A stretch of 64,000 nucleotides of DNA from Bacteroidota bacterium (GTDB lineage Bacteria > Bacteroidota > Rhodothermia > Rhodothermales > UBA10348). The position numbers were made by a program, and so were the translations under genes. Below are positions 1 to 64,000 of the stretch, piece after piece. The stretch lies in the NCBI GenBank assembly GCA_022567305.1, contig JADFHF010000010.1:15830-79829 (forward strand), given 5' to 3'. The stretch's first letter is position 1. Every line of letters starts with the position of its first letter. The notes beneath the pieces were generated by a model that worked only from the letters and a program-made list of their open reading frames with translations, was not told the origin of the DNA and did not search any database.

Positions 1-382
1 CTGCATCATTTTCCGCGTCCGCAGAGATCACGTTCGCGATGACTTGAACTTCGTGGAAAAAGTTGTCGACGAACATCGGGCGCAAAGCCCTGTCGATGAG
101 TCGCGATGAAAGTACTTCTTTCTCGGTCGGGCGTCCCTCTCTCTTAATAAATCCGCCTGGAAATTTTCCGCCCGCCGAATATTTCTCGCGATAGTCCACG
201 GTGAGTGGAAAAAAACTTTGTGCTTCTTTTGGTTCTCTATTCAATACAGCTGTGCAAAGTACCATGGTATCTCCCATTCGTACGACAACAGCGCCACCAG
301 CTTGTTTGGCAAGTCGGCCAGTTTCGAGCGTAAGGCTTTTTCCGGGGCTTAATTCAATCTCCCGAATTTTTATTTCTGACAT
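1..382 (-). CDS. pnp: Polyribonucleotide nucleotidyltransferase (PNPase), N-terminal part; runs off the left edge
   Basis: Not in the ORF track. Manual translation from the ATG at 382 gives [46 protein letters not shown]...[46 protein letters not shown]. It follows rpsO, as is typical. Confidence 0.96.
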
Positions 383-528
383 TTTCTCTTTGTTTTTCTT
401 TTCTCTCTCTTCCTACACAAACAACGATAGGGTCCTTCGTTAGGACCTATGCACAGCCTATCAGGTAGAGGTGCGTTGTAATTCGAGACGGCACCGTCTT
501 AAAGAAAATGCCGTTCGTCGATGTGGTA

Positions 529-795
529 TTACTTTCGAATACCAAGTTCTGCGATAAGAGTACGATATCGTTCAATATCACGCTCCATTACGTAATTCAG
601 CAGACGCCGTCTCTTACCGACCAGCTTCAACAGCCCACGTCTAGTGGAATGGTCTTTGGAATGTACCTTAAGATGCTCGGTTAGATCTGCTATTCGGGCA
701 CTGAATATGGCGATCTGGACTTCAGGGGCCCCGGTGTCGGAGTTGCCCTGACCATATTTCCCGACGATTTCCTGCTTCTTCTCCTTTGATATCAT
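529..795 (-). CDS. rpsO: 30S ribosomal protein S15
   Basis: [10 protein letters not shown]...[28 protein letters not shown] signature; 88 aa. Confidence 0.98.
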
Positions 796-812
796 TAAGA
801 GATCCTCTTTAG

Positions 813-821
813 ATTATACCA
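813..821 (-). promoter_or_regulatory. Possible extended -10 promoter (TGgTATAAT) for rpsO
   Basis: Minus strand reads TGGTATAAT about 18 nt upstream of the rpsO ATG, followed by SD-like AGAGGA. The implied leader is very short. Confidence 0.35.
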
Positions 822-911
822 TGCTAAAGAAGAACCCGCACTCCCTGCGTGGGAAACGAATTCAGTTCTACATTCGGCAAAATGGCCGAATTCTTATCCG
901 AAGCTACAAAT

Positions 912-1850
912 TTAGGGCTTCGATTTAACAGAAGCGATGCAACGCACTCTATCTTCATTAAGTTGCTCCACAAGCGCTTCAATTCCTTCGAATTTCTTTT
1001 CTGAACGAATTCTTGATACGAATTCAACACGGAGTCTGCTTCCATATAAGTCTTCGTCCAGACCCATAATGTGCACTTCCAGGTGGCGCCCGTCTTCTTC
1101 AAAGGTGGGCCTAACGCCAATATTCATCATCCCGGCGTACGACGTGTCGCGATCTTCCAAATAGACCGCCACGGCGTAAACGCCGTTTTGGGGGATCACC
1201 TTATTCTGGTTTATCGTTCTGAGGTTTGCCGTGGGGAAACCAATTTCACGGCCTCGGCCAATCCCTTTTATCACTTCGGCCGTTATTCCGAATCGGTAAC
1301 CCAAGTAATCACGTGCAAGTGCCATATTTCCCTTCTCCTTTATCGTATGCCGAATGAGCGAAGAGGACACGATATCATGATGAAATACTTTCGCAGGGAT
1401 CACATCCACTGTGAACCGATGGTCTGATGCCATCTCGAGCAGAGTTTTCTCGCTTCCGGTCCGGTCCTGTCCAAAGTGATGATCGTCGCCAACGACCATC
1501 TCCTGCATACCGATACGCTTGATCAGCATATCTACCACAAAATCTTCAGCTCCGGTCTGAGAAAATTCTCGCGTAAACGGAATGACAACCATACGCTGAA
1601 TCCCCAATTCTCCCAAGATTGTTGCACGCTCTTCGATGGTAGTGAGAAGCGAAACGGGATCTGGACCCACAATTTCACGTGGATGTGGATCAAACGTGAC
1701 CACCGTGCTGGTCCCCCCCCTTTCCGCACTTCTCTCGAGTAAATGGTCGAGAATCGCCCGGTGCCCCATGTGAACACCGTCAAATGTCCCTACCGTAACA
1801 ACAGAAGAATCGTCACGAATCACATCCGCTATGTGCTCGAGAGGGTTCAC
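912..1850 (-). CDS. ribF: Bifunctional riboflavin kinase / FAD synthetase
   Basis: GTFDGVHMGH, VSSSLIR, GRGREIGFPTAN, NIGVRPTF, LEVHI motifs. Confidence 0.97.
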   Translation of the reverse strand: MNPLEHIADVIRDDSSVVTVGTFDGVHMGHRAILDHLLERSAERGGTSTVVTFDPHPREIVGPDPVSLLTTIEERATILGELGIQRMVVIPFTREFSQTGAEDFVVDMLIKRIGMQEMVVGDDHHFGQDRTGSEKTLLEMASDHRFTVDVIPAKVFHHDIVSSSLIRHTIKEKGNMALARDYLGYRFGITAEVIKGIGRGREIGFPTANLRTINQNKVIPQNGVYAVAVYLEDRDTSYAGMMNIGVRPTFEEDGRHLEVHIMGLDEDLYGSRLRVEFVSRIRSEKKFEGIEALVEQLNEDRVRCIASVKSKP

Positions 1851-2575
1851 GACTTTGGAAGTGGCTGTTCCATTCGAATGGGAACTCGAGTTTTAAGGTT
1901 CTCCAAGCTCCATGCACGATCCACTCCGATGTTGCCGATCCCCGTTCGTCGGAGAGCAATCAAATGCGCACCGACTCCAAGCTCTTGCCCCAGTTCATGG
2001 GCGATGGATCGAACATAGGTACCCCTCGAGCACGTCATCCTAAAGGGTACGTCGGCACCCTCCAGATCGCCAAGATCCAACGAGTATACAGAGACATCCC
2101 TCGGCGGAGTCGTTACTTGTTCACCGCGTCGGGCCTTTTTGTATAGTCGTTCTCCGTGATGTCGGACCGCCGAGTAGATTGGGGTGGTTTGTCTTAACGA
2201 CCCGACAAATTTGGTGGATGCAGCACGTATTTTTTCTGTCGTGAGTCCATCTATGTTTGTCGAAGAGTCGACAGGCGTCTCTGCATCGTACGAGGCCGTC
2301 GTTTGGCCCATGCGAATGAGACCGTCGTATGACTTCTCCATTTCCATAAATTCCCTCATGCGTTTGGTAGAAGCTCCGAACAAACAAATGAGAAGACCTG
2401 TTGCCATTGGATCCAGGGTCCCCGCATGTCCAATTTTTCGTTGTCCGGTTATTTTCCTGAGCTCGCGTATAACGTCGAAGGATGACAGTCCTTTTGTCTT
2501 GTCAACCGGTAGAACAACGGAATCCCAAGATGTTGGAAGTTCCGGATAGTAAAAGAGTTCACCACTTGATGACAT
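1847..2575 (-). CDS. truB: tRNA pseudouridine(55) synthase (short form)
   Basis: KIGHAGTLDPMATG, PIYSAV, CSRGTYVRS motifs; lies between rbfA and ribF. Confidence 0.97.
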   Translation of the reverse strand: MSSSGELFYYPELPTSWDSVVLPVDKTKGLSSFDVIRELRKITGQRKIGHAGTLDPMATGLLICLFGASTKRMREFMEMEKSYDGLIRMGQTTASYDAETPVDSSTNIDGLTTEKIRAASTKFVGSLRQTTPIYSAVRHHGERLYKKARRGEQVTTPPRDVSVYSLDLGDLEGADVPFRMTCSRGTYVRSIAHELGQELGVGAHLIALRRTGIGNIGVDRAWSLENLKTRVPIRMEQPLPKS

Positions 2576-2607
2576 GGTCGAGCGGCTGCGGAGGTTAGAT
2601 CGATGAT

Positions 2608-2982
2608 TTAGGAAACGGCATCCGGGCCCTCCCGCTCTTCATTGATCTTACCGAACAGCTCCTCCAAGCGGGCAGCCTCGGTTAGGGATTCATCGAGAAA
2701 AAAGCGAAGGCTGGGGACAGATTTCAGTTGGTGCCGTATGCGAGCTGCCAAACTGAATCGGATCTGACTGGCTAAATCCTTCAGGTGCTCCAGAAGAGCT
2801 TTTCTTTGCTCATCGCCGTCACCTAAAATGCTTACATACACACTTGCGATAGAAAGGTCATTTGTCACTCGGACGCCCGTCACCGTAACGAGCGGCTTAA
2901 GCTGATCGGAGAAATCCTTGGACAAGATTTCAGCAATCTCTCGCTGAAGCATTCTGGAGACTCTCTCGGTGCGAATACTCAT
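2608..2982 (-). CDS. rbfA: 30S ribosome-binding factor A
   Basis: RTERVSRMLQREIAEIL, VTVTGVRVTNDLSIASVYVS, VPSLRFFLDESL; follows infB. Confidence 0.97.
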   Translation of the reverse strand: MSIRTERVSRMLQREIAEILSKDFSDQLKPLVTVTGVRVTNDLSIASVYVSILGDGDEQRKALLEHLKDLASQIRFSLAARIRHQLKSVPSLRFFLDESLTEAARLEELFGKINEEREGPDAVS

Positions 2983-3027
2983 CTTTCTCCAATAGAATTG
3001 AATTGAAATAGACCTGGAACGACGGAT

Positions 3028-5838
3028 CTATACTTCGAGCGTGCGCTTGGTCTCTACGATTTCGTATGCTTCAATCTGATCACCCACCTTGATGTCATTA
3101 AAGTTCTCGATTCCGATTCCACACTCGTACCCATTCTGAACTTCTCTGACGTCGTCTTTGAATCGTCTGAGCGATGCAAGAGTCCCATCATAAATGACGA
3201 CATCATCGCGGATCAGGCGAACATTATCAGATCGCTTAATTCGACCGTCCACCACAAAACAGCCAGCAACCATTCCGATTTTCGGAACCTTAAACGTCTC
3301 ACGCACATCCATCACACCGACAATGTTTTCGTGTTTCTCAGGCGTAAGCAGTCCCTCGAGTGCGTCGCGTACCTCAGCAATTGCGTGATAAATTACGGAG
3401 TAGAGTCGAATATCGATCTCTTCCTTTTCGGCGAGACGGCGGGCACCCAATACGGGTCGGACCTGGAAACCGATAATAATGGCATTAGACGCAGTCGCAA
3501 GCATCACGTCGCTCTCATTGATGGCTCCGACACCTTTATGAATAATATTTACAACCACTTCTTCAGTGGAAAGCTTCAGTAGAGAATCTGAGAGCGCCTC
3601 CACAGACCCCCCTACATCTCCCTTAACAACCAGGTGAAGTTCGCGGAAATCGCCAAGGGCAAGACGTCGACCAATTTCGTCGAGAGTGATGTGCTTCCTC
3701 TGACGGTGAGCTTGTTCTCTAGATATTTGTTGACGCTTTTGGGCAATAGCTTTCGCTTCTTTCTCATCATCCATAACAATGAAGGAATCTCCCACGTCTG
3801 GCGAACCATCGAGGCCTATAACCTGCGCCGGCATCGCCGGGCCAGCTTCATAAATACGATTATCCCGCTCATCAAACATTGCACGGACTCGCCCGAAATA
3901 GATGCCGGCGATGAACGCATCTCCCAGCCTTAGGGTACCATTTTGTACGAGGACTGAGGCGACAACACCACGTCCTTTCTCGAGCTTGCTTTCGATGACT
4001 GTTCCAACGGTGTTTCTGTTAGGATTCGCTTTCAAATCCAGTAACTCAGATTCCAACAAAACCCTGTCCAAGAGTTCATCAACACCCTTTCCAGTTTTGG
4101 CCGAAACCAACTCACACTGCACTTTTCCACCGAACTGCTCTACGAGAACATTTTCATCGGCAAGTTGCTGCATGACCCGTTGTTCATTGGCGTCGGACTT
4201 ATCGATTTTGTTGATGGCGACGACAATGGGTACGTTAGCTGCTCTAGCATGATTAATCGCCTCGACGGTCTGAGGCATAACCGCATCGTCTGCCGCAACC
4301 ACTAGAATTACAAGGTCAGTAACCTGAGCCCCTCGCGCACGCATGGCCGTGAAAGCTTCGTGTCCAGGCGTGTCCAGGAACGTCAGCTCCCTATCGTTTT
4401 TGAGCTTTACGTGATAGGCTCCAATATGCTGAGTGATCCCTCCAGCTTCGCCGGCCACCACATTTTCGTTCCGGATATGATCCAACAGCGAGGTTTTCCC
4501 GTGGTCTACGTGACCCATCACGGTGACCACGGCAGATCTTGGTAGAAGGTCTTCGGGTGCATCTTCCTCGACGATAATGTCCGAGACGGTGAACTCGCTG
4601 ATAAATTCAACTTCGTACCCATACTCGTCAGCGACAAAGGTGATTGTGTCAGCATCGAGTCGTTGATTGATGGATACGATCATTCCGGCCTCGAAGAGTA
4701 CACTGATGACTTCCGTAACCGGAACATCCATCAAGTTTGCAAGCTCACCTGTGGAGAGATATTCGGTAAGTTCGAGGAGCGTTTCGCCTTCTTCCTTCTC
4801 GTCCATTTCCCGCTGACGCTCAGCTGCATGATCCTCTCGCTTCTGGCGTCTCCGGCGTTGACGGACACGGCTCGCGCCCATTTCCAATTCACGAAGGGTT
4901 TCCTGAAGCGTTTGTTCGACATCAGCCTCGTCAACCTTCGGTCCCTTCTTTTTCTTGGATTTCTTTTTTGAGACTTGGCCGTCCGGCTGATCGACCACAC
5001 CTTTCTGAGGCTTACCTCCTCCACCGATTCTCTTTCTCTTTCGCTTTTTACCTCTCTTTCCAGCCGGGGGTCGGTCTTCCTCCTTTACCTTCTCAAGGTT
5101 AATCGTCCCTAGAATTTTAGTCCCAGCTAGTTTGTAGCGATCGGCAGCCAACAAACCTTCCTGCTCAACTTGTTCTTCAAGATCCTCGGCAGCTTCTATT
5201 GCCCCGTCTGAAGAATCCGGGGCTATGTCCGGTATTGCCTCGTCCGGTTTTGGTACGGCTTCCTCCGCTAGCATTTCTGTCGACTCTGCTACAATCTCGG
5301 CTTGGTCGACTAAAGGTTCGGGCTGTTTGTCGGGCTTTTCTGTCGGTTCAGAGATTACCGGTTCGACCTCGACTGGAGCCTCGCCGATCACCTCGGCGAC
5401 AGTCTCGGAGACCTCGTCAACTTTCGATTCTTCAGAAACTGCTTCCTCAGTATCCTCCTGAACATCTTCCGGAACGACTTCCGCCTTCAGAGTCTCAACG
5501 TATTCGTCTTCAAAGGATGTCGCTTCTTCAGATTCCGCTTCCTCGACGACCGCCTCTTCCTCAGGAATTTCTTTTTCTACGATTTCGCCCGTTTCCGAGA
5601 CGACACGCGCAGCACGCTTCTTATCAATTCGGGCTGCCACTACCTTGTCTTCAGCGAATTCCTCGAGAAGAGCCAGATACGCGTCTTCATTTGTAATAGA
5701 CGCATTGATTCCCTTGCCAGAAAGGGCATCAGCGAAACCGGCATCTGAAAGGTGCTCAACCAGAGAATCAACGGCGATGTTTAACTCGCGCGAAACCCTA
5801 AATAAGCGAACTTTCTTAAAATTATCCGTCGTGGACAT
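3028..5838 (-). CDS. infB: Translation initiation factor IF-2
   Basis: MGHVDHGKTSLLD, GGITQHIGAY, DTPGHEAF, NKID GTPase motifs; C-terminal SLRRFKDDVREV...ECGI. Confidence 0.98.
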   Translation of the reverse strand: MSTTDNFKKVRLFRVSRELNIAVDSLVEHLSDAGFADALSGKGINASITNEDAYLALLEEFAEDKVVAARIDKKRAARVVSETGEIVEKEIPEEEAVVEEAESEEATSFEDEYVETLKAEVVPEDVQEDTEEAVSEESKVDEVSETVAEVIGEAPVEVEPVISEPTEKPDKQPEPLVDQAEIVAESTEMLAEEAVPKPDEAIPDIAPDSSDGAIEAAEDLEEQVEQEGLLAADRYKLAGTKILGTINLEKVKEEDRPPAGKRGKKRKRKRIGGGGKPQKGVVDQPDGQVSKKKSKKKKGPKVDEADVEQTLQETLRELEMGASRVRQRRRRQKREDHAAERQREMDEKEEGETLLELTEYLSTGELANLMDVPVTEVISVLFEAGMIVSINQRLDADTITFVADEYGYEVEFISEFTVSDIIVEEDAPEDLLPRSAVVTVMGHVDHGKTSLLDHIRNENVVAGEAGGITQHIGAYHVKLKNDRELTFLDTPGHEAFTAMRARGAQVTDLVILVVAADDAVMPQTVEAINHARAANVPIVVAINKIDKSDANEQRVMQQLADENVLVEQFGGKVQCELVSAKTGKGVDELLDRVLLESELLDLKANPNRNTVGTVIESKLEKGRGVVASVLVQNGTLRLGDAFIAGIYFGRVRAMFDERDNRIYEAGPAMPAQVIGLDGSPDVGDSFIVMDDEKEAKAIAQKRQQISREQAHRQRKHITLDEIGRRLALGDFRELHLVVKGDVGGSVEALSDSLLKLSTEEVVVNIIHKGVGAINESDVMLATASNAIIIGFQVRPVLGARRLAEKEEIDIRLYSVIYHAIAEVRDALEGLLTPEKHENIVGVMDVRETFKVPKIGMVAGCFVVDGRIKRSDNVRLIRDDVVIYDGTLASLRRFKDDVREVQNGYECGIGIENFNDIKVGDQIEAYEIVETKRTLEV

Positions 5839-5881
5839 ACAGTCAGGTTTTTGAGGATTATAACCGGTTCAAGACAACCGT

Positions 5882-7885
5882 CTAAGCCTCTATTTTCTCT
5901 TCTCCTTCTTCCTCGGTATTCTCTGTAGAGCTTGATTCCTCGTCTACATTCTCGGTGCCTTCCGTGTCGTCGGCCGTAGTCTCGTCACTGTTCTCGGCTT
6001 TGGCCTCTTCGCTGTCGTCGGCTTTGACCGCGTCGCCGCTGTCGGCCTTGGCCTCTTCGCTGTCGTCGGCTTTGACCGCGTCGCCGCTGTCGGCCTTGGC
6101 CTCTTCGCTGTCGTCGGCTTTGGCCGCGTCGCCGCTGTCGGCCGTAGTCTCGTCGCTGTTCTCGGCTTTGGCCTCTTCGCTGTCCTCGTCTTTGACCGCG
6201 TCGCCGCTGTCAGCCTTGACCTCTTCGCTGTCGTCGGCCTTGGCCTCTTCGCTATCGTCGGCTTTGGCCGCGTCGCCGCTGTCGGCCTTGGCCTCTTCGC
6301 TGTCGTCGGTCTTGGCCGCGTCGCCGGCGTCGGCTTTGGCCTCTTCGCTGTCGTCGGAGTCAGGGCTTTCCGGGTCTGATTCTGCAGAAGCTTTGTCCGC
6401 AGTTTCAGTCTCCGGGGATTCATCTGCGCCTTCTTCGGATGCACTTTCGCTCGTTTCCTCCTCGGCTGAAGCGTCATCCTCTTCCGAATCGAGTTTCACA
6501 TCGGAGTCCGTATCGGAGTCCGCAGCAGAATCCTCCTTGGATTCTGCTTTCTCGTCAATTAATTCTGCGTCTTCTTTAGGAACCGTCGCTTCGGCACCCT
6601 CCACTGGCGGAGTTGCCAATTCTATCTTGTTGCCGTCATCCTCTTCCTCAAACTCGGATCGAATGACATCAATCACTGCTGCAGCGATCTCGACGTCAAG
6701 CCCCGTCCTGCGGACCAATTCTTCCTTAGAGAGCTCTAGAACCGCACGCGCCGTGTCACACCCGATATCTCGCAATAGCTGAAGCGTATCGGCATCTATT
6801 TCGTCGGCAAACTCCCCAATCTCAACGTCCTCTTCTTTGTCCGAAATCTCTCGATAGACATCGATCTCGTATCCTGTAAGCATGGACGCGAGTCGGATAT
6901 TAATACCGCCCCGGCCAATTGCCTGGCTGACTTCATCCGCTCTTACAACGACCTTTGCTCTTGGAGGATCGAGGTCATCGTTGATCTGAATCGAGAAGGG
7001 ATTTGATGGAGACAGCGCGCGTTTGATCAGCTCTTCCTTGCTGTCGGACCACTGAACCACATCAATATTTTCATTTCCCAATTCTCGTACGACAGCATGA
7101 ATACGTGAGCCCTTCATTCCGACACACGCCCCTACCGGGTCGATTCGTTCGTCATAACTGATAACAGCCACTTTGGCTCGTTCTCCAGGTTCTCTGACGA
7201 TTTGTTTGATCTCAACAATCCCTTCGTCGATTTCCGGTACTTCGAGCTCAAATAGTCTCTCCATGAACAGCGGATCTGCGCGACTCACAATAATCTGTGG
7301 ATTTCCGGCGCTGTCTCGACTGACCTCCTTGATGACCGCGCGGATCATGTCCCCTTTCCTATAGCGGTCACGATAGATTTGCTCGCTTCTGGGAAGAATC
7401 AATTCCACTTTGTTGTGGATGACGAGAATCTCCCGGCGCCTGATCTGATAGATTTCACCTACGACGACTTCGCCGACCAGTTCTTGATACCACTCGAAGA
7501 CATTCTCCTTTTCTATGTCCCGAATACGCTGACTAAACGTCTGGCGCGCCGTCATTACAGCCCGGCGCCCAAAATCTTTGAAGTCAATCTCTTCGGCCAC
7601 TTCATCGCCTACCACGAATTCCGGGTCGGTGCGAATTGCGTCGGAATATTCAATTTGTGTAACCGGATCGTGCAAATCCCAATCCTTTACCACTTCCCTG
7701 ATATGCAAAATCTGCATATCGCCATGATCTGGATTCAGGATGATCTCGAATGAATCGTCTGATCCATACCTCTTTTTGATCATTGCCCGAAACACATCCT
7801 CAACGATTAATTGAAGGGTATCTCTATCAATTCCCTTTTCATGCGCAATCTCTGCGAATGAAGAAACAAGGACTGAACTCTGCAT
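5882..7885 (-). CDS. nusA: Transcription termination/antitermination factor NusA with a long acidic C-terminal tail
   Basis: FGRRAVMTARQ, LFELEVPEI, REPGERAKVAV, DPVGACVGMKGSRI, AIGRGGINIRLAS; the last ~250 aa are D/E/S/A-rich low complexity. Confidence 0.97.
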   Translation of the reverse strand: MQSSVLVSSFAEIAHEKGIDRDTLQLIVEDVFRAMIKKRYGSDDSFEIILNPDHGDMQILHIREVVKDWDLHDPVTQIEYSDAIRTDPEFVVGDEVAEEIDFKDFGRRAVMTARQTFSQRIRDIEKENVFEWYQELVGEVVVGEIYQIRRREILVIHNKVELILPRSEQIYRDRYRKGDMIRAVIKEVSRDSAGNPQIIVSRADPLFMERLFELEVPEIDEGIVEIKQIVREPGERAKVAVISYDERIDPVGACVGMKGSRIHAVVRELGNENIDVVQWSDSKEELIKRALSPSNPFSIQINDDLDPPRAKVVVRADEVSQAIGRGGINIRLASMLTGYEIDVYREISDKEEDVEIGEFADEIDADTLQLLRDIGCDTARAVLELSKEELVRRTGLDVEIAAAVIDVIRSEFEEEDDGNKIELATPPVEGAEATVPKEDAELIDEKAESKEDSAADSDTDSDVKLDSEEDDASAEEETSESASEEGADESPETETADKASAESDPESPDSDDSEEAKADAGDAAKTDDSEEAKADSGDAAKADDSEEAKADDSEEVKADSGDAVKDEDSEEAKAENSDETTADSGDAAKADDSEEAKADSGDAVKADDSEEAKADSGDAVKADDSEEAKAENSDETTADDTEGTENVDEESSSTENTEEEGEEKIEA
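5975..6358 (-). repeat. Coding minisatellite in nusA: 16 x 24-bp units (8-aa variants ADDSEEAK / ADSGDA(A/V)K / AENSDETT)
   Basis: Units such as ggcctcttcgctgtcgtcggc and gcgtcgccgctgtcggc recur nearly identically at DNA level; counted by hand from the translation. Confidence 0.92.
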
Positions 7886-7967
7886 TGGCTTACTTAATTG
7901 CCTTACTTATTTGCATAATTTAATTCGGTCATCCCCGACCGCTCGAACGATCTCACTCCCCGAATTT

Positions 7968-8453
7968 TTACCAGGGCATGACAATTCGAGCCTCATCAAT
8001 TTCTTCGAACGTAATCGTCATTATTTCGCCGGAGTCTAACTCCAGAACAACATCCTGGTCAGACGAAGAAACGAGTTGTCCCCTCTCCTTGACTGAGTGA
8101 GCACCAGACGACGTCGGCCGAATCTGAACCTCAATCGTTTTCCCCGTATGCTGATGATATTGTCGTGGATTCATTAGCGCTTTTTGCTCACCGGGAGAAG
8201 ACACGTTTAGGTGATATTTCCCTCGAATAAAATCTTCCGACTCCAATAAAAAGAAAAGTTGTTTGCTGATCAATGCGAGAACATCCACATTTACGCCCTG
8301 GTCGCCGTCTACGAAGACTTCGACGACACGGGAGCCCTGGCGACCTCGTACAACGACATCAACCAGGAATACATCTAGTCCCTGCATCGCCTCAAGTGCG
8401 AGACGCTGAATCTTGGATTCGATATTTATCTCTGCCTTTATTCCCGTCACCAT
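7968..8453 (-). CDS. rimP: Ribosome maturation factor RimP
   Basis: LVDVVVRG...VEVFVDGDQGVNVD...YHLNVSSPG; first gene before nusA. The ATG at 8453 is preferred over the TTG at 8465, which lies inside a terminator U-tract. Confidence 0.93.
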   Translation of the reverse strand: MVTGIKAEINIESKIQRLALEAMQGLDVFLVDVVVRGRQGSRVVEVFVDGDQGVNVDVLALISKQLFFLLESEDFIRGKYHLNVSSPGEQKALMNPRQYHQHTGKTIEVQIRPTSSGAHSVKERGQLVSSSDQDVVLELDSGEIMTITFEEIDEARIVMPW

Positions 8454-8463
8454 GCTATTCTGC

Positions 8464-8499
8464 AAAAAACGCCCGTTCCGGTTTTTACTCGGACGGGCG
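8464..8499 (-). terminator. Terminator-like hairpin 2 in the rimP leader
   Basis: Minus strand: CGCCCGT-CCG-agtaaaaac-CGG-A-ACGGGCG-TTTTTT. Confidence 0.7.
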
Positions 8500-8521
8500 C
8501 CACCTACTTCCTTTCAGCAAC

Positions 8522-8549
8522 AAAAAAGGGCGGCATCGTGCCCCCCTTT
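8522..8549 (-). terminator. Terminator-like hairpin 1 in the rimP leader (rimP-leader-like attenuator)
   Basis: Minus strand: AAAGGG-G-GGCA-cga-TGCC-G-CCC-TTTTTT. Confidence 0.72.
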
Positions 8550-8562
8550 CACCGTAGCCAAC

Positions 8563-8591
8563 AATATACACCGAATTCAGCTCGTTGTCCA
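8563..8591 (-). promoter_or_regulatory. Sigma70-type promoter for the rimP-nusA-infB operon
   Basis: Minus strand TGGACA-N17-TATATT, each box a 5/6 match to consensus, just upstream of the two hairpins. Confidence 0.6.
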
Positions 8592-8639
8592 ACACACGAC
8601 CGTCATCAAATCATGTGGAAACGTTGAACAAAAACAGCA

Positions 8640-10229
8640 TCAGAGTAGCGTAGGAGTCGTTTCTTCCTGTCTGAGTTCAGGGTAATCACTCATGTAGTGC
8701 AACCCTCGACTCTCTTTTCTGGACTGGGAACTGCGGATAATGAGATAAGCCACCGCAATCATATTTCGAAGCTCACATAAAGGAGCAGAAACACGCGATT
8801 TCTTAAAAAAATCCTCTGTCTCCTCGTAGAGAAGTCTCGTTCGTCTAAAAGCCCTGTCCAATCGTAATTCTGATCTCACGATGCCGACATAGTCCCACAT
8901 CACACGCCTCAGTTCTTCCCTGTTGTGAGAAACAAGCACCCACTCCTGAGGATTCTCCGTGCCGCTTTCATCCCAGTCCGGAATGTCTTCTCTCCAATTC
9001 GAATTTCTACGGATCTCGAGAGCATGTTGGACCGCGCGATGGCCAACGACAAGGGCTTCGAGTAGAGAGTTGCTAGCGAGGCGGTTTGCTCCATGCAGAC
9101 CCGTACAGGCTACTTCACCGCAAGCAAGCAGGCGCTCGATGGACGACTGACCGTTCAAATCCGTTTTGACACCTCCACACATATAGTGCGCCGCCGGTAC
9201 GACCGGTATAGGATCTTTAGAGATGTCAATACCCACCGACAGGCAGGTAGAAAAAATCGTAGGGAAACGGGTTTGGAGAAAATCTTTGTTATGGTGGCTA
9301 ACGTCCAGAAGGGCGTGGGTGTTGCCACTTATCTTTAGTTGTTCATCAATGGCCCGCGCTACAATGTCCCGCGATGCCATCTCACCTCGCTCGTCGTAGT
9401 CGTCCATGAAGCGCCGACCGTCGAGGTCAGTAAGAATGGCTCCTTCGCCCCGTACTGCCTCTGAGATCAGAAAGGCACTGGAATCTTCGTGGTAGAGTGT
9501 GGTCGGATGGAACTGTACGAACTCCAGATTTTCGAGGCGGGCTTTCGCCCGGTAAGCCATCGCGATCCCGTCTCCTGTTGCAACTACGGGATTCGTTGTG
9601 TGCTGATAAACCTGGCCGGCTCCGCCAGCCGCGAGCAGTGTCACTTTGGCGAGGATCTTTTTAACTCGAGCAGCATGGTCATCCAAAACGTATGCCCCAA
9701 AACAGTGCGTGGTTCTCCCGGCTCGGGTCTGCTGTTCTACAAGATGGTGTTCTGTGATCAGCTCCAGAGCAAAATGGTGTTCCAGAATCAGGATATTCTT
9801 GTGGGTCCTTACCCGTTCAAGAAGAGACCGCTCCACCTCCTTGCCGGTCGCGTCGGCGGCGTAAACAATTCGATTCTCCTGATGGCCTCCCTCACGACCG
9901 AGCAGAAACGTGTTTTCATCCGATTTCGAAAATTTGGCCCCAAGCCTTTCCAGGGCTTCGATGCGTGCCGGGCCATCTTGAATAATAACCCGGACCACGT
10001 TAGGGTCGCATAGTCCGGCTCCGGCGTGAATGGTATCCTCAATATGCTTCTCAAAAGAATCGGTATCACCTAGCACGACCGCGATCCCACCCTGCGCATA
10101 ATTCGTATTGGATTCGACCGGCTCTTTCTTCGTTACGATGACCACGGTGCCAAACGAAGCCGCTTTGAGCGCGAACGTCAGCCCTGCGGCGCCGCTACCA
10201 ATTACCAGAAAATCGAATCGATCGTCCAT
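8640..10229 (-). CDS. nadB: L-aspartate oxidase
   Basis: IGSGAAGL, SNTNYAQGGI, GREGGH, EFVQFHPT, LISEAVRGEG, PAAHYMCGG, GLHGANRLASNSLLE, ESRGLHY. Confidence 0.96.
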   Translation of the reverse strand: MDDRFDFLVIGSGAAGLTFALKAASFGTVVIVTKKEPVESNTNYAQGGIAVVLGDTDSFEKHIEDTIHAGAGLCDPNVVRVIIQDGPARIEALERLGAKFSKSDENTFLLGREGGHQENRIVYAADATGKEVERSLLERVRTHKNILILEHHFALELITEHHLVEQQTRAGRTTHCFGAYVLDDHAARVKKILAKVTLLAAGGAGQVYQHTTNPVVATGDGIAMAYRAKARLENLEFVQFHPTTLYHEDSSAFLISEAVRGEGAILTDLDGRRFMDDYDERGEMASRDIVARAIDEQLKISGNTHALLDVSHHNKDFLQTRFPTIFSTCLSVGIDISKDPIPVVPAAHYMCGGVKTDLNGQSSIERLLACGEVACTGLHGANRLASNSLLEALVVGHRAVQHALEIRRNSNWREDIPDWDESGTENPQEWVLVSHNREELRRVMWDYVGIVRSELRLDRAFRRTRLLYEETEDFFKKSRVSAPLCELRNMIAVAYLIIRSSQSRKESRGLHYMSDYPELRQEETTPTLL

Positions 10230-10241
10230 GAGAGCGCCGGG

Positions 10242-11349
10242 TTACTTGCTTTCCCGGACTAGGAAAGCGCTGATAAAAGAATCCAGTTCGCCGTCCATCA
10301 CCGCGTGAACATCCGTGATTTTTGTCTCCGTCCGATGATCGTTCACCATCGTGTATGGCTGGAATACGTAAGAACGGATCTGAGAACCCCATTCAATTTT
10401 TTTCTTGCTTCCTTCAATCTCAGTCTTAGCGGCTTCTTGAATTTCCTGCTCAAGCTGATAGACGCGGCTTTTCAGCATCGTCATTGCACGATCCTTGTTT
10501 TGAAACTGGCTCCGTTCCTCCGTGCACTCTGCTACCACGCGTGCGTCTTCTCCGTTGGATAACGCTCCCGTCCAGATGAGTCGGACACCGGTCTCGACTT
10601 TGTTTACATTCTGACCACCTGCACCCCCAGAACGAAACGTCTGTAATTCAATCTGATCGCTTCTCAGTTCGATTTCTATTGTGTCATCTATTTCCGGATA
10701 AACAAAAACGCTTGCGAATGACGTATGCCGTCTACCGCTCGAATCAAATGGTGAAATTCGCACGAGTCGGTGCACGCCCGTCTCCGATTGCAGATACCCA
10801 AAAGCGTGACGTCCCGAAATGTGCAGCGTCGCAGACTTAATACCGGCGACGTCGCCTTCCTGGTATTCAAGCATCCGAACGTCGAACCCATTTCTTTCGC
10901 CATATCGGGTATACATTCTGAGCAGCATCTCGGCCCAGTCTTGACTCTCTGTACCCCCTGCGCCCGGGTGTATGGTTAGAATGGCATCGCGATGATCATC
11001 CGGACCCGAAAGCATGCTCTTCAGCTCGAGCGCAGACAAAAGCTTTTCGAGGGGGTCGTACTCGGCGCTGAGTTCGGCGTCGAGATCTTCGCCTTCCTCG
11101 GTAGCGAGTTCAATGAGGGTCTCCACATCATCCGCGCGATTGCGAATAGCGCTCCATTCGTTTAGCCACAATTTGAGGCCAGATATTTCCTTTTCGACCA
11201 ATTGAGCCTGGGATGGATCAGACCAGAACTCTGGATCCAGGCGCTTCGCCTCGAGTTTTTCGACCTCCCTCTGCTTCGTATCTACGTCAAAGATACCTCC
11301 CGAGCGTGTCAACACGCTCTAAGAGGTTACGTATCTGATCCTTCTCCAT
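10242..11349 (-). CDS. prfB: Peptide chain release factor 2, expressed through a programmed +1 frameshift
   Basis: The ATG at 11349 gives MEKDQIRNLLERVDTLGRYL-stop. The +1 frame continues DVDTKQREV... with GAGGTESQDW, the SPF anticodon-mimic motif, GGQ and WGSQIRSYV. Confidence 0.96.
11286..11301 (-). promoter_or_regulatory. prfB frameshift cassette: internal SD GGGAGG, then TAT, then CTT-TGA-C
   Basis: Minus strand GGGAGGTATCTTTGAC matches the canonical RF2 shift site. Confidence 0.95.
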
Positions 11350-11354
11350 GCCGG

Positions 11355-11750
11355 TTAACTAGTGTGATTCTGATTCGTTGAGATTATTTCTGAGCGTATG
11401 GTTGAACGCCTTGCTGAGCGTAATGCTGAGAGTGATGAACCAACCGCTCCGCCAAAAAGACCAAGCAGCGCACCTAGAAGAACGGTCAGGGCGTAAGTCG
11501 TGAATGGCGGAAGGCCGCCGATCAATTCGCCAATAACGCGGGCCATTTCAGCAACCTGATACGATGCTTGAAGATAACTGTATATAATGATTGCAGCCCA
11601 AGCGATAGCGACCCCAATTGAACCGACGATCCATCCTTTTTCACCAATCAGCCATCCGCCCAGTACAGCACCGAGAACACCCCACATCCAGCCGATGAGG
11701 AGATGAAGAATCAGGGTGGAAATGGCAACAATTAGAATGCCCTTTGTCAT
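11355..11750 (-). CDS. Small hypothetical multi-pass membrane protein
   Basis: 131 aa with about 4 hydrophobic Gly-rich segments; fills the gap between co-directional genes. Confidence 0.75.
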   Translation of the reverse strand: MTKGILIVAISTLILHLLIGWMWGVLGAVLGGWLIGEKGWIVGSIGVAIAWAAIIIYSYLQASYQVAEMARVIGELIGGLPPFTTYALTVLLGALLGLFGGAVGSSLSALRSARRSTIRSEIISTNQNHTS

Positions 11751-11786
11751 TATTGCTGGGGAGAATCGAGAAACAAGATGCTGATA

Positions 11787-12989
11787 TCAGCCGCGAATCG
11801 TTACAACTTCTTCCTGCCTTTGTTGAGCGAAGCGGGCAATACGCGCGACGGCCTCCTCAATATTTTCCAAAGAGTTGGCATACGAACAGCGTATGTACCC
11901 CTTTCCACTGGGTCCGAAAGCGTCACCCGGGACGACTGCGACATGTTCCGCCTCCAACAACTCCTGGGCGAAGTCTTCGGAGGAAAGACCGGTTGACGAA
12001 ATATCCGGGAAGCAATAAAAGGCGCCTTCGGGCTCAAACGTAGGCAGACCTGTGCTTCGGAATCCGTCCACAATGGTTCGTCTCCGCACGTCGTAGGCCT
12101 GACGCATTCGTTCTACGTCGTCCTGGCATTCCTGAAGACCCGCTACGGCGCCGTATTGCGCTGCCGAAGGTGCACTCATGATGATATACTGGTGCAGCTT
12201 GTACATCGCCTCGTAAATGGCACCCGGGGCGCAAGCGTAGCCCACTCTCCAACCGGTCATCGCATATGCTTTTGAAAATCCGCCAAGTAATATCGTACGC
12301 TCCCTGAGTGCCGGTATGCTCGAGAGACATGTGTGGCCCGCCTCATGCGCATCACCATAAATCAATCGATCATAAATCTCATCAGAAAAAACAATCAAAT
12401 CGTGCTTTACGACAACTTCAGCAATCTCTTCTAACGTTTCTCGGCGAAGTACCGCACCCGTCGGATTATTCGGATATGAAAGAAAGAGGACCTTTGATTT
12501 CGGCGTAATGCGAGATTCAATGTCTTCGGCTGTGACTTGAAAATCGTTAGTGACCAATGTGGGTACGTACACCACGTCGGCCCCCGCAAAAATGGACGTC
12601 GGTCCATACGACACAAAGCAGGGTTCCGGAATAAGGATTTCATCACCAGGCTCGAGCAAAGCCAGCATAGCGAGTTGAACGGCCTCACTCACTCCGACGG
12701 TTACGAGTATTTCATGGTCCGGATCAAACGAAACGTCGTACAATCTTTTCAGCTCATCGGCAATGGCACTCCGAAGTTCAGGTATTCCGGCGTTGGCCGT
12801 ATAGCCAGTGAACCCATTATCCATCGATTCCTTTGCCGCTTCGATGATTTTGGATGGCGAAACGAAGTCAGGCTCGCCAATGCCTAACGATATTACGTCC
12901 TCCATCGTAGCTGCAATCTCAAAAAAACGCCTGATACCACTAGGTGGAACAGAGGTGACCCGGTTCGTAAGTCGATCTTTTAGATTCAT
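11787..12989 (-). CDS. PLP-dependent aminotransferase class I/II (AspC/PatA-like)
   Basis: ISLGIGEPDF, PNNPTG, SDEIY, GFSKAYAMTGWRVG (PLP Lys), GAFY, VVPGDAFG. Confidence 0.93.
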   Translation of the reverse strand: MNLKDRLTNRVTSVPPSGIRRFFEIAATMEDVISLGIGEPDFVSPSKIIEAAKESMDNGFTGYTANAGIPELRSAIADELKRLYDVSFDPDHEILVTVGVSEAVQLAMLALLEPGDEILIPEPCFVSYGPTSIFAGADVVYVPTLVTNDFQVTAEDIESRITPKSKVLFLSYPNNPTGAVLRRETLEEIAEVVVKHDLIVFSDEIYDRLIYGDAHEAGHTCLSSIPALRERTILLGGFSKAYAMTGWRVGYACAPGAIYEAMYKLHQYIIMSAPSAAQYGAVAGLQECQDDVERMRQAYDVRRRTIVDGFRSTGLPTFEPEGAFYCFPDISSTGLSSEDFAQELLEAEHVAVVPGDAFGPSGKGYIRCSYANSLENIEEAVARIARFAQQRQEEVVTIRG

Positions 12990-13259
12990 GATTTAGGCTC
13001 GGAGAACCCCCCCGGTGATACCATCGGTGTCGGTGATATGCGTGTTTCCACGGCTTCAACGACTAAATATACGTCGAGACCAATAGGTGCGAGTGAACAA
13101 TCCACGCAGAATCTTTGCTTGTCTCTCGGATGAACTCAGTCTAATTTTTTTAGGAAACAGGTAAATCCTGAAGAACACATTGAATCCATCTAAAGAATCA
13201 AACCGATAGAACTAGAAAACCCTCAGTAAGCTTCTAGGCTATCAGACTAACTTTAATTT

Positions 13260-14771
13260 ATGTCGGAACAGCACAAAAATTACATCGACGGCATCTGGCA
13301 GGATGCGGCAAGCAGGAAAACATTTGATGACATAAACCCAGCTGTGAATAGTGATAAGATCGGAGCGTTCCCCAATTCAGGTGTAGAAGATGTCGATGAT
13401 GCCGTTCGAGCAGCACGCAGGGCGTTCCAATCGTGGAGCAGGATGCCTGCGCCTGAACGCGGAAATATTCTCAAGAACATCGGAGATATTCTGACGGATA
13501 GGAAATCTAAAATGGCGTTTGAAATGACCCGAGAAATGGGAAAGCCGTTTTTGGAGACCAAGGGCGACGTCCAGGAGGCCATCGATACCGCCTACTATGC
13601 CGCCAGTGAGACCAGGCGTCTTTTTGGGCACACGGTTCCGAGCGAACTTCCGAGCAAATTCAACATGAGCATCCGACGACCGATCGGGGTTTGCGGAATC
13701 ATTTCAGCCTGGAATTTTCCGGTTGCAGTACCCACGTGGAAGATATTTCCAGCCCTTGCATGCGGGAACACGGTTGTTTTCAAACCTAGTTCCGATGCGC
13801 CGCATAGTGGTGCGTTGCTAATCAAGGCGATGGCAGACGCTGGCGTGCCACCAGGGGTCCTGAATCTTACACAGGGAAGCGGGGGCGTTGGACGGGCCAT
13901 CGTAGAGCACCCCGATGTTAATGTCGTTTCATTTACAGGATCGACCGCTGTCGGCTCCAAGATCGGCGAGGCGTGCGGTCGGATGCACAAGCGCGTAACT
14001 CTGGAACTTGGCGGAAAAAACCCGATGATTGTCATGCAGGACGCCAATCTAGATTTGGCGTTGGAGGGCCTTCTCTGGGGAGCGTTTGGAACGACAGGGC
14101 AGCGATGCACCGCCACGAGCAGACTGATCATACACGAAGATGTGCATGACGAGTTTGTGGGGATGCTGAAAGAAGCCTCTGAAAAACTGAAACTGGGTTA
14201 TGGAAACGAGGAGACGACCGAAGTGGGTCCGGTGATCAATAAGCGTGCGCTTGAGACCATCATCAAATATGTTCAGGTAGGAAAAGACGAGGGCGCTACC
14301 ATGATTTGCGGTGGAAATGTACCCAAGGGAGATGGCGTTGACGCCGGCTTCTTCTTCGAGCCCACCATCTTCACGGATGTAACACCTACCATGCGTATAG
14401 CGAAAGAAGAAATCTTCGGCCCCGTGCTGGCTGTCCTGAAGATCTCGTCGTATGAAGAAGCCATTGAAGTGGCCAACAACGTCGAGTACGGCCTTTCGTC
14501 ATCGATCTATACACAAGACGTATCGGTGGCATTCAATGCGATGCACGATATTGAGGCTGGAATTACATACATCAACGGTCCAACGATTGGCGCCGAAGCT
14601 CACATGCCGTTCGGAGGAGTCAAAGCCACCGGAAACGGACACCGAGAAGGAGGATGGGAGGTATACGATTTTTACACAGAAACGAAAACGGTATACGTGG
14701 ACTACAGTGGTACACTCCAAAAGGCGCAGATCGACAATACGCGAGACCGGATCACGATACCAGCTCAGTAA
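13260..14771 (+). CDS. NAD(P)-dependent aldehyde dehydrogenase
   Basis: WNFP, FKPS, FTGST, LELGGKNP, GQRCTA (catalytic Cys), EEIFGP, PFGG; substrate not determinable. Confidence 0.95.
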   Translation: MSEQHKNYIDGIWQDAASRKTFDDINPAVNSDKIGAFPNSGVEDVDDAVRAARRAFQSWSRMPAPERGNILKNIGDILTDRKSKMAFEMTREMGKPFLETKGDVQEAIDTAYYAASETRRLFGHTVPSELPSKFNMSIRRPIGVCGIISAWNFPVAVPTWKIFPALACGNTVVFKPSSDAPHSGALLIKAMADAGVPPGVLNLTQGSGGVGRAIVEHPDVNVVSFTGSTAVGSKIGEACGRMHKRVTLELGGKNPMIVMQDANLDLALEGLLWGAFGTTGQRCTATSRLIIHEDVHDEFVGMLKEASEKLKLGYGNEETTEVGPVINKRALETIIKYVQVGKDEGATMICGGNVPKGDGVDAGFFFEPTIFTDVTPTMRIAKEEIFGPVLAVLKISSYEEAIEVANNVEYGLSSSIYTQDVSVAFNAMHDIEAGITYINGPTIGAEAHMPFGGVKATGNGHREGGWEVYDFYTETKTVYVDYSGTLQKAQIDNTRDRITIPAQ

Positions 14772-15535
14772 ATCTCCGGTACAAATTTGTGTCCCTGTAA
14801 TGGCGGCCGCTCGTTGGGCTTGTCTTCCGGACGGTCCGGGAAGTCTATCTCGTCGGGCGGCAGTTCTTTGTATGGAATCTGTTGCAAGAGGTGGTGTATA
14901 CAGTTTAGGCGCGCTCGCCTTTTGTTGTCAGCACGAACGATCGACCAGGGACATTCCTCCGTATCTGTCGAATTCAGCATAATGTCCGTTGCCGTCGTGT
15001 ACTCAGTCCACTTGAGGCGAGAGGCCAAATCAATCTGCGTTATTTTCCATCGTTTCGTGGGATCTTTGAGCCGTGCGCGTAGCCTACGTTCCTGTTCTTT
15101 CGCACTCACAAAAAACCAGAACTTGATCAGAATAATCCCTGACCGAACGAGCATTCGTTCAAAGTTTGGACAGGCCTTCAAAAAATCCTGAACCTCGTCG
15201 TCGGAGCAAAATCCCATCACTTTCTCGACGCCGGAGCGGTTATACCAGCTTCGGTCAAAAAGAACCATTTCTCCTTCTGCGGGAAGGTGCGTTACGTATC
15301 GTTGGAAATACCACTGAGATGATTCTCGTTCGGTCGGTTTGTTCAGTGCGACGACCCGGCAAACTCGTGGATTCATCACCTGGGTGATCCGTTTGATGGC
15401 TCCCCCCTTTCCCGCGGCATCGCGACCTTCAAAAATGACGGCAACCCGAAGATCTTGGTGCTTGATCCATCGCTGTAGATTTGTCAGCTCGAGATGAAGT
15501 TTAACCAGCTCTTTCTCGTACGTTTTTCTTTTCAT
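14765..15535 (-). CDS. ppk2: Polyphosphate kinase 2 (single domain)
   Basis: FEGRDAAGKGG Walker A, WYFQRY, LFDRSWYNR, DPTKRWK, KRRARLN; the ATG at 15535 is preferred over the upstream TTG. Confidence 0.95.
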   Translation of the reverse strand: MKRKTYEKELVKLHLELTNLQRWIKHQDLRVAVIFEGRDAAGKGGAIKRITQVMNPRVCRVVALNKPTERESSQWYFQRYVTHLPAEGEMVLFDRSWYNRSGVEKVMGFCSDDEVQDFLKACPNFERMLVRSGIILIKFWFFVSAKEQERRLRARLKDPTKRWKITQIDLASRLKWTEYTTATDIMLNSTDTEECPWSIVRADNKRRARLNCIHHLLQQIPYKELPPDEIDFPDRPEDKPNERPPLQGHKFVPEIY

Positions 15536-15733
15536 ACTCGATATTTTCCAATCCCGATAAACGTTGTCCAAATATAAGTCGAAAGTTCACTTCACCCTTG
15601 TGGCCTTCAAGAGGGGTACATGTAGATATTAGTACTCAGGTAACACGGACTCATGAACCGAGCAACTCGGAGCTGATTCACCATGGTTCGGTAGTACCAT
15701 CACCTGCCCGAAGCAGGATTTAAGCTGAATAAA

Positions 15734-16744
15734 ATGAGGATGATTTTGCACAGAAAAAGATGGATCTACGTGGCGGGACTAACGATCTGCACCTTCATTC
15801 AGTTACCAAAAACATCAGCGATCGCCCAAAATGCGTTTAGCTTCGGTAGTCGCGTCTATGCTGACTACTCATATGTTGTAAAATCAGCTTCAGGCGAGGA
15901 AGACGGTACCAATGCCTTCGGTTACAGACGGGTTTACTTTACTGCGAATTACGTAAAATCGGATCGTTTCTCTGGTCGTTTTCGGCTGGAAGCCAATGAT
16001 GGTTCAACTACCGCTCAGGGCAAGCCCGCCCCATTCGTCAAGGACTTGTATTTAAAGTGGAAAGGCGCCCTGGGCTCCGGACATGATCTCGTCATGGGCG
16101 TAAGTCGCCCGCCGTCATGGGGAGTATCCGAGTCGGTGTGGGGATACCGGAGCCTCATCAAAGCGCTCCAGGACCGGGGTAAAATATTGTCGTCAAGAGA
16201 CTTGGGAGTGGCCATAAAAGGGCCCCTCACGCCCAATGGAATCGTCCGTTATGGAGTAATGATTGCCAATAATGAAAGTGTTTCGCGTGAGACGGATAAG
16301 CATAAGCGTTTGTATGGTCAGCTCGAAATCTATCCTTCTGACGGACTTTCCTTCACTGTAGGGGGCGATTTCGCGTCTTACGAAGATGGTAGCGCAATCA
16401 ACGTAAATGCGTTTGCTGGGTATTCTTCTTTTGAATTCAGAGTCGGTGTAGAAGGATATTATAATCCCAGGTCATTTGACGATATCTCTGACGACCTGCT
16501 AAAGACAGGAATCTCAATATTCGTTGTTGCCCAGCCTTCTAGATTGTCGTCTGCGATCATCAGAATAGATAGACTGGCTCAAGATTTTCTCGGAGTCCGA
16601 ACGACGAAGACGATGATTCTGGCAGGAATCGGTTTCACGATCGAACCCGGTGTCGAGATCATTCCGAACGCCATTGTTTCTAAGGAAAGCGAACAGGATG
16701 ATCCCACAGTAACCGGGCGGGTGACACTTTATGTCAAGATCTGA
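15734..16744 (+). CDS. Putative outer-membrane beta-barrel porin (possibly phosphate-porin-like)
   Basis: Signal-peptide-like N-terminus, alternating amphipathic strands, and FGYRRVYFT, PFVKDLYLKW, WGYRS, SSRDLGV segments; substrate is inference. Confidence 0.6.
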   Translation: MRMILHRKRWIYVAGLTICTFIQLPKTSAIAQNAFSFGSRVYADYSYVVKSASGEEDGTNAFGYRRVYFTANYVKSDRFSGRFRLEANDGSTTAQGKPAPFVKDLYLKWKGALGSGHDLVMGVSRPPSWGVSESVWGYRSLIKALQDRGKILSSRDLGVAIKGPLTPNGIVRYGVMIANNESVSRETDKHKRLYGQLEIYPSDGLSFTVGGDFASYEDGSAINVNAFAGYSSFEFRVGVEGYYNPRSFDDISDDLLKTGISIFVVAQPSRLSSAIIRIDRLAQDFLGVRTTKTMILAGIGFTIEPGVEIIPNAIVSKESEQDDPTVTGRVTLYVKI

Positions 16745-16817
16745 TCACGTAAGAAATTGCGAAAAATTGTCATCCACCCACTCTCGGATAAGACGCAAAG
16801 AGAAGCTGTGTCGAGAT

Positions 16818-18035
16818 TTAAGCTCCCTCCACCTCGCGGGATTCTGACTTGGATTCAGCTACCTCCGTTTGGGTAGAGATATCTCTTGCGACGTAGGCGG
16901 ATATGGTCTGCATGATCGAACGAATCGCTTCATCCTCGTCGAAATTTTGAATAATCGGAATGTTGAAATGGTCCGCTTCGGCGAGCAGGAACGACTGCAG
17001 ATTCCAAATATGGTCAAAATTTTCCAAGTAGCGCTCAGATCTTCGAGATGTGGCCTGCTGTCCACGGCCGACGAGTCGATTTCTAAGTCTTTTCTTTTTG
17101 AGAACAGCCAGAATAATTGGGACGACAAGCGCATCGGACTGATCGGCAATCTGTTGCTGCGAGGCTGGATGTACATGCACACCTTCCAGAATCAGAGAAA
17201 CCCGTTCGTTCTCTGCCCTCTTTAAGACGCCCTCAATTCCGACTCCAACCTGTTCCGACTGGCGCAGATATCCCGCGATCATGGAAGGTTGGTCCAACCT
17301 TTCGTGCTCAGATTCCCCTTGAGGAAACGTCTTGTACGCGTTGAATGACGACGTATGGAGCGTCGGAGAGAGTCTGGCCGGAATCATCAATCGCATGACT
17401 TCCCGAAGCATGTCAGTCGACTGCGTACGAACGATATCTAAACGATGGGCTAATTCGGAGCCGAGCGTACTCTTCCCGCTTCCGTTCGTACCCCCTATCA
17501 AAAGGATAAGGGGCTTGCCACTCATACCGAATTCCCTCCACTGCAGATACCGTTCAGCAGTTTCATCTCCGGCGTTCTGTCGAATGGCCCGAAACGTCCT
17601 ATCCGAGACTTCGGAGGAAGAAATTTCCGTCATATGTGCGGAAATGATACCCGCTTGAATAGACTGGGTGATGTGGTACGTTTGATCCTGGTCCATCCCG
17701 CATATCTCCATGGACTGAGACAAGCGCCCTTTTGAGAAGGGTACCTCGCTACCGTCTCTTCGAATGATGTGTATCGTAGAAGCGGGGAGTGCTCCTTCTT
17801 GGTACGTCTCCAGTTGTTGTTCGTAACCGTGATCCTGAAGATATTTAGAGACGACCTCTCGAAGTTCGTTGGATGATATTTTGGAACGATCGGCGAGCGA
17901 GCGTCGGATTTTATCGGATATCTTGTACGCATCATCGAATGGAACTCCACTTCTCTGTAGGGAGCGCGTTAATATTCCCCGGAGGAAGGGTATCTCACTA
18001 CCGTCGCGTTCATCGATGACGTGAATCTTTTGCAT
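16818..18035 (-). CDS. 2-phosphoglycerate-kinase-like P-loop kinase with two N-terminal ATP-cone-like domains
   Basis: Two repeats (VIDERDGSEIPFLRGILTRSL / IIRRDGSEVPFSKGRLSQSM), then LILLIGGTNGSGKST, STDMLREVMR, PTLHTSSF, ILEGVH. Confidence 0.8.
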   Translation of the reverse strand: MQKIHVIDERDGSEIPFLRGILTRSLQRSGVPFDDAYKISDKIRRSLADRSKISSNELREVVSKYLQDHGYEQQLETYQEGALPASTIHIIRRDGSEVPFSKGRLSQSMEICGMDQDQTYHITQSIQAGIISAHMTEISSSEVSDRTFRAIRQNAGDETAERYLQWREFGMSGKPLILLIGGTNGSGKSTLGSELAHRLDIVRTQSTDMLREVMRLMIPARLSPTLHTSSFNAYKTFPQGESEHERLDQPSMIAGYLRQSEQVGVGIEGVLKRAENERVSLILEGVHVHPASQQQIADQSDALVVPIILAVLKKKRLRNRLVGRGQQATSRRSERYLENFDHIWNLQSFLLAEADHFNIPIIQNFDEDEAIRSIMQTISAYVARDISTQTEVAESKSESREVEGA

Positions 18036-18145
18036 TTTGGAAACGAGTCAATAGGGGTCGATTATTGATTCACAAGTTCGGAATATATTCAGATCAGACA
18101 TCTCATACGTTCATTGTTGAAAAGTTCTAGTCTCCGTTACCTCCC

Positions 18146-19087
18146 ATGATAACCATTGACGATCGTGCGCTGGTTCGAATGTTGGACTTTCCATCACTAA
18201 TCGATGCCATACAAGTGGCTTTTAGGTCGGATTCGATTGTCCCGGAGCGACATCATCATACGATTTCAGTGCCTGAACGCCTGGACGCGACTCTGCTTTT
18301 AATGCCGGCCTGGTGTAGTGGCCAATATGTGGGAATTAAAACCGCAACGATTTTTCCATCAAACGCTAGCGTCGGACTTCCCTCCGTGATGGCTACATAC
18401 CTTTTACTCGACGGGAGTACGGGCTCTCCGCTCGCGACCATCGACGGGAAAATGTTAACCGTATTGAGAACCGCTGCGACCTCCGCATGGGCCTCTCATA
18501 TCCTTTCACGTTCGGATGCAACTACCATGACGATGGTTGGAGCCGGATCTTTGGCGATTCCTCTGGTCACCGCTCACGCATCCGTAAGATACTTTGAGCG
18601 GATTCATGTATGGAATCGGTCCACTGAAAATGCTGAACGAGTTGTGCAAGAGCTTTTAGAGAAAGGACTTCCTGCAAGCATTTCGACTGATCTGGAGGAA
18701 TCTGTTCGGAGTTCGGATATTATTTCGTGTGCCACACTGAGCAGAGAGCCTCTCATTCTCGGTCGTTGGATACGCGAAGGGTCCCATATTGACCTGGTAG
18801 GCGCCTACACGGCCGAGATGAGAGAGTCCGACGACGCGCTCATCGCTATGAGTCAGGTCTTTGTGGACAGTTACGCGGGTGCAAAATCCGAAGCCGGTGA
18901 CCTGGTTCAAGCCGCTGCAAGCGGAGTATGGAATTTCGACTCGATCAAGGCGGATCTCAAGGCACTTGCCACGGGTCAGTCGAACGGTCGAATATCGGAT
19001 TCCGAGATTACAGTGTTCAAATCCGTCGGTTCAGCCATCGAAGATTTAGCTGCTGCGAGTCTGGCCTTCGAAAAGATGCAAAGATAA
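18146..19087 (+). CDS. Ornithine cyclodeaminase / mu-crystallin family protein (imine reductase-like)
   Basis: LLLMPAW, LTVLRTAATSA, GAGSLA, HIDLVGAYTAEMRE, TVFKSVGSAIEDLAAA. Confidence 0.92.
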   Translation: MITIDDRALVRMLDFPSLIDAIQVAFRSDSIVPERHHHTISVPERLDATLLLMPAWCSGQYVGIKTATIFPSNASVGLPSVMATYLLLDGSTGSPLATIDGKMLTVLRTAATSAWASHILSRSDATTMTMVGAGSLAIPLVTAHASVRYFERIHVWNRSTENAERVVQELLEKGLPASISTDLEESVRSSDIISCATLSREPLILGRWIREGSHIDLVGAYTAEMRESDDALIAMSQVFVDSYAGAKSEAGDLVQAAASGVWNFDSIKADLKALATGQSNGRISDSEITVFKSVGSAIEDLAAASLAFEKMQR

Positions 19088-19088
19088 T

Positions 19089-19916
19089 CTACTTCAAGTA
19101 GTATTTGGGCTCTTGTCCCTTCACATGGGCCACAATTTCCAAATGTGACATGATGGGGGACGCCTTGACCTTGGTCATGAGTACTTCCTCGACCTGAAAG
19201 AGTCCGGTTACATTGTCCATGTATACCGAGATGACTACGGGCTTCACTTGTCCCCGACTGATTTCCACTCTACGTACTGAATTGGCTGAATAGCGATGCA
19301 TGTCACCCACCATTGGATCGCGATCCATATTCAGGGGTACGCGTGACCGACCCCGAGTCATGTCGGTTCCGTCTGCGATGAGGACGACCCCAGCTTCTAT
19401 GGAGTGAATTCGCGTGTGCGCCATATGACCGACGATCACCTCATGCGCAAGAGACCTAACCACGGTTTGTTTGGCGAGATCATCGGGGTACAAGTTTCTT
19501 ACATACTTGGAAATCACGGAATCCATGAGATTGAGCGAATGCCACTCATGTTCATCGCGGGTAACCGACATTCCTACGTCATGTATAAAACATCCAAGCA
19601 ACGTCGCGACGGCTGAATCTTCAAAGGTGCCGATTTCTTCGCGTTCAAGAGACGTCTGAACACCCCCCTCCCGCAAGTAGTAGAGAATCTTGAGCGAATT
19701 GTACGTAGTGATGCGTGCGTGTACGGGGCCGTGGTCGTTATAACCCAGGCGACGGACGGATACCGCATTCGCGTAACTGTGAAAAAGATAGATTTCTTCG
19801 TCATTGAGAAGACCCGTTAAAAGGTCTTTGACTTTTCCCTCCGACTTATCGATTAAGGCTTGATCGAGCTGATCTTCCTTTGGAGTCACCAGTTTCCAAT
19901 CGGGATAGTGGGCCAT
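19089..19916 (-). CDS. HD-domain phosphohydrolase
   Basis: YNDHGPVH...IHDVG...VGH...IADGTD. The real start is likely the ATG at 19916; the upstream extension in the ORF track overlaps rpsA. Confidence 0.85.
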   Translation of the reverse strand: MAHYPDWKLVTPKEDQLDQALIDKSEGKVKDLLTGLLNDEEIYLFHSYANAVSVRRLGYNDHGPVHARITTYNSLKILYYLREGGVQTSLEREEIGTFEDSAVATLLGCFIHDVGMSVTRDEHEWHSLNLMDSVISKYVRNLYPDDLAKQTVVRSLAHEVIVGHMAHTRIHSIEAGVVLIADGTDMTRGRSRVPLNMDRDPMVGDMHRYSANSVRRVEISRGQVKPVVISVYMDNVTGLFQVEEVLMTKVKASPIMSHLEIVAHVKGQEPKYYLK

Positions 19917-19950
19917 TCCGTGATTCACATATAGAAATTTTATTGATGAG

Positions 19951-19985
19951 AAAGGGGACGGTACTTGCGTGCCGCCCCCTTTTTT
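19951..19985 (-). terminator. Intrinsic terminator after rpsA (possibly bidirectional)
   Basis: Minus strand AAAGGGGGCGGCAC-GCAA-GTACCGTCCCC-TTTCT with a GNRA loop; the plus strand ends in a T6 run. Confidence 0.7.
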
Positions 19986-20016
19986 GCCAGATACCTGACT
20001 GTGATTTATCCGCTCA

Positions 20017-22626
20017 TTACTCAGAGGCGTCGCTATCCGAATCCTTCTTCGCCTTAGCTTTTGACTTTGTTTCTTTCTTCGCAGCAGTCTTTGACTTTGC
20101 AGTTGAAGTTGCTTTCTTAGCCGTGGACTTCTTCGCAACTGTCTTTTTCGCTGTTGTGCTCTTCTTAGTTCGAGTTGCCCTTTTTGGTTTTTCCTCTTCG
20201 TCGGAGGGTTCTGTCTCCGCATCTTCGGATTCTTCAGCCATTTCTTCCTTGTTCTTCCTGCGTCCGCGAGATTTCGATTTCTCCTCTACTTCAAGTTCAG
20301 GTGCCGACTCTACTTCGAGTTCAGGTGCCGACTCTATTTCGAGTTCAGGTGCCGACTCTACTTCGAGTTCAGGTGCCGACTCAGCTTCAGTGACCGCTTC
20401 GGTATCTACTTCTGCTTCTGTCGCGGCTTCAACTTCGTTTGCAACCTCAGCGTTCTCCGTCGATGCCGTTGTCACCTTTGATGCCGACTCAACCTCCGCA
20501 GGCACTTCTACTTCTTCGGCCTCCATTTTCGCCTTTAAATCCGCAAGGCCACTGAGTTCTCCCAGCGTTGCAGAACCCGAAGCCGCTGCCTCCTTCCTCT
20601 TGTACTGAGAAGTCTCCTTTTTCTCTTGTGTCTTCTCCCTTTTTTCCTCGATTTTCACCGCTCTTTTTTCAGCCTGCTCCGCGCTACGCTCCGTGGCCTT
20701 CTCGCTGACTACGATTTCCTTTTGAGAAGCATTGAATCGAATAACGATAAGATTTTCGAGAGTCTGCCCTATCAGATAGGACTCGTCCACGTTTGAGGGA
20801 TGATTGAGTTCTTTGGTCGGCATAAAGGCCTCCACGTCGAGCGGAAGCTCTACAACCAATCCCCTTTCCTCAATTCTCGTGACCGTTGCGGTCGTTGTCT
20901 CGCCTTCGGCATACAATTCTTCAAACTGGCTCCACGGATTCGTGTCCACCTGTTTGTGACCGAGTGAAATTCTTCGATCGCTCGTATCGATATTCAGGAC
21001 GACGACATCCAGCTCCTCTCCCTTCTTGACCATTTCACCCGGGTGTCGCACTCGTTTTGTCCAGCTGAGGTCACTGATATGGACCAATCCATCGATTCCG
21101 GGCTCAATCTCGACGAAAACGCCAAAGTTGGTGATATTTCGAATCGTTCCCTTCATGACGGTTCCGGGAGGATATCGCTCGGCGATATTCTCCCATGGAT
21201 CGGGCTCAAGCTGCTTCATTCCAAGGGAAATCTTCTTCCCTTCCGTATCAATGTTGAGAATTTTCACCGAAACGATTTGGCCTAGTGACACCATCTGACT
21301 GGGGTGACGAATATGCTCCGTCCAGCTCATTTCGGAGATATGCACGAGGCCTTCGATTCCCTTTTCGAGTTCGATAAACGCGCCGTAATCGGTAATCGAA
21401 ACGACCTTTCCTTCGACCGTGTCATCGGGACTGAACTTGACCGTGATTTCGTCCCACGGATGCGGCTGAAGTTGCTTGAGTCCAAGCGAGATACGCTGTC
21501 TTTCGCGATCGTAATCGAGAACGACGACATTCAATTTTTCATCCAGACTGACTAACTCAGAAGGATGCGAAACCCGACCCCATGAAAGGTCCGTGATGTG
21601 AAGAAGTCCGTCGACGCCACCCAGATCGATGAAGACCCCGAAGTCAGTGATGTTCTTGACGGCACCTTCCAATATTTGACCCGGTTCCATGGCTGAAAGA
21701 ATACTCTCTCTCTGCTCTTGCAGATCTTTTTCAATCAGCGCCTTGTGTGAGACGACGATGTTTTCGTTGACGGGATTGAGCTTGACAATTTTAAACTCCA
21801 TCCGTTTTTCGAGATAGGCATCGAAATCGCGAACCGGTCGGACGTCGATTTGCGAGCCGGGAAGGAAGGCTTCCATCCCTTCGAAAAGCTCGACGATCAT
21901 ACCGCCCTTGATCCGACGAACAATCACTCCTTCAATAATTTCTTCGTTCTCGTAGGCTTCTTCTACGCGGTTCCAACGACGTAAAGTGTCCGCCTTGGTT
22001 TTTGAGAGAACAAGCTGTCCATGGTAATCCTCAATCCTTTCGAGAAAAACCTCGACTTCATCGCCCTCTGAGATTTCTTCGTCGAATTCATTTCTGGAAA
22101 CGATGCCATCGCTTTTAAATCCAATGTCAATGATGACATCCTTTTCGGCGATGCTGACAATTTTACCCTTAACAATCTCATGCTCAGCAACATGAACAAG
22201 GGTGGTCTCGATCATTTCCCTCAGTTCGTCGCTTCCAAGCTTATACAATTCGGGTTCTATTCCCGTATCGAGATCTTCAAGCTTGATCACGTCACCCAGA
22301 ATCTGTCCCGTATAGCCGATCATTCCCTGGACAGGCGCTATTACGGACTTCTCATCCTCGTCTTGATCGGATTCGGGTTCTGAATCGTCGGGCTGTGATT
22401 CGGGATCTTCGCTTGCCACAACTGGTTGAGGCTCTTCCTGAACGGTTGCCTCGGTAGCGGAATCGGGTGATGGGCTTTCAGTCTCGGGCTCGATCGGTAT
22501 CGGATCTATTTGATCTTCCGATGTGGCCTCTTCTTTCGTTTTTTCTGTAGATTCAGGCGGGTCTTCTACGGCGATATCTTCAGTCGATAATGTGTCTTCG
22601 GTTGTTTTTTGCTGATTTTCAGCCAT
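20017..22626 (-). CDS. rpsA: 30S ribosomal protein S1 with long N- and C-terminal low-complexity extensions
   Basis: Six S1 repeats (DIGFKSDG, AFLPGSQID, GGVDGLLHITDLSW, GIEGLVHISEMSW, GIDGLVHISDLSW); downstream of cmk; the ATG at 22626 is preferred. Confidence 0.96.
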   Translation of the reverse strand: MAENQQKTTEDTLSTEDIAVEDPPESTEKTKEEATSEDQIDPIPIEPETESPSPDSATEATVQEEPQPVVASEDPESQPDDSEPESDQDEDEKSVIAPVQGMIGYTGQILGDVIKLEDLDTGIEPELYKLGSDELREMIETTLVHVAEHEIVKGKIVSIAEKDVIIDIGFKSDGIVSRNEFDEEISEGDEVEVFLERIEDYHGQLVLSKTKADTLRRWNRVEEAYENEEIIEGVIVRRIKGGMIVELFEGMEAFLPGSQIDVRPVRDFDAYLEKRMEFKIVKLNPVNENIVVSHKALIEKDLQEQRESILSAMEPGQILEGAVKNITDFGVFIDLGGVDGLLHITDLSWGRVSHPSELVSLDEKLNVVVLDYDRERQRISLGLKQLQPHPWDEITVKFSPDDTVEGKVVSITDYGAFIELEKGIEGLVHISEMSWTEHIRHPSQMVSLGQIVSVKILNIDTEGKKISLGMKQLEPDPWENIAERYPPGTVMKGTIRNITNFGVFVEIEPGIDGLVHISDLSWTKRVRHPGEMVKKGEELDVVVLNIDTSDRRISLGHKQVDTNPWSQFEELYAEGETTTATVTRIEERGLVVELPLDVEAFMPTKELNHPSNVDESYLIGQTLENLIVIRFNASQKEIVVSEKATERSAEQAEKRAVKIEEKREKTQEKKETSQYKRKEAAASGSATLGELSGLADLKAKMEAEEVEVPAEVESASKVTTASTENAEVANEVEAATEAEVDTEAVTEAESAPELEVESAPELEIESAPELEVESAPELEVEEKSKSRGRRKNKEEMAEESEDAETEPSDEEEKPKRATRTKKSTTAKKTVAKKSTAKKATSTAKSKTAAKKETKSKAKAKKDSDSDASE
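20284..20382 (-). repeat. 4 x 24-bp tandem repeat in rpsA (SAPELE(V/I)E)
   Basis: Unit ctctacttc(a/g)agttcaggtgccga is repeated four times with 1-2 substitutions. Confidence 0.93.
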
Positions 22627-22790
22627 GATCAAAGATACGAATCTCGATTCGCCGCGCCAGGGCACAGTAAGAAGAATCGAACGGATCCGCGGTTTAAAGT
22701 GAATAAAAACCTCTGACAAATCTTCTCCAAATGGCAGAGGAATTGGGCCACACCGAAGTCAGGCGATCCTAAAAATGGCGTAGACTGCCT

Positions 22791-23477
22791 TCAAACAGCT
22801 CTTCTATCCATACGTTCCCGAACAATCGATTCGATCATTTCAATCTGCTCATTGAGGGAAAGATGCGTAGTATCAATCAATATCGCATCGTCCGCTTTCT
22901 TGAGAGGCGAAATGGTTCGAGTCCGATCTCGTTCATCTCTTTCAACGAGAGCATTTTCGATGGCTTTCTGATCGACTTCATGACCTCCTGATTCGAAATC
23001 GACCCATCGTCGACGGGCTCGAACTCCTGGTGATGCATCAAGAAATATCTTAACGTCTGCCGAAGGAAAGACGACCGTTCCGATATCTCTCCCTTCTACA
23101 ATTACACCTTTCCCCTCCTCCTCCCGACTGGCCGCAATTCTTTGCTGTTCCTGTACCATACGGGCCCGAACGTCTGGAAGAACGCTCACCCTGGAAGACA
23201 TATCGGTAACCTCCGGCGTTCGTATTTCTTTTGATACGTCGACGCCATTCAAGGAGATCTTCATTCCGTCTGCCGAATGGCTAAGGTCCAACGAGAATTT
23301 TTCCCACACCAAAGGGACATTCTCTTCCGAAGCATCGACTTGGAGTTGCAGAAACCGGAGGGCCACCGCCCGGTACATCGCACCAGTGTCCAGATAAATC
23401 AAGCCGGTACGATCTGCCAAGGCTCTGGCGGTAGAACTTTTGCCGGACCCCGCTGGTCCATCAATCGCGACGATCAT
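22791..23477 (-). CDS. cmk: Cytidylate kinase
   Basis: IAIDGPAGSGKSS-type P-loop, YLDTGAMYRA, EGRDIGTVVFP; upstream of rpsA. Confidence 0.97.
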   Translation of the reverse strand: MIVAIDGPAGSGKSSTARALADRTGLIYLDTGAMYRAVALRFLQLQVDASEENVPLVWEKFSLDLSHSADGMKISLNGVDVSKEIRTPEVTDMSSRVSVLPDVRARMVQEQQRIAASREEEGKGVIVEGRDIGTVVFPSADVKIFLDASPGVRARRRWVDFESGGHEVDQKAIENALVERDERDRTRTISPLKKADDAILIDTTHLSLNEQIEMIESIVRERMDRRAV

Positions 23478-23579
23478 AGAACGGTCTAAGACTGTACGGT
23501 GTAATCCTGTCCACGAGAATCGAGTGCGTAAGAAGACGGCGGCACTTGCATTTAATCAATATATCCTTGTTGTCTTTGA

Positions 23580-24134
23580 ATGCGAAAACTCAAACATGAA
23601 GAAATCAAGCGCTGTTCTCTCGATGAGCTGGCTCTGAAAGATCGATACCCGTTCTCCGTTTTACTTGAGAATATTCGATCTGCGCAAAATGTAGGGTCGA
23701 TACTTCGAACGGCCGATGCCGTGCGTGCAGCCAGAGTGACCATGGCCGGTGTTACTCCGGATGGTGAGCATAAAGGCGTGCATAAATCAGCGCTGGGTGC
23801 GCAAGATGCGGTGCCATGGGAGACTAGCCCATCTGCTTTATCGGCAGTCGAGAGTGCTAGGGAAAACGGAATCACGATTATTGCACTTGAAATCACGGAC
23901 CAACCAACGCGGTTAGCCGAGATATCGGAGGATATTTTCCCCGCCTTGCTGATGGTAGGAAACGAGCTCTCCGGACTTTCCGCTGAACTCCTCGAACTGG
24001 CTGACTTTGCTCTCGAGATTCCGCAGTACGGCTTCAAGCAATCCCTAAACGTCTCGGTTGCTACGGGTATCGCTCTTTACGGTCTACTGGATCTATACCT
24101 AGCGAACCGTTGTGCCAAGCAGATAAATCATTAA
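23580..24134 (+). CDS. TrmH/SpoU-family RNA methyltransferase
   Basis: LENIRSAQNVGSILRTADA, VGNELSG, EIPQYGFKQSLNVSVA SPOUT motifs. Confidence 0.93.
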   Translation: MRKLKHEEIKRCSLDELALKDRYPFSVLLENIRSAQNVGSILRTADAVRAARVTMAGVTPDGEHKGVHKSALGAQDAVPWETSPSALSAVESARENGITIIALEITDQPTRLAEISEDIFPALLMVGNELSGLSAELLELADFALEIPQYGFKQSLNVSVATGIALYGLLDLYLANRCAKQINH

Positions 24135-24187
24135 AAAGTGGATTCGCCGTATTATAGCAACCCACCATCGATTGGTCCTCCAGCATC

Positions 24188-25417
24188 ATGAATTTCATGG
24201 AAAAGGGAAGCTTATTTTTTCAAGGTTTTCATTCTCCTCCTACCGAAGATTGGCTATCCGTGATCGAGAAAGAACTGGGGGATACGTTAGAGCTAGGCTC
24301 ACTCAATTCCGTTATCGATGCGGGTCTCGTTCTTAAACCTTTCTATCGTCAGGAAGATATCGCTCTCGCTTATCGAGACGCATCCACCAGAAAGGACGAC
24401 TGGCTTATCGCTGATCGGATTGACATTGGAGATTCACCCGACGGCCTCGAATTTCTCGAGGACATTGAGTTAATCGAACTTTGTGGTATTTCGGCGGGGT
24501 CACTTTCGAAGACACTCCCGCATGCCGTCGCCGCGAACGTGCCCGTATTTATCAGTGGCGGAGCAGAGCTGATGGGCCTTTCTGAATCGAATCTTGAGGA
24601 TTTGCCTGGATCCGTCTCGGTACTCATCGATCCGTTTAACGAAACCCTGAAAGAGACCGAGAGGGCGGAGATTTATGACTGGGCATATCAGGTTCTCCAG
24701 CAGAACACCGTGAATAAGTCACCACTTGCGATCGGCTCAGTGAACTCGAATTCTGCCATACAAAACGGAGCCGGGATCAGCACGTCGATCGCGGTGCTTC
24801 TAGCAGGCGTGAGTGAGTGGTGTCTGGAGCTGGGAAGCAGAGGACTCGAATGCGAACCCGTCGCGAGTCAGCTTACCGTCCAGCAGTCAATTGGCAACCA
24901 ATTCTATACGGAAATCGCGGGATTAAGAGCGCTTCGGATATTACTTCCGCAAGTCGTTGATGCGTATGCGGATTCAAGCTCATCAGATACCTGTCCACAC
25001 ATTCACGTGACGGTTCAGAGCCAACTGGCTCGTACGTCCGACCCGTATCAGGCATTCATACCCGGGACAACGGGTGCAATCGCAGCCGTATTCGGTGAGC
25101 CAGACTCAATTTGTATTTTATCGCCGCCGTTACCCTTGGAGAGCGGCGGGAGCATGGAATCACGAAGGCTCGCAAGAAATATTCTCCTGTTGTTGCGCCA
25201 TGAAGCCTATTTGTCAAGCGTTCGAGACCCGCTGTCGGGTTCCTATTACATTGAGAAGCTGACCGATCTGCTGGCCGAACGCGCCTGGGAATTATTTGTA
25301 CAAATCGAAGAACGGGGCGGACTTTCGTCTGCGCTTAAAAACAACCTGATTGCGACCTGGATCAAGACCGACCGAGCAGCGTCGGCATCGCGAAATACGG
25401 GTCCAGCCCGGACATAG
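24188..25417 (+). CDS. Methylmalonyl-CoA mutase small (non-catalytic) subunit, diverged
   Basis: LKPFY near the N-terminus, [43 protein letters not shown]...IEERGG; directly upstream of the large subunit. Confidence 0.85.
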
Positions 25418-25439
25418 CGTTAATAGACAGGGTATAGAC

Positions 25440-27575
25440 ATGAATCGGCCCTCGTTTCCATCTAAACCATCGCTTGAGCGAATTCGGGAGTCAAACCGGG
25501 ACACATGGACGACCGCCGAGTCGTTTTCTCTTATGCGAGCCTACTCGCCGAGGGCTGTGGAGAAGCTGGAGCACGTAGATTTCGCTGCTGGAATCCCTCC
25601 CTATTTGAGAGGTCCCTACGGGTCCATGTACGTCGTTCGACCATGGACCATCCGACAATACGCTGGTTTCTCAACAGCGGAAGAGTCCAATGTGTTTTAT
25701 CGAAAGAACTTGAGCGCGGGTCAGACCGGACTCTCCATCGCCTTCGATCTTCCCACGCATCGAGGGTATGACTCGGATCACCCAAGAGTGGCAGGAGACA
25801 TCGGTAAGGCCGGGGTTGCAATTGATTCAGTTGAGGATATGAAGATCCTGTTCGACCAAATCCCCCTCGACAAGATGTCCGTTTCCATGACCATGAACGG
25901 AGCCGTCCTTCCGATCATGGCCTTTTATATCGTGGCTGCTGAAGAGCAAGGAGTGTCGCGAGAGCACCTGAATGGAACCATTCAGAATGACGTGCTGAAG
26001 GAATTCATGGTTCGGAACACGTACATATATCCGCCGGACGCTTCCATGCGAATTGTGCGAGACGTTATTTCGTTCACTTCTAAAGAACTGCCTCAGTTCA
26101 ATTCCATTTCTGTGAGCGGATATCACATGTTGGAGGCGGGAGCCTCGGCCGAGCTCGAACTGGCTTATACACTTGCAGACGGACTGGCATATGTCCGGGC
26201 GGGATTAGAGGCCGGTCTTGATATTGATGCATTCGCACCCCGGATCTCGTTTTTCTTCGGGATCGGGATGAATCATTTTATGGAAATTGCTAAGCTGAGG
26301 GCGGCAAGAATGCTCTGGGCTGAATTGATCCGACCGTTCAATCCTCAGAATCCCAAGTCCATGGCGCTGCGGACGCATTGTCAGACTTCGGGGTGGAGCC
26401 TATCTGCCCAGGATCCTTTTAATAATATCGGACGGACTTGCCTTGAAGCACTGACAGCCGTTTTGGGGCATACCCAGTCGTTGCATACAAATGCTCTGGA
26501 TGAAGCGATTGCCCTTCCAACCGATTTTTCAGCTAGAATAGCGCGCGAAACACAACTTCACCTTCGTGATCACACAGGAATACCGAAGGCAGTCGATCCA
26601 TGGGCAGGATCCTATTATCTTGAAACTCTCACGGATCTGCTGGCGGGAAAGGCACGGACCCTGATCGAAGAAGTGGAGGAACGTGGAGGAATGGCACGCG
26701 CAATCGAGGACGGGCTGCCTAAAATGCGAATTGAGGAGGCGGCAACCAGGCGACAAGCAAGAATTGACTCAGGAAGAGATGTACTCGTGGGTATCAATCG
26801 ATACAGGCGGAGCGGCGAACCGGAGCTCCAGATTCGAAAAGTAGACGACAGATTGGTTCGCGACGCACAGATTGAGCGTCTCCGTGCGGTCAAAGCGGCG
26901 CGCGATGTGAGTGCCGTTACGGAGAGTTTGAGTCAACTTGAGCAGGCCGCCTCCGGTAATGGTTCCAATCTTCTTGAAGCGTCTATCCGTGCCGCCCAAG
27001 ACCGGGCGACGCTTGGTGAAATCTCATCCGCGCTCGAAAAAGTATTCGGTCGTTATACCGCCAGTATCCGTACTTTTACGGGCGTTTATGCTTCCGAATC
27101 CGGTGATACTGAAAGAATGGGAAGAGTGCAACAATTGTCGGATGAGTTCCTTCGACTTGAGGGAAGACGTCCGCGAATTCTGGTTACGAAACTTGGACAA
27201 GATGGACACGATCGCGGCGCCAAGGTCATTGCGACTTCATTTGCCGACCTGGGATTCGATGTTGATATCGGACCACTTTTTCAGTCTCCGTCGGAGGCAG
27301 CAAAGCAGGCGATAGAAAACGACGTGCATATTCTGGGCGTTTCGAGTCTCGCAGGTGCACATGGCACACTCATTCCTGAAGTAATCAAGGAGTTGGATGG
27401 TTTCGGCCGTGGTGACATTATGGTCGTGGCTGGCGGAGTTATCCCGCGCTCTGACTATAAAGAACTTGAGGCCGCTGGTGTGGCGGCGATTTTCGGACCC
27501 GGCACGCAAATCCCGGAAGCCGCCAAAAGTTTGTTGACCATGATGCTTTCTAGAATCTCAGGCGAAACTGAATGA
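25440..27575 (+). CDS. scpA: Methylmalonyl-CoA mutase large subunit (AdoCbl-dependent)
   Basis: [43 protein letters not shown], and the B12 motif GQDGHDRG; ATG at 25440. Confidence 0.97.
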
Positions 27576-27633
27576 GTCGTCACTTTTATTCGATTCGGAC
27601 CGATTGGATTGAAGCGTCAGACATTCTGACTGA

Positions 27634-28626
27634 ATGTTGATGAACGTACCTGCCGAGCTGTTTGAAAAACTCCTGGAGGGTGACCGAGTCGCTCTTGCTC
27701 GCTCAATCACGTTGGTTGAAAGCAAACGGCCCGAGGATTACTTGGCCAAGCAGGAGCTAATCGAGCTGTGCAGCGGCAAGAAAACATCGTCGGTCCGGAT
27801 CGGAATATCCGGACTTCCCGGCGCAGGCAAAAGCACGTTTATCGAGCAACTCGGCCTGTATCTGGTCCGTTCGGGATTGCGCGTGGCTGTCCTGGCTGTC
27901 GACCCCTCCAGCGAACGCACTGGAGGGAGCATTTTGGGTGACAAAACGAGGATGGAAGTGCTTGCCACGGAGGAAAACGCATACATACGCCCCTCCCCTA
28001 ATTCCGGAATTCTGGGCGGCGTGGCGGAGATGACAAGAGAAGCAATTATTGTTTGCGAAGCGGCGGGATACGACGTCGTTTTGGTTGAGACGGTGGGAGT
28101 CGGTCAGTCGGAATTTGGTGTTCATAGCATGACCGATTTCTTTCTTATCCTCACAATTTCGGGTGCGGGAGACGTTCTTCAGGGTATCAAACGCGGTATC
28201 ATGGAAATGACAGATGCGGTAGTCGTCAACAAGGCAGACGGCGATCGTATTGACGCAGCGCGGATAGCGGCTTCTGACATCAAAAGTGCGCTTCGTCTTT
28301 CGACCGGAGGCTCTGTGACGCCAAAGATTCCTGTGATGACCCTATCGTCTCTTTCACAGGACGGGTTCGACGACGTTTGGAAGATGATTCAGGAGCACGT
28401 TGAACTCGCCCGAACGACGGGTGCGTTCGATGTAAGACGGTCGAATCAGATGAATTCATGGTTCGAGAATGCCGTCCAATTCCTGCTTCGTTCCAGGCTC
28501 GAAAACGACGAGAAGCTGACGGAACTAAGAGACCGGCTGCTTGAGGATATCGAAATGGGGCGCGTGCATCCCATAGCCGGTGCCAACTCATACGTTGATG
28601 CTCTTACTGGCGAAGCTTCCGACTAA
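27634..28626 (+). CDS. meaB: Methylmalonyl-CoA mutase-associated GTPase
   Basis: GLPGAGKST, LAVDPSS, GGSILGDKTRM, VETVGVGQSE, VNKAD. Confidence 0.96.
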   Translation: MLMNVPAELFEKLLEGDRVALARSITLVESKRPEDYLAKQELIELCSGKKTSSVRIGISGLPGAGKSTFIEQLGLYLVRSGLRVAVLAVDPSSERTGGSILGDKTRMEVLATEENAYIRPSPNSGILGGVAEMTREAIIVCEAAGYDVVLVETVGVGQSEFGVHSMTDFFLILTISGAGDVLQGIKRGIMEMTDAVVVNKADGDRIDAARIAASDIKSALRLSTGGSVTPKIPVMTLSSLSQDGFDDVWKMIQEHVELARTTGAFDVRRSNQMNSWFENAVQFLLRSRLENDEKLTELRDRLLEDIEMGRVHPIAGANSYVDALTGEASD

Positions 28627-30098
28627 CCGAGGATCTCTGCGGCCGCGCGCAACCGGCGGATGGTCGTCTCTTTGCCGAGCACTTCGAGCAGGTCGAAGAG
28701 TCCCGGTCCGAATCCTACACCACTGGTTGCCAGTCTCACGGAATGGATAATTCTCCCGGCTCCAGCTTCTCGCTCTTCAGCGAGCTCGCGAAGCGCGATT
28801 TCGATCGTGGTTGCATCGAACGGTTCTAGTGGGTCGAGCTTCTCCGAAAACAACAATATGAGATCTGACGAGTCCTCCTTCCACCTCTTCTTTTTCGTCT
28901 TGTCGTCGTAGGACGTCGGGTCCTGGAAAAAATACATCGCTTCTACGAGGTCCGATGGGATGCTGATTCTCTCCTTCATGACTTCAACCACTCGTTCGAG
29001 GTACTCATCGGACGGCTCGATTCCGGATTCCGCTAAGAGCGGTTTGACATCCGTTGCAATACTCTGGGCTGACCGCTGCCTCAGATACTGCTCGTTATAC
29101 CACTGCAGTTTATTCAGATCGAATTGCACACCCGACTGACCCACACGCTCAAGTGAGAAAGTTTCTATCAGACCTTCCATGGAGAAAAGCTCTCTCTCGT
29201 CTCCGGGGTTCCACCCTAACAGCGCCAGAAAATTTATGAGGGCTCCGCTTTCGTATCCAGCGGAGCGGTACTCGTTCACAAAAACTGGAATTCCTGCTCT
29301 CTCAGAGCTTCTTTTTGACAACTTCCCTCCTGTGGGACTCAGAATAAGTGGAAGGTGGGCCAGTTTTGGCGGATCCCATCCGAGCGCTTCATACAATAGA
29401 ATATGTTTGGGTGTCGATGGGAGCCATTCTTCCCCTCGAATGACGTGTGACACCCCCATCATATGGTCGTCCACAATATTAGCGAGGTGATACGTCGGAT
29501 GACCGTCTGACTTCATCAATATCTGGTCGTCCACGTTCTCCGTTGCAAACGCTATATCGCCACGTATCAGGTCGGTAAACGAAACGGTCTCGCCCGGAGT
29601 CACGTTTAACCGGATGACATGAGGGTGGGCCGATGCCAGACGAGAAGACACGTCCTCTTCGCTTAGAGAAAACGAGTTCTGCATATGTTCGCGGGTGGAG
29701 CTCCCGTACCTCGGATTCGGATTCTCCTCGGTTGCAAAGCGCTCTCTCATCCCTGCTAACTCCTCTTCGGTGTCGAACGCGATATAGGCGTGCCCACTTT
29801 CTACAAGCTTTTCTGCGATCTCGCTGTAGATATCTGATCTCTCAGACTGGCGATACGGGCCAACCCCTCCATCTCGCCCCGGGCCCTCATCGTATTCGAT
29901 ACCGGCCCATTGTAGCGATGCAATGATATCCTCTTCCGCATCGTCCACAAATCTCTTTTGATCTGTGTCCTCAATTCGCAGGATCACCGTGCCATCGTGC
30001 TTCCTGGCAAACAGATAGTTGTACAATGCCGTTCGCAACCCTCCAATATGGAGATAGCCGGTCGGGCTGGGAGCGAAACGGACGCGAACTGGGTTCAA
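28623..30098 (-). CDS. gltX: Glutamate--tRNA ligase
   Basis: RFAPSPTGYLHIGG (HIGH), LRIEDTD, HVIRGEEW, KLSKR. Confidence 0.98.
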   Translation of the reverse strand: MNPVRVRFAPSPTGYLHIGGLRTALYNYLFARKHDGTVILRIEDTDQKRFVDDAEEDIIASLQWAGIEYDEGPGRDGGVGPYRQSERSDIYSEIAEKLVESGHAYIAFDTEEELAGMRERFATEENPNPRYGSSTREHMQNSFSLSEEDVSSRLASAHPHVIRLNVTPGETVSFTDLIRGDIAFATENVDDQILMKSDGHPTYHLANIVDDHMMGVSHVIRGEEWLPSTPKHILLYEALGWDPPKLAHLPLILSPTGGKLSKRSSERAGIPVFVNEYRSAGYESGALINFLALLGWNPGDERELFSMEGLIETFSLERVGQSGVQFDLNKLQWYNEQYLRQRSAQSIATDVKPLLAESGIEPSDEYLERVVEVMKERISIPSDLVEAMYFFQDPTSYDDKTKKKRWKEDSSDLILLFSEKLDPLEPFDATTIEIALRELAEEREAGAGRIIHSVRLATSGVGFGPGLFDLLEVLGKETTIRRLRAAAEILG

Positions 30099-30236
30099 TG
30101 GACAACCGGAGCTAGTTGGAGTCGAAATCAGTCAGGCAAATTAATTCAAGATTTTTAAATCTGTCCTACTCGACTCCATTTTGGCGTGAATGAGTTGATA
30201 ATAATGAAGAAGGGCTTTCGGAAACGGGATAGTAAT

Positions 30237-30264
30237 AAAGGGGACTCAAAATGAGCTCTCCTTT
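30237..30264 (-). terminator. Hairpin / possible terminator after the anti-sigma gene
   Basis: aaagggga-ctca-aaa-tgag-c-tctccttt inverted repeat about 30 nt after the stop; short U-tract. Confidence 0.5.
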
Positions 30265-30292
30265 AAAGGTGACGGCCCCGTTTCTTATCTAC

Positions 30293-30853
30293 TTAGAACG
30301 TCTCTCTAGGGACTTGTGAATCGGCTCGAGTGGCTTCTACGGTGATGCCATCGACCCAGTGATAGATGGGCGACTCGATGACTACCAAGTCAGTCGGTTC
30401 GAACTGTACACGTTCGACTTCAAATTGAATCAACGCCGTTGCATAATCCGTCCGGGCGGGCATCGGGACAAGAAGTCCTATCAAAAATACGATGCTAGCC
30501 AGAGCCAGGGCTGATCGAAGAGAGATAGATCGCCTCGAATTCCACAACGGTTTTCGATCCTCTTCACGGTCAACCTGTTCCGTTCTGGTCTTCAGCTGCG
30601 CCAAGCGCTCAAAGAAAACGTCATCGGCTGCAGGCGGATAGGCCAAGTACTCCTGTCGACTCATTCGCCGAAACGCCAGTACGGATTCCATCAACCGGCG
30701 GCAGCCTTCGCAATCTGCCATATGTTCGAACAGTTCTGGCTGAACATCGAGCGAGAGTTCGCCGTCCAGATACCGATGCAGGACATCACTGCCGTCCAGC
30801 GAGCATGCTGCTCCTTGGGTGTCTGATGTATTGGGATTGTCGGGCATGATCAA
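30293..30853 (-). CDS. Zinc-binding (ZAS, HxxxCxxC) membrane anti-sigma factor
   Basis: LHRYLDGEL...EHMADCEGC, one TM helix (ALALASIVFLIGLLV); abuts the ECF sigma gene. Confidence 0.88.
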   Translation of the reverse strand: MIMPDNPNTSDTQGAACSLDGSDVLHRYLDGELSLDVQPELFEHMADCEGCRRLMESVLAFRRMSRQEYLAYPPAADDVFFERLAQLKTRTEQVDREEDRKPLWNSRRSISLRSALALASIVFLIGLLVPMPARTDYATALIQFEVERVQFEPTDLVVIESPIYHWVDGITVEATRADSQVPRETF

Positions 30854-31456
30854 TTAATTCTGTTGACGGAGTACGGCAACTTTTTTGCCGCGGTCCTTTT
30901 CCACCGCACTGGGATATTCCAACACCCACATGGGCTCCATCACTTTTCCCAACTTTCTGCGAGCTTTGAACAATCTGGATTTCACGGCTGAAATTGAACT
31001 TCGAGTTACGGCTGCGATTTCTTCATACGTCAGATTCTGATACTCCCGAAGGATGAGCACCTCTCTATATTCGGGTTTTAGTGACTGAATAAACTGGGTT
31101 ACGAAACGCACCTGTTCATTTTTCTCCATTTTCGAATAGGGTGTCTCCATGGCAGGAAGAGAAGACTCAAGGTTGACGTCAAACCCAGTGTGTCTCTTGG
31201 ATCTTCGGAGCGAATTCAGACACTGATTGCGAGCGATCGTAAACAACCAAGATTTGAAGGAACTGGATTTCAGAAGCCGATCCCGATTCTCATAAATCCG
31301 AAGAAAGGTCTCTTGCGTAACATCCTGAGCCTGCTCGGAATCAACGAGCATTTTGCAACAGAAAGCGTATACCGCCCCCTTGTATCGATTGTAGATACCA
31401 ACAAAAGCAAACTCGTCGCCGGCCTGAAACGCTTCAATAAGAGCGTAGTCCTTCAT
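30854..31456 (-). CDS. ECF-type RNA polymerase sigma factor
   Basis: AQDVTQETFLR, FKSWLFTIARN, LREYQNLTYEEIA...VKSRLFKAR. Confidence 0.95.
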   Translation of the reverse strand: MKDYALIEAFQAGDEFAFVGIYNRYKGAVYAFCCKMLVDSEQAQDVTQETFLRIYENRDRLLKSSSFKSWLFTIARNQCLNSLRRSKRHTGFDVNLESSLPAMETPYSKMEKNEQVRFVTQFIQSLKPEYREVLILREYQNLTYEEIAAVTRSSISAVKSRLFKARRKLGKVMEPMWVLEYPSAVEKDRGKKVAVLRQQN

Positions 31457-31503
31457 GAACTGAAAACGGGCTGGATCCAGATTTTATTGCGTATTCCAGC
31501 TTC

Positions 31504-31530
31504 AAGACCTTTTGTATATATGAAAGTTGC
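31504..31530 (-). promoter_or_regulatory. Candidate ECF-sigma autoregulatory promoter
   Basis: Minus strand GCAACT-N16-GTCTT, 48 nt upstream of the sigma ATG; resembles the AAC / GTC ECF promoter pattern. Confidence 0.6.
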
Positions 31531-31634
31531 CGTTGGTGTCATTTTATTCGTACAAGGAACCAGAGGTTGCATGCCTGCGTGAATGGACCGCTTTTTCAAA
31601 TCCGACCGAATCCATACTCGGGACTCAAACAATA

Positions 31635-33695
31635 ATGGTGAATTATCAGTTTACCCGCTCCATTAACGTGTCTTTACTCCTTGGGCTGTCGGGCCTCGCG
31701 TTTCTGGTTTCTTTGAGCTGTTCGTCCGTCAATCGGCAAGGACCAAAGGTCGCTCCGATTTCCGACGAAACCGCGGTTGCTACGATCGCTGGGAATCCAA
31801 TTACCCTTTTGGAATTAAGTAGAGAGTATAAGAGAACAGCGGTTCTTGATTCAGATCCGGAGAGCGACAGCCTTGCCGCATATCGGGATTTCCTTGAGCG
31901 TTACGTCGACTTCAAATTGAAAGTCCTCGAGGCCAGAGAAGCGGGATACCATACGCTCGACGACTTTAAGTCTGAGATTGGCGGATATAGAAATCAGCTC
32001 GCCAGACCCTACATCCTAAAGGAAGAAGTGACCGATCCCCTTATCCGGCTGATCTACGCACGCCGTCAAGAGATGGTAGAGGCAAGTCATATTCTCATCA
32101 GACTAGGGCCTTCGGTAACACCCGCGGATACACTTGCCGCGTACGAACGACTGTACGCTATCAAAGACTCCGTTGCACTCGGCTATGATTTCGGGGAGAT
32201 GGCGCTGCGCCATTCAGAAGACCCGTCTGCTAGGGGTGCGAAGGGATCTTCCGGATATCGCGGATATCTTGGCGCATTCGGTGGAGGCCGGATGGTCGAT
32301 GAATTTGAGGATATGGCATACACCACGCCAATTGACAGCGTCTCAGAACTATTCCGGACCCAATTTGGATATCATCTGCTCAAGATTCATGCGAAGAAGC
32401 CTTTGCCCGGTGATATTCTTTTGGCGCATATTATGATTCAGGTTTCAGACGGGACCGCTGAGGACACAACGGCTGCGCTCGATAAAATGAGTGAGATCAA
32501 GCGTAAGATCGCAGCAGGAGAAGATTTTGCCGATCTGGCTTCCGAGTATTCTAATGACAGAGGAAGCGCCTCAAATGGAGGAGAGTTGCAACGGATGTCA
32601 TTCGATGGTGGTCTTCCCGTCAACATCCGTGATAAAGCGTATACAATGGCCGTCGGGGAGATCTCAGATGTCATCGAAACCCAATTCGGCTTTCATCTTA
32701 TTCGCGTTCTTGAACGGTACCCTCCAGAATCATACGAAGACGCTCGAGAGCGACTCCGCGGAACCATTTCTCGGCTTCCTCGAGCTCGAAAAGCGGAAAA
32801 AGCGTTTGCAAGACAAAAGCGAATGGACCTTGGGGCGCGAGTAGACTCCCTTCGAATTGAGATATGGTTCGATGAATTAGGTGCAGATTCCTTGCTGATG
32901 AGTCTCTCCGCCGAACCGTATTCGGCAACAGACCCGGATACGCCCATCGCCTGGATGGGGGATTCTACGTATACCGTGGGGCAGTTGGCGGCTCATGTAA
33001 AACAAAACAGAATATCTGGAGCATCCAGCCCGTCCGATTCTTTCTGGCAATCCATGGATGATTTTCTCGATACACAAGCTCTTGAATATGAGATCGCAGC
33101 GCTGGAGGAGCGGGACCCTGCCTTTGCTCGAACGATGAACGAGTTCAGAGACGGCTTGATCTTGTTCAGATTAATGGAAGACTCGGTCTGGACCGCAGCC
33201 TCCGTTGATTCGGTTGGACTTGAGGCGTTCTATCATCCTCGAGCGGATTCATATCGATTCCCAGATCGTTCCCGCATCATCACAATCGCACACTCTTCGG
33301 ATTCACTTCTTCAAAAAATCGTTGCAGAACTTCGTACAGGTATGTCAATTTCATCGTTCACAGCGACGGTACAGGCTGATTCGTTGTCTCGGGTTCGCAT
33401 CGACACGACCATGATCGAAGGGCCGTCTAACTCGATTTTTGACGAGGCGTTGAGCCAGAACCCTGGTGAGGTCACTGATTCCCAACCCTACAACAACGGA
33501 TTTCTCGCCTTGTACAACGACGGTATCGAGCCGGCTCGTGAGAAGACGTTCTCCGAAGCCCGCGCCCAAGCTGTCAACGACTTTCAAGACGTTTTGGAAA
33601 AGACGCTGATCGCCCGCCTGCGAAAGAAATATCAAGTCGTACTCTATCCTGATCGTCTTCAGTACCTTTTAGAATCCAACTCTGTTGATCGTTAG
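31635..33695 (+). CDS. Parvulin-type peptidyl-prolyl isomerase (two PpiC domains), probable lipoprotein
   Basis: ASHILIR...SEDPSA...FRTQFGYHLLK and AHIMI...FADLASEYSND...ETQFGFHLIR; lipobox-like LSC; the ATG at 31635 is preferred. Confidence 0.9.
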   Translation: MVNYQFTRSINVSLLLGLSGLAFLVSLSCSSVNRQGPKVAPISDETAVATIAGNPITLLELSREYKRTAVLDSDPESDSLAAYRDFLERYVDFKLKVLEAREAGYHTLDDFKSEIGGYRNQLARPYILKEEVTDPLIRLIYARRQEMVEASHILIRLGPSVTPADTLAAYERLYAIKDSVALGYDFGEMALRHSEDPSARGAKGSSGYRGYLGAFGGGRMVDEFEDMAYTTPIDSVSELFRTQFGYHLLKIHAKKPLPGDILLAHIMIQVSDGTAEDTTAALDKMSEIKRKIAAGEDFADLASEYSNDRGSASNGGELQRMSFDGGLPVNIRDKAYTMAVGEISDVIETQFGFHLIRVLERYPPESYEDARERLRGTISRLPRARKAEKAFARQKRMDLGARVDSLRIEIWFDELGADSLLMSLSAEPYSATDPDTPIAWMGDSTYTVGQLAAHVKQNRISGASSPSDSFWQSMDDFLDTQALEYEIAALEERDPAFARTMNEFRDGLILFRLMEDSVWTAASVDSVGLEAFYHPRADSYRFPDRSRIITIAHSSDSLLQKIVAELRTGMSISSFTATVQADSLSRVRIDTTMIEGPSNSIFDEALSQNPGEVTDSQPYNNGFLALYNDGIEPAREKTFSEARAQAVNDFQDVLEKTLIARLRKKYQVVLYPDRLQYLLESNSVDR

Positions 33696-33750
33696 CCAAT
33701 TCGATGGCCCGAATCGTTCAATCAGCGGCGCGCAAATAGTGACTTTTGAG

Positions 33751-34632
33751 ATGATTCTTCCGCGTGATTCCATCCTAGTACGCACCCTCAATCTTGCTCG
33801 GATTTTCGTCCTTGCGTTCGTTCTTGCCGGGTGCGGCCCGGAAAGTTCGGAAGTTGACTATGTCGCCCGACTTGGTGATCGATATTTGACGCGTGAGGAC
33901 CTGGATTCGGCGCTTGAATCACTTACGGTGCTTCAAGACTCGGCGGAAGCAGCAGAACAGATCATGGAACAGTGGATAACGGATGAGTTGCTGTTCCGAG
34001 AGGCTGTTCGTCGTGGATTGCGAAACCAGGAAGGGGTCCAGAGTCTTCTTCTCGAAAATGAACGCTCTGTGCTGGTCAGCGCGCTGCTGACTGAACTGTA
34101 TAAGGAGGAGGATTCGACGCCGGACGATCAGGATCTACTCACCTACTACGAGCAGAATAAAGACCAACTGAAACTGACTGAACCCTTCGTAAAGATCAGA
34201 TACCTGGTTACTGAATCTGCTGACTCAGCGATGAGTGCCGTCGAATTGATGGAAGGAATAGAGAGCTCCCCCAACCCTGATTCAGCATGGAAGGCCGTTG
34301 CAAATAGATTTACGGAAGATCCGGATGGCACCACTACGCTTTCAGCATCGTTCTACCCTGAAACCAGGTTACTGTCTTCAATTCCAGGGCTCAACACGGC
34401 CGTTCAGAGACTGGCTCCAGGTCAAATATTATCTCCATTCGAGCTCGACTCCCGGTATCACATTGTTCAGTTGGTTGAGCGAATACCCGTTGGAACCACT
34501 CCCGAGGTTGCCCTTCTGGAAGATCAATTACGGGCTCGTATCGCGATTGAGAACAGGAAACAGTTGTATGCACGACAGGTTCAACGGCTGCGAAACGAAG
34601 CGCTTGCACGAGAAGAACTGGATATTAAATAG
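33751..34632 (+). CDS. Lipoprotein with a degenerate parvulin / SurA-like domain
   Basis: Lipobox LAGC, VARLGDRYLTREDL, QILSPFELDSRYHIVQL; lies between two PPIase genes. Confidence 0.8.
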   Translation: MILPRDSILVRTLNLARIFVLAFVLAGCGPESSEVDYVARLGDRYLTREDLDSALESLTVLQDSAEAAEQIMEQWITDELLFREAVRRGLRNQEGVQSLLLENERSVLVSALLTELYKEEDSTPDDQDLLTYYEQNKDQLKLTEPFVKIRYLVTESADSAMSAVELMEGIESSPNPDSAWKAVANRFTEDPDGTTTLSASFYPETRLLSSIPGLNTAVQRLAPGQILSPFELDSRYHIVQLVERIPVGTTPEVALLEDQLRARIAIENRKQLYARQVQRLRNEALAREELDIK

Positions 34633-34769
34633 AATCTGCTCCGCCAGGATAACCGCAAATCTCAGGAAATATCCTCCGCGTTCAAACGTTTGATAGAGCG
34701 AAGACCAGACGTGGTAAGCGTTTTAGCCGAGAAGGGATTATCGACCCACCAACTTCAGCATTTCAATCT

Positions 34770-36125
34770 ATGAGATTTACTCGTGCCTTTATTCTACTGT
34801 TCGTTCTCGTGCAGAGTGTGATCCTACCCAAGGCCTCGCATGCCCAGGAAGAAGAAGTATTGGATGAGATCGTCGCGATTGTAGGTGATTACATCGTATT
34901 AAAATCTGATGTGGACGGGTTCGTTCTCAATGCCATTAACGAGCAGCAGGCCGAGTACTCCGATGATCTCTGGCAAGCGGCTCTTGATCAGCTTATTGGA
35001 GAGAAGGTCCTTGTGATCTACGCTAAAAGGGATACGAATATCGTCATAACCGATGAACAGGTCGATCAGTTGCTGAATTCGCGTATTCAGCAAATGTCGC
35101 AGCGAATAGGTGGAGATTCGGAGCTGGAAAAACTCTACGGGAAAAGCATCGTCGAAATCCGGGCAGAATTGAGAGAAGAATTTCGAGATCAATTGCTTGC
35201 TGATAGGATTCGAAGCGAAAAAATCCGGAAAATCAAAGCAACCCCGGTAGATGTTGAAGCCTGGTTTACACAGTTTCCGGCAGATTCACTCCCCACGCTG
35301 CCCGACATTGTTCGCGTGTCGCAGATCGTTCGAAAACCGGAGGTTACTGAAGAGGCCCGTGTGGAGGCCAGGGAGATCATTACGACGATCAGGGATACCG
35401 TCCTGACAGGCGCCGTAACCCTCGAAGAAATGGCGGAGCTTTTTTCAGATGATCCCGGGTCGGCCAGCAACGGGGGTCTTTATGAAAACATGGGGCTTTC
35501 CGAGGTGGTCGCTGAGTTCGCGGCCGTTGCCTCCCGTGTTCCATTGGGATTACTCTCTCAAATCTTTGAGACGGAATTCGGTCTTCATTTTCTTAGAGTA
35601 AACGCACGACGAGGAGATGTAATAGACTACAATCATATTCTAATTTCATTTGATGAGCGAAAATACGATGCCGCTCCTGCTATCGAGTTCTTAACTACAC
35701 TTCGAGACTCTGTATTAAATGGTGGCGCGTCCTTCAACGTGCTCGCTCGAGATCATTCGGAAGAAGATGCCTCCGCCGCCCGAGGCGGCCGAGTCATGGA
35801 TCCGAATACTGGAGACCGAAATCTGTACCTGGCAAATCTTGGCGGAAGTTGGCAATCGACGATTTTTCAGCTGGAGGAAGGCGAGATCAGCGAGCCACGG
35901 GAAGTGCAGCTTCGTGATAACAGTACGGCCTACCACATTGTGCTTCTTGAAAAGAGAATACCAGAACACACGGTTAATCTCGAGACGGATTACGAACTCG
36001 TCGAAGGATTAGCACTTCGAGAGAAACAAGGCCGGATTATGGCGGAATGGCTGAATGAGTTGAAAGAAGGCGTCTATATTGATATGAGAGGACAGGCGCG
36101 CGAGTTATCGATAGCAGACAACTAG
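34770..36125 (+). CDS. SurA-like periplasmic chaperone / PPIase
   Basis: Signal peptide, LDEIVAIVGDYIVLKSD SurA N-domain, two parvulin domains (SDDPGSASNGG, ETEFGLH; HSEEDASAARGG). Confidence 0.9.
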   Translation: MRFTRAFILLFVLVQSVILPKASHAQEEEVLDEIVAIVGDYIVLKSDVDGFVLNAINEQQAEYSDDLWQAALDQLIGEKVLVIYAKRDTNIVITDEQVDQLLNSRIQQMSQRIGGDSELEKLYGKSIVEIRAELREEFRDQLLADRIRSEKIRKIKATPVDVEAWFTQFPADSLPTLPDIVRVSQIVRKPEVTEEARVEAREIITTIRDTVLTGAVTLEEMAELFSDDPGSASNGGLYENMGLSEVVAEFAAVASRVPLGLLSQIFETEFGLHFLRVNARRGDVIDYNHILISFDERKYDAAPAIEFLTTLRDSVLNGGASFNVLARDHSEEDASAARGGRVMDPNTGDRNLYLANLGGSWQSTIFQLEEGEISEPREVQLRDNSTAYHIVLLEKRIPEHTVNLETDYELVEGLALREKQGRIMAEWLNELKEGVYIDMRGQARELSIADN

Positions 36126-36208
36126 CGTCATTATTTTGCGATTCCCGTTAACCCATTCCTTTTTTGCCTTGCACATCTGTATGAATGCCACAGTATGAAC
36201 GCGACTGT

Positions 36209-37201
36209 ATGAGCACAATTGCGGCTACGCCTGAAACGCTCGACTCCCTCGTCGCCGGGTATAACAGGCTCACGAAGGAGATCGCCAAGGTAATTGTCGG
36301 CCAGAATGAGATAATCGAGCAAATATTTATCAGCCTGATCTGTAGAGGGCACGTACTCCTGGTCGGCGTTCCAGGCCTGGCCAAAACGCTGCTCGTTCAT
36401 ACCCTCTCGCAGGCCATCGATTTGTCGTTTGGGCGGATTCAATTCACGCCCGACTTGATGCCGAGTGATATCACCGGAACGGAGATTATCGAAGAAGATG
36501 TATCGACGGGCCGTCGCGAGTTCAAGTTTGTAAAGGGGCCCATATTTGCCAACGTCATTCTGGCAGACGAAATAAACCGGACACCACCTAAAACTCAAGC
36601 AGCGCTACTTGAGGCCATGCAAGAGCACCGTGTCACGGCCGCGGGAGAGACCTATTCGCTTCCTGATCCTTTCTTTGTTCTGGCTACCGAGAATCCTATC
36701 GAACAAGAGGGCACCTATCCCCTACCCGAGGCTCAGTTGGACCGTTTTATGCTCAACCTGTGGTTGGACTATCCCACTTTTGATCAGGAGGTGGAAATCG
36801 TCCGGACCACGACCAGTGCCCATGAAGAAGAGATCGGCCATGTGATGTCCGGCGAAGACCTGTTATCGTATCAGAACCTCATCCGCAGTATGCCGGTGGC
36901 TGAAAATGTGATAGAGCACGCTGTAAGACTGGTCGGAAAGACCCGGCCGAACGGAGAGGATACCTCTGATTTTATCACGAATTATATCAATTACGGTGCA
37001 GGTCCACGCGCCTCTCAGTATCTGATACTGGGCGCCAAGGCACTCGCCGCACTTGACGGACGATTGACTCCCCTGATTGAAGATGTCCATCACTTGGCCG
37101 TATCCGTACTCAGACATCGGATTGTCACGAATTTCAATGCAGAAGCAGACGGTGTGTCAACCGTCGATGTAATCACGCGCCTACTTGGCGAAACTGAGTA
37201 A
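36209..37201 (+). CDS. MoxR-family AAA+ ATPase
   Basis: GVPGLAKT, RIQFTPDLMPSDITG, LADEINR, QAALLEAMQE, EGTYPLPEAQLDRF. Confidence 0.96.
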   Translation: MSTIAATPETLDSLVAGYNRLTKEIAKVIVGQNEIIEQIFISLICRGHVLLVGVPGLAKTLLVHTLSQAIDLSFGRIQFTPDLMPSDITGTEIIEEDVSTGRREFKFVKGPIFANVILADEINRTPPKTQAALLEAMQEHRVTAAGETYSLPDPFFVLATENPIEQEGTYPLPEAQLDRFMLNLWLDYPTFDQEVEIVRTTTSAHEEEIGHVMSGEDLLSYQNLIRSMPVAENVIEHAVRLVGKTRPNGEDTSDFITNYINYGAGPRASQYLILGAKALAALDGRLTPLIEDVHHLAVSVLRHRIVTNFNAEADGVSTVDVITRLLGETE

Positions 37202-37233
37202 CCGCGCCTGGTGCGCCCATTCGAGGCAGATCT

Positions 37234-38547
37234 TTGCGTGAATCAGCCCCCAGAGGACTTCAAACGCCGGACGTACTGCTACCAGACGGCTGGGCTCCCA
37301 ATGTCGCAATTTACTGGGATGAATCAGGTCTCATTTCCGAAATCCGATTGTCTCACACGGATCCGGAATTGCCGTTGGCACAGGGTCCGGTCGTTCCCGG
37401 AATGGTCAATGCCCACTCGCATGCATTTCAACGATCCATTGTAGGGCGAACACACTCGTTTACCTCACCGACCGATGATTTCTGGTCCTGGCGAGAAGTC
37501 ATGTATGATCATCTGTCGACCATCGATCCCGACCGGCTGGAGCAAATTGCATCCGAGTTATACCTTGACATGACTCGATCCGGCTACACATCCGTCTGCG
37601 AATTTCACTACGTGCACTGCGATCCGGATGGGAATCTGTACTCGGATCCCGACGCGATGAGCGTAGCTATCCTCAATGCTGCTGAAAAAGCAGGAATTGG
37701 CTTGACGCTGCTCCCTGTATTTTATGAGTTCGGAGGATTTGGAGAAAAGGATCTTGAAAATCATCAAAATCGCTTCGTGCTTTCACTCGGCGATTATTGC
37801 GATCTCATAACCCGGTTGCTGGATCGGACAAGAGATAACCCCGGCATTGAAATTGGATATGCCCCACACTCTTTACGCGCGGTAAACGCGAGGGGCATCC
37901 ATCAACTGCTCGATCACCGAAGCCAGCATGCCCCATCTGCTCCCTTCCACATTCACGTGGCAGAACAGATACGCGAGGTCGAAGAATGTACTGCGGTCCT
38001 CGGAAAACGACCGATAGAGTACCTCTTTGACAAAGTTGCGATAGACGAGCACTGGTGTCTCGTTCATGCGACTCACGCGTCGAGCGAAGAACTTGCCCTG
38101 ATCGCTGCTTCCGGCGCCACCGTTTGTCTTTGTCCGACTACAGAGGCGGATCTGGGAGATGGCGTCTTTTCTCTTTCCTCCTATTTGGAACTGGGCGGGA
38201 CGATAGCCATCGGCTCGGACAGTAATATTTGCGTGTCTCCTTTTGAAGAGATCAGACTACTCGATTACGTCCAACGACTCAGGCTTCAAAAAAGAAATGT
38301 CGAAGGCATCACCTCCTCCATCGGTGCAGGTACCCGGCGATATCTTCAATCCCTGTTTGGAGGAAGCCAGGTGACAGGGCGACCGGTCGGACACATCAAA
38401 GAGGGCTTTTCGGCAGACCTTTTGGAACTGGATGCGCACCATTCACAACTCAGCGGAAAAAGCAGCGACGAGCAGCTCAATACCCTCATCTATTCGGGCG
38501 ATTCTTCTGCGCTGGCTGCGGTCATCATACGCGGAGAAACTAAATAA
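37234..38547 (+). CDS. hutF: Formimidoylglutamate deiminase (amidohydrolase)
   Basis: PGMVNAHSHAFQR, DDFWSWREVMY, EFHYVH, APHSLRAV, HIHVAEQ, LVHATH, CPTTEADLGDG, IGSDSN; start codon uncertain. Confidence 0.88.
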   Translation: MRESAPRGLQTPDVLLPDGWAPNVAIYWDESGLISEIRLSHTDPELPLAQGPVVPGMVNAHSHAFQRSIVGRTHSFTSPTDDFWSWREVMYDHLSTIDPDRLEQIASELYLDMTRSGYTSVCEFHYVHCDPDGNLYSDPDAMSVAILNAAEKAGIGLTLLPVFYEFGGFGEKDLENHQNRFVLSLGDYCDLITRLLDRTRDNPGIEIGYAPHSLRAVNARGIHQLLDHRSQHAPSAPFHIHVAEQIREVEECTAVLGKRPIEYLFDKVAIDEHWCLVHATHASSEELALIAASGATVCLCPTTEADLGDGVFSLSSYLELGGTIAIGSDSNICVSPFEEIRLLDYVQRLRLQKRNVEGITSSIGAGTRRYLQSLFGGSQVTGRPVGHIKEGFSADLLELDAHHSQLSGKSSDEQLNTLIYSGDSSALAAVIIRGETK

Positions 38548-38559
38548 CTTCTAGACCCG

Positions 38560-39615
38560 CTAGTGAACGTCACCCGGTTTTATGACGCCGCTCATCAGAA
38601 CAGATAGCGGCTTCAACGGCTCGATGTTCTCGGTAATGATTTTTATCGTGGCTGTGAGTGGAACAGCTAGCATCATTCCTAGCACACCCCAGAGCCATCC
38701 CCAGAAGATGAGCGACACCAGAATCAAGAGGGGGCTAAGATTCAAGCTGAATGCCATAATTCGGGGCTCGATCACGTTCCCCATGAGCATTTGAATCCCG
38801 CCCAGGATGATGAGCACCAACATGGGAGCCACCAACGTGTCAAACTGAAGAAGCGACAAGAAGAACGGAAAGAGTACGGCGATAACGGATCCGACATTCG
38901 GGATGTAGTTGAGGACAAAAGCGAGCAGTCCCCATATGAGGGGAAAATCAACGCCTAATGCCAACAGGAATAGAAAGGTGAGTAATCCTGTCCCGAGACT
39001 GATCAGGGTCTTCGTTACGAGATATTGCCGAACCTTTGTGTCAATGGTGGCCACAACATCGCCGATACGGTTTGCCTGTGCCTCCGGAAAGGCCATTCTG
39101 ACCTTACCAGCCAAGTCGCCGGCTCCGGCCAGAATAAAAAGCATGAACAGTAGAATCAGAAACGTCGTGCTCAGAAATTTGATAAAGGAACCAACGCCCG
39201 TCGTCAAGACCGATGTTATCGAAGAAAATTCGATGGCATCCGTCCAGCGGAAGTCCGTCACCTGGATGTCGAATCGTTCGGCCAACGCAAGCACACTGGC
39301 CTGGATGTTAAACATGAATGCAGAAATTTTGGCCTCATACGATGGAAGCGTCTCTACGAGGGCCTCCGTGCTGGAAAAAACCACCCAGCCGAGGAGAAAC
39401 AAGACCAGGAAAAAGATCAACAAAACACCAAACAACGAGATCGCCATTGGAACCCGCCCCTTCTTTAATCGAAGAACCACGGGTTTGAAAATGATGGATA
39501 GCAATAGCGAGATCGCGAATGGCAATAATACCGTCTTTAATTCGAGCAGAACGACACCGATCACAAAAACGGCTATTAATCCAAGTATGACTGCCAGTAA
39601 ATTGTTATTTTTCAT
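38560..39615 (-). CDS. AI-2E family transporter
   Basis: Multi-TM protein with LNYIPNVGS, GNVIEPRIM, LSPL...FWGWLWG..GMMLAVP. Confidence 0.93.
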   Translation of the reverse strand: MKNNNLLAVILGLIAVFVIGVVLLELKTVLLPFAISLLLSIIFKPVVLRLKKGRVPMAISLFGVLLIFFLVLFLLGWVVFSSTEALVETLPSYEAKISAFMFNIQASVLALAERFDIQVTDFRWTDAIEFSSITSVLTTGVGSFIKFLSTTFLILLFMLFILAGAGDLAGKVRMAFPEAQANRIGDVVATIDTKVRQYLVTKTLISLGTGLLTFLFLLALGVDFPLIWGLLAFVLNYIPNVGSVIAVLFPFFLSLLQFDTLVAPMLVLIILGGIQMLMGNVIEPRIMAFSLNLSPLLILVSLIFWGWLWGVLGMMLAVPLTATIKIITENIEPLKPLSVLMSGVIKPGDVH

Positions 39616-39702
39616 GCGTATGCTGTCCTGGTCCGAAATCCGAATTTAAGGTATAAAAGTTGCTTTGAGGCAAGAAGGGAATGTCATATACATCATCCTC
39701 AA

Positions 39703-41496
39703 ATGCTTAGAAAGAATATCATTCCAGACTTTGTAAGAGTTTCTCTCCGCAGGATAGTTCCGCTTCTCGCCATTTTGTTGTTCGGATCGTTTTATCCGAA
39801 TCGATATCTGCAGAATTATTTTCGCTCTCCTCTTGGCATTCCGCTCAGTTTAGCTGGAAGTTTCGCCGAAATGCGCTCCAACCACCTCCACTCCGGCCTG
39901 GATATCAAAACGAACGGTCGTTCCGGCTACCGGATTTATGCATCGGCCGATGGATGGGTATCACGTATATCGGTGTCTCCGGGTGGCTTCGGTAACGCGA
40001 TCTACGTGACGCACCCGAACGGTTTTATGACCGTCTATGCCCACCTGGATCGGTTTAGCAAACCGTTTTCAGCTTACATAACAGACTTACAATACTCACG
40101 AGAGTCATTTGCCGTCGATGCATTCCCGACAGAGGGTCGCTTCCCGGTCATGAAAGGAGATGTGATTGCATTTTCGGGAAACTCGGGTAGTTCATCGGGG
40201 CCTCACCTTCATTTTGAAGTCCGTGACGTAGCCACTGGATGGCCGGAGAATCCCTTATTGTTTGGTTTGGACGTCCGGGATACTAGAGCACCCCGAATTC
40301 GTCGAATTAAACTCTATACCATGAGTGAAGGCAGTCGACTACGTATCCACGACACACGTACCGGAGGATGGAGAACGGTCCGAGGAAATGAGTCCGTCCT
40401 GCTCGACGTCGTTCGCAAGAATGGATCCTTTCAGTTTTCCCGAGCAGATCGTATTGAAGCTGCCGGCGAGATTGGCTTCGGAATCCAGACATACGACTTT
40501 CATGATGATTCCCCCAACCGGCTGGGCACATACAGGATTGACCTGGAAAGTGGTGGTTCTCCGATTTTTACGTCCGAAATGGATCGCTTTTCATTTAGCC
40601 TGACGCGTCATATTAACGCCCATGTTGACTACGCCGAATATGTCAGGAATAAGCGATGGATTCAGAGAAGCCATGTTTTACCCGGCAATCAGTTGCCGAT
40701 TTATAACACGGTACGGCGCGGCATATTGCATGTCGTACAAGACAGCACGTATGATATTCAGTACCGCATTTCTGATGCGTACGGTAACGAAGCTGTACTT
40801 CCGTTTCAGATATACGGCGAGCTCGAGGTTGATTCGTCGACCATACTCCCGAGACAGAAAACAGCCGGAATGACGGCTTACTATAATCGGCCGTTCACCT
40901 TTGAAAGGCCAGGAATCGTAGTCAGACTTTCATCGAAAACCCTCTACGAGGATACTGAGCTTCTTTATGCCCGGCGTAGCTCCGGCCCGAATAATCGATT
41001 TGCTCCTGTTCACCGGGTCCATGACGAAGCGACACCGGTTCAGGAGCCCTATTCGATCAGGCTAGACGGCCGAGATATCCCGGAGCACCTACGCAGTAAG
41101 GCCACTTTAGCTCGCGTTAACCGCCAGGGCAGAATGTCCTATGCGGGTGGGTCCTTTCGAGATGGCTGGGTTACATCGAGCGTACGGAGCTTTGGTGATT
41201 ATACCATTACGGCAGATACGCTCGCACCGTCGATTCGCCCGATAAATATTTCGCCGGGCAAGAATATGCGTCGTTCCAGTAACATCCGAATCCGCATCAA
41301 AGACAATTTCTCAGGTATTAAACGCTATCGAGGAACGATCGACGGCGAGTGGGCCCTATTTGCGCTGGATGGGAAATCGGGGGTATTGCGCTACACATTC
41401 GACGATCGGATTCAACCAGGTACCCACGAACTTCGTTTGGAAGTTGAAGACCAACTTGGAAACGAAAGCGTGTACGAAACTACGTTCAAGCGCTGA
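39703..41496 (+). CDS. M23-family metallopeptidase (Bacteroidota long type)
   Basis: FAEMRSNHLHSGLD (HxxxD), YAHL, SGNSGSSSGPHLHFE (HxH). Confidence 0.92.
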   Translation: MLRKNIIPDFVRVSLRRIVPLLAILLFGSFYPNRYLQNYFRSPLGIPLSLAGSFAEMRSNHLHSGLDIKTNGRSGYRIYASADGWVSRISVSPGGFGNAIYVTHPNGFMTVYAHLDRFSKPFSAYITDLQYSRESFAVDAFPTEGRFPVMKGDVIAFSGNSGSSSGPHLHFEVRDVATGWPENPLLFGLDVRDTRAPRIRRIKLYTMSEGSRLRIHDTRTGGWRTVRGNESVLLDVVRKNGSFQFSRADRIEAAGEIGFGIQTYDFHDDSPNRLGTYRIDLESGGSPIFTSEMDRFSFSLTRHINAHVDYAEYVRNKRWIQRSHVLPGNQLPIYNTVRRGILHVVQDSTYDIQYRISDAYGNEAVLPFQIYGELEVDSSTILPRQKTAGMTAYYNRPFTFERPGIVVRLSSKTLYEDTELLYARRSSGPNNRFAPVHRVHDEATPVQEPYSIRLDGRDIPEHLRSKATLARVNRQGRMSYAGGSFRDGWVTSSVRSFGDYTITADTLAPSIRPINISPGKNMRRSSNIRIRIKDNFSGIKRYRGTIDGEWALFALDGKSGVLRYTFDDRIQPGTHELRLEVEDQLGNESVYETTFKR

Positions 41497-41504
41497 CGCT
41501 ATCC

Positions 41505-42806
41505 CTATTTTGATTCATCCAGAATGGATCGAAGCGCACTCTGCGTAGCAGGTATGTCCACAACTGCGGTTGTCATGTCCTTGAGGCTACTCAGTTTCGC
41601 TGACGCCGCAGGGTTTCGACCCGTCGCCATCTGCACGGTATCCGAAAATTTTGCAGGGTGTGCCGTTGAAAGTGCCACAACGGGCCCGTTGAGTCTCTGC
41701 TCTTTCCTCATCCGCTGGATTCCTTCCAAAGCAACAGCTGTATGTGGATCGGCGAGGTAACCCGTTTCATCCGAAACACGTTTTATGGTCTCGGTTGTTT
41801 CGCGATCCGAGATTGAGATCCCGGTGAACAGCCGGCGCAATTCCTCCGGTGAGAACAGGGACGTAAGACGTTCCAGGTTTGATGGTGCGCCGACATCCAT
41901 GGCACTGGAGAGCGTGCGTACGGACTCCCTCCTCGGAGTAGCGTCATCAATCAGGAATTCTGGAAAAAACGAATTAGCATTGTGGGCTGCGATAATCCTA
42001 TTCACGACGAGGCCAGACCGTACCGCTAGGGCACCACCTGTGATGTTGCCTAAATTTCCGCTTGGAACACAAAAGGATGGCCGATCATCAAGCATTTGTG
42101 TCGCCCATGCGTAATAGACAGATTGCGGAAGGAGGCGTCCGATGTTCATTGAATTGCCAGACGACAGACTCATCGGGGATGCACTGCCGGCTTCAAATGC
42201 GGATTTTACAAGCTGTTGACAATCGTCGAACGATCCGTCTACCCTACAGGCTGTAACACCCGTTCGCTTCACGGTTAGCTGCCTTTCTTGAATCGAACTG
42301 ACCTGGTCCTTCGGATACAGCAAAATTACGCCAATCCCTTTTAGACCAGAAAAGGCATCTGCTACAGCGCTGCCCGTGTCGCCGGACGTCGCTACGAGGA
42401 TGGTAATCCTTCGCCCGTCTGATTCTATCAAGCTGCCCATAGCTCGAGCCATAAAGCGAGCGCCAAAGTCCTTAAAGGAGAGCGTGGGACCATGAAAGAG
42501 TTCCAGGACATAACAATCGGACCAGTTCCTGCCCGAAAGCGGAATCAAACGTATGTCGAAATCGAAAGCGTCTTTACAAATGTCAGCCAGGGATTCCCGC
42601 CCAATATCATCCGTGATCCAACGCGACAGAATGTCCGCTGCAAACAAGGGGTAGTCCGACGACCGAATGGTCGAATATGGAATCTGAGGGTATCCAGAGG
42701 GAAGATAAAGGCCCCCGTCCGGTGCGATTCCAGCGATCAAGGCTGTTTTGAAGTCAACGGGAGGTGACTTGCGCCTCGTACTCACGAACTGGATCACTTC
42801 ACTCAT
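41505..42806 (-). CDS. thrC: Threonine synthase
   Basis: APDGGLY, LELFHGPTLSFKDFG (PLP Lys), ATSGDTG, PSGNLGN, STAHPAKF. Confidence 0.96.
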   Translation of the reverse strand: MSEVIQFVSTRRKSPPVDFKTALIAGIAPDGGLYLPSGYPQIPYSTIRSSDYPLFAADILSRWITDDIGRESLADICKDAFDFDIRLIPLSGRNWSDCYVLELFHGPTLSFKDFGARFMARAMGSLIESDGRRITILVATSGDTGSAVADAFSGLKGIGVILLYPKDQVSSIQERQLTVKRTGVTACRVDGSFDDCQQLVKSAFEAGSASPMSLSSGNSMNIGRLLPQSVYYAWATQMLDDRPSFCVPSGNLGNITGGALAVRSGLVVNRIIAAHNANSFFPEFLIDDATPRRESVRTLSSAMDVGAPSNLERLTSLFSPEELRRLFTGISISDRETTETIKRVSDETGYLADPHTAVALEGIQRMRKEQRLNGPVVALSTAHPAKFSDTVQMATGRNPAASAKLSSLKDMTTAVVDIPATQSALRSILDESK

Positions 42807-43774
42807 TCCCCGAATCGTCTCGCCCCGAGTTCATCAATCCCCGAAACTTCCCCAGTCGCGGAGATATCGTGTGAATGGGTCGCCTCAATCATCGCCGCCA
42901 CAATTTTTTCCGCTGAATGATATGACTCCGCGAGGGCGAACATGGCCGGTCCGGAACCAGATAGGGCACAGCCAAAAGCACCGAGCTCCATTGCCGCCAT
43001 ACGAACGTCCTCGTAAGCAGAAAGAATCTGGGCACGTACGGGCTCTACAATTCGATCGTTCATCATCAGTTGGCCGACCGTTATCCAATCAGATTCTGCC
43101 AAGGCAGCCACCATTACAGCAAGAAAGGACGCATTCGAAATGGCGTCTTCCATGGGAACGTTCTTCGGGAGCCTATTTCGTGCCTCCTTCGACAACACCT
43201 CCATGGCAGGAAGGCATAGTGAAAGAAAAGGCGCCGTCGTAGGAATCAGTCTTTTGAATATGGTAGGATCTGTCGACGATGAAATGACCACGCCGCCGTA
43301 CAGGGATGGCAACACATTGTCACCATGCAACGAGCCCGACGCCACCTTCTCTCCGGCGAGTACGGCCGAAACAAGATCGTCTTTCTCGAGACTACGGTCG
43401 AATAATAGATTCACGGCCCAAGCGGCGGCGGCGGCGCTGGCAGCTGAACTTCCAATCCCTGAACCAGGCACGGCGCCTTTGCAAATGGTCAGATCCACGC
43501 CTTTTTTATCGTCCAGAAGAGCGAGTACGTGCTTGGCGGCCACGCCAGCCGTATTTCGCTCCCAGTCCGTTGGACCTTCCCACGCGCTGTCGGCATGATA
43601 GCTGATCCCGACCTCACCCGAATCATTGAGGCGTGCTTCGACCGAGTCGCCCCAGGGTTCAATGGCTATGCCCAGACAGTCAAAACCGGGTCCTAGATTA
43701 GAAAGAGATGCCGGTGCCCACGCGCGTGCATGCGCTGAATGCGGGGAATTACTTTCGTGACCTTTCGGGGTCAA
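42803..43774 (-). CDS. thrB: Homoserine kinase
   Basis: PASLSNLGPGFDCLG, GHMP motif PGSGIGSSAAS, HGDNV, LSGSGP. Confidence 0.95.
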   Translation of the reverse strand: MTPKGHESNSPHSAHARAWAPASLSNLGPGFDCLGIAIEPWGDSVEARLNDSGEVGISYHADSAWEGPTDWERNTAGVAAKHVLALLDDKKGVDLTICKGAVPGSGIGSSAASAAAAAWAVNLLFDRSLEKDDLVSAVLAGEKVASGSLHGDNVLPSLYGGVVISSSTDPTIFKRLIPTTAPFLSLCLPAMEVLSKEARNRLPKNVPMEDAISNASFLAVMVAALAESDWITVGQLMMNDRIVEPVRAQILSAYEDVRMAAMELGAFGCALSGSGPAMFALAESYHSAEKIVAAMIEATHSHDISATGEVSGIDELGARRFGE

Positions 43775-44805
43775 TCGCGCTCGCCTCTGAGAAACTGTTT
43801 TGCTGTGTCAACCATGCGCTCACTTCCAATATACAGCGGTGTCCTCTGGTGCAGTTTCTCTGGCTCGAGGTCAAGAATACGCGTATGACCGTCCGAAGCG
43901 GCTCCACCTGCCTGTTCCACAATGAATGCCATCGGATTTGCTTCATACATCAGGCGAAGCTTGCCTGATGGGTTCTTGGTCGTGGACGGATACATGTACA
44001 GACCACCCTTGAGGAGATTGCGATGAAAGTCTGCAACAAACGATCCAATGTATCTAGTACTCAACGGAAGTCCTTCTTCAGGAGACTCTTTCTGCATCCA
44101 CTTAATGTATTGCTTTAATCCCCGTTCGAATGAATTATAGTTTCCTTCGTTTATCGAGTACATCGTTCCGTCGTCGGGGATGCGAATATCGGGGTGTGAC
44201 AACAAAAATTCCCCAATGGACGGATCCAATGTAAAGCCATTGACCCCGTTCCCCGTCGTATAGACCAGGATGGTCGACGAACCGTAAACCACATAACCTG
44301 CGCCAACCTGCTCGGCTCCTTTCTGAAGTGCTGCTTCGACGGTGGGAGTTCCGAATCCTTCGGGAAGCCGATAAATACTGAATATTGTGCCGACAGACAC
44401 GTTCACCTCAATGTTAGATGATCCATCAAGCGGATCCAGAAGAACGATATAGTCTCCACCGTCATTTCCATTCGCGCGCAATGGAATCGCTTCTGCATGC
44501 TCTTCGGATCCAATGAGGCAACACTCGCCTCCTCGCTTGAGCGTTCGTACAAATTCCTTGTGGGCAAGCGCATCCATGACCTGTTGCACTTCGCCCTGAA
44601 CATTTATTTCACCTGTATCTCCGAATATATCCAGGATCCCGCCGCGTCGCATATGCCAATTAACGATTTTGGCAGCCACACTGAGGTCACGAATCAGTCG
44701 GGAGAAAGCTCCGGTTGAATGTTCTTGCTGCTCCTGGCGCTCAATAATGAACTGTTCGAGGGTTTTGAACGCCCCTATCTCTTCGACTCGGGTCCCAGTT
44801 TGCAT
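43771..44805 (-). CDS. fbp: Class 1 fructose-1,6-bisphosphatase
   Basis: NVQGEVQ, DPLDGSSNI, YSINEGN, RYIGSFVAD, GKLRLMYEANP. Confidence 0.97.
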   Translation of the reverse strand: MQTGTRVEEIGAFKTLEQFIIERQEQQEHSTGAFSRLIRDLSVAAKIVNWHMRRGGILDIFGDTGEINVQGEVQQVMDALAHKEFVRTLKRGGECCLIGSEEHAEAIPLRANGNDGGDYIVLLDPLDGSSNIEVNVSVGTIFSIYRLPEGFGTPTVEAALQKGAEQVGAGYVVYGSSTILVYTTGNGVNGFTLDPSIGEFLLSHPDIRIPDDGTMYSINEGNYNSFERGLKQYIKWMQKESPEEGLPLSTRYIGSFVADFHRNLLKGGLYMYPSTTKNPSGKLRLMYEANPMAFIVEQAGGAASDGHTRILDLEPEKLHQRTPLYIGSERMVDTAKQFLRGERD

Positions 44806-45017
44806 AGTCAGAAATCCATCCGCCAGGTGAGTGGCTCTAGTAGAAGGGGAAAAGCGCCGTATTACTCGATACAGTACGATTTCGACCTATCCACACAAAT
44901 AATGTACCGGGGTACGAAGGTGAAACTTAAAAGTACAGACCCGCCCTGCTTCATCCAACCAGGAAGATCGAGAGGACTCGAGACCCAAGAAGCTCTTTAA
45001 TCAACGAGAGCTATATC

Positions 45018-46205
45018 CTACGCAACGATACCCGCGCTGACCCGCGAAACTACCGTGCAGATTCGCTTCGAAGCCTGGACGATTTCGTCCTCATTCGTTT
45101 CTCGCCCGAGCGAAAACCGAATGGCTCCTTTCGCAAGAGAAGAAGAAATCCCCATGGCGGAAAGTACGTGACTGGGCTCCAAGGCTCCGCTCGTGCATGC
45201 GGATCCGCTTGACACATAAACCCCTTCGAGATCCAATCCGAGAATGAGCATTTCACCGTCGACGCCGCAACCGTCTTGATCAAGTACCAGGACGTGGAGT
45301 ATGTGCGGCGCTGATTCGTTTGGCGTAGTAACACGAATCCCGTCGCCAAGCGAATCCTCCAGCAGACTCCTGAGTAGATCCCTCAGTCCTCGAACCCTCC
45401 GAGCATTTTCGACGTGTTCAGCTTGAGAAATCTCAAGTGCTTTCGAGAAACCGACGATGGCAGGTACATTTTCAGTTCCCGGTCGCCGTTTTCGCTCCTG
45501 AGAACCGCCATGTAGAATGGGATCGATGGGTAATCCTGATCGCGCATATAAAACTCCGATTCCCTTTGGCCCGCCCATCTTGTGGCCGGACAGAGTCATA
45601 AAATCCACCTGGGCCGCCAGCTCTTTCAAATCATAATACGGCCCGGCTTGGACGGCATCGGTATGTATTACACCTCCAGATTCGTGAACGGCGCGAGAGA
45701 TTTCCGAGATCTGATTGAACGCCCCTGTTTCGTTGTTCACGAGCATCACAGAGACGAACGGCTTCTCTGCACCTAGATGCCTCTTTATTGAATCCGCGTC
45801 CACTCCGCCTTGTCCATCAGGGTCAACGATCGTGACATCTACTCCTTGTTCCTTCAGATAAATTGCAGTCTGGCGAACGGCCTCGTGTTCTGATTCCGAT
45901 GTGATCAGTCCAGAATACCCACCGCTACCAGAAACCGACATGAGCGCCATATTGTCGGCCTCAGTTCCACCACTCGTGAAAATCACCTCTCCTGGATCAG
46001 TGCCCAAACATGCCGCGACCCGTTCTCTTGCATCCTCAACGGCATGTCGGGCCTTCCGTCCGGGTCCGTGAAGGGAGGACGGGTTTCCGTAATACTCAGA
46101 GACGAATGGCGTGATCGCATCCAAAACCCTGGGATCAGGGGGCGCAGTAGCTGCGTAGTCGAGGTAGATAGAGCCTATCTTCTTCACGGGTATACGGGAA
46201 ATCAA
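45018..46205 (-). CDS. Group I cysteine desulfurase (IscS/NifS type)
   Basis: YLDYAAT, GNPSS, FTSGGTEADN, HTDAVQ, SGHKMGGPKG, SSGSACTS; start uncertain. Confidence 0.94.
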   Translation of the reverse strand: MISRIPVKKIGSIYLDYAATAPPDPRVLDAITPFVSEYYGNPSSLHGPGRKARHAVEDARERVAACLGTDPGEVIFTSGGTEADNMALMSVSGSGGYSGLITSESEHEAVRQTAIYLKEQGVDVTIVDPDGQGGVDADSIKRHLGAEKPFVSVMLVNNETGAFNQISEISRAVHESGGVIHTDAVQAGPYYDLKELAAQVDFMTLSGHKMGGPKGIGVLYARSGLPIDPILHGGSQERKRRPGTENVPAIVGFSKALEISQAEHVENARRVRGLRDLLRSLLEDSLGDGIRVTTPNESAPHILHVLVLDQDGCGVDGEMLILGLDLEGVYVSSGSACTSGALEPSHVLSAMGISSSLAKGAIRFSLGRETNEDEIVQASKRICTVVSRVSAGIVA

Positions 46206-46350
46206 TCAAGCGTCCATCGAAACGCTGGAACGACGGTCCTGATCCTGTTATCCATACCCTTTGCAGTCGAACGACTGAATTAGGTATCGTCCTTTCTGAA
46301 TGGTCCATGCAAGATCTGTCAGTCTTACATCTCAAGAGCAACGTTTCAAC

Positions 46351-47649
46351 ATGGATCGGCTAGTCATAGAAGGAGGGCGACCACTCACCGGCGTCGCGAC
46401 GATCAGCGGTTCGAAAAATACGGCTCTCCCGCTCATGGCGGCCGCTCTTCTGGCTGACGGGGTTGTTTCTCTAGAGAACATCCCTGCGCTACGAGACATC
46501 AATACGTTTTCTCGCGTAATCGCCGTCACGGGTACCACGGTTGATTATCAGCTCGAGAAACGAATCGTCACGATTGACCCTTCTAATCTAAATCGGCCGG
46601 AGGCGCCCTATGAACTGGTAAAGAGGATGCGCGCCTCGTTCTATATGCTGGGGGCTCTCCTCGGGCGTGAGGGCCGCGCGCGAGTCTCGCTGCCTGGCGG
46701 ATGTGCCTGGGGTCCCAGGCCGGTCGACCTCCACCTGAAGGGAATTGAAGCCCTGGGCGCCGAGATTGCGCTTGAACAAGGATATGTTGTGGCCAGCGCA
46801 CCAGGCGGACGGTTGCCAGGAGGTACGTTCGAATTGAATCCGTCCAGCGTTGGTGCAACCATCAATTTTCTCCTCGCCGCTTCCGGTGCTCGTGGATCTT
46901 CCTGCCTGAAGAATGCAGCTACCGAACCGGATGTTGAGGTCTTCTGTCAAATGCTGACCGCCATGGGTGCCCGGCTGTCCGGAGTAGGTACACGAACGAT
47001 TGAAATAGAGGGCGTAGACCAACTGCACGCAACAACATTTTCCAACTGCCCGGATCGAATCGAACTCGGCACATTTATGATTGCCGGTGCAATCTGCGGC
47101 GCGCCTGGATCTGCGATCCGTTTCGAAAATGCAGACCCGACTCATTTAGGTGAGTGCTTCATCGATGTGTTAAGACAAACAGGAACGGAACTCACGCTTG
47201 GAGAACATTTCGTCGAGGTTACGGCGCCGGAAAAACTGAGACCCGTAAGTATTGAGACCGGTATTTATCCCGGATTCCCGACAGATTTGCAGGCACAGTG
47301 GACGGTTCTGCTCGCGTGCACGGACGGAAATGCCAAGGTTAACGAGACCATTTACTACGATCGATTCAAGCATATTCCAGAACTCCGTCGAATGGGCATC
47401 AACGCGATCATTGTTGGAAGCGAGGTAGTCGTAGAGGGCGGGAAACCTATACAGGGAGCCCAGGTGATGAGCACGGACCTGAGAGCCAGCGTTTCCCTTG
47501 TCCTCGCTGGTTTGGTTGCCGAAGGACAGACCACTGTTCTGCGTGTTTATCATCTCGACCGAGGATATGAAAACCTTGAGGGTAAACTCTCCGCCCTCGG
47601 GGCAGCAATCCGAAGAGAAAAATATGACGAGTGGGCTGATCCGGCGTGA
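46351..47649 (+). CDS. murA: UDP-N-acetylglucosamine 1-carboxyvinyltransferase
   Basis: SGSKN, MRAS, LPGGCAWGPRPVDLH (active-site Cys), PGFPTDLQ, TDLRAS, HLDRGYE. Confidence 0.97.
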   Translation: MDRLVIEGGRPLTGVATISGSKNTALPLMAAALLADGVVSLENIPALRDINTFSRVIAVTGTTVDYQLEKRIVTIDPSNLNRPEAPYELVKRMRASFYMLGALLGREGRARVSLPGGCAWGPRPVDLHLKGIEALGAEIALEQGYVVASAPGGRLPGGTFELNPSSVGATINFLLAASGARGSSCLKNAATEPDVEVFCQMLTAMGARLSGVGTRTIEIEGVDQLHATTFSNCPDRIELGTFMIAGAICGAPGSAIRFENADPTHLGECFIDVLRQTGTELTLGEHFVEVTAPEKLRPVSIETGIYPGFPTDLQAQWTVLLACTDGNAKVNETIYYDRFKHIPELRRMGINAIIVGSEVVVEGGKPIQGAQVMSTDLRASVSLVLAGLVAEGQTTVLRVYHLDRGYENLEGKLSALGAAIRREKYDEWADPA

Positions 47650-47660
47650 TCAATACATCG

Positions 47661-50600
47661 CTAGAATCGAGCGCTCAGTTCAAAGCGCGCTGTGTGGATT
47701 ACCTTGCGATCTTCGGGCGCGCGTCCATCATAAGAGATCGTGGCTGTGAGAACGTCGCTGAGATAACTCTGCAGGCTCAGTCGCCAGAGATACGATGTCC
47801 CGGCTCCTCTCCCATCCGTAAGTTCAAAGGCCGTCCGGCCTGCATACTGGCCTCTGAGGTCAACAGACGCTACCTCAAAACGAGCAGCTAGATCAAATTT
47901 TCGCTCCAGCCGGTAACGAGCGTCGATTGGAATACGAACTGTTTTCGCCCTTCCCCCGAGGTTTTGTTCATCTTTCTGACTGATTACAGTTGCCACTGTC
48001 ACAAGAAGGGGTCGAGATGCGTTCCACGTAACGGAAGGCGAAAATCCTGTTGTTACGATGTCATAGTTTCTCGATACAAATGATTCGCTTTTCTGGGCTT
48101 CATTGGAGCGCTCAATCGTCGCTCTCAGACTCCATCTCGGGTGAAAGGTGAGTCGCCCGAATACACGAACGAGATCCGATTGCCTCCGTTCTTCGCCTGC
48201 CGATAATTCGGACAGGCTCCGGGCCGATTGCAAACTCAGATTTAAATCCACCGACCGACTGTTTCTAAAAAAGGAGAACTCTTGTCGGATGCGAAGTCGC
48301 CCGTTCAACGTGTACTCTGAAGATCGAAAAGATCCCAACCGGAGTAGATACACGTCGTTTGGGTCAGGTGTCCTGCTCCGTTCCTCTAGATCGACGACGG
48401 TACTGGATTTCACACCCTTCAAAAATGTCTGCAACGCCGATGCGCCGGATTGGAATAGAGATCCCGGTGAAATTTCCAGGCGAATACGGCCACGAACACC
48501 GGTCGTGGCCTCCAGTGAATCGGATGGAATAAACGTACGAACATAGACTCCTTCGTTTGGAGTCGTTTCCGGAACAAATTCCTCCAGCTGAATGACACCA
48601 TCCTCATTCTCATCCAACCAAACGAATTCTCCCCGCTCCTGTCCTGTGCGGATATAGATTTCTTGCATCGTTGCCGAGCGCTCTGTCTGCGCCTGATAGA
48701 GCCACGTCAGGCTCAATCCGGAGCTCTGCGCTCGCCATTTCCCGTTCCATCTTAGCACGAATGAGTTTTTACTCTGAACCTCGAACGATCCTCCCGGCAA
48801 CGGATTGGAATCCGAGTGGCGAATTCCGACGTGAACGTCTGAGTGGAGTAATCGGCTCGGGTCCAGAGAAAGATTCGACGAGAGCGTCCAGGCATCTACG
48901 GGTCGCCAGGCACCCGAAATATAATAATCAGCCGTGCGTCGTTCGACTTCCATTCGGACGGCATATCCGGCCTGATTCCAACTGACGCCGATTCGCGTTT
49001 CAAGAAACCTCGTTGACGGTGCCACCAGGCTGTCTGTCAATTCACTTCTCTGTTTAAGGTTTTCATGCTCGAACTCCACGAAGGGAATGAGTGAGTTGTT
49101 CATGAACCCTCTGGACAGGCGACCTTGCTGTCTAAACCAGTTCCCGCGTTCAAATACCAGGAAGTTTTCACTGGAAATCGATTCGACGCGATAGTCAAGC
49201 CGTGGCAATTGCCCTTCAGACATCCGAATGCGTCCATCCCATCGTTTCCCCTCAAACGACGACCCTAGAACAAGCGCACCGTAGCCCGTTTCAACGAACG
49301 AAGAGTCCGACCACGAATATCGTGTCGAAAACTCATCCAATCGTTCATCACCTGCGCCTAGTATACCTCCAGTGGCGTCAACTTCCAGGTTCTGAATGTT
49401 CCACTGACGCGCAAATTCTATCGGTCTAATGCGCTCAAAGGATGAAAACCAGGCGTCCCGGAATCGCCTTGTATATGCGGCGGAGAACACACCCAGCGTT
49501 TGACTCCCTAGACGAAGCCGGGTTGGATGCACCGTTACACCAAAATGATAGGCGCTGCCTGCGTCGTCGGCGGCGTCGGCGCCCGAGAGTCTGTTCAGAT
49601 CGTTAATCGACGATGCCCATTCCCCCAAAAGGCTCAGGATGGGTGATGGATTGAGTGTAGCGCGAACGTCGAACACCTGCTTCAGAGTCGGTTTCGGGAG
49701 CAGCCGGACAGGCTCATACTCTCCATTACCCGCACCCACATGTCGATACGCAATCCCATTTGAAACCAATCCTGTGCGTTCGTAGCTCCCTTTACCAACT
49801 CCTAACCTGGAGAAGGATACCCGAAATACCTGTACCGAATCGGCGGGAGCGGTCGTGATCACGACAAAAATGGGTGCCTCGCCGTTGAGCGGATCGATGA
49901 AGACATCTACGACATACTGAGTGAAAAGCGCCTCTGGATCATACACGACCCGAACCGCCCCGCTACTGAACGCATCGGTATCCCCCGACAGGACAATGGA
50001 AAGTGAATCGGCAGGAGTCAATCCGAACTCTTGGCCGAACTGATCTCCATCCGCCTCTCTGACGATGCTTCCCCCTATCGAAAAAAGAGGATTCCCGTTT
50101 GAAATACGTCCGAATCCGGTATCGAAATCTGCCGCCAGAAGTGTTCTCGTGAATTGCTGTGTGGAATACTGAAATTCGACTGAGATTCGACGATCAGATG
50201 TCACGATTCGAGTCGGGGAAAACGTCAGTTCTCCCGTTGCATAGTCCACTACATAGTCGTTTAGCTCTCCGCGGTCGAGTCGATTTCCATCGAGGTAAAC
50301 AACTTCTGACCCGGGTATGACGATGATAAAACGTTCACCGTTATTGCCCTCGAGGCGGTACGGACCCTGCACACCGTCTATGGGTTGAATTTCCTGGACT
50401 CTGAAAATCCCTCGGGACGTTGCGCCGGCTATTGAGAACGAGCCGCCTCGAAAGAGGCCTTCCGACTTAGGCGCGATCTTTCCAAAGGCGGTGACACCCT
50501 GGAGTTTGCGCCTGAGCTGGGCGTACTCTCCTCCGCTGATCCGGCTGTCAAAATCTCCCAGTTGAACAGAACCGGACGACGTTCGGAGTTCGATAAAGAC

Positions 50601-51203
50601 ACGATCGAATTCGTTGATCCGTTGTGTTGAGCCCTCTGGTAAGATGGGCGTGTCTTCGTCGGTTAGAGCTGCGCGTAAGTTCAATCCATCGGTGATCGGA
50701 CCCTCCACTTGCAATCGGAGACCGGACTCGATGGCTACGTCTCGTCCGGTACCCGAAGTAATTCCTCTAGTGATCGATCCACTCCGTCGAAGCTGAGACG
50801 AGCTTGCGTACGTCGCATCTCTGCCCGGTGTTTTGGAATGATCACGGCGACCGTTGTTTACAGAGCGGTCTCCCCGCCTCTTCAACGGCCATTTTCTCAG
50901 CGATCCCGTGAGGGAAATTGGGATATACTCGTACGAAATAATCATCAATCCAGGCTCCTCCGGATTTCGGTCGAGTAATTCCACGAAACCTGTTCGATAG
51001 TTTATCAGGTAAGCTTCTTTCCCAAGAACCTGATCATCGATGAAAACGGTTTCCGAACCCGGTGAGATAAATGGTCGGATCAGGAACGGTCCATTACCGG
51101 AAATGGCAAGGGTGTCAGCCTGTGAAGGGAGGTGTTCTTTCGCTCTTTCCTGAGCATGGCCAAGCGATACCAAAAAGATAGCGGAGAGCAGGTGCAGGCT
51201 CAT
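47661..51203 (-). CDS. Large hypothetical outer-membrane protein (about 1180 aa)
   Basis: Signal-peptide-like MSLHLLSAIFLVSLGHAQ, many amphipathic beta-strands, C-terminal Phe (ARFELSARF). The ORF-track start at 51371 overlaps the divergent ORF-track gene. Confidence 0.75.
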   Translation of the reverse strand: MSLHLLSAIFLVSLGHAQERAKEHLPSQADTLAISGNGPFLIRPFISPGSETVFIDDQVLGKEAYLINYRTGFVELLDRNPEEPGLMIISYEYIPISLTGSLRKWPLKRRGDRSVNNGRRDHSKTPGRDATYASSSQLRRSGSITRGITSGTGRDVAIESGLRLQVEGPITDGLNLRAALTDEDTPILPEGSTQRINEFDRVFIELRTSSGSVQLGDFDSRISGGEYAQLRRKLQGVTAFGKIAPKSEGLFRGGSFSIAGATSRGIFRVQEIQPIDGVQGPYRLEGNNGERFIIVIPGSEVVYLDGNRLDRGELNDYVVDYATGELTFSPTRIVTSDRRISVEFQYSTQQFTRTLLAADFDTGFGRISNGNPLFSIGGSIVREADGDQFGQEFGLTPADSLSIVLSGDTDAFSSGAVRVVYDPEALFTQYVVDVFIDPLNGEAPIFVVITTAPADSVQVFRVSFSRLGVGKGSYERTGLVSNGIAYRHVGAGNGEYEPVRLLPKPTLKQVFDVRATLNPSPILSLLGEWASSINDLNRLSGADAADDAGSAYHFGVTVHPTRLRLGSQTLGVFSAAYTRRFRDAWFSSFERIRPIEFARQWNIQNLEVDATGGILGAGDERLDEFSTRYSWSDSSFVETGYGALVLGSSFEGKRWDGRIRMSEGQLPRLDYRVESISSENFLVFERGNWFRQQGRLSRGFMNNSLIPFVEFEHENLKQRSELTDSLVAPSTRFLETRIGVSWNQAGYAVRMEVERRTADYYISGAWRPVDAWTLSSNLSLDPSRLLHSDVHVGIRHSDSNPLPGGSFEVQSKNSFVLRWNGKWRAQSSGLSLTWLYQAQTERSATMQEIYIRTGQERGEFVWLDENEDGVIQLEEFVPETTPNEGVYVRTFIPSDSLEATTGVRGRIRLEISPGSLFQSGASALQTFLKGVKSSTVVDLEERSRTPDPNDVYLLRLGSFRSSEYTLNGRLRIRQEFSFFRNSRSVDLNLSLQSARSLSELSAGEERRQSDLVRVFGRLTFHPRWSLRATIERSNEAQKSESFVSRNYDIVTTGFSPSVTWNASRPLLVTVATVISQKDEQNLGGRAKTVRIPIDARYRLERKFDLAARFEVASVDLRGQYAGRTAFELTDGRGAGTSYLWRLSLQSYLSDVLTATISYDGRAPEDRKVIHTARFELSARF

Positions 51204-51496
51204 CCGGAGAACAACTCTGACCAATAATGACGTGATAAGTGTGGGGCTGTCGATCAAACTAACTGGATCTATGTGTGTTGGTGGGTTTAATCTTCCCCTC
51301 ACCGAGCTCATCTTTGCGAATACTAATCGACTCCGTATGTGTTCTGAAGGGAGAGCCTCATCCGGATACAACGGATTTCATACGATCTCTCCAAAAAACT
51401 GCAGATCTCCCATTAGGTTGCCAGCCGAAAGATTGGAGTATAATTTCCTCTCGCGCAAGTCTTTTCTTCGTACGACTTTCAGATTCATATAGGCCC

Positions 51497-52897
51497 ATGT
51501 CGACTGTCGGTTCTGAGTCTAATCCAGCGCGTATTGCAATCATCGGTGCCGGCCCGGCAGGGTTTTATGCAGCGGAAAGATTTTTTCGAACGGCAGATCT
51601 TCATGTCTTCGTGGATGTTTACGATCGGCTCCCAACACCCCACGGGCTAGTCCGGGCCGGAGTGGCGCCCGATCACGAGAAAATCAAAAATGTGACGCGC
51701 GTCTTTGACAAAACGGCGTCAAACCCGGATTTTCGTTTCTTTGGAAATGTGGAGTACGGTTCTCATGTCTCGCTCGACGATCTGAAGCGATTTTACCACC
51801 AGGTATATTTTTCAACGGGGGCTCAGGTGGATCGGCGCCTTGGGATCCCGGGCGAAAATTTACCCCGAAGCCACTCGGCTACCGAATTCGTTGCCTGGTA
51901 TAACGGGCACCCTGACTACAGAGATCTCGAGTTTGACCTGTCCCAAGAGCAAGTAGCGATCATTGGAATGGGTAACGTGGCTGTTGACGTGGCTCGAATC
52001 CTTGCCAAGACGGTCGACGAACTGGCCGGAACGGACATTACAGATTATGCCTTGGAAGCGTTGGCGGAGAGCAAGGTGAAGGACATTTTCATGATCGGTC
52101 GACGCGGTCCTGCCCAAACGGCATTTACTACGCCCGAGATCAAGGAGATGGGTGAACTGGCCGATGCTTCCACGGTGGTCCTGGCAGACGAATTTGAACT
52201 CGATCCGGTGTCGGCAGCCGCTTTAGAGGAATCCCCTGATCGTATGACGTCAAAAAAGCTCGAGATCATGGCCGCATTTGTCGGTGGATCCCTTCCTGGA
52301 GCGAAGAGAAATTGCCACCTACGTTTTCTGTTGTCACCGACTGAGTTGATTGCTGGGAATGATGGCGGCGTATCGAGCATGCGACTGGTTCGAAACCGGC
52401 TTGAACTTCAAGACGGTGGCCGTATCGGATGTACCCCAACCGAGACAGAGATTGAACTCCCGGTCGGCCTTGTATTCCGTTCCGTCGGTTATCGGGGTGT
52501 TGCACTTCCCGGTCTCCCCTTCAACGATTCGTGGGGCGTGGTTCGAAATGAATTCGGACGAGTCGTCGATGATTCCGGGAACACATGTGTTGGATGCTAT
52601 GTGGGAGGATGGATTAAGCGGGGTCCAACCGGGGTGATAGGAACGAATAAGCCTGATGCATTCGAAACGGTCGACTTAATGATTGAAGACCTGAGTGCTG
52701 GGAAACATTTCGACCCTGAATCCACCGATTCGGAGTCGATTCAGTCTTTTGTACATGATCGGCAACCGCATCTCATTTCGTACGATGATTGGCTCCAAAT
52801 TGACGCAGCCGAGCGGACCGCTGGAGAATCGCGGGATCGTCCACGGGTGAAGTTCACTTCTGTAGAGGAGATGCTGGAGGTGCTGGAGCGTGACTAA
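51497..52897 (+). CDS. Ferredoxin--NADP+ reductase, adrenodoxin-reductase / FprA type
   Basis: IIGAGPAGFY, PTPHGLVRAGVAPDH, IGMGNVAVDVAR, GRRGPAQ, GWIKRGPTGVIGTN. Confidence 0.92.
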   Translation: MSTVGSESNPARIAIIGAGPAGFYAAERFFRTADLHVFVDVYDRLPTPHGLVRAGVAPDHEKIKNVTRVFDKTASNPDFRFFGNVEYGSHVSLDDLKRFYHQVYFSTGAQVDRRLGIPGENLPRSHSATEFVAWYNGHPDYRDLEFDLSQEQVAIIGMGNVAVDVARILAKTVDELAGTDITDYALEALAESKVKDIFMIGRRGPAQTAFTTPEIKEMGELADASTVVLADEFELDPVSAAALEESPDRMTSKKLEIMAAFVGGSLPGAKRNCHLRFLLSPTELIAGNDGGVSSMRLVRNRLELQDGGRIGCTPTETEIELPVGLVFRSVGYRGVALPGLPFNDSWGVVRNEFGRVVDDSGNTCVGCYVGGWIKRGPTGVIGTNKPDAFETVDLMIEDLSAGKHFDPESTDSESIQSFVHDRQPHLISYDDWLQIDAAERTAGESRDRPRVKFTSVEEMLEVLERD

Positions 52898-52931
52898 CCG
52901 AGCGTAACCCAAAGCTAGCGTACCAGCTTAG

Positions 52932-53141
52932 CTAATGAACCGAGGAAATCTCCGTAACACGATAACCCTCTTTGTCAATCGCCGCCCGGATTTCGTCGTC
53001 GTTTGCCGAAGACGATTTAATGGTCGCAGAGCCGATGTCCACTTCCACGATGGTTAAGCCCGACACCGACGTGAGTGCTCCTCGGACCGCATTGACGCAG
53101 TGATGGCAATGCATCCCAGAAACCTGTATTGATTTTACCAT
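52932..53141 (-). CDS. copZ: Copper chaperone (HMA domain, CopZ-like)
   Basis: 69 aa from the ATG at 53141, GMHCHHC motif, C-terminal AIDKEGY; directly after copA. Confidence 0.88.
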   Translation of the reverse strand: MVKSIQVSGMHCHHCVNAVRGALTSVSGLTIVEVDIGSATIKSSSANDDEIRAAIDKEGYRVTEISSVH

Positions 53142-53181
53142 TTGAATATTTTCCTCGACCTCAAATTGGTTCTTTCGAGAT

Positions 53182-55677
53182 CTAAATAAGTTTCCTAAGG
53201 CGGAGGCTGTTCGATACCACAGAAATGCTCGAGAGCGCCATGGCGGCCGAGGCCAACACCGGGCTGAGTACGATTCCAAACATGGGGTAAAGCACACCTG
53301 CGGCGACCGGTATACAAATAATATTGTATATAAAGGCGAAAAATAAATTCTGGTGTATCACCGACATGGTTTTTCGCGAAAGTCTAATCGATTCGGCCAC
53401 ACTGCGAACATCAGACTGCATCAGTGTAACATCGCTTGCTTCCACCGCTATGTCGGTCCCGCTAACCATGGCAATCCCGACGTCCGCTTGAGCGAGCGCA
53501 GGTGCGTCGTTGATCCCGTCACCGACCATCGCAACCGTCTCTCCCTGCTTCTGCAAAGATTTGATCGCAGCCGTTTTCTCGTGAGGACGAACATCCGAAA
53601 TAACTCGATCAATCCCGATCTGGCGTCCTATCTCGTCCACACTTGCTGCCCGGTCACCACTGATTAATAGAACGGACAGGTCAAGAGCTTTCAGATCCTC
53701 GATGCCCGCCTTGGATGTCGGCCGAATCGGGTCAGCGATCGCCAAGGAGCCGATAATAGATCCATCAGAGGCGACAAATACAGTGGTAAAGCCTTTCGAA
53801 TCCCATTCGTCGTTTTCTTCCAAACCAACAAGATCAATTCCATTTGATTCGAGATACGATCTGTTACCGACCATGACCTTTCTACGATCGACGACTCCAG
53901 TCACCCCCAGCCCCGTATCAGATTCGAAGGATGAGGCTTCCCGTATCTCTGCCCCCGACTGAGTGGCGGCATCAACAATCGCCTTGGCGATAGGATGCTC
54001 CGAATGCTTTTCCACCGAAGCAGCCAGAGAAATAAGAGCCGTAGAGTCGAATCCGTCCGAACCGGCGACCTCCTGAACGCTTGGTCGACCCTCTGTAACG
54101 GTTCCGGTTTTGTCCAGTGCAACCGTCGTAACTGCACCTGTTGTCTGGATGGCCCCTCCATCTCTTAAAAGGATTCCCTTTGTCGCCGCTCGTCCCGTAC
54201 CAACAACGATCGCCGTAGGCGTTGCGAGTCCGAGTGCACACGGACATGCAATAATCAGGACGGTAACGAATCGCAGCAACGCGTGATTGACAATCGGTTC
54301 CGGACCGAATGCTAGCCAGACGACCGCGGTCACGACCGCGATCGAGAGTACGATCGGTACGAAAACAGCCGCGATTCGATCAGCCAGTTTCTGAATGGGG
54401 GCCTTCGAGCTCTGAGCCTCGTGGACCAATCTGACAATTTGACTGAGCATGGTGTCGCGGCCGACACGCGTGACTTCGACCCTGAAAGATCCCGTTGTAT
54501 TCACCGTCCCAGCCGAAACACGGTCACCTGTCTCTTTTAAGACAGGTATTGGTTCACCCGTCAGCATACTCTCGTCGACGCTCGATTGACCGGAGACGAG
54601 TATCCCGTCAACCGGGATACGCTCGCCCGGCTTCAGTCTCACCAGATCGCCAATCCGAACCTGACTTGAAGGGATCAGGATTTCGAGACCCTTTCGTATG
54701 ACGCAGGCCTCATCAGGCTGCAAGGCGATCAGGCCCTTGATTGCAGCTCCAGTCCTACCTTTGGCGCGTTCTTCGATCAGCCTGCCGACAAGAATCAGCG
54801 TCACAATGATAGCTGCCGCCTCGAAATAGACTTCAGGAGCTTGTCCGGTGGCGAGGAAAAACGTCGGAAATAACACAGCGGAAAAGCTGTATGCGTAGGC
54901 CGCCCCAACCCCAAGAGCCACAAGCGTATTCATATCCGAGGCATGATGACGTGCGGCCTGGAATGCCAGCCAAAAGAACTCTCTTCCAGCAATCAGTACG
55001 ACGGGTGTCGAAAGCAGAAGAAGAACCACATTCTGATTCGGAAGATGAATGGCTCCGTGCGCCATAGAGATGACCGCAATCGGAAGCGTCAAAACACCGG
55101 CCAGCCACAATCTATTTTTAAGCCCCCCCAAACGATGGGAATGGCGTTCATCCGAATCTGTCACGACAGACTCCTTGTCCCATCCGTCCGTCGATTCTCC
55201 GTGGTATTCGTTGAAAACCGACTCCAGTTCATAACTCTTTACCATTCCCGGGACGTATCTCACGCGCAGCAAAATGTCGTTTGCCTCCTTTTCCCGGGAC
55301 ACTTCTAGAATTCCGTTTCGTGATCGGAGATCGTGTTCGAGGGCGTCAGCCGTCGGTTCTGCATTCGCGCCTGCTATAATCGTTTCGGCCACCGACGTAT
55401 GGACCTGATAGCCGGTTTTTTCAACGGTGGAAATCAATTCTGAAACCGGAATCGGGTCTCCATCGAACCGGACCAAGGCTTCCTCCGTCGCATAGTTAAC
55501 GACCGCAGTGGAAACTCCCGGGAGTTCAGAAAGCTTGCGTTCGACGCGAAGGGCACAAGCGGTACACATCATGCCCTCGATGGGAAGAGAAACGGGATCG
55601 CGGTCCAGGGAACCGTTTTCGTCAACCGGTTGCGTACCGACGGTAGGCATATTTAAGATCTGATTTTCGGCCTTCAA
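53182..55677 (-). CDS. copA: Cu(I)-translocating P1B-1 ATPase
   Basis: HMA GMMCTAC, TGE, CPC, DKTGT, SEHP, GDGIND, YN and MALSS Cu(I) signatures; start at 55677 or 55650. Confidence 0.94.
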
Positions 55678-55895
55678 TTCGGTTCACGACCCGATAAGAA
55701 CATCGATTTTCATGATACCGATTCTACTCCCTGTACTCTCATTAGTTTGTTCCTACGAGCACTTCTGGAGGCAAGTTGAAGAGCTTGTTTAGAATCGAAA
55801 AAGAGGGGTCATGACCCTGAATAATCATCGACTCCCGTCTTATTATCTAACCAAAATCATTGGGCACCCGCACAGGCCTAAACCGCACCGTAATT

Positions 55896-56858
55896 ATGAA
55901 AGACGTCATTTCAGCTCAGCTAGACCGGACCCTTGATGGCACACATTTTCTTGAGCTCGGACAACGATACCAGGGCAAAGTTCGTGACACATATACCATG
56001 AATGATCAGATCGTGCTGATTACGACGGATCGAATTTCTGCCTTCGATCACGTACTTCACCAAACCATACCTTTCAAGGGTCAGGTTCTCAATCAACTGG
56101 CCGCCTACTGTTTTGAGAAGACGTCGGACATCATGCCTAATCACGTGATTTCCATTCCGGATCCGAACGTCACACTCGCCATGAAATGCGAAACGGTGCC
56201 GATTGAGTTTGTCGTTAGAGGATATCTGGCGGGTCACGCATGGCGGACCTACCGGAGCGGAGTTCGTGAACTGTGTGGAGAAATACTCCCGGAAGGCCTT
56301 CGCCAGAATAGCAGGCTCCCGGAACCCATTCTCACGCCTACTACTAAAGCACACGAAGGTCACGACGAAGACATTTCTGCTGCAGACATTGTTTCCAACG
56401 GCATCATGGAAGAACAGACCTTTTCGTATTTGAGAGATTGTGCACTGAAATTGTTTGCCAGGGGCACGGAGATTGCGGCTCAGCAAGGCTTGATTCTCGT
56501 TGATACGAAATATGAATTCGGACTCAGTCCGGACGGCACGTATGTGGTTATAGACGAAATTCATACGCCGGACTCATCCCGGTATTTCTATGCGGATACG
56601 TACGCGGAATTACTGGCTGCTGACGAGCCGCAAAGACAACTTTCGAAGGAATTCGTCCGGGAATGGCTTATTGAGAAAGGGTTCCAGGGAGAGGAAGGCC
56701 AAGTGCTTCCCGATCTGGACGAATCCTTTCGAGTTGAGGTAGCTTCCCGATACATCGAATTATTCGAACGCATCACAGGGAAATCATTTTCACCCGATAC
56801 GCATCCCGATCCCCAGCAACGGTGTCAGGAAGTACTTTTAAACCTCGCCCAAGCTTAG
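55896..56858 (+). CDS. purC: SAICAR synthetase
   Basis: YQGKVRD, TDRISAFD, PIEFVVRGYLAG, TPTTKA, LVDTKYEFG, DEIHTPDSSR, LSKEFVR. Confidence 0.96.
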   Translation: MKDVISAQLDRTLDGTHFLELGQRYQGKVRDTYTMNDQIVLITTDRISAFDHVLHQTIPFKGQVLNQLAAYCFEKTSDIMPNHVISIPDPNVTLAMKCETVPIEFVVRGYLAGHAWRTYRSGVRELCGEILPEGLRQNSRLPEPILTPTTKAHEGHDEDISAADIVSNGIMEEQTFSYLRDCALKLFARGTEIAAQQGLILVDTKYEFGLSPDGTYVVIDEIHTPDSSRYFYADTYAELLAADEPQRQLSKEFVREWLIEKGFQGEEGQVLPDLDESFRVEVASRYIELFERITGKSFSPDTHPDPQQRCQEVLLNLAQA

Positions 56859-57289
56859 GACGGGGTGCTCCCTGTGACCCACTCGGTGCTTCCGTCTTCG
56901 TAGACTTCTTTTTTCCAGATGGGGACGCGCTTCTTCAGCTCGTCAATCAGGAATTGGCACGCTTCAAACGACTCGGCTCGATGCGCGGTTGCTACACCGA
57001 TAACGACCGAGGCCTCCCCTACGGCGACAAAGCCCGTCCGGTGCACCACAGCTACGCGTAGTATGGGCCACTTCGATTGTGCTTCAGACACAATTCTCGA
57101 GAGTTCTGCCAAAGCCAGTTCCCTGGCACATTCGTAGGAGAGCTCGACGGTGATCCGATCGTCGGTTACCCGACGCGTCGTTCCGACAAATAGATTCACT
57201 GCCCCCCCTTCCGCCTCGCGTAGAAACGCCTCCAGATCAGAAATAACAATCCGATTTCCAGTGATCTCTATCCAGGCGCTCTGACTCAT
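56855..57289 (-). CDS. moaE: Molybdopterin synthase catalytic subunit
   Basis: GAVNLFVGTTR, VHRTG, ATAHR, IDELKKRVPIWKKE. Confidence 0.95.
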   Translation of the reverse strand: MSQSAWIEITGNRIVISDLEAFLREAEGGAVNLFVGTTRRVTDDRITVELSYECARELALAELSRIVSEAQSKWPILRVAVVHRTGFVAVGEASVVIGVATAHRAESFEACQFLIDELKKRVPIWKKEVYEDGSTEWVTGSTPS

Positions 57290-57322
57290 TTCAAAAATTC
57301 TGGTGTGCCTTGCGAACGCCCA

Positions 57323-57568
57323 TTATCCACCACTGACCGGGGGTATGAGGAGAAGCGTGGAATCGGGTTCAATTTTAGAATCATTCGACAGGTAGGCTGC
57401 TGAATTCGCGATTCTGACCGACGACATCAATCCCGCAAGTTTCTGGTGGCGTTCACCGACTGCAGCTAACAGGGAGATACCCGTACAGCCCGTCGGGAGC
57501 TCGAATAATTCTGAAGACAGTCCCGAAATCTCTTTCAGAATCGCATAATATTCGACGGTTATGGTCAT
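57323..57568 (-). CDS. moaD: Molybdopterin synthase sulfur carrier
   Basis: 81 aa, VEYYAILKE N-terminus, C-terminal PPVSGG; adjacent to moaE. Confidence 0.93.
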   Translation of the reverse strand: MTITVEYYAILKEISGLSSELFELPTGCTGISLLAAVGERHQKLAGLMSSVRIANSAAYLSNDSKIEPDSTLLLIPPVSGG

Positions 57569-57596
57569 TTACGGTTTGATAGACGGGTCGCTGCAG

Positions 57597-58841
57597 TTAG
57601 CTGGAATGAATGGCCTTGATGGGTTCTATTCGAGCCGCGAATCGTGCCGGGATATATGATGACAACGCACACATAATTAGTGTTAGCACCCCAACGATGA
57701 TAAAATCAAATAAATTCAACTGAATGGGCGCTGTACTCATATAGTACGCTTCTTCAGGTAGGGGAATTATCGAAAAACGTAGCTGGATCCAGGCAAGAAT
57801 TAGCGCCGTGACCTCTCCGAAGGCCACGCCGGCGACTCCGATGTACAATCCCAACATCAAAAACAACTTCCGCAGACTCGCTGCCGAGGCGCCCATACTG
57901 GAGAGAATGCCAATCTCCCGGGTCTTCTCCAGAATAATCATCAAAAGTGTCCCGATAATGTTGAAGGCAGCGACCAGGATGATAATTCCAATCACGAGCG
58001 GGATAATATTTTCCTGTAGGTTTACCCACGCAAAAAGACTACGGTACACATCGTAAATGGACCGGGCCATCACCGGAAAAGTGAGGTCCTCGTCGATTGT
58101 TTCGGCAACGCCACGAGGATCGAATCCGGCATGAAGGGATAGGTCGTATCGCGTGACTTCGTCGGGTCGATACTCCAGGAGTGAGCGGGCTATTTCAATA
58201 TCCGTAAAAACATATAGTTCATCGAAATTGGCCAACGACGTTTCGAAGATGCCAGAGACATGGAATTGCTTCACTTTTGGCGGTCGCATCACGCTTCCTA
58301 CGTCCGCACGATTTCTCAAAGAAAAAATGGTAATTCGGTCGTCAATTTGTAAGCCGAGCGATGTGGCCAATTTTCTGCCGATCACCATGCCTGCAAGACC
58401 ATCTTCGCGGACATTAAAGCTGCCGTTTCCCTCCTGCAAGACGCCCGCTAAATAGCCTGGTAGTACGTCCGTTCCCCAGATTGAAACCCCATCAATCCGG
58501 GTACTCGATTTTCTAAGAAGGACGAATTCCTGTACGACGGGGGAAACGTTTTCGACCTCCGGGTACGTCACCAGCTGATCATACAATATTGAAGCGTTCT
58601 CAAGCGGTGCGTCACGAAAACTTTCCACCTGTATCTGAGCACCAAATCCAACGATCTTGGCCTCAATTTCCTGGCTGAAGCCTCGTACGATCGAAAGGGC
58701 AAGGATGAGTGTCGCAACGCCGAGAGCGACTCCACCAACAGAAATGAACGTGATTAATCGAAGGAATCGACGTCCTTCAGATCTGCCTTGGGCTCGTCGC
58801 AAATACCGAAGCGCGATATATCGCTCGAGTGAAAGTGGCAA
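57597..58841 (-). CDS. LolC/E-type (lipoprotein-releasing) ABC transporter permease
   Basis: YIALRYLR, GVALGVATLILALSIVRGF, VAAFNIIGTL..IILEKTREIGIL, YIPARFAARIEP; start codon uncertain. Confidence 0.9.
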   Translation of the reverse strand: MPLSLERYIALRYLRRAQGRSEGRRFLRLITFISVGGVALGVATLILALSIVRGFSQEIEAKIVGFGAQIQVESFRDAPLENASILYDQLVTYPEVENVSPVVQEFVLLRKSSTRIDGVSIWGTDVLPGYLAGVLQEGNGSFNVREDGLAGMVIGRKLATSLGLQIDDRITIFSLRNRADVGSVMRPPKVKQFHVSGIFETSLANFDELYVFTDIEIARSLLEYRPDEVTRYDLSLHAGFDPRGVAETIDEDLTFPVMARSIYDVYRSLFAWVNLQENIIPLVIGIIILVAAFNIIGTLLMIILEKTREIGILSSMGASAASLRKLFLMLGLYIGVAGVAFGEVTALILAWIQLRFSIIPLPEEAYYMSTAPIQLNLFDFIIVGVLTLIMCALSSYIPARFAARIEPIKAIHSS

Positions 58842-58945
58842 AGCTTCCTGGGTTGGCGGGAGGAGAGGATCCGCCCAAGACGATTGGATCGTTTAATTGA
58901 TCCTGGCTATGCCTTTGTGCCTTCCCAGGAGCTTGCCGATTCAGA

Positions 58946-61900
58946 CTAGACGCCGATTTCGGTGTTAGATCCCATTTCATCGTCGTCGTTCGACTCCACG
59001 AAATGGAAGGGCGGCCATGGACCCGACTTTTCGAATACGATGCCGAGTGCCTTGTATTCTGTAGCGAGTCGCTCAATGCTGTTGCCGAATTGCCGTTCCA
59101 TGGAAATCGGTACCAGGTAGGCGGCATTCATGATCAGAGTGCGACCCTCTTCGTCCGTCTGGTTGGGTACGTCCTTAAATGTACCCTCCGAGGATAACTC
59201 GAGAAACGTATTGTGTGCTCGGTCGATACAGGTTTCGAGCAAGCTCTGTTCGATTCCAGACGTTTCCGAGGAATCGTTGTTACTCAGAATGTTTTTGAGA
59301 ACTTGAGAAACACCACTCGGCATCCCTTCGATAGATTCGTCTATTTGGCGGTCGCTCGCCGAAATCGCGTCTTTCAATTTCTTTGTGTCGCATAAGACGC
59401 GAACCCCGAATTCTGACTTCCCGTGAAGCCGCTCCAACATTTTTTCAAAATGCTGTTGCCGTTCAGTGATCAGCTCCACGATCGCGTGTTCCGAGTCGCA
59501 ACTGATTCCAAATAGAATGGGTACCAGTGTCGCATCCTTTTTAATTTCGAATAGAACAGCGGCATGTCGACGAACCTTGTCCTTGAGCCAGTTCGTATCT
59601 CTCATGCTCTCTTCGATCGCATGCGTCCCAAACGAATGGCTATCTTCCAGACTCACAATCGCACTGAGTTGACCACCGTTCAAAACGAATACTTTGGAAG
59701 AGTCGGTCATTCCGGACAGGATTTCAGTATCGATGATGCCAGCGCTTTCCGCTGACGTGATTCCATACACGTAATAAACCTGGCCTACATCCGGACTTGA
59801 CGAGACCGTAAGGCTGGGTGCGTTCCCCACCGTAGACCCATCCCCCATCGGCGAATCGCTGGCAATTGCGTCTCTCACGTCCGGATCGGTATCCCACGAG
59901 TCCGCATCGCTTTTTTCAAAAGTGAAACTGGGGCCCGGGCCGGCATCTCCTGCATCAGAAGAATCCGTCAAATCATCCGTCGAGCCGGATTCTTCCGAAG
60001 GATGAGCCGATTCGTCTTCTTGTTCCTGACTTGACTCAGTCTCTGATTCAGAACCTTCATCCGGATTCGCTTCGGAATTCGACTCTGATTCTTCATCAGA
60101 ACCGAGATCCGCGAGCGTCTTCCATTCGGATTCAACGCTTTCGGTCGAATTCAATTCTGATTCATGCGGCTCGTCGATCTCCGTCTCAGATGAGACCGTA
60201 TCAGTGTCGGACACCGTACTCTCCCGGGTACTTTTCGAGGTGAGCGTGTTTAGGACATCTGAGAAAAATGCCTGCTCTGCAGACTCATCCCCATCCTTCG
60301 ATCCTGCGGAGAGCGCTTTTAGAGCTTCCTGGAACAGTCGCTCGGTCATTTTCTCACGAACAATTTTACTCGCTGACCGCAATACGGTGTGCTCTGAATC
60401 AATTCGATCGATGACATCCGATGCCGTTGCATCAGCGTCGCTCAAGCAATCAATGGATTGGTTCAATATTTCTGAGATCAACATCTCTTTCAGGCTTTCG
60501 ACTGCTGCCTGAACGGGTTCTGAGTCGTCTGGCAGACGTTCCATAGACTCCCTGGCGACCTCGGACGGAGATCCTAATTGATCCACTCCGGCCTTGGCAA
60601 TTTCTGAGACGAGCATTTCTCTCAGCACGGCAACAACCTGGTCGATCTGGGCCTCATCGTCTCCAATGTGAGCCCGAGCCTCGGTGGCAGCAATGTAATT
60701 GTCACTCAGCTCGTTCAATGCACTCGATGCCGTTTCTTTCAACAGGGTTTCCTTCAAACGGCTCGCGATCGCTCGCATCTGATCGTTTTCATCATCCACA
60801 AAGGAGCGGGCTTTCTCAGATGATTTTTCCACATCGTTCAATCGGCGTTTCGCCTCTTCTGAGACTTCTGAAAGCAATTGGGTCTCCAGTGCATCTGCAG
60901 CCTGTTCTACTTCAGGCAATGAGGGGCGAAGCATCAGTCGAGCCTTTGAAGACGTTACGTGCTTGTCTGCAAGACGCTCTTTTGAGGCCTGAGCGACTTC
61001 TTCAGTCAGGCGCCGTGTTGCCTCGTCAATTGCACGAGCAAAAACGTCGCTGTCTGTCGGAATACTGGAAGCTGCGGCGGATGCAACCTGCTCGACGTCC
61101 TCTAAACGCTCGACCATCAGCGCAGTGATCTTCTCTACCATCTTCTGGTTCGAAGCCAATAAGGCCTTCTGCACGTATTCGCTCTGGGTCTCAAATGCGC
61201 GCTCTACCGAGTCTGCGATCTTGCTGGAATCTGAAAGTTCAGATAGAACACGATTCGAAATCTTTTCTGTTACTTTTTGGCGGACAAGCTCAGATGCCTT
61301 CTTAAAATTTGGATGCTCGTTCGTCACGTACGACATCGCCTCGACGCTCGCTTTATCGGCGTCCGAAAGCTCTGCTAACACGGAGGCGGCGACATCCTGC
61401 AGCACTTTATTGCGCAGCACAGCATTGGCGGCAATCAATACGTCATGGTCATGTTCGATATGCAGCCTTGCTTCACCAACGATCTCTTCGAAGTTATCCA
61501 GACTGTTCAGCGCGTCTTGAGCGACCTTCTCGATCAGCAGTTTTCGAACATGTGAGGATGACTCTTCAAGAAGTGAGGTTTTCTGCATCACTTCTGCAGA
61601 CGCTTCATCGACGAACTCAGACGAGTCGTTTATTTGACGCTCTGTCTGCTGAGCTACCATCTCACGCAACTGCGTTTGCGTTTTCGAAACCGCCTGATCA
61701 AACCAGCTACCCGAACTAACGAATTTAGCGAGTGCAGTGGCCTGCAATTCTTCAACGGTATCGATGGACTCTCGTACTCTGGATTCAATCCGAGAAATCA
61801 GACGATCGTGCCACGTAGCTCTTGCTTCTTCGGTTAATTCAGTCAGCCGATCTTCATCGAATTTCAGGTTCGAGACGACTTCTTCGGTGACGTCATATTC

Positions 61901-63916
61901 AGAATCCGACGATTCGGACAGTCGACGTGTGAGCTCCTGACGAATCCGATTCCGCATGAGCTGTTTACCGAGTTCGATGCCATCTTCCACTTCAATAGGC
62001 GCTGAGTTGGCAATTTCGGCCGCCATTTCTTCAGCATCCAGATTGGCTTTACTCAGTTCAGATTCGATCCTGGTTCTCATTCTGGTAACGAGAATTGGAA
62101 TCGCATCTTCTATACTGTCACCGGTTTCGAGGGGTAACCTGTTTGCGATTTCCTCGGCCATGGCATGGGTATCGAATTCAACACCGGCCAGTTTTTGAGA
62201 GACTTGTTTGCGCGTGCGGGATTCGAGTATCTCCATGGCGCTCTCAATTCGGTCCGAAATCTCGATCGGTGCATCGATCGCCAACTCACGTCCGATAGCA
62301 TCCAGATCCAGTTCAGCCGAATAAATTTTCTCCTTAACGATATCCTTCGTTCGCGCCCGAAGGATCGACATGGCTTCTTCCAAATTGGAATCGATCTCAA
62401 TTTCAATTCTGCGGGCAATCTCCTCAGCCATGGCCTCGGAGCCGACGTCGATAACCGAAAGTTCCTTGACCAAGAGGTCATGCATCCTGGATTTCAAGAT
62501 GGAAGCGGCCGCATCAGCGTCGAAGTCGGCCTGTATGGGCATTTTCTGGGCGACTTCTTCAGAAATCGGCTGAGCATCAATCGAGATCTGCTCGAGCTGA
62601 TCGCGCACATCCTGATAAACTCTGTCCTCGAGAATCGACTGGGCATTTTCAGAATCGAATTCAGGATTTACGTCAATATTGTACGCGAGGTCTTCTGCAA
62701 TCGAATTGGTGTCAATCTTGATTTTGATCAGTTTCTTCTGAATCTCCGCCTGAATTCTGTTGGTCAGGATATTTTCTGCGGTTGCCAAATCGGCCTCGAC
62801 CTCAACGGGCATGCTCTTGGCCACATCTGCTGTTAACTCAGCAGCGTTCAGTTCCAAGCTTTCGAGGTGATTCCGAACTTTCTTTCTGAGCCGAGACTTG
62901 AATAATTCTTCGGCTCCCGAAAGGTCATACTTGCGATTCAATTTCATTGAGGAAGCCACGTCTGCAGCAACGCCCTCACCGTCGATAGATACCTGTTTCA
63001 GTTGCTCGTGGATCTGATCCCGGGTTCTTGAGATTAGGCGGTCGGTTGCGTCTCCTAAATCAACATCCGCATCCAGCTCCATGGACTGGGCGACTTCAGA
63101 CGCAATAGCGGCTGTGTCAAGTTCAATTTCAGACAATTCGCGTTCGATCCTTTCTTTGAGGCGCGCATTGATTACCTCCATAGCCAAGCTGACATCCGAT
63201 ACAACTGTCGTATTGGATGCCAGGTCGTTCACGAGTGACGCGGAATCAATCTCTATCTTTTCAAGTCGCTCAGAGATCTTCTGGTACATTTGCGTCTCAA
63301 TCTCTTTGACAGCGATCTCCAGATCCCGTGAAACGTCAACGTCCGTGTTGGAGAGTACCTCTTGAACAAGATTAGATGTGTCTATCTCTATGTTAGACAG
63401 CTTGTTTGATGCTATTTCTCGCGTTCTACTTTCGAGGATCGAATGGGCCTCTGTAAGATGTTCGTCGATGTTTATTGAAACGGATTCGGCCAATTCTCGA
63501 ACGATGGCACCGGAATCGTCAGCCATTTCAGACAGCTTAGATTCGATGATTTCAACGACGCGTGAATGAACTTCTTGCTCGACGCATGCACCCAGTTCTT
63601 TAAGAGCATCCCCTTCTGAAAGTGCTTTCAGCACGATGGGATTCACCGCCGCTTCGAGTTCGCTGAAAGGCGGCATCACCTGTCGAGCCAGCTGCCCGAG
63701 AATACGTTCACGGAGCTTCTCGGGAATTCCCTTCCCATCTGAATCCAGCTCGATTTCGTCTAAGCGCGTGGCTAGCTCTGCGTCCTCCAGTGACGCGAGC
63801 TCAGTAGTTGCTTGCTTTATGATTGACCGGAAGATTTGTTGTTTAACATTCTCCTTTAAATGGGCAATCTTGTTTTCATCATTTCTGTGAGGCATAGCCT
63901 TGTGATGCCAAAGCAT
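58946..63916 (-). CDS. Giant helical-repeat protein with a C-terminal GvpL/GvpF gas-vesicle domain
   Basis: 1656-aa open frame. The last ~270 aa carry GvpL/F hallmarks: YYVYGI, LSAIVS, DTNWLKDKVRRHAAVL, LVPILFG, LERLHGKSEFGVRV, IMNAAYLV, SGPWPPFHFV. Start is at 63916 or 63895. Confidence 0.85.
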   Translation of the reverse strand: MLWHHKAMPHRNDENKIAHLKENVKQQIFRSIIKQATTELASLEDAELATRLDEIELDSDGKGIPEKLRERILGQLARQVMPPFSELEAAVNPIVLKALSEGDALKELGACVEQEVHSRVVEIIESKLSEMADDSGAIVRELAESVSINIDEHLTEAHSILESRTREIASNKLSNIEIDTSNLVQEVLSNTDVDVSRDLEIAVKEIETQMYQKISERLEKIEIDSASLVNDLASNTTVVSDVSLAMEVINARLKERIERELSEIELDTAAIASEVAQSMELDADVDLGDATDRLISRTRDQIHEQLKQVSIDGEGVAADVASSMKLNRKYDLSGAEELFKSRLRKKVRNHLESLELNAAELTADVAKSMPVEVEADLATAENILTNRIQAEIQKKLIKIKIDTNSIAEDLAYNIDVNPEFDSENAQSILEDRVYQDVRDQLEQISIDAQPISEEVAQKMPIQADFDADAAASILKSRMHDLLVKELSVIDVGSEAMAEEIARRIEIEIDSNLEEAMSILRARTKDIVKEKIYSAELDLDAIGRELAIDAPIEISDRIESAMEILESRTRKQVSQKLAGVEFDTHAMAEEIANRLPLETGDSIEDAIPILVTRMRTRIESELSKANLDAEEMAAEIANSAPIEVEDGIELGKQLMRNRIRQELTRRLSESSDSEYDVTEEVVSNLKFDEDRLTELTEEARATWHDRLISRIESRVRESIDTVEELQATALAKFVSSGSWFDQAVSKTQTQLREMVAQQTERQINDSSEFVDEASAEVMQKTSLLEESSSHVRKLLIEKVAQDALNSLDNFEEIVGEARLHIEHDHDVLIAANAVLRNKVLQDVAASVLAELSDADKASVEAMSYVTNEHPNFKKASELVRQKVTEKISNRVLSELSDSSKIADSVERAFETQSEYVQKALLASNQKMVEKITALMVERLEDVEQVASAAASSIPTDSDVFARAIDEATRRLTEEVAQASKERLADKHVTSSKARLMLRPSLPEVEQAADALETQLLSEVSEEAKRRLNDVEKSSEKARSFVDDENDQMRAIASRLKETLLKETASSALNELSDNYIAATEARAHIGDDEAQIDQVVAVLREMLVSEIAKAGVDQLGSPSEVARESMERLPDDSEPVQAAVESLKEMLISEILNQSIDCLSDADATASDVIDRIDSEHTVLRSASKIVREKMTERLFQEALKALSAGSKDGDESAEQAFFSDVLNTLTSKSTRESTVSDTDTVSSETEIDEPHESELNSTESVESEWKTLADLGSDEESESNSEANPDEGSESETESSQEQEDESAHPSEESGSTDDLTDSSDAGDAGPGPSFTFEKSDADSWDTDPDVRDAIASDSPMGDGSTVGNAPSLTVSSSPDVGQVYYVYGITSAESAGIIDTEILSGMTDSSKVFVLNGGQLSAIVSLEDSHSFGTHAIEESMRDTNWLKDKVRRHAAVLFEIKKDATLVPILFGISCDSEHAIVELITERQQHFEKMLERLHGKSEFGVRVLCDTKKLKDAISASDRQIDESIEGMPSGVSQVLKNILSNNDSSETSGIEQSLLETCIDRAHNTFLELSSEGTFKDVPNQTDEEGRTLIMNAAYLVPISMERQFGNSIERLATEYKALGIVFEKSGPWPPFHFVESNDDDEMGSNTEIGV
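60356..61807 (-). repeat. Protein-level tandem array B: 11 x 44 aa (aa 704-1187)
   Basis: Hand alignment without gaps gives consensus xxLxExVAxxxxxxLSDxxxxAxEAxxxIxxDxxxxxxAxxxLR. Confidence 0.82.
61952..63565 (-). repeat. Protein-level tandem array A: 12 x ~45 aa (aa 118-655)
   Basis: Hand alignment gives consensus SRxRxxIxxxLxxIxIDxxxIAxEIAxxxPIExxxDLExAxxILx; 11 units of 45 aa and one of 43 aa; no obvious DNA-level repeat. Confidence 0.85.
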
Positions 63917-64000
63917 CGTTTTGTCTTACAGATTATTCCGAGCTATGCGAATACCATGATTGTGCCTCATTCAAAATCATTCACGGAAGAGATGACTCAT

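What the first reader, a model, noticed from the sequence alone, without database searches (positions are those of the whole stretch)
58946..63916. Gas-vesicle GvpL/F domain fused to a ~1100-aa tandem helical-repeat rod
Seen in sequence: the C-terminal ~270 aa (about 59779-58946) carry the ordered GvpL/GvpF motifs YYVYGI...SAIVS...WL.....H..VL...P..FG...L..L.GKSEFGVRV...NAAYLV...SGPWPPFHF. The DTNWLKDKVRRH segment looks more like GvpL than GvpF. It is preceded by about 23 acidic amphipathic repeats. Established: GvpL/F proteins are normally stand-alone, roughly 200-300 aa accessory proteins of gas-vesicle clusters. GvpC, the outer strengthening protein, is made of helical tandem repeats (33 aa in cyanobacteria), and haloarchaeal GvpL is reported to interact with other accessory Gvps. 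Inference: this could be a GvpC-like/GvpL fusion that scaffolds or sizes an unusual gas vesicle, or a GvpL fold co-opted as the head of a cytoskeletal or organelle tether. I do not know of a characterised protein with this architecture, but novelty is unverified.
Basis: partly seen in the sequence, partly recalled or inferred. Interest (0 to 1): 0.88.

Follow-up and report, generated by a model that had tools for sequence, protein, structure and literature searches.

The report
Gas-vesicle-type domain without gas vesicles
A giant, very acidic repeat protein of a marine-sediment bacterium ends in a domain otherwise known only from gas-vesicle assembly, yet this bacterium and its relatives have no gas-vesicle genes, so the domain seems to have been recruited for an unknown job.

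Summary
Window 58946-63916 (-) is one 1656-aa ORF. It has a conserved N-terminal helix, about 13 x 45-aa plus about 10 x 44-aa helical repeats, an acidic Ser/Thr-rich linker, and a C-terminal GvpL/GvpF domain (Pfam E 3.5e-36; AlphaFold pLDDT 90.7; Foldseek E 4e-12 to both solved GvpF structures).

The fusion is real. Contigs from two other studies span it, and collinear orthologues of about 950-1900 aa occur in 21 of 24 genomes of the same family.

It is not a gas-vesicle protein. No GvpA-family gene was found in this genome or in 0 of 35 family genomes, while positive controls rang. GvpK, GvpO and a true GvpN are also missing, and the flanks are housekeeping genes.

In the order (Rhodothermales, going by one source's name for a relative), 58 of 65 genomes with the domain lack GvpA. 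Elsewhere in the phylum, 34 of 42 have it. The repeat-bearing proteins form one clade that excludes canonical in-cluster GvpF/L copies. Repeats and domain are both under purifying selection (dN/dS about 0.07-0.12).

Best reading: an exapted GvpF/L protein-binding head on a length-variable acidic helical scaffold. The function is untested. This is a new variant of a known domain family, and I found no description of it in print.

The parts
58946..63916 (-). Whole ORF, 1656 aa (stop codon at 58946-58948)
   Evidence: Contigs from two other studies span it. Collinear orthologue P0002 has 39% identity over about 1300 aa.
63782..63877 (-). Conserved N-terminal amphipathic helix motif (aa ~14-45), net basic within an acidic protein
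   Evidence: Alignment of the first 130 aa of 25 family proteins shows a shared motif. Looser versions occur in distant orphan lineages.
61832..63574 (-). Array of ~13 copies of a 45-aa helical repeat (type 1, aa 115-~695), found only in this genus and its nearest relatives
   Evidence: It occurs only in P0001, G001, G002 and P0002. dN/dS is 0.12.
62499..62503 (-). Repeat boundary (aa ~472/473) where contigs of two other studies carry 270 extra bases, equal to two further 45-aa units in frame
   Evidence: table 8: record coordinates jump by 266 in X3 record 13 and in X6 record 15.
60347..61831 (-). Junction segment plus ~10 copies of a 44-aa helical repeat (type 2, aa ~750-1190), the family-wide repeat
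   Evidence: The repeat is present in 17 of 21 relatives' proteins and in 29 of 30 representatives of 500 aa or more. dN/dS is 0.07. AlphaFold secondary structure is all-helical.
59792..60346 (-). Tail of the repeat region and an acidic Ser/Thr-rich linker (aa 1191-1375), probably disordered
   Evidence: Composition in aa 1216-1380 is D+E 27%, S+T 31%, K+R 3%. It is the least constrained part, with dN/dS 0.30. Disorder is inferred from composition only.
58994..59776 (-). GvpL/GvpF domain (aa 1381-1641), GvpF fold
   Evidence: Pfam E 3.5e-36. PDB sequence hits 6l5d at E 3.7e-25 and 4qsg at 2e-22. AlphaFold pLDDT 90.7. Foldseek 6l5d_A E 4.1e-12 with TM 0.63/0.74 and 4qsg E 7.7e-12.

Best explanation
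The gene encodes a cytoplasmic, strongly acidic giant protein. It has no signal peptide and no transmembrane segment. Its parts, in order, are a short conserved amphipathic N-terminal helix, about 23 alpha-helical repeats of 44-45 aa, a flexible acidic Ser/Thr-rich linker, and a C-terminal domain with the GvpF/GvpL fold.

It is the local member of a clade of GvpL/F-domain proteins confined, in the genomes sampled, to one bacterial order. That order is Rhodothermales, going by the name one source gives a relative. These proteins are single-copy, syntenic chromosomal genes in genomes that have no gas-vesicle shell protein and no other gvp genes. So it is not a gas-vesicle component: the GvpF/L fold has been exapted. 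This part is shown (my confidence about 0.85).

The mechanism is inferred (about 0.35-0.4). In gas-vesicle systems GvpF binds the amphipathic N-terminal part of GvpA in a chaperone-like way, and GvpL is a hub for small accessory proteins. By analogy, the C-terminal domain here is a protein-binding head for an unknown, probably helical or amphipathic partner. The conserved repeat array is an extended multivalent scaffold whose length changes by gain and loss of repeat units. The protein would then act as a structural scaffold or tether in the cytoplasm.
For: Domain identity.

The fusion is real and conserved. P0002 is collinear. 21 of 24 family genomes carry the domain, mostly in open frames of 952-1918 aa. 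Contigs from two other studies span the gene.

No gas vesicle. PF00741 gives 0 hits in G000, in 0 of 35 family genomes and in 7 of 201 order genomes, against PF06386 in 65 of 201. The positive control G029 has GvpA x3, GvpN, GvpO and GvpK. phmmer with G029's three GvpA-family proteins finds nothing in G000 at E <= 1 but finds all three paralogues in the G112 control locus. Outside the order, 34 of 42 genomes with the domain also have GvpA.

Separate clade. All 28 long representatives and 22 long orphan proteins, plus a few short rows, form one clade of 56 rows (SH-aLRT 96). All 7 in-cluster copies of G029 and G112 lie outside it.

Functional constraint. dN/dS is 0.118 (type 1), 0.068 (type 2), 0.111 (domain) and 0.296 (linker).

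Housekeeping, conserved synteny: AldDH | this gene | LolC/E, MoaD, MoaE, PurC.

Length variability. There are 5-11 type-2 units per protein across the family, a genus-specific type-1 block, and a difference of two units between near-identical populations.

What the fold does in gas-vesicle systems: passages of PMC11445434 and the abstract of PMC7688916.
Against: No partner, localisation or phenotype is known, and nothing here tests binding.

The 3D model of the repeats is poor (pLDDT 54.6, pTM 0.23), so 'extended scaffold' rests on secondary structure and periodicity alone.

Gene neighbours are housekeeping and the whole 20-kb block is collinear, so context gives no functional clue.

The gene was not found in 3 of 24 and 4 of 24 family genomes, so it is dispensable in some lineages.

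No RNA evidence is secure.

Absence of GvpA rests on draft genomes. G000 is 95.6% complete, although several negative family genomes are in 2-3 contigs and 95-96% complete (G006, G019).
Confidence: 0.55

Rival explanations
1. Head-to-tail self-assembly. The C-terminal GvpF/L domain binds the conserved N-terminal helix, or the repeat helices, of other copies of the same protein, as GvpF binds the N-terminal helix of GvpA. This would give filaments or a mesh, a new cytoskeleton-like element. It is a more specific version of the scaffold reading.
For: The N-terminal amphipathic helix is conserved family-wide, with looser versions in short orphan forms. GvpF binds the N-terminal half/alpha1 of GvpA (passages, abstract). 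The 44-aa repeat begins with a similar helix pattern (consensus). The two repeat types and the N-terminal helix always travel with this domain, and the repeats occur nowhere else in the genome.
Against: There is no test of binding. The repeat profile is significant on only 3 of 70 short N-terminal extensions, so a link between the N-terminal helix and the repeat is weak. No GvpA-like segment is detected in the protein.
Confidence: 0.15
2. A holdase or chaperone for an unrelated small hydrophobic or aggregation-prone client. The GvpF/L domain keeps its chaperone-like role, and the long acidic repeat region acts mainly as a solubilising, charge-repelling tail.
For: A chaperone-like role is proposed for GvpF toward the hydrophobic part of GvpA (passages). 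The protein is extremely acidic compared with the proteome: net charge per residue -0.103 against a median of -0.028.
Against: A mere solubilising tail would not be expected to keep dN/dS of 0.07-0.12 and a defined 44-aa register across a whole family. No conserved small neighbouring gene was seen.
Confidence: 0.15
3. One reading: a GvpC-like/GvpL fusion that scaffolds or sizes an unusual gas vesicle.
For: A true GvpL/F domain and tandem helical repeats, as in GvpC. A few genomes of the same order do have real gvp clusters (7 of 201).
Against: No GvpA/J/M-family gene in G000 or in 0 of 35 family genomes, with working controls. No GvpK, no GvpO and no true GvpN. No gvp neighbours. The repeats are 44-45 aa, not 33 aa, and have no GvpC Pfam match at E <= 10. 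Canonical cluster copies fall outside this clade.
Confidence: 0.03
4. A decaying relic of a lost gas-vesicle cluster, or an assembly chimera, with no present function.
For: The domain is orphaned from all other gvp genes. In G018 the gene is split into 704-aa and 544-aa ORFs, and G005 has an in-frame TAG.
Against: Intact frames of 952-1918 aa are seen in most family genomes. Purifying selection acts on all structured parts. Synteny is conserved across several families. Independent contigs span all junctions.
Confidence: 0.03

Closest known systems
GvpF (cyanobacterial gas-vesicle protein; solved structures 4qsg from Microcystis aeruginosa and 6l5d from Anabaena sp. PCC 7120)
   Same: Same Pfam family (PF06386) and the same two-lobed alpha+beta fold: Foldseek E 4e-12 to 8e-12, TM 0.63-0.74, 16-20% identity. 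PDB sequence hits are E 3.7e-25 and 2e-22.
   Different: GvpF is a stand-alone protein of about 250 aa, encoded in a gvp cluster, that binds the shell protein GvpA. Here the domain is the last 280 aa of a 1656-aa protein, in a genome with no GvpA and no cluster.
GvpL (haloarchaeal accessory protein, hub of the accessory Gvp complex)
   Same: Same Pfam family, and presumably a protein-binding module. The NCBIfam GvpL model gives the slightly better, though sub-threshold, score (45.9 bits).
   Different: It fails the GvpL equivalog cut-off of 200 bits. All of GvpL's known partners (GvpJ, K, M, G, F...) are absent. The architecture differs, and the domain sits in a separate clade.
GvpC (outer strengthening protein of gas vesicles, 33-aa helical repeats)
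   Same: Tandem alpha-helical repeats in a protein linked by name to gas vesicles. This is an analogy only.
   Different: The period is 44-45 aa, not 33 aa. There is no match to the GvpC Pfam family or to any other family at E <= 10, and there is no gas vesicle to bind.
Canonical GvpF/L paralogues of real gvp clusters in the same order (G029, G112, G039 contig 31)
   Same: Same domain family and same bacterial order.
   Different: Those are 218-373-aa ORFs that occur in 2-4 copies beside GvpA, GvpN, GvpO and GvpK. They fall outside the repeat-bearing clade. G039 holds both kinds, which shows that they are paralogous lineages.

Membership tests
GvpL_GvpF domain family (Pfam PF06386) | Profile match above the curated gathering score over the full domain | tested here: met
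   125.9 bits against a cut-off of 23.6, profile positions 2-245 of 245, aa 1381-1641.
GvpL_GvpF domain family (Pfam PF06386) | GvpF fold (two alpha+beta lobes), as in the solved structures | tested here: met
   AlphaFold model with pLDDT 90.7 and pTM 0.85. The top three Foldseek hits are the GvpF chains 6l5d_A, 4qsg and 6l5d_B, at E 4e-12 to 9e-12. The next hit is at E 5e-3.
GvpL_GvpF domain family (Pfam PF06386) | Family-wide conserved residues (W...H in the central helix, C-terminal GPWPP motif) | tested here: met
   W68, H76, P91, L226, G257 and P258 are invariant, and W259 and P260 are at least 90% conserved, in the 81-sequence alignment A1. All are present in the window protein.
Functional gas-vesicle accessory protein GvpF or GvpL | The genome encodes the shell protein family GvpA/J/M | tested here: not met
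   PF00741 gives 0 hits in G000, in 0 of 35 family genomes, and nothing by phmmer with real GvpA-family queries. Positive controls rang. G000 is 95.6% complete.
Functional gas-vesicle accessory protein GvpF or GvpL | The gene lies in a gvp cluster with other core genes (GvpN, GvpK, GvpO...) | tested here: not met
   The flanks are LolC/E, MoaD, MoaE, PurC, CopA and an aldehyde dehydrogenase. GvpK and GvpO are absent and GvpN gives only sub-cut-off generic hits (about 26 bits against 266.8) in G000, G002, G006 and G019, while all three are present in G029.
Functional gas-vesicle accessory protein GvpF or GvpL | Reaches the NCBIfam equivalog cut-off for GvpL (NF045778) or GvpF (NF052351) | tested here: not met
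   45.9 bits against 200 and 39.9 bits against 350. This test is weak: the canonical in-cluster copies of G029 and G112 also fall below both cut-offs.
Functional gas-vesicle accessory protein GvpF or GvpL | Binds GvpA or other Gvp proteins | not testable with these tools
   No Gvp partner is encoded, and binding needs experiments.
GvpC | 33-aa tandem repeat matching the GvpC Pfam family | tested here: not met
   The period is 45 and 44 aa. No GvpC hit, and no other credible Pfam hit, on the repeat regions at E <= 10.

The most novel reading that the evidence does not exclude
The GvpF/L fold is not specific to gas vesicles. It is a general module that binds amphipathic helices. In Rhodothermales it became the head of a new class of giant acidic repeat proteins whose own N-terminal or repeat helices are its ligand. 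The protein would then polymerise head to tail into a previously unknown bacterial cytoskeletal or organelle-tethering element, with its length tuned by repeat number.
Probability: 0.15. Interest if true: 0.8.

Novelty: new variant of a known kind. Interest (0 to 1): 0.62.

Why it matters
GvpF and GvpL are essential for gas-vesicle assembly, but their mechanism is still unclear. The only solved structures did not explain their function (passage of PMC11445434).

A whole clade of GvpF/L-domain proteins that persists under purifying selection in gas-vesicle-free bacteria shows that the fold can work without GvpA. It also offers a natural system for finding out what the fold binds.

There is a practical consequence too. 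These proteins are labelled 'GvpL/GvpF family gas vesicle protein' in public annotation. That label would wrongly suggest buoyancy organelles in marine-sediment Rhodothermales.

Finally, the family is a clear example of a giant, fast-evolving repeat array (5 to about 24 units, with copy number differing between near-identical populations) attached to a conserved binding domain.

Tried and rejected
The items below were tried and gave nothing usable, or were considered and set aside.

- Fold of the repeat region. AlphaFold on aa 473-1215 with a 23-row alignment gave pLDDT 54.6 and pTM 0.23. I used only its secondary structure and ran no fold search on it, because matches to a poor model are meaningless.
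- ESM Atlas search with aa 691-1215 gave no usable hit.
- The search for homologous proteins on aa 691-1215 was swamped by chance word matches and missed even P0002, so it says nothing.
- The 'longer' census with the domain profile found only 5 proteins among the 8000 candidates scored, so it is a lower bound.
- The profile of alignment A2 against PDB sequences hit only GvpF (through full-length rows) and designed helical bundles at E 0.005-0.03. Nothing there bears on the repeats.
- hhalign of repeat type 1 against type 2 gave a weak match (E 0.0069, 16 columns, in register). Common origin is plausible but not shown.
- The idea that the N-terminal helix is one copy of the 44-aa repeat is not supported: only 3 of 70 short N-extensions reach i-E < 0.01.
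- Complex prediction on two copies of the C-terminal domain returned 'no answer' (score 0.00). It is evidence neither way.
- RNA: no RNA holder is listed. Run X20 is labelled metatranscriptomic, but that is only a guess. It gave three short contigs inside the gene, which I do not count as expression evidence.
- Promoter and terminator scan of the 104-bp gap before lolC/E found none. The scan covers sigma-70 consensus only.
- PADLOC and PHROGs gave no match.
- The NCBIfam equivalogs do not discriminate.
- Gene context as a clue to function is rejected. The AldDH/LolCE neighbourhood is part of a collinear housekeeping block, and families f16 and f3 have a different housekeeping context of sdhCAB and a lytic transglycosylase.
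- Literature. Five searches found no paper on GvpL/F proteins outside gas-vesicle systems or in Rhodothermales. Subscription journals are largely outside that library, and supplementary files were not consulted.
- InterPro architectures could not be queried.
Full report
**What is there.**
Window 58946-63916 (minus strand) is one uninterrupted ORF of 1656 aa. Pfam places a full-length GvpL_GvpF domain at aa 1381-1641 (E 3.5e-36, 125.9 bits, cut-off 23.6).

An 81-sequence alignment of this domain was used in two ways. As a profile it hits the two solved GvpF proteins by sequence (6l5d E 3.7e-25, 4qsg E 2e-22). As AlphaFold input it gives a confident model (pLDDT 90.7, pTM 0.85). The only significant structural neighbours of that model are the same GvpF structures (E 4e-12 to 9e-12, TM 0.63-0.74). 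The next hit is at E 5e-3. The C-terminal domain is therefore a genuine GvpF/L fold.

**The rest of the protein.**
- Sequence autocorrelation peaks at 45 aa in residues 100-690 and at 44 aa in residues 700-1215.
- Profile iteration resolves 12-13 copies of a 45-aa unit (type 1, aa 115-~695) and about 10 copies of a 44-aa unit (type 2, aa ~750-1190). Consensus patterns are given.
- The two types share length and register, but their profile-profile similarity is weak (E 0.0069).
- AlphaFold predicts the region as all-helical, each unit being a long helix plus a short helix. Confidence is low (pLDDT 54.6), so the 3D shape is unknown.
- Residues 1216-1380 form an acidic Ser/Thr-rich linker (D+E 27%, S+T 31%).
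- There is no hydrophobic segment (maximum 19-residue Kyte-Doolittle mean 1.07) and no signal-peptide-like N-terminus. I read the protein as cytoplasmic.
- It is the 26th most acidic of 2242 ORFs of 200 aa or more in a proteome that is only mildly acidic.
- Neither repeat type occurs anywhere else in the genome.
- No Pfam family, GvpC included, matches the repeats or the linker at E <= 10. PADLOC and PHROGs also give nothing.

**The fusion is real.**
- A 1331-aa protein from another genome (P0002) is collinear through the type-2 block, linker and domain, at 39% identity over about 1300 aa.
- The domain occurs in 32 of 41 related genomes searched, and in 21 of 24 other genomes of the same family. 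In that family it sits mostly in open frames of 952-1918 aa.
- Contigs assembled from runs of two other studies (X3, X6) run from the downstream gene through the whole ORF with only point differences.
- Those contigs hold 270 extra bases at window ~62,500. That is exactly two further 45-aa units, in frame, at a repeat boundary. Either copy number differs between near-identical populations, or the window's assembly collapsed two units.
- The stretch is held, at half or more of its sampled words, by 18 runs. All 20 holding rows come from 9 studies, and all are marine-sediment, sediment or marine metagenomes.

**It is not part of a gas vesicle.**
- The downstream genes are a LolC/E-type permease, MoaD, MoaE, PurC, CopA and CopZ. 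Upstream and divergent lie an aldehyde dehydrogenase, a diaminopentanoate-dehydrogenase-like gene and a GntR regulator.
- The genome (95.6% complete, 115 contigs) has this single PF06386 match and no PF00741 (GvpA/J/M) match.
- That first GvpA search rang nowhere, so I looked for a positive control. G029, from the same order, has three GvpA-family genes beside short GvpF/L genes, plus GvpK, GvpN (370.9 bits) and GvpO.
- In G000, G002, G006 and G019, GvpK and GvpO are absent and GvpN gives only generic hits of about 26 bits against a cut-off of 266.8.
- phmmer with G029's three GvpA-family proteins finds nothing in the six-frame translation of G000 at E <= 1, yet recovers all three paralogues in the G112 locus.
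- None of the 35 family genomes has a PF00741 hit. 23 of them are at least 90% complete.

**Distribution.**
- Order sample (the same 201 genomes in both searches). 65 have PF06386 and 7 have PF00741. All 7 are among the 65, and each has a short GvpF/L frame (403 aa or less) within about 2 kb of a GvpA hit. So 58 of the 65 domain-bearing genomes lack a shell gene.
- Class sample. All 32 positives belong to the window's order, and the other orders give 0 of 101.
- Phylum sample (the same 401 genomes in both searches). 42 genomes outside the order have the domain, usually as 2-6 clustered genes of 250-340 aa, and 34 of those 42 also have GvpA. The 8 exceptions are one genome with masked sequence and seven with single weak hits (E 1e-7 to 1e-18) in frames of 410-584 aa. 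Inside the order, 1 of 13 has GvpA.
- The orphan state is therefore characteristic of this order. One relative is named by its source 'GvpL/GvpF family gas vesicle protein [Rhodothermales bacterium]'. The nearest named genome record is a 'Rhodothermia bacterium' MAG.

**One protein family.**
- An exhaustive HMMER search with the 281-aa domain against 1.84 billion representatives gave 3142 hits at E <= 1e-3 and 32 at E <= 1e-30. The best hits are mostly proteins of 700-1900 aa with the domain at the C-terminal end.
- Among the 150 listed plus the query, 30 proteins are 500 aa or longer. 29 of these carry at least one type-2 repeat. Type 1 occurs only in P0001 and P0002. Only 1 of the 57 proteins of 340-499 aa has the repeat.
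- A maximum-likelihood tree was built from 107 domain sequences. I included all long representatives, every third of the others, and all locus-derived copies with at least 180 profile positions. All 28 long representatives and 22 long orphan proteins, plus a few short and probably fragmentary rows, fall in one clade of 56 rows (SH-aLRT 96).
- All 7 in-cluster copies of G029 and G112 lie outside that clade. So do the shorter orphan forms of families f16 and f13 and the long-branched f8 pair. Their positions are unresolved.
- G039 has both a 528-aa-frame orphan copy and a GvpA-adjacent short copy, so the two kinds are paralogous lineages.
- The first 30-45 residues carry a conserved amphipathic helix across the family. 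Looser versions appear in short orphan forms of other families. The repeat profile is significant on only 3 of 70 short extensions.

**Selection and context.**
- Against the same-genus orthologue (G002), dN/dS is 0.118 for type 1, 0.068 for type 2, 0.111 for the domain, 0.296 for the linker and 0.252 for the N-terminus. dS is about 1-1.4, near saturation, so these values are rough.
- The order AldDH | this gene | LolC/E | MoaD, MoaE | PurC is kept in 15 of 20 loci first examined. It also holds in families f5, f8 (AldDH only), f12 and f22. The whole 20-kb block is collinear and housekeeping.
- Families f16 and f3 have another housekeeping context, sdhCAB plus a lytic transglycosylase.
- Context therefore says 'vertically inherited core gene' and nothing about function.
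- No terminator or sigma-70 promoter motif lies in the 104-bp gap before lolC/E.

**How it most likely works.**
Shown: a GvpF/L-fold domain persists under purifying selection, fused to a conserved helical repeat array, in bacteria without gas-vesicle genes.

Established for the fold:
- GvpF binds the N-terminal, hydrophobic part of GvpA and is proposed to chaperone it.
- GvpL interacts with GvpJ, K, S/M and acts as a hub.
- The solved GvpF structures did not reveal the mechanism.

These points come from passages of PMC11445434 and the abstract of PMC7688916.

Inferred: the C-terminal domain here is a binding head for an unknown, probably helical or amphipathic partner. The repeat array is a structured, multivalent, length-variable scaffold. 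The acidic linker gives reach. I put about 0.85 on 'exapted, not gas-vesicle' and about 0.35-0.4 on 'scaffold or tether'.

Sub-hypotheses and rivals:
- head-to-tail self-assembly through the N-terminal or repeat helices (0.15);
- a holdase for an unrelated client, with an acidic solubilising tail (0.15);
- the gas-vesicle reading (0.03);
- relic or chimera (0.03).

**Comparison and novelty.**
The protein is a member of the GvpL_GvpF domain family by profile, fold and conserved residues. It fails every contextual criterion of a functional gas-vesicle GvpF or GvpL, and it is unrelated to GvpC.

Five literature searches found no description of GvpL/F proteins outside gas-vesicle systems or in this order. 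That library omits most subscription journals. I did not consult supplements and could not query InterPro.

I rate it a new variant of a known kind: a known domain with a new architecture, a new clade and a new cellular context. Interest is 0.62.

Noticed in passing
window 62499-62503 (aa ~472/473 of the ORF): Contigs from two other studies (X3 record 13, X6 record 15) carry 270 extra bases here, equal to two more 45-aa repeat units in frame. Either repeat number varies between ~99%-identical populations, or the window's assembly collapsed two units. A contig of X10 also has a loose end at 62418-62499.
   Followed up: partly
window 47661-51371 (-): A 1236-aa ORF with no Pfam match at E <= 0.01: another large unannotated protein in the window.
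   Followed up: no
L021 (G018:C3), ORFs of 704 aa and 544 aa: In this family genome the orthologue appears split into two adjacent same-strand ORFs. A near-identical representative (P0009) is 1269 aa. This is a frameshift, sequencing error or pseudogene. G005 has an in-frame TAG.
   Followed up: no
G039: C61:23020-23793 and C31:42385-43148: One genome of the order holds both an orphan GvpL/F copy (528-aa frame) and a short copy next to a borderline GvpA hit (25.9 bits, E 8.8e-5). The two lineages can therefore coexist.
   Followed up: partly
P0044, P0058, P0084, P0087, P0103, P0113 (representatives of 370-450 aa): Many mid-sized GvpL/F proteins from the global search share a short N-terminal helix of the type 'LI.EVR.EAL.E' about 15-40 residues from the start. 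This may be a second kind of N-terminal extension on the domain. Their taxa and contexts are unknown.
   Followed up: no
phylum sample: G355, G424, G487, G535, G553 (family f40) and G415, G463 (family f65): These genomes have single, weak PF06386 hits (E 1e-7 to 1e-18) in frames of 410-584 aa and no GvpA. They may be further, more divergent orphan GvpL/F-like proteins outside the window's order.
   Followed up: no
L033 (G036:C1), upstream part of the 581-aa open frame: The stretch of the open frame before the domain is Arg/Trp-rich and basic (K+R 22%), unlike all other extensions. The true start is probably further downstream, near an 'ADVDRLLQEARAEALAALK' helix.
   Followed up: no
L037 (G026:C1:213717-214388): In family f3 the orphan GvpL/F frame (about 312 aa) is followed by a gamma-glutamyl cyclotransferase-like (GGACT) gene. 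A longer overlapping ORF in another frame misled my simple gene caller.
   Followed up: no
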